Positions 1 through 32,000 of a stretch of DNA of 32,000 nucleotides are shown here, piece by piece. Source of the stretch: Candidatus Heimdallarchaeota archaeon B3_Heim (GTDB lineage: Archaea; Asgardarchaeota; Heimdallarchaeia; Hodarchaeales; Hodarchaeaceae); the NCBI GenBank assembly GCA_003144275.1, contig NJBF01000001.1:1-32000 (forward strand), in the 5' to 3' direction. The notes beneath the pieces were generated by a model. It had not been told where the DNA came from and did no database searches. It saw only the letters and a list, made by a program, of their open reading frames with translations. Made by a program: the position numbers and the translations under genes. How positions within the stretch are numbered: position 1 is the first letter of the stretch; each line of letters begins with the position of its first letter.

Positions 1-8299: not shown

Positions 8300-8628
8300 T
8301 CTTCATCAGTGGAAGGATAAAAAATACGTACCCTTTTTCTAAGCTTTGGTTTTATCGGTTGAATGGATGGATTAAGATAAGGGTCTTTCAGTCCAAAATC
8401 TTGACTTTTTTCTTTCGTAAGTTTGCTGTAAATTTGACTAGATATTCGATCACGAGAAGTTTGACGGGATTGGGGTTTTTTGGTACTAAATTTTCTTGGT
8501 GAAGGTACAGTTAATCGAATGGTTGTTCGTTTTCCACATTTAGGGCAATACCACGCACCTGTGACAGGTTGTTCATTTGAACGAGGAATGTATCCACAAA
8601 ATTGACATTTAAATTCAGATTCTCTCAT
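8296..8628 (-). CDS. Small Zn-ribbon protein with basic tail, function unknown
   Basis: CQFC-x13-CPKC at the N-terminus and a Lys/Arg-rich remainder. It overlaps the E1 stop by 4 nt (convergent). Confidence 0.65.
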   Translation of the reverse strand: MRESEFKCQFCGYIPRSNEQPVTGAWYCPKCGKRTTIRLTVPSPRKFSTKKPQSRQTSRDRISSQIYSKLTKEKSQDFGLKDPYLNPSIQPIKPKLRKRVRIFYPSTDED

Positions 8629-8778
8629 TTGGTAACATCACACAAGATAATTACGTTGAAATTGGATAAGATTTCCTTATACATGAAATAATACTAGACG
8701 TAATAATATTTGAATTAAATATTCTAAAGGTGAATAATATAAAAATGTCTCCCCTTTCATCGATTTAGCATCTCTTGG

Positions 8779-10539
8779 TTGTGCATTATGTTAAGACGAA
8801 AGAAGAAGAAATGGCTAGAAGCAGTTTCTACGGCACAATCACCAATACGGATGGAGGATTTTTCTTCTTCTACTGATAAAATGAATGTTATCGCCTTTTT
8901 ATATGAAAAAATCCAACAACAACAATTGGATGGGCTTTTAGACTATAATCATATCTATTTCATTCCGAAATCACATATCTACAGAAAAATTCAACAATTG
9001 CTAGACACACAAGGAATGGTTGATATATGTGAACTAATAGACCTAATGAATTTACCAGGTAATTTGCTTGAGCCTATTATCCATGATTACGTGCAAGAAA
9101 TAGACGGTTTTTTTGATTTAATCAAACGAAAATTCTTTACACGATCAGGAGCTATCTCATTCATTACTAAACTTCTTGGTAACACTCCCACGCATGATCT
9201 TGAATATTTACTAAATCAGATATACTGGACAGATCACCAATTAGAAGCTGTATTAGACTTAATGGCGCAAAAAGATCTATTCAGGGGTTATATTGACCCT
9301 ATCAAACAACGTTTATACAACTTCAAATCCCTTCGTTTTTCCCTTACTACTCCGAATGAAGGATCGATGAGAGCCCTATCCCGATTCATAAATGCATCCT
9401 TCCAAATTTCTTCAGAAGTTTCTTTAATAGACATTTCTCGCCTTACAACGCTACCACAGGATGATCCATTGAAATTTCTTGAACTCTTTGAGAATCGTTT
9501 GAGTTATATTAGTTCTAAGGATAGAGATTATATATACTCTACAATCGATATTGTTTCGCAAATTATATGGGATATTTATGTGTATGAAGAGATACCTTTG
9601 GATTTCTGGGTAGCCAGGTTTGATCTTGGGTTTGAAGCCTTATCTGATCTATTATTAGTATTAAATGAAAGTTTTCGAGGTAGCTTATCGGAAAAGTTTC
9701 TAAAAGGTATTTCTTTGATTCATTGGTTCGAACAAGGAATTGATATTGAAGGATTAGCTACAAAAATAAATATAGACGTCTTGAGATTGTTAAAAGAGAT
9801 AACAACTATAGCTCTTCGTTTAGAACTTCGTTTGGTGGCAGGTGATTCAATAAATCCGTTTCTAGTGAAAGGAATCAGAGATTTAGAGATATTTTGTCAA
9901 ATAGATACTTCCTCATATTCCAATCCTTCAGTATATTTTGAGTGCCAAAATTGTAGGAGGGTAATGTGCTCAAACTGCAGAAAAATTGATAGCACCCATG
10001 AATGTCCGTTTTGTGGAAATATTTCTGCGTTTATTATCGATCTACCACGGAATTGTCCTACTTGCCAATTGACCTATGCTTATTCATATAATCTTGAAAC
10101 AACTGAGGAGTGCTATTTCTGTGAACAAGGTCCATTGAAATCTGGATGGTTTACTTCAGAGCAAAAACCCCTGAGTCTTACCCCTACTGAAAATCAATTG
10201 GTTAATTTCATCCAGAATCATCATTCTCCAATAATTCCTCTTCAACAAATTATTGATTTTATTAGTCAATCATCAGATGAAGTCATAAAAATACTAGAAA
10301 AACTCATTACTCACAAAATCATTGCAGGAACAATTAGTATTCAAAAATTGCAATTGAAAATTAAAAAAACTTATGTTTCGTTTGAATGTGTGGTTTGTAA
10401 TTGGATTAAAACCGATAAAAAGAAGTTTATCTGTAATTTGTGTAAAGCAGAAGTCTGTGAAAATTGTTATCAAGGGATGGAGTCGGTTGGAATGGTTGAT
10501 TGTCCAGAATGTGGATCATCTCTTGAGTTAGTAGAATAA
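8779..10539 (+). CDS. Putative E3 ligase: tandem winged-helix repeats (UFL1-like) plus two RING-like Cys clusters and a Zn ribbon; probable start ATG 8788
   Basis: Residues ~70-172 resemble the UFL1 N-terminal WH repeats (GMVDICEL...LPGNLL...IDGFFDL...FFT...LFRGYI). Cys clusters are C-x2-D-x12-C-x2-C-x4-C-x2-C-x8-C-x2-C and C-x2-C-x11-C-x2-C-x4-C-x2-C-x11-C-x2-C, with a PCI/WH-like segment (LITHKIIAGTI) between them. Confidence 0.6.
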   Translation: MCIMLRRKKKKWLEAVSTAQSPIRMEDFSSSTDKMNVIAFLYEKIQQQQLDGLLDYNHIYFIPKSHIYRKIQQLLDTQGMVDICELIDLMNLPGNLLEPIIHDYVQEIDGFFDLIKRKFFTRSGAISFITKLLGNTPTHDLEYLLNQIYWTDHQLEAVLDLMAQKDLFRGYIDPIKQRLYNFKSLRFSLTTPNEGSMRALSRFINASFQISSEVSLIDISRLTTLPQDDPLKFLELFENRLSYISSKDRDYIYSTIDIVSQIIWDIYVYEEIPLDFWVARFDLGFEALSDLLLVLNESFRGSLSEKFLKGISLIHWFEQGIDIEGLATKINIDVLRLLKEITTIALRLELRLVAGDSINPFLVKGIRDLEIFCQIDTSSYSNPSVYFECQNCRRVMCSNCRKIDSTHECPFCGNISAFIIDLPRNCPTCQLTYAYSYNLETTEECYFCEQGPLKSGWFTSEQKPLSLTPTENQLVNFIQNHHSPIIPLQQIIDFISQSSDEVIKILEKLITHKIIAGTISIQKLQLKIKKTYVSFECVVCNWIKTDKKKFICNLCKAEVCENCYQGMESVGMVDCPECGSSLELVE

Positions 10540-10547
10540 ATTAGTTA

Positions 10548-11441
10548 TTATAACGATTTTTCGGCTTTTATTTTTGCGAGTTTTGATGAATATTTATCGG
10601 CTATTTCTTTATATCGTTTTTCAGAGATTTTACCTCCTAAAAACATCTCATCAGCCTGTTCGAGCATTAATTCGAATTTTTTAATTTTTTCTGAAACGTC
10701 ATCAAATTGATTTCGCTCTTCTGCGAGTTCTTGTTGAGTTTCAATAATTTGCTTTTCAATCTCATATGTAAGTAAGGTTTCGTACTCTTCAGGCACTTTA
10801 AATCCACCAATATCTAATCCTACTAGTTCTAGTCCCCATCGAGAGCTTTCAGGACCTAATTCAGATCTTGTTTGAATTTCTAAGCTTCTTCTTTCTTTTA
10901 ATAACTCAGGTACAGTGTAACGAGTCATAACATGTTTAACAGCTGCTATCACCGTCTGTTTCACCCAATTTTTAAGCTCATTTCCACTATAATACTGTTT
11001 ATGGGAGACTACGTTCATGATAAAATTCCTTGGATTCACAATCCGCATCCGAGAAATTCCCCAACATCCCACCATAACATTGTCTGAGGTGTAAATACCA
11101 GGCGTTCCCCATTTAATGATAAATTCACGTTTTGTAACCCATATAATTTCACTTCCAGGATGCTTCGCTGTTTTTTCCAATTGGTAAATTCCACTCCCAG
11201 CAACTCCAACTAGCACCCCTGACTGTAACAACACAGCATTTTCTGGTTCTTTTACAATAAAGCCGTCAATTTTTCTAAAGTTATCATTTTCTTCTGCTTT
11301 CACTCTATGAATTAACGATTCACCAAGTGAATCATCAAATTTTGAGCTTAGAATCGCTTTTCCCTTGAATTTCTTGGTACCTATGTGAATTGTATCCCCT
11401 ATTTTACGGAATAGTCCACCAAATTTGTCTGTTTCCGCCAT
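10548..11441 (-). CDS. SPFH/Band-7 domain protein with C-terminal coiled coil and SHOCT-like helix
   Basis: V.EPENAVLLQSG, WGLELVGLDIGGFKVPEE and ELGPESSRWG are SPFH patterns. A coiled coil precedes LEQADEMFLGGKISEKRYKEI. Confidence 0.8.
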   Translation of the reverse strand: MAETDKFGGLFRKIGDTIHIGTKKFKGKAILSSKFDDSLGESLIHRVKAEENDNFRKIDGFIVKEPENAVLLQSGVLVGVAGSGIYQLEKTAKHPGSEIIWVTKREFIIKWGTPGIYTSDNVMVGCWGISRMRIVNPRNFIMNVVSHKQYYSGNELKNWVKQTVIAAVKHVMTRYTVPELLKERRSLEIQTRSELGPESSRWGLELVGLDIGGFKVPEEYETLLTYEIEKQIIETQQELAEERNQFDDVSEKIKKFELMLEQADEMFLGGKISEKRYKEIADKYSSKLAKIKAEKSL

Positions 11442-11450
11442 CGCTTCTAC

Positions 11451-12452
11451 CTACCACTCTTCATCTCCATATAACCCTGGAAAGTAATACTGATCTCCTG
11501 AATCAAGTGATGACACTTTTCGAGCAACTTTTTGATTGACAAGACTATCTAAGACCCTCATTACTCGTTGTTGATCCCATTTAGTATGAATCATAACTTC
11601 CTCAAATGTTACATATCCTTTATCTATTGCTAGATTAAATATGTTCCGGGCATCTTTTCCAAGAGCTACTGGTGTAAACTCGACAATTTTTATGCCAGAT
11701 TGCTTGGAAACTCCTTCAATTAACGATTGTTTAGTTAGTTGTTTACAGGCCTTTTCTAAATCTTTCAATGAAAACTTGATATCTGGAACTTGATTTTTCA
11801 GAGAAGTATACAAGTTTGCCATTGAAATATAACCACCTGAACTTGCTCTAAGAGTTTTTCCTTGTTCAAGAATTAAATCAGCAAGATTGTCGACAAATTT
11901 CCCTTTCCCAAATATTTTTGGCTTTTTTGTTGCATCTAACGCAGTTATTGTTAGTGTACGCCCTTCTTTTCGGAGTAACTCTCTCTCTAATTGCTGAATG
12001 CGGGAATCATATTTCTTCTGTAAATTCTTAATTCCCTCGGTTGATACTGGAGCTCCGTTAGCCAACTTATTTTGAACTTGAACTACCTCTTCTAATCTCG
12101 TTATCTGTTCACGAAGATCTAACAACTCACTGCGGAGATCTAATTCTTTATTCCCAAATTCAAGATCATCAATTAATAGTTTAGACCGTTCTGTTATTTG
12201 GTCACAAAGAATAGTTGCCAGTAGCTGCGCAACACGGATTTCCCCACTTTCCTTTAAATTGGCCATTTTATTATCAGAGTAGAGTATTATATCAGGCACA
12301 GTTTCGCTTAAATACCTAATCTCTTCAAATTGTGTATAAGATTTAATTACTAGATCTGATATGTGTTTAGCTTTCATTGCAGCGGTATTACTTAATTGAT
12401 TTAGCGCATTACTTGCAGTTTGAAATTTTTCTCTCAAAATAAGGGTCACCAC
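11451..12452 (-). CDS. ESCRT-II Vps22/Vps36 (EAP30)-like protein with N-terminal coiled coil
   Basis: C-terminal tandem winged helices GGYISMANLY...SLKDLEKAC..L and GYVT...W...RV..VLD.LV ending in YYFPGL, typical of the EAP30/Vps36 family. The heptad-rich region covers roughly residues 90-165. Confidence 0.82.
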   Translation of the reverse strand: MVTLILREKFQTASNALNQLSNTAAMKAKHISDLVIKSYTQFEEIRYLSETVPDIILYSDNKMANLKESGEIRVAQLLATILCDQITERSKLLIDDLEFGNKELDLRSELLDLREQITRLEEVVQVQNKLANGAPVSTEGIKNLQKKYDSRIQQLERELLRKEGRTLTITALDATKKPKIFGKGKFVDNLADLILEQGKTLRASSGGYISMANLYTSLKNQVPDIKFSLKDLEKACKQLTKQSLIEGVSKQSGIKIVEFTPVALGKDARNIFNLAIDKGYVTFEEVMIHTKWDQQRVMRVLDSLVNQKVARKVSSLDSGDQYYFPGLYGDEEW

Positions 12453-12748
12453 ACTTATTTTTTTCTCAAATAAGAGATTAAATATTAATACATTTGATTT
12501 TGATCACTTAAAAGTGTCAAAATCCGTTATTCACATTTGTAACGATTTTAATCCTTTTAAAGGTTTATGTTTAGGTGTGTTTAGAAAGATCTAATCGTAA
12601 TTTAGAGATTACGAAATTTTCATACTTAATCTCTGAGCCTGCAAAGTATAGAGAAGGTTATGTGCAGCAAATGAACATTGACATTGCAAAGCTAATCTGT
12701 GATTCTGTCCCTCTCTCCTAACATGTTTTCAATAGAATTTCACCTTGG

Positions 12749-12772
12749 AAAAAAAAAGCAAGTTAAAAAAAA
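12749..12772 (-). terminator. Poly-U tracts downstream of the gins-rps27e-aIF2a-nop10-NAT operon (archaeal-type terminator)
   Basis: Two runs of 8-9 T on the minus strand immediately after the NAT stop codon. Confidence 0.5.
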
Positions 12773-12776
12773 CTAA

Positions 12777-13271
12777 TTATTCACTTTTCTTTACTTTCTG
12801 AGCCATTAAATATGCCCCTTCCATATCACGGTAATAATGACGCAATTCTTTAACAATTTTATACTCTAGAGACTCATACAATTTTACCGCAGCAATGTTT
12901 GACATCCTTACTTCGAGAAAAAGCTCGTCTGCTCCATATTCTCTCATTGCTTCTGATGAAGCATTAATTAGCTTTGTAGCAATTTTGCTTCTTCTATATT
13001 CGGGTAGAACAGCTATACTTACCGTGTGACCCTTTTTAGCCCGGTGAAAAATTGAAAAGAGACTAAGACCACTTTCAATTCGACCCATGGTGTATCCGAC
13101 AATGATTCCATTTACTTCAGCTAGAGCAAATCCTTTGGGGCATTCTGAAAAAATAGTACGGAAAAAACCCTCAGGGTAATTTTCAGGTAAACATTGACGA
13201 TTTATATCTATAACATTGTCTAGATCTTTCAGTTCGAAATTACGAATGATTACCGATGTCTGTTCGGTCAT
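12777..13271 (-). CDS. ard1: Protein N-terminal acetyltransferase, Ard1/Naa10-like (GNAT)
   Basis: INRQCLPENYP, GHTVSIAVLPEYRRSKIA, LEVRMSN..A..LY, YY.D.EGAY.M. Confidence 0.92.
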   Translation of the reverse strand: MTEQTSVIIRNFELKDLDNVIDINRQCLPENYPEGFFRTIFSECPKGFALAEVNGIIVGYTMGRIESGLSLFSIFHRAKKGHTVSIAVLPEYRRSKIATKLINASSEAMREYGADELFLEVRMSNIAAVKLYESLEYKIVKELRHYYRDMEGAYLMAQKVKKSE

Positions 13272-13444
13272 AAAACACCCCTATCTTTAGCTTCCTGTTT
13301 CATGCGGCGACGATATTCCGCATATTTGTCGTGAGGTGAAAATTTTGGTGGATAAGTTGTTCTAAACCTGTGATTACATAAATTACATACTTCAAGAGAT
13401 TGGTCTACTGTATATCTGCATTCGCATTTTCTTAGTAAACGCAT
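13268..13444 (-). CDS. nop10: H/ACA RNP protein Nop10 (58 aa; not in the supplied ORF track)
   Basis: Manual translation gives MRLLRKCECRYTVDQSLEVCNLCNHRFRTTYPPKFSPHDKYAEYRRRMKQEAKDRGVL, with a Zn ribbon and the PPKFSP.DKY..YRR signature. It occupies the canonical position after aIF2alpha and overlaps the NAT start as ATGA. Confidence 0.95.
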   Translation of the reverse strand: MRLLRKCECRYTVDQSLEVCNLCNHRFRTTYPPKFSPHDKYAEYRRRMKQEAKDRGVL

Positions 13445-13473
13445 TTGAATCCCAGAACAGTGTTACAGACGAT

Positions 13474-14259
13474 TTATTTTCTTTCAAATGAAATTTCTAC
13501 GTCATTGGCCTTAAGGCTAGCTTGAACTTCCTTTTGAACATTTTTCCAAACAGTTTCAGCAGTTTTCCAATCCGCACTCTCGATAGTGCATCTATAATCA
13601 GGAGGAGAAATTACTTGCATATACAAATCTGAACCTTTATGTTTCTTCTTGAATGATTGCGTGTATTTTTTGAAGAAATTAGAAAGAACAACGGCTCCAT
13701 CTGAATCATAGCAAGTAACTGATATTTTTCCAAGTAATCGAACTGTAGGAGGTTGTAATTCCTTAACAGCTAGATCATAGAGGACACTCGCAACCTTTTC
13801 AGGAATATCGATCTTGGTCAATATTTTCACAGACTTCTCACGTAGTAGGAGTAAAGCTTCGTAAATAGAGCCATAGTTAACCATCAAGATCTTTTCAACA
13901 CTTTCTGTTTCCGTTTCTGTCTTCTCACACGCAACGGTTACAATACCTCTTGCACGACTTTCCTGTTTGAGCTCCGTGAGTTTCGTACGTCGTTGAGGCT
14001 CAGACACTCTCCGAATAGACATATCTATTTCTCCCCGTGCAGAGTCTATCCTCAGTATCTTAGCTACAACTCTCTGCCCTTCACGAACCTGACTTCGGAT
14101 ATTCCTAACCCATGTACGGCTAAGCTCTGAAATGTGTACAAATCCTGCTTCAGCTCCAAGGCCTTCATAATCAAAGATCTCAAAATATGCTCCATGAGGA
14201 GTAACCTTTGAGCATGATCCAACTACCAATTCTCCAACAGCAGGAAATTTAGATTCCAT
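13474..14259 (-). CDS. eif2a: Translation initiation factor 2 subunit alpha (aIF2alpha)
   Basis: FPAVGELVVG, S1 domain with GFVHISELSRTWVRNIR, IDMSIRRVS, and ISPPDYR. Confidence 0.96.
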   Translation of the reverse strand: MESKFPAVGELVVGSCSKVTPHGAYFEIFDYEGLGAEAGFVHISELSRTWVRNIRSQVREGQRVVAKILRIDSARGEIDMSIRRVSEPQRRTKLTELKQESRARGIVTVACEKTETETESVEKILMVNYGSIYEALLLLREKSVKILTKIDIPEKVASVLYDLAVKELQPPTVRLLGKISVTCYDSDGAVVLSNFFKKYTQSFKKKHKGSDLYMQVISPPDYRCTIESADWKTAETVWKNVQKEVQASLKANDVEISFERK

Positions 14260-14272
14260 ATACTATCACCTA

Positions 14273-14467
14273 TTATTTGTTATCTAAGATTTCAATAACT
14301 TCTCCGAACAATCGAGTGATTCCAGAACGAGGTTCAGCAAGAACTTTTCCACAAACACGACAATTAATGTGTGTCGTGGCATGAGAAAAGATTTCCTGAA
14401 CATTACCACATTCACAGGAGATTTTAAGGAAATTAGATCGGGGTTGAGGAATATATTTTTTCTTCAT
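14273..14467 (-). CDS. rps27e: 30S ribosomal protein S27e
   Basis: PQPRSNFLKISCECGNVQEIFSHA...CRVCGKVLAEPRSG; canonical position upstream of aIF2alpha. Confidence 0.96.
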   Translation of the reverse strand: MKKKYIPQPRSNFLKISCECGNVQEIFSHATTHINCRVCGKVLAEPRSGITRLFGEVIEILDNK

Positions 14468-14484
14468 AATAATTCACCAAATTT

Positions 14485-15090
14485 TTACCCATCAGGGGTT
14501 TCTATTAAACGAGCAACTCCACGTGCCACCAAAGCAGTTGCATTTTCTAAGGGAACTTGTACGATGTCGTTCTTTTCTAGTGGTCCGTAAGATACATCAT
14601 CCAAACCTATGAACGCTTCAACATTAGAGAGCATTCTAATAATTGAATATTCTAACATAGTAGTTTTTTTTTCACTAATCTCCTGAAAGGGGTCTAGGAC
14701 TACTGTAGAATTTTCAAATTGGTCTATTTCGGGTGAAACTCTTGGAGTATCTAAAATGTTTGGTTTCTCAACGCCAATCGTTTCAATCGAGAGTCGCAGA
14801 TTATTCGCTATTCTACGCTCTCCCCAAGTTAAGCCGCTTTCATCAAAAAAAGTATGATTAATAACCAGATTTACTATCTTGATTAGTCTTAAGTGCACTA
14901 AATCTTTCCTGAGAAATATGATCCGATCTAAAACGGCATTAGCCAGAGTCGTATTTGCTAATTGTTGAACATCTTCTGATAATTTTGCCAGTAAACCATC
15001 GAGGGAAATATACAAATCCTTGGGAATGTTACAAAGCGAAGAATTCAACTTCTCATTTTTCCATAACAGAATTAAATCATTGTAGTCCAA
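14485..15090 (-). CDS. GINS subunit (Gins15/Gins51-type)
   Basis: Helical A domain (EK...SLCNIPKDLY...R...I+), LTWGERRI, and C-terminal B domain IRML..V..FIGLD..SYGPLEKNDIVQVPLENATALV.RG.A; conserved neighbourhood with rps27e/aIF2alpha. Confidence 0.88.
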   Translation of the reverse strand: MDYNDLILLWKNEKLNSSLCNIPKDLYISLDGLLAKLSEDVQQLANTTLANAVLDRIIFLRKDLVHLRLIKIVNLVINHTFFDESGLTWGERRIANNLRLSIETIGVEKPNILDTPRVSPEIDQFENSTVVLDPFQEISEKKTTMLEYSIIRMLSNVEAFIGLDDVSYGPLEKNDIVQVPLENATALVARGVARLIETPDG

Positions 15091-15317
15091 AAAATCTCCT
15101 CTAAGGAATGCCTACCTTTTCACGAAAGATTCATGCTTCATAATCCCTTATAAGTAAAAATTATCAATAGGTAAAAAATCTAGTGTGTGAAATATCTATT
15201 TGGCTAATCTCCGATTGACTTAATAATGCGATTCAAGAGAAAGGAAATTAAATTTTACGTATTTCCAGTTTCAGTGCATTTTGGCACAAAAATTGGGAAA
15301 TACCAATCAAAAGATGA

Positions 15318-15484
15318 AGCCACTGGTGGGAATTTCAAATAATATTCCGAGAAATACTATTTTTTGAACCCACGACATCCTCCTGTTTGTTTCTCATCAG
15401 AATAAACTGGGAGTAATACCAAGGAGGCGCTATAACCGTGCTTTGCCGAGATGATCGAAAGAAAATCTCATAAGCCACAGTGGC
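15318..15484 (-). tRNA. trnT: tRNA-Thr(GGU) interrupted by three introns (14/15, 37/38, 59/60); CCA not encoded
   Basis: Exons 15484-15471, 15441-15417, 15384-15363 and 15331-15318 splice to the 75-nt sequence GCCACTGTGGCTTAGCACGGTTATAGCGCCTCCTTGGTAAGGAGGATGTCGTGGGTTCAAATCCCACCAGTGGCT. Acceptor GCCACTG/CAGTGGC, anticodon stem CCTCC/GGAGG and T stem GTGGG/CCCAC are all perfectly paired; discriminator is U73. Confidence 0.92.
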
Positions 15485-15832
15485 AATTTAGTCTTCTGAT
15501 TACTCTGGATTTAATTTATCCAGAATTCTATTAAAACTCCCCTGATGAGTATTTTAGAATGTTTTTACTTATGTCGTAAGAAACCCAAATGACATTAACT
15601 CACTCAAACAATAGAAATTTCTTTCAATATACTGAACGAAGAGAAAAAACACCTGCTACAATGAAATCGGTTTGGATCAGACTGCGATATAGGAAAATCA
15701 TTTTGAAATATTCAATTTTCAATTGAACTTTAGGTGTAAAAACAAAAAGGAAGATTTAAGATACTGAAATCGCGGTTTCAAGATAGAACAGAGTTCTTGA
15801 TATGAAGAATGTGTTTTTCTAGTATGAACTGA

Positions 15833-16678
15833 ATGGCTGGTACACTGACAATGCTGGAATCATCACTGACCCTAATTCTCTTCTCAATCGCATTCCTTCT
15901 ATTATTTCTGGGAGCCTATCAAGATTGGAAAACACGAGAAATAGTGGATTGGATTTGGATAGCTATGATTAGTAGTGGATGCATATTACATATTCTACAA
16001 ATTATTTTATTACTGATGAACAACTTAGATATCCAATCTTATCTTTTTAAGTGGTTATATAACATTTTTATTGCTTTAATTTTAGCTGCCTTTCTTACTT
16101 TTTCTGGATTGGGAGGAGAGGCTGATAGAATTGCTTTTATTGCTATATCTTTCGTTTCACCTGTTCAGCAACCACTATTCTCCATCACAGATCCAAAATA
16201 TGATATCATCTTTTCCATCACTCCTAAAATTTTAGGAACATTCTTCAACGCATATTTACTGGCCATAACAGTTCCAATCGCCCTCTTATGCTACAATCTA
16301 ATACGAAGAAACACAATTAGAGAATTTTATACAATATCAAACCAATCTTTCCGAGTTAAGATAGTATTATATTTCATAGGTTACCCTCGAAGTACTCAGC
16401 GTATTTCGGAGGAGATAGATAAAAAACCGTGGCATTTTGATTTCTTAGAGACTTATGATGACGTAGCTGGGTGGAAGTATATTTTCCAAATGCGCCTTGA
16501 AACTCCAGAAGCTGATCTTTCTAGAAAAAAGGAGATTGCCAAAAAAACTCAGATTCATAACAAAGAGTCAATATGGATTCAACCCTCCTTACCCTTCATT
16601 GTATTCTTACTATTAGGCTTCTTATTAGAGATACTACTAGGTAATGTCATTTTTGTCCTTACAGCATATTTTGCATAA
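15833..16678 (+). CDS. A24-family prepilin/prearchaellin peptidase (FlaK/PibD-like)
   Basis: Polytopic membrane protein with both catalytic Asp motifs (AYQDWKTREIVD and GLGGEAD) and a C-terminal WIQPSLPFIVFL typical of the archaeal A24 C-domain. Confidence 0.9.
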   Translation: MAGTLTMLESSLTLILFSIAFLLLFLGAYQDWKTREIVDWIWIAMISSGCILHILQIILLLMNNLDIQSYLFKWLYNIFIALILAAFLTFSGLGGEADRIAFIAISFVSPVQQPLFSITDPKYDIIFSITPKILGTFFNAYLLAITVPIALLCYNLIRRNTIREFYTISNQSFRVKIVLYFIGYPRSTQRISEEIDKKPWHFDFLETYDDVAGWKYIFQMRLETPEADLSRKKEIAKKTQIHNKESIWIQPSLPFIVFLLLGFLLEILLGNVIFVLTAYFA

Positions 16679-16899
16679 ATGGTAAATGTATTTCTATATA
16701 AATTTCAGCGTATAACAATAGCTATCTTCTTTTTTCTGGGTTTCAATCGCTATAAACGAAATTGAAGAATTTTGGCTGTTGTTACATTCAATATTAACAC
16801 ATAAGTTTTCTTATCTTTCATAGATTAATAAGCTAAATTTATTAAGAATTAATCTAGCATTGGTATACGGAGATAAAATTTATTTGTTTTTCTCTGAAC

Positions 16900-17424
16900 T
16901 TGGAAAAAGACAACCAGGAGATTGCTAGCTTGATAGATCCACGAAGGTTTGACAGTGTACTCAGTAAAATCATAAAAAGTGAACCCGGTATCCGAAAAAT
17001 TATTCTAGTCGACCGGACTGGTCTTACGATTGCTCACGTTTCCAAGTTTAGTTATGTATCTGTTGATGTTGATGGTATTGGAGCAATTGCTTCAGCTGTA
17101 TTTATGGCATCAGCAGAACAAGGATCTAATCTGACAATTGGCGGATTGGATATTGTCACTTCAGAATTCGATACTGGTAAAATATTCGCGAGCGCTTGTG
17201 GCCGGGGGATTTTGACAATAATCTCAGATGCTGAGGTTAATATCGGAATGATCCGCTTACTCATGAGAAAGGCTAATGAGGAACTTAGCTCAATCCTTGA
17301 TGAGTTTTTAGCTGGACAACCATCTCGAACCTTCTCAGGAATTGACTCCAAAGCACCTGAAGTTCGTACTGGACTTGAGAAAGATGAACTTGAAGCCGCG
17401 CTACGAGAGCTTGAAAAATTCTAA
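16900..17424 (+). CDS. Roadblock/LC7 (MglB-like) protein with C-terminal extension
   Basis: IILVDRTGLTIAH, DGIGAIASAVFMA, GRGILTIISD..VNIGMIRLLMRKA. Confidence 0.9.
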   Translation: MEKDNQEIASLIDPRRFDSVLSKIIKSEPGIRKIILVDRTGLTIAHVSKFSYVSVDVDGIGAIASAVFMASAEQGSNLTIGGLDIVTSEFDTGKIFASACGRGILTIISDAEVNIGMIRLLMRKANEELSSILDEFLAGQPSRTFSGIDSKAPEVRTGLEKDELEAALRELEKF

Positions 17425-17466
17425 TCTAATTTCCTATCCTCCTAGTCAGTGAAGGAGTCAAGTTGA

Positions 17467-18048
17467 TTGCGAAAAGACGCAGAAGGTCGTCATAGATTTA
17501 AAATAGTATTTTATGGCCCCTCTCTCTGTGGAAAAACAACAACTCTTAGTTGGCTCTATCATAAGGTTGATGGTTTAGAAAAGGGGAAATTTACCCAACT
17601 AGCTGATCCACATGGACGCACGCTTTTTTTTGATTTTGCACCCATGCAAGCTACTACAGGAGTGGTTTTTGACGTTTATACTACAGCGGGACAGGAAAGA
17701 CATAAACACCAGCGTAAAATAGTTATTCAGGGGGTAGATGGCATCTTATTTGTTGTTGATTCTTCGTCAGATCAGCTTCAAGAAAATATTGCTTCCTTCG
17801 AGGAGCTTACAACTCATTTGGGGGAAGATTTAGGCACTACAATTCCTTTAGTTATTGCTTTGAACAAACGAGATGTTGAGGCTGCACTACCACGATCAGA
17901 GCTAATTGAAAGATTAAAATTATCCAATTATCCAATTTATGAAACTGTGGCTACTACGGGTATTGGGATAAAGCGTGCTTTCCAATCATTAGCCCGTGAA
18001 ATATTAATGATACAATTATACGGAACTAAGACATCTCAGAATAGTTAG
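17467..18048 (+). CDS. MglA-like small GTPase
   Basis: KIVFYGPSLCGKTT.L.WLY, RTLFFDF, TTAGQ, QGVDGILFVVDS, NKRD, ETVA.TG.G; directly downstream of an MglB-like gene. Confidence 0.9.
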   Translation: MRKDAEGRHRFKIVFYGPSLCGKTTTLSWLYHKVDGLEKGKFTQLADPHGRTLFFDFAPMQATTGVVFDVYTTAGQERHKHQRKIVIQGVDGILFVVDSSSDQLQENIASFEELTTHLGEDLGTTIPLVIALNKRDVEAALPRSELIERLKLSNYPIYETVATTGIGIKRAFQSLAREILMIQLYGTKTSQNS

Positions 18049-18320
18049 CTTTTTTTCTGAATAATTACAGTCCATCCTCTAGTTTCTATTACCTCAGAGT
18101 TACTGTTTAATATAGCTTTCAAGGCTGAAACTGCTTCTTGACGTGAATTGAAAGGAGAATTTTTTAGAAACTTTATTTTAATGGTTTTATCCTTTTTTAA
18201 TCGGTTATTAAGTTCATTAAGAAAGGAATCAGATAAACCGTTTTTTCCTACTTGTAAACTTGGCGACTCTGCTCGGATATTCCGTACGTTTGGTTGATGT
18301 AACTTGGACATGTATTTCAA
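18045..18320 (-). CDS. yhbY: YhbY/CRM-domain RNA-binding protein
   Basis: PSLQVGKNGLSDSFLNEL...LKKDKTIKIKFLKN...IETRG.TVII. Confidence 0.88.
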   Translation of the reverse strand: MKYMSKLHQPNVRNIRAESPSLQVGKNGLSDSFLNELNNRLKKDKTIKIKFLKNSPFNSRQEAVSALKAILNSNSEVIETRGWTVIIQKKS

Positions 18321-18564
18321 AACCTCTTACTTTGGAGCGTTTTGTTAAGTTAATCTTATAGTTTTGCTATCTAAACCTTTAGTTCAATCTAATTTGTTAT
18401 GATACAATAGAAGGAATTTCTCCTCGTAATATCCACATATTAGGATCTTATATTACTTTGAGTAGAAAGAATGATGTTAGTAGGTTTATTCTCCTTGTAC
18501 ACCTTCTCATTCGGAAAAATCTCGGAATTAGAAATATATTTATAGGAGATAAGCTTAAATTCAC

Positions 18565-19017
18565 ATGTCTAAGCAAAGATATGTGCGGAAATTTGTTTAC
18601 AAGGGTGTAAGAATGTACATTCCCGATACTGATGCAGATCTACAAATGCATAAAGAAATAGTCGAAGTCTTGGAAGCATTTGTTAGTAAATTGCCAGCTA
18701 TAGACTTTGCTAGCGTTGTAAGTCTTGAAGGACTTCCCATTTCCTCTTGGCCTCCTAAACTTCCAGGTGATTTGGATGATGTACGAATAGCCGCAATGAC
18801 TGCGGCAATTCTTAGTTTAGGCGAGAGAGCTGTCATGGAAACGGGGAAAGGAGAAATGACACGGATTCTTGTTGAAGGAAACGATGGTTACCTTATTTCA
18901 GTTCAATCTGGTAGTAAAGCAGTATTAACTGCTTCAGCAAACCGATCAGTAAAATTGGGCTTAATTTTTCTTGATATGAAACAAGCTGCAAAGAAAGTCG
19001 GTGAAATACTGGGTTAA
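18565..19017 (+). CDS. Roadblock/LC7 domain protein (true start may be an internal Met)
   Basis: ASVVSLEGLPISS, RIAAMTAAILSLGERA..E.GKGE...ILVEG..GYLI....G..AVL.......VKLGLIFLDMKQAA. Confidence 0.92.
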   Translation: MSKQRYVRKFVYKGVRMYIPDTDADLQMHKEIVEVLEAFVSKLPAIDFASVVSLEGLPISSWPPKLPGDLDDVRIAAMTAAILSLGERAVMETGKGEMTRILVEGNDGYLISVQSGSKAVLTASANRSVKLGLIFLDMKQAAKKVGEILG

Positions 19018-19093
19018 TTCCCGGAGAAAATCCAGAATTTTACTCTTTTCATTCTGAAAAATAGGAAGAAGAACAATGTTTGTTGTCTGTTAC

Positions 19094-19888
19094 CTAATAG
19101 AGCTTATTCCTCATTGATTGGGCCTTTTGATAATAAAAATCGTGCAGAACAGATTCATTTAGCTCTTGAGCAATTTCCGCTGCTCTTTCATAATATATCA
19201 GAGCAGAGTCATAATTCTCTTTAGTAGCTTCAAGATCTCCAAATTCCCCATAAGCTATCATTAGATTATATTTGTCCCCCGACTTCTCAAAATATTCAAT
19301 GGCTTCTGTCAGATAATGGGTTGCTTGCACATCACTAGATACATCTCCCAATTTAAGATTTTGGCATAGTACTTTAGCAATGTTGATTTGGGCAATTGCT
19401 AAGTTATGTTTATCATTGCGTTCTTCTGCATGGCCACGCGCAATATCAAAGTTTTTAAGTGAACTATCATAATTAGCTAAACGATAATAGCATTCTCCAA
19501 TATTCATATACGCATTCACAACGGCTTTGTGAAAATTAGCTTTTTTGGCTTTTTCTAATGCGTTCTCAAAGACCGAAACTGCTTCTTGAAAATTATTTTG
19601 CTCATATAATATTATTCCCTCGGTTGAAAAGACATTCTCTTCAAGCATTGGGTCACCTAATTCCTTAGAAATCCGTCTTACGACTTCTAATAGTTCCTGT
19701 GCCAGAGTAGAATTCTTTGCTTCAACAGCTTCCTCTAGCTGAGCAAATGCGGCATGAAATTGACCATTCAAATCGGCAAGAATTGTGAAAATTTGTTCTG
19801 CCTTTTTAAAATCTGCTTTTGCCTTTTTTTGGATCAGTAGATAAAATTCTTCTACCTGCGTCAAGCAGTCTCCACGGTTCTTCCCCAA
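19094..19888 (-). CDS. TPR-repeat protein; probably the 3' part of a single gene frameshifted at an A7 run (19824-19830)
   Basis: Repeated TPR patterns (GIILYEQNNFQEAVSVFENAL, NIGECYYRLANYDSSLKNF, GEFGDLEATKENYDSALIYYERA). It overlaps the upstream same-strand ORF by 83 nt. Confidence 0.85.
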   Translation of the reverse strand: MGKNRGDCLTQVEEFYLLIQKKAKADFKKAEQIFTILADLNGQFHAAFAQLEEAVEAKNSTLAQELLEVVRRISKELGDPMLEENVFSTEGIILYEQNNFQEAVSVFENALEKAKKANFHKAVVNAYMNIGECYYRLANYDSSLKNFDIARGHAEERNDKHNLAIAQINIAKVLCQNLKLGDVSSDVQATHYLTEAIEYFEKSGDKYNLMIAYGEFGDLEATKENYDSALIYYERAAEIAQELNESVLHDFYYQKAQSMRNKLY

Positions 19889-20342
19889 TTATATCTGCAA
19901 TCTTCCTCCACTCTTGCTTAGAGATGCCGCAAATCACGCTTTTACTTCGCCATTTTTGTGGAAATTCAAATAATTCATTAACCAAGTCTAATAAAAGGTT
20001 ATTATCTCCCCCTGCCTGAGCTGCTACACTTTGAGGACCAACAGCGCGAAGTTTGAGATCTCCCTCTGAAAATTCAAATAATACTCCGAGAGGAACAGAT
20101 TTCTTCTTGTCTTCTCCCCATTTTCTGCCAACAATTAATAGAAAATTCTTTGATGGAAAATCAATATCTTCACGACTGACTGTTTTCAGTAAAAGCAACC
20201 AGTGATAGTCTGTATCGAAAAAACTCGAAATTAACCTACCCTGAAATTCGGGATCCCAATCAACCAGATCCTCAACATCGGCTAATTCGATTACCTCCTC
20301 CTGACCAGCCCCTAAAGCAAAATGAACTTTCCAAATGACCAT
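19806..20342 (-). CDS. Hypothetical protein; probably the 5' part of the same frameshifted TPR gene
   Basis: Long open frame with normal protein-like composition; ends just after the A7 run inside the TPR ORF. Confidence 0.65.
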   Translation of the reverse strand: MVIWKVHFALGAGQEEVIELADVEDLVDWDPEFQGRLISSFFDTDYHWLLLLKTVSREDIDFPSKNFLLIVGRKWGEDKKKSVPLGVLFEFSEGDLKLRAVGPQSVAAQAGGDNNLLLDLVNELFEFPQKWRSKSVICGISKQEWRKIADIIGEEPWRLLDAGRRILSTDPKKGKSRF

Positions 20343-20568
20343 TCGTTCTTCACCCTACGTTCATAGTCGCGAGACACAACATCATTATAATTCTTACATT
20401 GATCAACTTAAATACAATTCTCAATTAATTTGAGGTGCTTTATCAGAATACATTGTGACTACTTGTTTATTTTAACCGTTGGATGTATATCTATCGAGCT
20501 CTTAGTCGGTTTAAAAATTTACGAAAAATTGATTTCACAGGTTTTTTTTCAGAAATACTTCTTCACTT

Positions 20569-21999
20569 CTAAGGCTCAGGATCATCTATAGCTAGCTTGC
20601 TCGTTCGATACTTAGGATGATATTTCTGTAATAGCTTTGGAGGAATTCGTTTTAATTCCTCTTCTGGAAGATCCGATAATAAATCCCAAGCCAGTTCCAG
20701 TGTATCAAAAATTTCTCGTGATTCATAATACCCTTGACGTAGAAATTCGCTTTCAAAACGATCTGCAAATCGTAAATACTTCTTGTCGGTAGCACTTAAG
20801 CTTTCCTCACCAACAACGGCTACTAAGTCCCTCAAATTTCTTCCAAGGGAATATCCCGCAAACATTTGATCTGCAACTGGCTTATGACACACATGAGTCC
20901 GTCCTCTTCCGATTCCTTCACGCATCAGTCGACTCAGACTGGGCATTGGATCAATAGGAGGATATATTCCTCTTCGATTTAAATCTCGATCCACAATTAG
21001 TTGGCCTTCTGTAATATACCCAGAAAGATCAGGAATTGGATGTGTTATATCATCAGAGGGCATAGAAAGGATAGGGAGCTGTGTTATTGTTCCTGAATGA
21101 CCTTTTATTCTTCCTGCTCGCTCATAAATTGTAGCAAGATCGGTGTACAGATACCCTGGATATCCACGACGGCCAGGAACTTCTTCACGTGCAGCAGAGA
21201 TCTCACGTAAAGCCTCAGCATAGTTTGTCATGTCAGTTAGTATAACTAAACAATGGTAATCGTATTCAAAAGCTAGATACTCAGCTACTGAGAGTGCAAT
21301 CCGCGGAGTGATCAATCTTTCGGCTGCTGGGGAATCGGCTAGATTTAGGAAAAGTATTACTCGTTCAAGAGCGCCCGTTTTCTCAAAATCTTCTCTAAAA
21401 AATCGTGCTTCTTCAGTAGTGATACCCATTGCTGCAAAAATGACCGCAAACTCTTCATCTTTGCCTAAGACAGTTGACTGACGTGCAATTTGTGCAGCGA
21501 TATTATTATGAGGTAATCCACTACCGGAGAAAATTGGTAACTTCTGACCTCTAATTAATGTGTTTAAACCATCAATGGAAGATATTCCTGTCTGAATAAA
21601 TTCTCTAGGATACTCACGAGAGTAAGGATTGATGGGGGCACCAGTAATATCTAATCGTTCTTCCGCGAAAATCTGTGGTCCAGCATCGATAGCTTTTCCA
21701 CTTCCAGAAAAAATTCGACCAAGCATGTCTTGTGATACTGCAATTTTAATCGTTTCACCCAGAAACCTAACGGAAGTTTTTCGAGTATCGAGACCTTGGG
21801 TCCCTTCAAAAACTTGCACAACTGCAATGTCTTCTGCGGCTTCTAGAACTTGACCAGTTCTTTTTTCTCCATCTGGAGTGAGAACATGCACTAATTCACC
21901 ATAAGCAACTCCTTTAATGTTCTTAACGAATAATAAAGGACCAGCTATTGAAGATACTGTGGAATATGTGATGACCGAGGAGGGAGATTCTTCAATCAT
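20569..21999 (-). CDS. atpB: A/V-type ATP synthase subunit B
   Basis: [84 protein letters not shown]. Confidence 0.97.
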
Positions 22000-22046
22000 A
22001 ATCTATACACTTCGTTTCTGTTCTTATCGTCTGACTTAGTAGTTGA

Positions 22047-23618
22047 TTAAATCATTTTTGCTGCTAAATAATTATTACGTAAATTCTTTAGCTCCTCAAC
22101 TAGCTTTTCAATTGGAATTCTTGTTTGTTGCATACTATCCCTGTCCCTAATAGTAATATTTTCATCCTCAAGAGTACCAAAATCGACGGTAACGCAAAAA
22201 GGAGTCCCAATTTCATCATGTCTACGATACCTTTTACCAATTGATCCACCATCATCAAAATTAACTGTAAATCCTTGTGCTCTTAAGAATTTAAATATAT
22301 CTTGCGCTTTTGCAAGAATTTGGGGCTTTTTCTGTAATGGAAAAACTGCTACATCGTAGGGGGCCAAGCTTGGGTGAATTTTCAATACCACCCGTTTTCT
22401 GTCATTAACGGTTTCCTCTTGATATCCATCAGCAAGAATCGTTAATAAAATACGCCCAAGACCAACAGAGGGTTCTGCAACGACATATGGTACATAACGT
22501 TTTACACCTGTCTCATCAGTCTCACTAAAGTGAAGTTTTGTTTTAGAATGTATTTGATGCTGCTCTAAGTCATATTGAGTTCTATTTGCACAACCCATTA
22601 ATTCTTTCCAGCCAAAATTATATTGATACTCAATATCCCAAGTATCTAAAGCGTAATGACTCAATTCTGATTCTAGATGTTGTCTGAATCGTAATTTATT
22701 ACCGTTTATACCCATTTTATCCGTAAACCAGTTATTAAAAGTCGCTAACCAGTATGCTTGCCATTTATTTTTGAAAATTTGATCATCCCAAGCCTTTTGA
22801 ATGCTCATTGGTACAAAATCGTCAGAGATTTTGTCCGTCTGTTCTTTTCTTGAATAAATATTCACTTGTGTTTCAGTCACATCCTCAAAAACGGGACAAT
22901 CGTTGGTCTTCTGGGGATCTGTAAAATATTCAAACTCCATTAATTCATATTCACGTACTCGGAATAAAAAATTACGGGGAGAAATTTCATTTCTAAAAAC
23001 TATGCCCGATTGGGCAATACCAAAAGGTATCTTTACACGTGTAGAATCAATTACATTTCTGAATCCAGAAAAGATTAACTGAGCATTCTCCGGTCGAAGA
23101 TAAGCAATTGATGCTGAATCCTGAATTGGTCCCACCTGTGTCTTGAACATCAAATTGAAAGTTATTGGTTTTCCCAACTTACCTCCACATTCTGGGCAGA
23201 TAAGTCCCTCTTTTAGAACGAGTTCCCTCATTCCTTCGAGATCTAGATGCTCAGACTGTATGTGTAATTGATCTTCGACTAAATGATCAAGTCTGTGTTT
23301 TTTCTTACATTTACCTTCGCAAAAAATTAAGGGGTCCGTGAAACTTGACAGGTGTCCAGAAGCTTCCCAAACTTTCGGATGAGTAATGATGGCACCCTCA
23401 TATCCAACAATGTCATCACGGTTTCTAACGAACTCAGTCCACCATGCATCCTTAATCCGATTTTTGATCTCCACACCTATAGGCCCAAAATCCCAGAATC
23501 CGGCCAGACCCCCGTAAATGTCACCTGTACGATAAGCGATACCAGTTTTATTCGCAAATGCCATTATTTTTTCTAGAAACTGTTTTAAATCCTTATCTAG
23601 TTCCATTTTCATTACCAA
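22047..23618 (-). CDS. glyS: Glycyl-tRNA synthetase (homodimeric, archaeal/eukaryotic type)
   Basis: IYGGLAGFWDFGPIG, YLRPENAQ, FRNEISPRNFLFRVREYELME, EPSVGLGR, SIGKRYRRHDEIGTPFCVTVDF. Confidence 0.97.
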   Translation of the reverse strand: MVMKMELDKDLKQFLEKIMAFANKTGIAYRTGDIYGGLAGFWDFGPIGVEIKNRIKDAWWTEFVRNRDDIVGYEGAIITHPKVWEASGHLSSFTDPLIFCEGKCKKKHRLDHLVEDQLHIQSEHLDLEGMRELVLKEGLICPECGGKLGKPITFNLMFKTQVGPIQDSASIAYLRPENAQLIFSGFRNVIDSTRVKIPFGIAQSGIVFRNEISPRNFLFRVREYELMEFEYFTDPQKTNDCPVFEDVTETQVNIYSRKEQTDKISDDFVPMSIQKAWDDQIFKNKWQAYWLATFNNWFTDKMGINGNKLRFRQHLESELSHYALDTWDIEYQYNFGWKELMGCANRTQYDLEQHQIHSKTKLHFSETDETGVKRYVPYVVAEPSVGLGRILLTILADGYQEETVNDRKRVVLKIHPSLAPYDVAVFPLQKKPQILAKAQDIFKFLRAQGFTVNFDDGGSIGKRYRRHDEIGTPFCVTVDFGTLEDENITIRDRDSMQQTRIPIEKLVEELKNLRNNYLAAKMI

Positions 23619-23845
23619 ACTTAATTCATTTACAGGTTACTTATTTTAAGGGAAATTAATGCAGATTTTCTTATTGAATATTTACGATACCTCTTTAAAC
23701 ATGTGTTAAAGCGATATTAGCACATTACACTACTTAGGAAGCAATTTCCTTTAGTAATTTAAAAATATCTTCTGCAAGATCAAGAATCGAGACAAAACTG
23801 TTTAGAAGTTTCAAATTGAATTCTACAAAAATAATCAGGAATTAC

Positions 23846-24700
23846 TTAGTTGGTGACTTTTTCCCAGTAAGGGACCTTACCTGCCACAAATTCTCGCATT
23901 ATAACCTTAGCAGCTTCAATATAATTCAATTTTCCACCCTTAAGTATTAATCCCCTTCTTTTAGCAATATGATCGAGTATCTCTTGATTACTTTCTTCTC
24001 GTGAAGGAATATCATACTTCTCTATAAATCCCTTAAAGTAATGCAGTCTTATTCGATCAAGAAAAAAATTAACAGTATCAATCGGATCTGGTAATTTCCC
24101 AATTTCATATGCTCCCAGAAAAGCTTGCAGATTGATATCAGGAATATCGAATGGTACCACTCCTGGAGAGTCATAAATCAAGACTTTGTTCGAAATTCGG
24201 ACTATTTGCTTATGACGTGTCACACCTGGTCTTTGACCTGTTGGTGCAACATGTTTTCCTCGCAAAATGTTTAATAAACTACTTTTCCCTGTATTTGGAA
24301 TACCTACCAAAGAAATAACGGTTTCTCTTTTCGGAGATAAACGTGAAATTTGTTGTCTTAACTTTTTGGTCCCTAATCTATTTTGAGCCGAAATGTATAC
24401 GGTAGGAAATTCTTTATTCAGAATTTGTTTATTATTTTCACAGATATTTCTTGGAACAAGATCACACTTATTGAGTACAATTATCAAGGAGCATCCTAAA
24501 GTTGATATATGCTTTTCAATGGAGGATACTCGAGTTAGATGGGGGAATCTTCCATCTACAACTTCTAAAATAACATCACTAGTCCTTATAAGCTCGAATA
24601 CCCAGCGATTTTCTTTTCTACGTCTCATGAATCTAAGACTCGTTTCTTTTGTGTTATTGAGATAAGTAACGAAGAAATATATTTGACTTTTTATGTTCAC
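23846..24700 (-). CDS. Circularly permuted ribosome-biogenesis GTPase (RbgA/YlqF family); probable start ATG ~24628
   Basis: G4 NKCD and G5 ISA precede G1 GIPNTGKSS, G2 PGVT and G3 DSPG; the C-terminal LKGGKL....AA..+MREF.AGK is typical of the family. Confidence 0.93.
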   Translation of the reverse strand: MNIKSQIYFFVTYLNNTKETSLRFMRRRKENRWVFELIRTSDVILEVVDGRFPHLTRVSSIEKHISTLGCSLIIVLNKCDLVPRNICENNKQILNKEFPTVYISAQNRLGTKKLRQQISRLSPKRETVISLVGIPNTGKSSLLNILRGKHVAPTGQRPGVTRHKQIVRISNKVLIYDSPGVVPFDIPDINLQAFLGAYEIGKLPDPIDTVNFFLDRIRLHYFKGFIEKYDIPSREESNQEILDHIAKRRGLILKGGKLNYIEAAKVIMREFVAGKVPYWEKVTN

Positions 24701-24974
24701 GTCAGACTTGTAAGGAGATGATTACCTTTAAATTCGACGATATTACCTGTAATCCTAGACGCACTTAAGCAAAGCATATAATTTATCAAATAAATCCATT
24801 CCCTTTTTTAATTCAGTATTCCAATTTTAAAATTTTCACCATTCCAAAAAAAAATAATTCATATAATAACAAAAAAATACTCATGTCAAAAGCAATATTA
24901 TTAGAAGGAATAGGGCAAAGAACATTACTAGAATCATCTTTTATTCGGAAGATCCTTTTTCTAGTAACTAAATC

Positions 24975-25436
24975 TTGATACAAAACATTTATCACCCTAT
25001 TTCGAGGAAAGTATTGATCATGACAGCTGAAAAAGACTACCTTGCTAGCTTAAAACGTGCACGAGAGAACCTGCCCGCTCACGTGTTTGAAAAGTCTCGT
25101 TTTGAAATTCCACAGGGTGATATCTTTCAAGAAGGAAATAGAACGTGGATCACTGATTGGAATCGAATCCTCAAAATTTTAAATCGTGAAAATGATGCTG
25201 ATCACCTATCAAAACATTTAGCAGGAGAATTCGCAACCTCTGCGACCGAGGAACGAGGCCGTTTATTTCTGCAGGGCAAATTTTCAAGAACAATGGTCAA
25301 TCGCGAGTTAGCAGCGTACGTCAAAGAATTCGTTCTGTGTGAAGAATGTGGAAAACCAGATACAAAACTTGTCCGAGAGGGAAGAATTCTGATCAAAGTT
25401 TGTGAAGCTTGTGGTGCCCGTGGAGCGGTCAAGTAA
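24975..25436 (+). CDS. eif2b: Translation initiation factor 2 subunit beta (aIF2beta); probable start ATG 25020
   Basis: Y...LKRA.E.LP, RFEIP...EGNRT.I, EFATSA, YVKEFVLCEECGKPDTKL, CEACGA. Confidence 0.96.
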   Translation: MIQNIYHPISRKVLIMTAEKDYLASLKRARENLPAHVFEKSRFEIPQGDIFQEGNRTWITDWNRILKILNRENDADHLSKHLAGEFATSATEERGRLFLQGKFSRTMVNRELAAYVKEFVLCEECGKPDTKLVREGRILIKVCEACGARGAVK

Positions 25437-25764
25437 ACACAGTTCTGAACGTGTGTTTTTTAAAATTCACCGTAGGGATAGAACAGAAATTCTTGCTATC
25501 TGTGATGAAGCCCTCCTAGGAAAAGAGCTGACCAATAACACTACTAGAATGAAAGTTCCAATTGGCTTTTATAAGGGCAGAGATATCTCTCAATCAGATG
25601 CCTTAGACTTAATGCGAAGATATACAAATATTAATGCTTTAGGATCCGTTCTTGATTTAGGTATAAAAAAAGAAATCATAAACGAAGAAGCAGTGATATG
25701 GTTTAACTCCGATGATGGTAGAAGAATTCCACATTTACTTATTTTCTCATTTCCTCCAATTTAA
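25402..25764 (+). CDS. DUF424 family protein
   Basis: ILAICDEALLGKEL, FYKG, NINALG; conserved archaeal neighbourhood with aIF2beta and NMD3. Confidence 0.85.
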   Translation: MKLVVPVERSSKHSSERVFFKIHRRDRTEILAICDEALLGKELTNNTTRMKVPIGFYKGRDISQSDALDLMRRYTNINALGSVLDLGIKKEIINEEAVIWFNSDDGRRIPHLLIFSFPPI

Positions 25765-25766
25765 TT

Positions 25767-26876
25767 GTGTCAGTGATGTTTATGTCTCCACAATGCATTG
25801 CGTGTGGGGAGAATGAAGAATTCTTCCAGCATTTGTGTCAATCATGCTATTTGGAATCCAATCCAATCTTGAAAAAAAAGAAGGATTTGGAATTTGTAGT
25901 ATGTATGACTTGTGGTTTGCTTGCGTCCAAAGGCCATTGGACCAAATTTTTCATGAATGACTTGAATTCATCAAAAATCTATCCGAAACTAGCGAATTTC
26001 GTTAATCAGGAATGGAAATTCCATTATCGTCCAAGTAAAATTGAAGTAAAACATACTGAGCAGATTTATAATGAAGATGATGAATTAATTTCTGTTCACG
26101 GAATGGTTGTTATTTCTGCTAGCCCTGACCCTTTTGTTCCTTTATCAACTATTCAAGAGGATTTTGTTATTAATATTAACTGGGGTGATTGTTCTGATTG
26201 CCAAACACGTTCAAGTGGTTTATATATTTCTAAGATACAAGTAAGAGCTCAGAACGAAACTACATCAGAAGAATTAGATAATTGGGGTAGTGAAATAGAT
26301 AAAATAAGTAAAGAATTCCCCCTTTCGGATGGTAAAAATCCCCTTTTCAGATTAATTCAAATTAAAAATGGTCTTGATGCTCTTTTCCGTTCAAAATCAG
26401 CAGCTCATTCTGTGGGAAGAATTTTCGCTAGAGATAAAGGTGGCCTTATTCAAGTAACGACGGAATTTGCTGGTTTTGATAAATCTAAATCTAAAGAATA
26501 TCCGAGGAAACAGGTTGTATCGGTTGCATTACCCAAGTATCGAGAAGGAGATTACATTCTAATCGATAAACATGTATTCAAAGTAGCTGGATATTCAAAT
26601 TTCAAAATAGCTTGCTTAGATGTCATGAATAAAACTCTAAGAAGAATGTCTATAAAATTATTCGATGAACTAAATCCAAAATCGTTAGATATGAATTTTG
26701 AGGAATATCAGATAATTCACTTTGAAACAGCAGAAAATTTAGCTGAAATAATGAATTTATCGAGCTATGACAATCAATTTGTCGATTCAACTGAACTACA
26801 GACCTTCTCAGAAGGAGATACCTTTTGGGGAATAGTTTATGAAGGAAGAATTATTCTGAAAGATCATTCCAAATAG
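25767..26876 (+). CDS. nmd3: NMD3 family large-subunit maturation protein
   Basis: CIACG...LCQSCY, VCMTCG, CSDC...SGLYISKIQVR, GLD..F.S..AA, followed by a C-terminal OB/KOW-like region. Confidence 0.9.
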   Translation: MSVMFMSPQCIACGENEEFFQHLCQSCYLESNPILKKKKDLEFVVCMTCGLLASKGHWTKFFMNDLNSSKIYPKLANFVNQEWKFHYRPSKIEVKHTEQIYNEDDELISVHGMVVISASPDPFVPLSTIQEDFVININWGDCSDCQTRSSGLYISKIQVRAQNETTSEELDNWGSEIDKISKEFPLSDGKNPLFRLIQIKNGLDALFRSKSAAHSVGRIFARDKGGLIQVTTEFAGFDKSKSKEYPRKQVVSVALPKYREGDYILIDKHVFKVAGYSNFKIACLDVMNKTLRRMSIKLFDELNPKSLDMNFEEYQIIHFETAENLAEIMNLSSYDNQFVDSTELQTFSEGDTFWGIVYEGRIILKDHSK

Positions 26877-26893
26877 AAAAGTGGTGGGATTCA

Positions 26894-28276
26894 TTGAAAG
26901 TTGATGAGAATCTGAAACAATACACCAATAGTATTCAGGTTGCTTCAAAAATTATCTCGTTTTATGAGAGGAAGCAAGTATCGTTAAGAAATGCAATGAA
27001 GATGTATCCAAAATTCTCGAGTGATGAGGACCGCTACTCGTATTCCCAAGTACATGCATTAGTCTTTGAAACTGTTCGTTTTCAAAATATTGCGAATCGG
27101 ATAATTCACCAGCAGATACAAAATCAATTCGCACAGAAGATTCCAGTAAATGTGAGGAATATTCTGAGAATTGTCATCTACCTTGTTGTCTTAGCACCGG
27201 AAAGTCCACAAAATCAATACTGGGATCTTTCTTGTCAAGATTTATTAAAATCACTTGATTTACAATTTTCAAAACACATTTTCTCTGATTTAAGCAATTA
27301 TTTAAACAAGTGGAAGTTGGAAATTCTTCTTGACACAATCAACGATAAAGAGGAGAAACTTGGTGTACAGTTCGCACATCCGACTTGGTTAGTTCGTGAT
27401 TTACTTAACTTCTATGGATTAGAACTGACTAAAAAAATTTTAGTAGCAAATAATAAAACATTGCCAGTGTATCTGAGATTGAATCTTTTGAAATTTGAGA
27501 AAAGTACGATTATTACTCAATTATCCAATGAAGGAGTTTCTATCGAATCAGATCCTATTCTGAATGATGTTGTGAAGGTTAAATCAACAGAAATCCCCCT
27601 ACCTCGCCTACCATCCTTTAAAAACGACTTGTATTATATGCAAACAAAAGGTTCTTCTTTAATATCTCATATCCTAGACCCGAAAAAAGGAGAAAAGATT
27701 CTTGATGCATGTGCCGCTCCAGGAGGAAAAACTACACACTTAGCCACTCTTCAAGGTGATTTAGGATTCATAGTTGCGACGGACAATCATCATCGAAGAA
27801 TGCAAGAGTTAGTAAGAAAAATTAATGTTTACAATCTGAAAAGCATTCATCCAGTACTATTTGATATGAGAATAGACAGAGTATTTCGAAACACTTTTGA
27901 TAAAATTCTTCTCGATGCACCATGTTCAGGTTCTGGCACATTTTCTTCTCGTCCAGATGCAAAATGGAGAATAGATAGGCATCAAGTCAAATGGCTAAGT
28001 AATCTACAGTATTCTCTTCTGAATAATGTTTCAAAAATGTTAACCAAAAATCAATCTTCATACTTAATTTATTCCACTTGTTCCCTCCTTCCGATGGAAA
28101 ATGAAGATGTGATTGAGCAATTCTTAACGACAAATCCTGATTTTGAATTAAAATCACAGAATTTGTACATCGGAACCCCAAGTCCGAAATTTCCACTTGC
28201 ACAACGGTTATTCCCACATATCAATGAAACTGAAGGATTTTCAATCTTTAAAATTGGTTATAAAGAATTTAACTGA
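26894..28276 (+). CDS. RsmB/NOP2-family RNA (cytosine-5)-methyltransferase with NusB-like N-terminus
   Basis: FAHPTWLV, RLNLLK, LDACAAPGGKTT, LLDAPCSGSG, YSTCSL..MENE, RLFPH....EGF.I. Confidence 0.95.
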   Translation: MKVDENLKQYTNSIQVASKIISFYERKQVSLRNAMKMYPKFSSDEDRYSYSQVHALVFETVRFQNIANRIIHQQIQNQFAQKIPVNVRNILRIVIYLVVLAPESPQNQYWDLSCQDLLKSLDLQFSKHIFSDLSNYLNKWKLEILLDTINDKEEKLGVQFAHPTWLVRDLLNFYGLELTKKILVANNKTLPVYLRLNLLKFEKSTIITQLSNEGVSIESDPILNDVVKVKSTEIPLPRLPSFKNDLYYMQTKGSSLISHILDPKKGEKILDACAAPGGKTTHLATLQGDLGFIVATDNHHRRMQELVRKINVYNLKSIHPVLFDMRIDRVFRNTFDKILLDAPCSGSGTFSSRPDAKWRIDRHQVKWLSNLQYSLLNNVSKMLTKNQSSYLIYSTCSLLPMENEDVIEQFLTTNPDFELKSQNLYIGTPSPKFPLAQRLFPHINETEGFSIFKIGYKEFN

Positions 28277-30827
28277 AGAATTCCATTAGGTTGACCTGGC
28301 CTGTAGATAATTCTTCTAGATCGATTTCTAATGCTCCTATTAATTGTTCAAAAATAGTATCGATCATTGATCTATAAGCTTTTATATCAATCTTGGATTT
28401 TTGTGACATAAGTTCTAAAGCGGTGACTCTATCGGAATTTTTAGTCTTTACAAATCTAATAAAGCGTCCAGATTTTATGAACTCAGCTGGCACAGATTTA
28501 TTTAGCGGTTTATTATGATGCTGTTTTTGAAACATCTCCTCCAGCTGCCATGCTGCTTTTACATGTTGTGCATTTACTAAGTACTTATGTAAAGGTTGTG
28601 TCATTTGCATAGAAATAGCAAGATCGTCATTTGAGTATTTACCTTTTTCTAATTTTCGATACACGCCACCAATATACTCTTTAACACGAGCTTCTGCAGC
28701 ATAAAACTCAGGTTCCGATTTGACCTCTGATAACTTCTTTAATACATTTTTAAATGCTTTCTGAAGAAATTGGGGAGTATTCCGTTTTTTTCCCATTAAT
28801 CCCTTTACATCAATCTCTGAATTTGGATAAACACCAAAATAATTTTTCTTGCGTTGAGAAAGAACTACATAACGATAGGTCTTTTCTACTTCAAGACTTA
28901 CTCCTAGTGACTCTTGACTCCAATTTATTATCTCTTGAATTTGCTCTTGTGTTGGGGATAGAAGAAAAACTGAGTCTGTATCTCCATAAAGAACCTTAAT
29001 GTTTAAACTTTGAGCTTTGGAAATTGTCCGTTCAATAGAATCTCTTCCGTAAGCAGTAGTAGCATCAGCAACAGGAAGACAGTATAAGAGAAAACGATCA
29101 CTTCCCAAAACACCGTAAGATGCATTAATTAAGACTTTAAGGCTTCTTTCCAGTATTTTATAATAATCCTGCTGAATTGACTTCTTTTTTGATTCTGGTT
29201 TCAACCATTGAACTCGAACATCTTTTATGAAACCGATAGTATCAGCGATAATTCCACGTTCTTTTTGACACACCCAATAGTTAGTTTGTGGAACTTTATT
29301 TTGTTTGCATTCCGAATGATTACATAAAATTGTTTCATAGCTTAAATTAAAGGCACTTATGATGGAAGGGTAAAGAGAAGCAAAATCTAAAACAGTAACA
29401 TCAAAATGAAGCCCTGGAACTGGATCAATCACTGTTGCTCCTTTGTATTTTTTTCCCTTGATAATTGCTTCAGAACTTCTAAACAAATTTTTTTCTTTTT
29501 GAATATCCGCTGCATTGGGGATCAAGTATCGTCTACGACGATGTTCTGAATAAAAAAGACTCTGTACCCAATTCGATACTGCTGTTCTTGTTAAATCGTC
29601 AATGGGAGTACGTGTCACACGAGAGAGCACAAATATCAATTTTAGAGGAGTATTATTATCAAATAATATAAGATCAAGAGTTATTTTCGCATCTCTTGCA
29701 CAATAATGAATTAACTCCCATTCTGTAAGTTGAGCAATCTCTTTTTGAAGTTTAATCTTTCCTACACCCAATAATGCTGATGCAATTGCATTTAGATTGG
29801 TTTCCTGATATTTATTTCCAAAAGCATATGTACGAATAGCCACATTCTGATAAAAACGATATAGATCAAGATGAATCCCTTTTTTTAGAGTACATTCCCT
29901 ATTCCGCCTATTCCATATAATAGGACTAAACGTATTGACCTTTAGTTCTCTTGCACGCTCATTTAAGTAAGGAAAATCAAAGTTATCTCCATTAAAAGAT
30001 ACAATAATTGGATAATCATTTAGGATCTCAAAAGCTCTTTTTATTAAATCTGCTTCATCTTTAAATCGAACAATATCAATTGATTGAGAATCATTATCAA
30101 TTTCTTGACCTTTGTCTACCTCTTCTCTCTCCAAAACGAGCGCAAAGGCACCGTTCAAATTATCAGAGAAACAGATGCAGGTGATCCTATGCCTTGGATC
30201 AGACGCTTGTGGAATCTGGTTTTCGGCATATTCGGTTTCGATATCACAAGATAAAATTGGGATATTGGGTATTTCTTGTGTGAAGTCGAAAACAAAATTA
30301 TTCAAGAGTCCTTCATATTTGTCTAGGTGAGTCATTACAGTTGTTGGAAGCGTTAGATCAGAATTTTGAGTATCAGGAATGAAAAATTTCTTTTTTTCTG
30401 CATTCCATCTGTATTTCCTACCTGGAACTAGTTGTTGGTCATAGAGCCAGTTACGATGATATTTTATTCTTGATTCCCAAGTTTCTCCTAATATCTCTCT
30501 TACTTTCGGAACTTCACTGGGAGTAGGCGTGAATATTTGTGTAAACGTAGAATCTACATTGTGCAGTAAATCACGTTTTTCAATAGTAGCAAGTCGCTTA
30601 ATGGTTCGTGAAGATATATTCCTTGCCTTAATATCCTGAATTGATTCCCTACTTAAACAATACGGTTCATGGTCAAATGGATCTGTAATATACACTATCT
30701 TACCTTTCTTAATATCAAGAAACTTTATTCCTGCTCCGTTGCTCTTTGCATCATAGACTGTGCTTAATAACAAATAATCTTTATTCGCTTCCAGACCAAA
30801 ATTATTTCCAGGTTCGATTTTACTCAT
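28269..30827 (-). CDS. polB1: Family B DNA polymerase, PolB1-type, with intact exonuclease motifs
   Basis: Exo motifs DIET, FNGDNFD and YCARD; polymerase motifs DFASLYPS, K.LINASYG and YGDTDS. The segment LYRFYQN.AIRTYAF..KY.E..L.AIA.ALLG is characteristic of PolB1. Confidence 0.95.
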   Translation of the reverse strand: MSKIEPGNNFGLEANKDYLLLSTVYDAKSNGAGIKFLDIKKGKIVYITDPFDHEPYCLSRESIQDIKARNISSRTIKRLATIEKRDLLHNVDSTFTQIFTPTPSEVPKVREILGETWESRIKYHRNWLYDQQLVPGRKYRWNAEKKKFFIPDTQNSDLTLPTTVMTHLDKYEGLLNNFVFDFTQEIPNIPILSCDIETEYAENQIPQASDPRHRITCICFSDNLNGAFALVLEREEVDKGQEIDNDSQSIDIVRFKDEADLIKRAFEILNDYPIIVSFNGDNFDFPYLNERARELKVNTFSPIIWNRRNRECTLKKGIHLDLYRFYQNVAIRTYAFGNKYQETNLNAIASALLGVGKIKLQKEIAQLTEWELIHYCARDAKITLDLILFDNNTPLKLIFVLSRVTRTPIDDLTRTAVSNWVQSLFYSEHRRRRYLIPNAADIQKEKNLFRSSEAIIKGKKYKGATVIDPVPGLHFDVTVLDFASLYPSIISAFNLSYETILCNHSECKQNKVPQTNYWVCQKERGIIADTIGFIKDVRVQWLKPESKKKSIQQDYYKILERSLKVLINASYGVLGSDRFLLYCLPVADATTAYGRDSIERTISKAQSLNIKVLYGDTDSVFLLSPTQEQIQEIINWSQESLGVSLEVEKTYRYVVLSQRKKNYFGVYPNSEIDVKGLMGKKRNTPQFLQKAFKNVLKKLSEVKSEPEFYAAEARVKEYIGGVYRKLEKGKYSNDDLAISMQMTQPLHKYLVNAQHVKAAWQLEEMFQKQHHNKPLNKSVPAEFIKSGRFIRFVKTKNSDRVTALELMSQKSKIDIKAYRSMIDTIFEQLIGALEIDLEELSTGQVNLMEFFS

Positions 30828-31051
30828 CTAGGAAACTCCTAGGTACTCTAAGACGCTATTGAATGACTGTTAACCTAATAGTTTATACTGAGATTACATA
30901 ACTTTTATGTTTTTATCCTGAAACACCATTTCATTTTTCACTTAAAAAATAATTAAAAGGAAATTTTTTAATTCCTTCATATATATTCCAATCTAACACT
31001 CATAAATCAGTTTGAGGAAGCAAATATTGGTCAAGATGGAAGTGAACACAT

Positions 31052-31396
31052 TTGTCTCAAGGGGAATTAAATGCTAAAAAAATTGAAACTTTGACCAAAG
31101 TAGCTAGACTTCTAGGTGATCAGATTCAGGCTCAGAGTAGAGCAATAAATAAGATTCAAAATGAAATTGATTGGATAAAAGAATCTCTTAAAAGAATCAT
31201 TAATGAAGAATTACCTGTAAAAGCTGAAGTGTTCCAAACAGAAGATGAAATCACCCCTGAAACCCTACAAGCTCAGGAACCTAGCGTAATTTCTTTTTCA
31301 GAAGAAGAAGGAGATAAGACTGCATCAAAAACTAAAAAATTACCTTCTGAAAAAGAAGAACTTAGACAGGCATTAAAGATCATTGATAATCTTTAA
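31052..31396 (+). CDS. Hypothetical coiled-coil protein with acidic linker and conserved-looking C-terminal helix
   Basis: Heptad-rich N-terminal half, E/S-rich linker, terminal EKEELRQALKIIDNL. Confidence 0.7.
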   Translation: MSQGELNAKKIETLTKVARLLGDQIQAQSRAINKIQNEIDWIKESLKRIINEELPVKAEVFQTEDEITPETLQAQEPSVISFSEEEGDKTASKTKKLPSEKEELRQALKIIDNL

Positions 31397-31437
31397 AAAT
31401 AACTCAGTGAACTCTTGAAGAGTCTCGAGAGTAAAAT

Positions 31438-32000
31438 CTAGCGTAGAATATAGCGTACAAGTTGCTTAATATCTAAGGGAATCCCTTCTTTATTCCCTAA
31501 TATGGTATTAGTGTAAGATCCGATTAGATCGGACCATTCCCATCTATCCAATTGGTATAGTTCTTCTTCTGGGGATTCTATCACTTTAATGATCCGTCTA
31601 TCAACATAATCATTCAATCGTCTTTGCAAATCCAATCTCTTTTCTGCAGGAATCCCTAGGATTTGGCTAATCTTTTCCTTTGATAGTGGTTGGTTGGTTC
31701 CCAGAAGAAAGAGGATCCAATTATCAGGAGACGCTAACAACGCTTTTACCACAGGACGGAGATCTATATCCATCCCAACTGAAACACCACCTGCTTTCAT
31801 CGTGATTTCTTTGGTAACTTTGTAGCTTAGCTCTTTACCCCCATCACCTTGCTCTTTTAAATTCACAAGGCGTTCTTTTAATAGATTAACTTCCTCACGA
31901 AGATTTGCAATGTCAGATGTTATTACCATACTGTCAGAGCTTTCTTCTAAAATTTCAGGTGAAACTGTTCCCCCTTCTCTCAATAGATTCTTTAATTCTT
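31438..32000 (-). CDS. Coiled-coil plus winged-helix protein, 5'-truncated by the window edge
   Basis: The frame stays open from 31983 to the window end (..ELKNLL-REGG..). A coiled coil (IANLREEVNLLKERL) precedes a wHTH-like LSKEKISQILGI...LQRRLNDYVDRRIIKV. Confidence 0.65.
   Translation of the reverse strand, partial: ELKNLLREGGTVSPEILEESSDSMVITSDIANLREEVNLLKERLVNLKEQGDGGKELSYKVTKEITMKAGGVSVGMDIDLRPVVKALLASPDNWILFLLGTNQPLSKEKISQILGIPAEKRLDLQRRLNDYVDRRIIKVIESPEEELYQLDRWEWSDLIGSYTNTILGNKEGIPLDIKQLVRYILR

What the first reader, a model, noticed from the sequence alone, without database searches (positions are those of the whole stretch)
15318..15484. tRNA-Thr(GGU) hidden by three introns at 14/15, 37/38 and 59/60
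Removing 29 nt (15470-15442), 32 nt (15416-15385) and 31 nt (15362-15332) yields a perfect 75-nt cloverleaf. The T-loop intron forms a strict bulge-helix-bulge: TTCA/TGAA central helix, AA|A and AT|T bulges, and a long intron stem AATAGTATT/AATATTATT. The anticodon intron is at canonical 37/38 with a relaxed BHB (3 of 4 central pairs). The D-arm intron has a GAGAT/ATCTC stem and a relaxed BHB, and its boundary could slide to 13/14. Established: triple-intron tRNAs are known mainly from Thermoproteales-type archaea, and non-canonical sites need a broad-specificity splicing endonuclease. The D-arm (GTGGCTTAG, U73) resembles eukaryotic tRNA-Thr. Standard scans can miss such genes.
Basis: partly seen in the sequence, partly recalled or inferred. 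Interest (0 to 1): 0.72.

Follow-up and report, generated by a model that had tools for sequence, protein, structure and literature searches.

The report
Three-intron tRNA-Thr gene in Hodarchaeales
This is a real threonine tRNA gene of an Asgard (Hodarchaeales) archaeon, cut into four pieces by three short introns that standard tRNA finders miss; it is a clear example of a kind already published for Asgard archaea.

Summary
Observation confirmed. Removing 15470-15442, 15416-15385 and 15362-15332 (minus strand) from window 15484-15318 gives a 75-nt tRNA-Thr(GGU) that ARAGORN accepts. The unspliced locus is invisible to ARAGORN and to the Rfam tRNA model.

All 22 species of the genus carry this gene with almost invariant exons and compensatory stem changes. 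Each of the three inserts is missing, exactly at the predicted junction, in some species. It is the only Thr(GGU) gene in the assembly.

- The 59/60 intron forms a strict bulge-helix-bulge.
- The 14/15 and 37/38 introns form relaxed ones.
- The 13/14 alternative for the D-loop intron gives 0 of 4 central pairs.

The genome encodes a two-subunit splicing endonuclease. Its catalytic alpha subunit has the Crenarchaea-specific loop lysine; its beta subunit lacks the catalytic His. RtcB ligase is also present.

My census finds about 1.2 introns per tRNA gene. At least three other genes carry three or more, and five others have a 59/60 intron.

Other readers of this scan noted heavily interrupted tRNAs elsewhere in this genome. 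Multi-intron Asgard tRNAs, and D-arm introns missed by annotators, are already published (2024 paper, 2026 preprint). This is a new member of a known kind. No RNA data were found.

The parts
15318..15484 (-). Whole tRNA-Thr(GGU) gene, 167 nt: four exons and three introns. The last base, 15318, is discriminator U73. No CCA is encoded.
   Evidence: The spliced product is called tRNA-Thr(ggt) by ARAGORN. Orthologues are present in all 22 species of the genus.
15471..15484 (-). Exon 1, tRNA positions 1-14 (GCCACTGTGGCTTA): acceptor 5' strand, U8, and D-stem 5' strand up to A14.
   Evidence: Identical in 19 of the 20 orthologues aligned. The one change (T6 to C in G005) is compensated at position 67.
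15442..15470 (-). Intron 1, 29 nt, D loop 14/15. Relaxed BHB: central helix GGCT/GGCA 3/4, bulges TA|T and AA|G, intron stem GAGAT/ATCTC.
   Evidence: BHB scoring. Only 0.17% of shuffled introns reach this motif. This type is found only in the five-species clade of the window. Three species have no D-loop intron, and the rest carry an unrelated intron at 15/16.
15417..15441 (-). Exon 2, positions 15-37: D loop with G18G19, D-stem 3' strand, G26, anticodon-stem 5' strand, U33, anticodon GGT, A37.
   Evidence: This 25-nt exon has a single match in the genome.
15385..15416 (-). Intron 2, 32 nt, canonical 37/38. Relaxed BHB: TTGG/ACAA 3/4, bulges TA|T and AC|A, with the anticodon stem as outer helix.
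   Evidence: The motif alone is not significant (11% of shuffles). The insert is exactly absent in G001, G016 and G010.
15363..15384 (-). Exon 3, positions 38-59: anticodon-stem 3' strand, variable loop ATGTC, T-stem 5' strand, T loop up to A59.
15332..15362 (-). Intron 3, 31 nt, T loop 59/60. Strict hBHBh': TTCA/TGAA 4/4, bulges AA|A and AT|T, 10-bp intron stem, with the T stem as outer helix.
   Evidence: Only 0.04% of shuffles reach this motif. The insert is exactly absent in 10 species. The intron stem is kept through sequence change across species.
15318..15331 (-). Exon 4, positions 60-73: T60, T-stem 3' strand, acceptor 3' strand, U73.
   Evidence: T-stem changes are compensated across the intron (GCGCG/CGCGC, GCGAG/CTCGC, GGGGG/CCCCC, GAGGG/CCCTC).
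15528..15540 (-). Putative promoter (inferred): the block GGAGTTTTAATAG, a purine-rich stretch followed by a TATA-like box, 44-56 nt upstream of tRNA position 1.
   Evidence: It is the only upstream block conserved in all five close orthologues, while the flanks diverge (upstream strings). Its promoter function is an inference and was not tested.
15309..15312 (-). T run (TTTT) 6-9 nt after the discriminator; a second run TTTTT lies at 15288-15292. Possible archaeal oligo-T terminator (inferred).
   Evidence: Read directly from the sequence. Not tested.

Best explanation
Window 15484-15318 (minus strand) is the functional, single-copy tRNA-Thr(GGU) gene of a Hodarchaeales (Heimdallarchaeia, Asgard) archaeon. 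It is interrupted by three protein-spliced introns at 14/15 (29 nt), 37/38 (32 nt) and 59/60 (31 nt).

Inferred pathway:
1. The 167-nt region is transcribed with a short leader.
2. Each intron pairs with the adjacent exon bases to form a bulge-helix-bulge. The T-loop one is strict; the D-loop and anticodon-loop ones are relaxed.
3. The genome's two-subunit (alpha-beta)2-type splicing endonuclease cuts after the second base of each 3-nt bulge.
4. RtcB joins the exons.
5. The ends are trimmed and CCA is added.

The product is the only tRNA that reads ACC and ACU.

What is shown: the gene, its exon and intron boundaries, the motifs, and the presence of the enzymes. What is inferred: transcription, cleavage at these sites, and the order of splicing.
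For: 1. The spliced product is a full-length tRNA-Thr(ggt) by ARAGORN.

2. Orthologues exist in all 22 species of the genus, with near-invariant exons. All 20 spliced sequences tested are called Thr(ggt); the G010 and G021 copies were read by eye. Compensatory changes occur in the T stem (four variants) and the acceptor stem.

3. Each intron is precisely absent in some species:
- the D-loop intron in G017, G002 and G005
- 37/38 in G001, G016 and G010
- 59/60 in 10 species
No species has an intron-less gene.

4. The one-intron orthologues are recognised by the Rfam tRNA model (52.5 and 35.9 bits). The window's copy is not.

5. BHB motifs sit at the exact boundaries. 59/60 is strict (0.04% of shuffles reach it). 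14/15 is relaxed with a 5-bp stem (0.17% of shuffles). Intron stems are kept through covariation.

6. This is the only Thr(GGU) gene in the assembly. It shares the D arm GTGGCTTAG, G1-C72 and U73 with the genome's Thr(UGU) and Thr(CGU).

7. All 12 variant observations in two related DNA contigs fall in the introns. These contigs are not independent of point 2.

8. The enzymes are present:
- EndA alpha, 182 aa, is closest to the crenarchaeal catalytic subunits. The catalytic Tyr, His and Lys motifs are conserved in the ungapped alignment. Lys39 aligns with A. pernix K44 of the Crenarchaea-specific loop. K44 is required for D-loop intron cleavage (PMC3241643).
- EndA beta, 215 aa, has the catalytic His replaced by Ala.
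- RtcB is present.

9. The same site types recur in other essential tRNAs of this genome. 59/60 occurs in Pro, Gly, Asp, Glu and Phe. A 29-nt 14/15 intron with identical exon flanks occurs in Met(CAU).
Against: There is no RNA evidence for the precursor, the intermediates or the mature tRNA.

Two of the three BHBs are relaxed. 37/38 is not better than shuffles on motif alone, and 14/15 has no outer exon helix. Cleavage there rests on analogy with crenarchaeal EndA.

The assembly is 94% complete, so a second Thr(GGU) copy cannot be fully excluded.

The 14/15 versus 13/14 choice rests on motif quality and on analogy with tRNA-Met, not on an observed junction.
Confidence: 0.93

Rival explanations
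1. A decayed or pseudogene copy of tRNA-Thr(GGU), disrupted by insertions and no longer producing a tRNA.
For: Standard finders do not see it. Decayed copies do exist in the genus: G012 has a truncated second copy about 1 kb upstream of its intact gene, with exon substitutions and no 3' half.
Against: - The exons are 100% identical across the five closest species, while the introns and flanks diverge.
- Compensatory stem changes occur across the genus.
- It is the only Thr(GGU) gene in this assembly.
- Every congener has only interrupted copies.
- The real pseudogene in G012 looks quite different.
Confidence: 0.02
2. A real, spliced gene, but the D-loop intron is cut at 13/14 rather than 14/15. 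Both boundaries give the same mature sequence.
For: The last exon base and the last intron base are both A, so the boundary can slide by one.
Against: At 13/14 the central helix has 0/4 pairs and no intron stem is in register. At 14/15 it has 3/4 pairs plus a 5-bp stem. tRNA-Met(CAU) has the same 29-nt architecture and the same flanks. Its boundary cannot slide and is 14/15, given the intron-less G005 orthologue.
Confidence: 0.07
3. One or more inserts are not removed by EndA. They are either retained in the tRNA as expansions or removed by another mechanism.
For: The 37/38 and 14/15 motifs are relaxed. The preprint notes that relaxed motifs arise often by chance, and that some D-arm insertions may not be introns (10.64898/2026.10.13.758758).
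Against: - A 29-nt insert between A14 and G15, or a 31-nt insert in the T loop, would break the D-loop/T-loop core.
- The inserts are dispensable in congeners that have identical exons.
- The intron stems and the bases that pair with the exon are conserved or covary.
- At 29-32 nt the inserts are too short for group I or group II introns.
- The alpha subunit has the loop lysine needed for D-loop introns (PMC3241643).
Confidence: 0.03

Closest known systems
Multi-intron tRNA genes of Asgard archaea (Atabeyarchaeia and Freyarchaeia: Valentin-Alvarado et al. 2024, PMC11291895; census preprint 10.64898/2026.10.13.758758)
   Same: Asgard host. Several short introns per tRNA gene, many at non-canonical sites. 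T-arm introns have strict BHBs. D-arm introns have weaker motifs and are missed by annotators. Introns are gained and lost repeatedly between close relatives.
   Different: This is a Hodarchaeales (Heimdallarchaeia) genome, not one of the three heavily interrupted focal families. My census gives about 1.2 introns per gene, against 2.2 in those families, so a three-intron gene is in the upper tail here. Whether this genus was in the preprint's panel could not be checked.
Thermoproteales multi-intron tRNAs (Pyrobaculum and relatives; Sugahara et al. 2008, as cited in PMC11291895)
   Same: Up to three BHB introns per gene, including sites such as 59/60, and dependence on the (alpha-beta)2 endonuclease with the Crenarchaea-specific loop.
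   Different: A different phylum and a mesophilic, AT-rich genome. The specific intron positions recalled for Thermoproteales come from memory and were not checked here.
Aeropyrum pernix pre-tRNA-Thr(UGU), with a D-loop intron cleaved by APE-EndA (Hirata et al. 2011, PMC3241643)
   Same: A tRNA-Thr with a D-loop intron. The enzyme is a two-subunit EndA whose alpha subunit carries the loop lysine (K44). The window genome's alpha subunit aligns without gaps over this loop, with Lys39 at that position.
   Different: The A. pernix case has one intron and is experimentally shown. Here there are three introns and no biochemistry.
Asgard (alpha-beta)2 EndA with the L1 loop (Kaneta et al. 2018, PMC5829648)
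   Same: Two genes with the tRNA_int_endo domain; the L1/Crenarchaea-specific loop is present in alpha. That paper already predicted unidentified disrupted tRNA genes in Asgard genomes.
   Different: Nothing substantive. This genome fits that description.

Membership tests
Archaeal BHB (EndA-spliced) tRNA intron | Removal restores a canonical cloverleaf with conserved tRNA bases | tested here: met
   ARAGORN calls the 75-nt product tRNA-Thr(ggt). Orthologues with fewer introns score 52.5 and 35.9 bits on Rfam RF00005.
Archaeal BHB (EndA-spliced) tRNA intron | Two 3-nt bulges on opposite strands of a 4-bp helix at the exon-intron boundaries, with flanking helices | tested here: met
   59/60 is a strict hBHBh'. 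14/15 and 37/38 meet only the relaxed definition (3/4 central pairs). 14/15 has an intron helix but no exon helix; 37/38 has an exon helix and a weak intron helix.
Archaeal BHB (EndA-spliced) tRNA intron | The insert is dispensable: orthologues lack it exactly at the junction | tested here: met
   Each of the three inserts is absent at the predicted boundary in at least three congeners.
Archaeal BHB (EndA-spliced) tRNA intron | A spliced RNA product and an excised intron are observed | not testable with these tools
   No RNA holder was listed, and two runs labelled metatranscriptomic gave no contig on the locus.
Archaeal BHB (EndA-spliced) tRNA intron | Splicing endonuclease and RtcB ligase are encoded in the genome | tested here: met
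   PF01974 hits at C57:43378-43632 and C57:84671-84931. RtcB scores 559.8 bits at C53:11142-12452.
(alpha-beta)2 EndA with Crenarchaea-specific (L1) loop, broad specificity | A catalytic alpha subunit with the Tyr/His/Lys triad and the loop lysine, plus a separate non-catalytic beta subunit | tested here: met
   Alpha gives 8.5e-43 to A. pernix 3p1z_B, ungapped over the loop, with Lys39 at the position of K44. In beta, the residue aligned to M. jannaschii His125 is Ala. Both subunits have the N- and C-terminal EndA domains.
(alpha-beta)2 EndA with Crenarchaea-specific (L1) loop, broad specificity | Heterotetramer assembly and cleavage of relaxed BHBs | not tested
   No complex prediction or biochemistry was done. 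This is inferred from homology (PMC3241643, PMC5829648).
tRNA-Thr | Anticodon GGU, with acceptor and discriminator features shared with the genome's other Thr tRNAs | tested here: met
   G1-C72, U73 and the D arm GTGGCTTAG are shared with Thr(UGU) at C99:5976-6048 and Thr(CGU) at C57:92923-93028. Aminoacylation is not testable.
Split or permuted tRNA gene | Halves encoded at separate loci, or 3' half upstream of 5' half | tested here: not met
   All four exons are collinear on one strand within 167 nt.
Group I or group II intron | A self-splicing ribozyme core of hundreds of nucleotides | tested here: not met
   The inserts are 29-32 nt, and Rfam finds no family in the window.

The most novel reading that the evidence does not exclude
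Within one genus, the D loop of this single gene was invaded twice. An unrelated 28-47-nt intron sits at 15/16 in most species. A 29-nt intron sits at 14/15 only in the window's five-species clade.

The 14/15 intron may have been copied from another tRNA's intron. One candidate donor is the genus-wide 14/15 intron of tRNA-Met(CAU), which has identical exon flanks GTGGCTTA|GC and the same 1+5+12+5+4+2 layout. The other is the 59/60 intron of tRNA-Gly(CCC) on the same contig, which has the same length and 19/29 identical bases.

If true, this would be direct evidence for intron transfer between tRNA genes in the archaeal order thought closest to eukaryotes (from memory). The 2026 preprint calls the route of intron arrival the central open problem.
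Probability: 0.15. Interest if true: 0.6.

Novelty: new member of a known kind. Interest (0 to 1): 0.3.

Why it matters
For annotation, this is the only decoder of ACC and ACU in this genome, and ARAGORN and the Rfam tRNA model both miss it. A genome report based on them would wrongly list tRNA-Thr(GGU) as absent.

For biology, it adds a well-documented Hodarchaeales case to the published picture of heavily interrupted Asgard tRNA genes. It also gives an unusually clean natural experiment. Across 22 congeners the exons are the same, every combination of one to three introns occurs, and two different introns occupy adjacent D-loop positions.

That series could be used to:
- test the substrate range of the Asgard (alpha-beta)2 endonuclease on strict and relaxed motifs;
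- study how tRNA introns are gained and lost.

It does not change the current understanding of tRNA splicing.

Tried and rejected
- RNA evidence. No RNA holder was listed. The two runs labelled metatranscriptomic (X12, X20) laid no contig on the locus. Nothing can be said about expression.

- Unspliced scans. ARAGORN, with and without the anticodon-intron option, and Rfam at gathering score and at E 0.01, find nothing at the locus.

- A BLAST hit of intron 3 to window 20070-20091. It lies inside a 178-aa ORF and is a chance match, not another tRNA.

- The first census script. It failed to start and was then too slow and stopped. It was rewritten. The census depends on my BHB criteria and is a lower bound: Trp and Tyr were not recovered. 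Three parses were discarded as spurious or doubtful: C57:155148, C88:52383, and 'Ala AGC' at C88:36620.

- The idea that the Thr 14/15 intron was copied from tRNA-Met(CAU). The layout and flanks are the same, but by my hand count only 13/29 bases are identical to the same genome's Met intron (sequences). 29-30 nt is the modal intron length in this genome anyway. Not supported, not excluded.

- Similarity of intron 1 to the Gly(CCC) 59/60 intron (19/29 by hand count). It is the best genuine intron pair in the genome: score 9, with no shuffle of 300 reaching it. But it is only just above the next pairs, which score 7. Left as a lead.

- Gain and loss history. The RpoB tree needs at least 4, 2 and 6 changes for the three sites. 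It is one marker, unrooted, and lacks G015 and G020. G017 and G002 carry a gene type that does not fit their RpoB position. That could be recombination or mis-binned contigs, so no direction of events is claimed.

- tRNAscan-SE and SPLITS are not available here.

Full report
**1. The observation**

Joining 15484-15471, 15441-15417, 15384-15363 and 15331-15318 gives a 75-nt sequence. ARAGORN calls it tRNA-Thr(ggt) over its full length.

The stems are GCCACTG/CAGTGGC (acceptor), CCTCC/GGAGG (anticodon) and GTGGG/CCCAC (T). The T loop is TTCAAAT. U8, A14, G18G19, U33 and U73 are in place. The D stem has three pairs plus U13.U22, so 'perfect' is slightly generous.

The exons are 56% G+C in a window of about 35%. 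The locus lies in an ORF-free gap between a Gins51-like gene and a prepilin-peptidase-like gene. On the unspliced DNA, ARAGORN finds nothing with or without its anticodon-intron option. Rfam finds nothing at gathering score or at E 0.01.

**2. Organism**

Close relatives of the genome's EndA gene are titled Candidatus Hodarchaeota or Heimdallarchaeota MAGs. Related DNA is held by marine-sediment and cold-seep metagenomes. The neighbouring genes (aIF2-alpha, Gins51, Roadblock/LC7) fit an Asgard archaeon.

**3. Comparative test, the decisive evidence**

A DNA search of relatives found the locus in all 21 other species of the genus. Chaining the four exons in each locus gave the following.

- The 20 spliced sequences tested with ARAGORN are all called tRNA-Thr(ggt). 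The G010 and G021 copies were read by eye.
- The exons are identical in the five closest species and nearly so elsewhere.
- The T stem changes by compensatory pairs across the 59/60 insert: GCGCG/CGCGC, GCGAG/CTCGC, GGGGG/CCCCC and GAGGG/CCCTC.
- The acceptor pair 6-67 changes from T-A to C-G in G005.

Each insert is missing, exactly at the predicted junction, in some species:

| Insert | Absent in |
|---|---|
| D-loop | G017, G002, G005 |
| 37/38 | G001, G016, G010 |
| 59/60 | ten species |

Eight species have three introns, twelve have two, two have one, and none has zero.

The Rfam tRNA model recognises the one-intron orthologues of G005 (52.5 bits) and G010 (35.9 bits). It does not recognise the window's copy.

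Two related DNA contigs from metagenomes differ from the window at 12 observations inside the gene, and all 12 lie in the predicted introns. These contigs are not independent of the orthologue set.

A truncated second copy in G012, with exon substitutions and no 3' half, shows what a decayed copy looks like in this genus.

**4. Splice motifs**

I used the standard geometry: a 4-bp central helix, 3-nt bulges and a cut after the second bulge base (as in the preprint's Methods).

| Intron | Central helix | Bulges | Intron stem | Outer exon helix | Class |
|---|---|---|---|---|---|
| 59/60 | TTCA/TGAA, 4/4 | AA\|A, AT\|T | 10 bp | T stem | strict hBHBh' |
| 14/15 | GGCT/GGCA, 3/4 | TA\|T, AA\|G | 5 bp | none | relaxed |
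| 37/38 | TTGG/ACAA, 3/4 | TA\|T, AC\|A | weak | anticodon stem | relaxed |

The 13/14 alternative for the D-loop intron gives 0/4 central pairs.

Shuffling each intron reaches the observed motif in 0.04% (59/60), 0.17% (14/15) and 11% (37/38) of trials. The 37/38 intron therefore rests on its precise absence in three species rather than on its motif.

Across species the intron stems are kept while their sequences change. For the 59/60 intron the stems are AATAG.., TTGGAA.. and TGAAA... The bases that pair with the exon stay fixed.

**5. Two different D-loop introns**

The window's five-species clade has a 29-nt intron starting with T. A cut at 15/16 would destroy the conserved G15, so this intron lies at 14/15 (or 13/14).

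Most other species have an unrelated 28-47-nt intron (GTTTT...AGAGYA). For that intron only a 15/16 cut gives a good central helix (GCTT/GAGY in most species, 3/4 in two). Only a 15/16 cut restores G15 in G008 and G019.

On an RpoB tree the 14/15 type is confined to one clade with 100/100 support. The three sites need at least 4, 2 and 6 changes. That tree is a single unrooted marker, and two genomes fit it poorly, so I claim turnover but not its direction.

**6. Enzymes**

The genome has two tRNA_int_endo genes.

- The 182-aa protein is most like the catalytic alpha subunits of A. pernix, S. tokodaii and P. aerophilum. It aligns without gaps over the Crenarchaea-specific loop, with Lys39 at the position of A. 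pernix K44. The catalytic Tyr, His and Lys motifs are conserved in that alignment. In A. pernix, K44 is needed to cut a D-loop intron of pre-tRNA-Thr(UGU), and the loop confers broad specificity (PMC3241643).
- The 215-aa protein has Ala where M. jannaschii has the catalytic His125. This fits a structural beta subunit.

Asgard archaea were already reported to have this (alpha-beta)2 type with the L1 loop (PMC5829648). RtcB is present.

**7. Context in this genome**

Only 26 loci reach the Rfam tRNA threshold. ARAGORN's 34 calls lack many amino acids.

I wrote a search over the non-ORF fifth of the genome. It parses cloverleaves while allowing BHB-like excisions, and it accepts a parse only if ARAGORN confirms the spliced product with the same anticodon. 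It recovered the Thr(GGU) gene with three introns.

After discarding three doubtful parses, about 41 loci remain:

| Introns per gene | Genes |
|---|---|
| 0 | 13 |
| 1 | 16 |
| 2 | about 8 |
| 3 | Asn(GTT), Ser(TGA), Thr(GGT) |
| 4 (ambiguous parse) | Phe(GAA) |

The mean is about 1.2 introns per gene.

59/60 is the commonest non-canonical site: Pro GGG, Gly CCC, Asp GTC, Glu CTC, Phe GAA and Thr GGT. tRNA-Met(CAU) has a 29-nt intron at 14/15 with the same exon flanks and layout. In Met this intron is genus-wide, and its boundary cannot slide.

There is no second Thr(GGU) gene. These results agree with notes left by other readers of this scan on other pieces of the genome.

**8. What is known**

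Valentin-Alvarado et al. 2024 reported that 92-95% of tRNA genes in Atabeyarchaeia and Freyarchaeia have introns. Over half have several, often at non-canonical sites (PMC11291895).

A 2026 preprint reports that tRNAscan-SE misses 30% of such inserts, mostly in the D arm. It also reports that T-arm inserts usually have canonical BHBs, that gains are repeated and recent, and that the route of arrival is unknown.

The present gene is a textbook example of that picture in a Hodarchaeales genus. It is a new member of a known kind.

**9. What remains inferred**

Transcription, the cuts themselves and the splicing order are all inferred. A conserved GGAGTTTTAATAG block lies 44-56 nt upstream, and a T run follows the gene. 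No RNA data could be found.

A weak lead is that intron 1 resembles the Gly(CCC) 59/60 intron (19/29) and mirrors the Met 14/15 intron. This was examined and left open.

Noticed in passing
G000:C80:39580-39743 (minus strand; locus L063:201-364), outside the window: tRNA-Met(CAU) has a 29-nt intron at 14/15 with the same exon flanks (GTGGCTTA|..|GC) and the same stem/loop layout as the Thr intron, plus a 62-nt 37/38 intron. In most congeners this Met gene carries up to four inserts (14/15, about 21/22, 37/38, 59/60). G005 lacks the 14/15 one.
   Followed up: partly
G000:C57:174792-174820 (minus strand), outside the window: The 59/60 intron of tRNA-Gly(CCC) is 29 nt long and shares 19/29 bases with the Thr 14/15 intron. 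It is the best genuine intron-intron pair in my census, but only just above the next pairs.
   Followed up: partly
Whole genome G000 (census): About 41 tRNA loci were parsed: 13 without introns, 16 with one, about 8 with two, three with three (Asn GTT at C50:49391, Ser TGA at C88:42048, Thr GGT) and Phe GAA at C80:27790 with four (ambiguous parse). The modal intron length is 29-30 nt. 59/60 introns occur in six genes. Trp and Tyr were not recovered.
   Followed up: partly
G000:C10:37765-37872: A tRNA-like gene whose one-intron parse gives anticodon CTA (amber); ARAGORN labels it 'Pyl'. Another reader of this scan noted that an alternative two-intron parse gives CTG (Gln). I did not examine it further.
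   Followed up: no
L008:450-590 (G012:C25, about 1 kb upstream of its intact Thr(GGU) gene): A truncated, degenerate duplicate of the Thr(GGU) gene. It still carries the 15/16 intron and a shortened 37/38 insert, has exon substitutions, and has no T-arm 3' half or acceptor 3' strand. It is a pseudogene copy.
   Followed up: partly
L010 (G017) and L013 (G002): These two species carry a Thr(GGU) gene type (no D-loop intron, 59/60 present, T stem GCGCG) unlike that of their nearest RpoB relatives. This suggests recombination or replacement of the locus, or mis-binned contigs.
   Followed up: no
window 13474-14259, 14485-15090, 15833-16678, 16900-17424: The neighbouring genes are aIF2-alpha (S1 + EIF_2_alpha), a Gins51-like protein, an archaeal type IV prepilin peptidase, and a Roadblock/LC7-MAPKK1_Int protein. 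The last is a eukaryote-like signature family typical of Asgard genomes (from memory).
   Followed up: no
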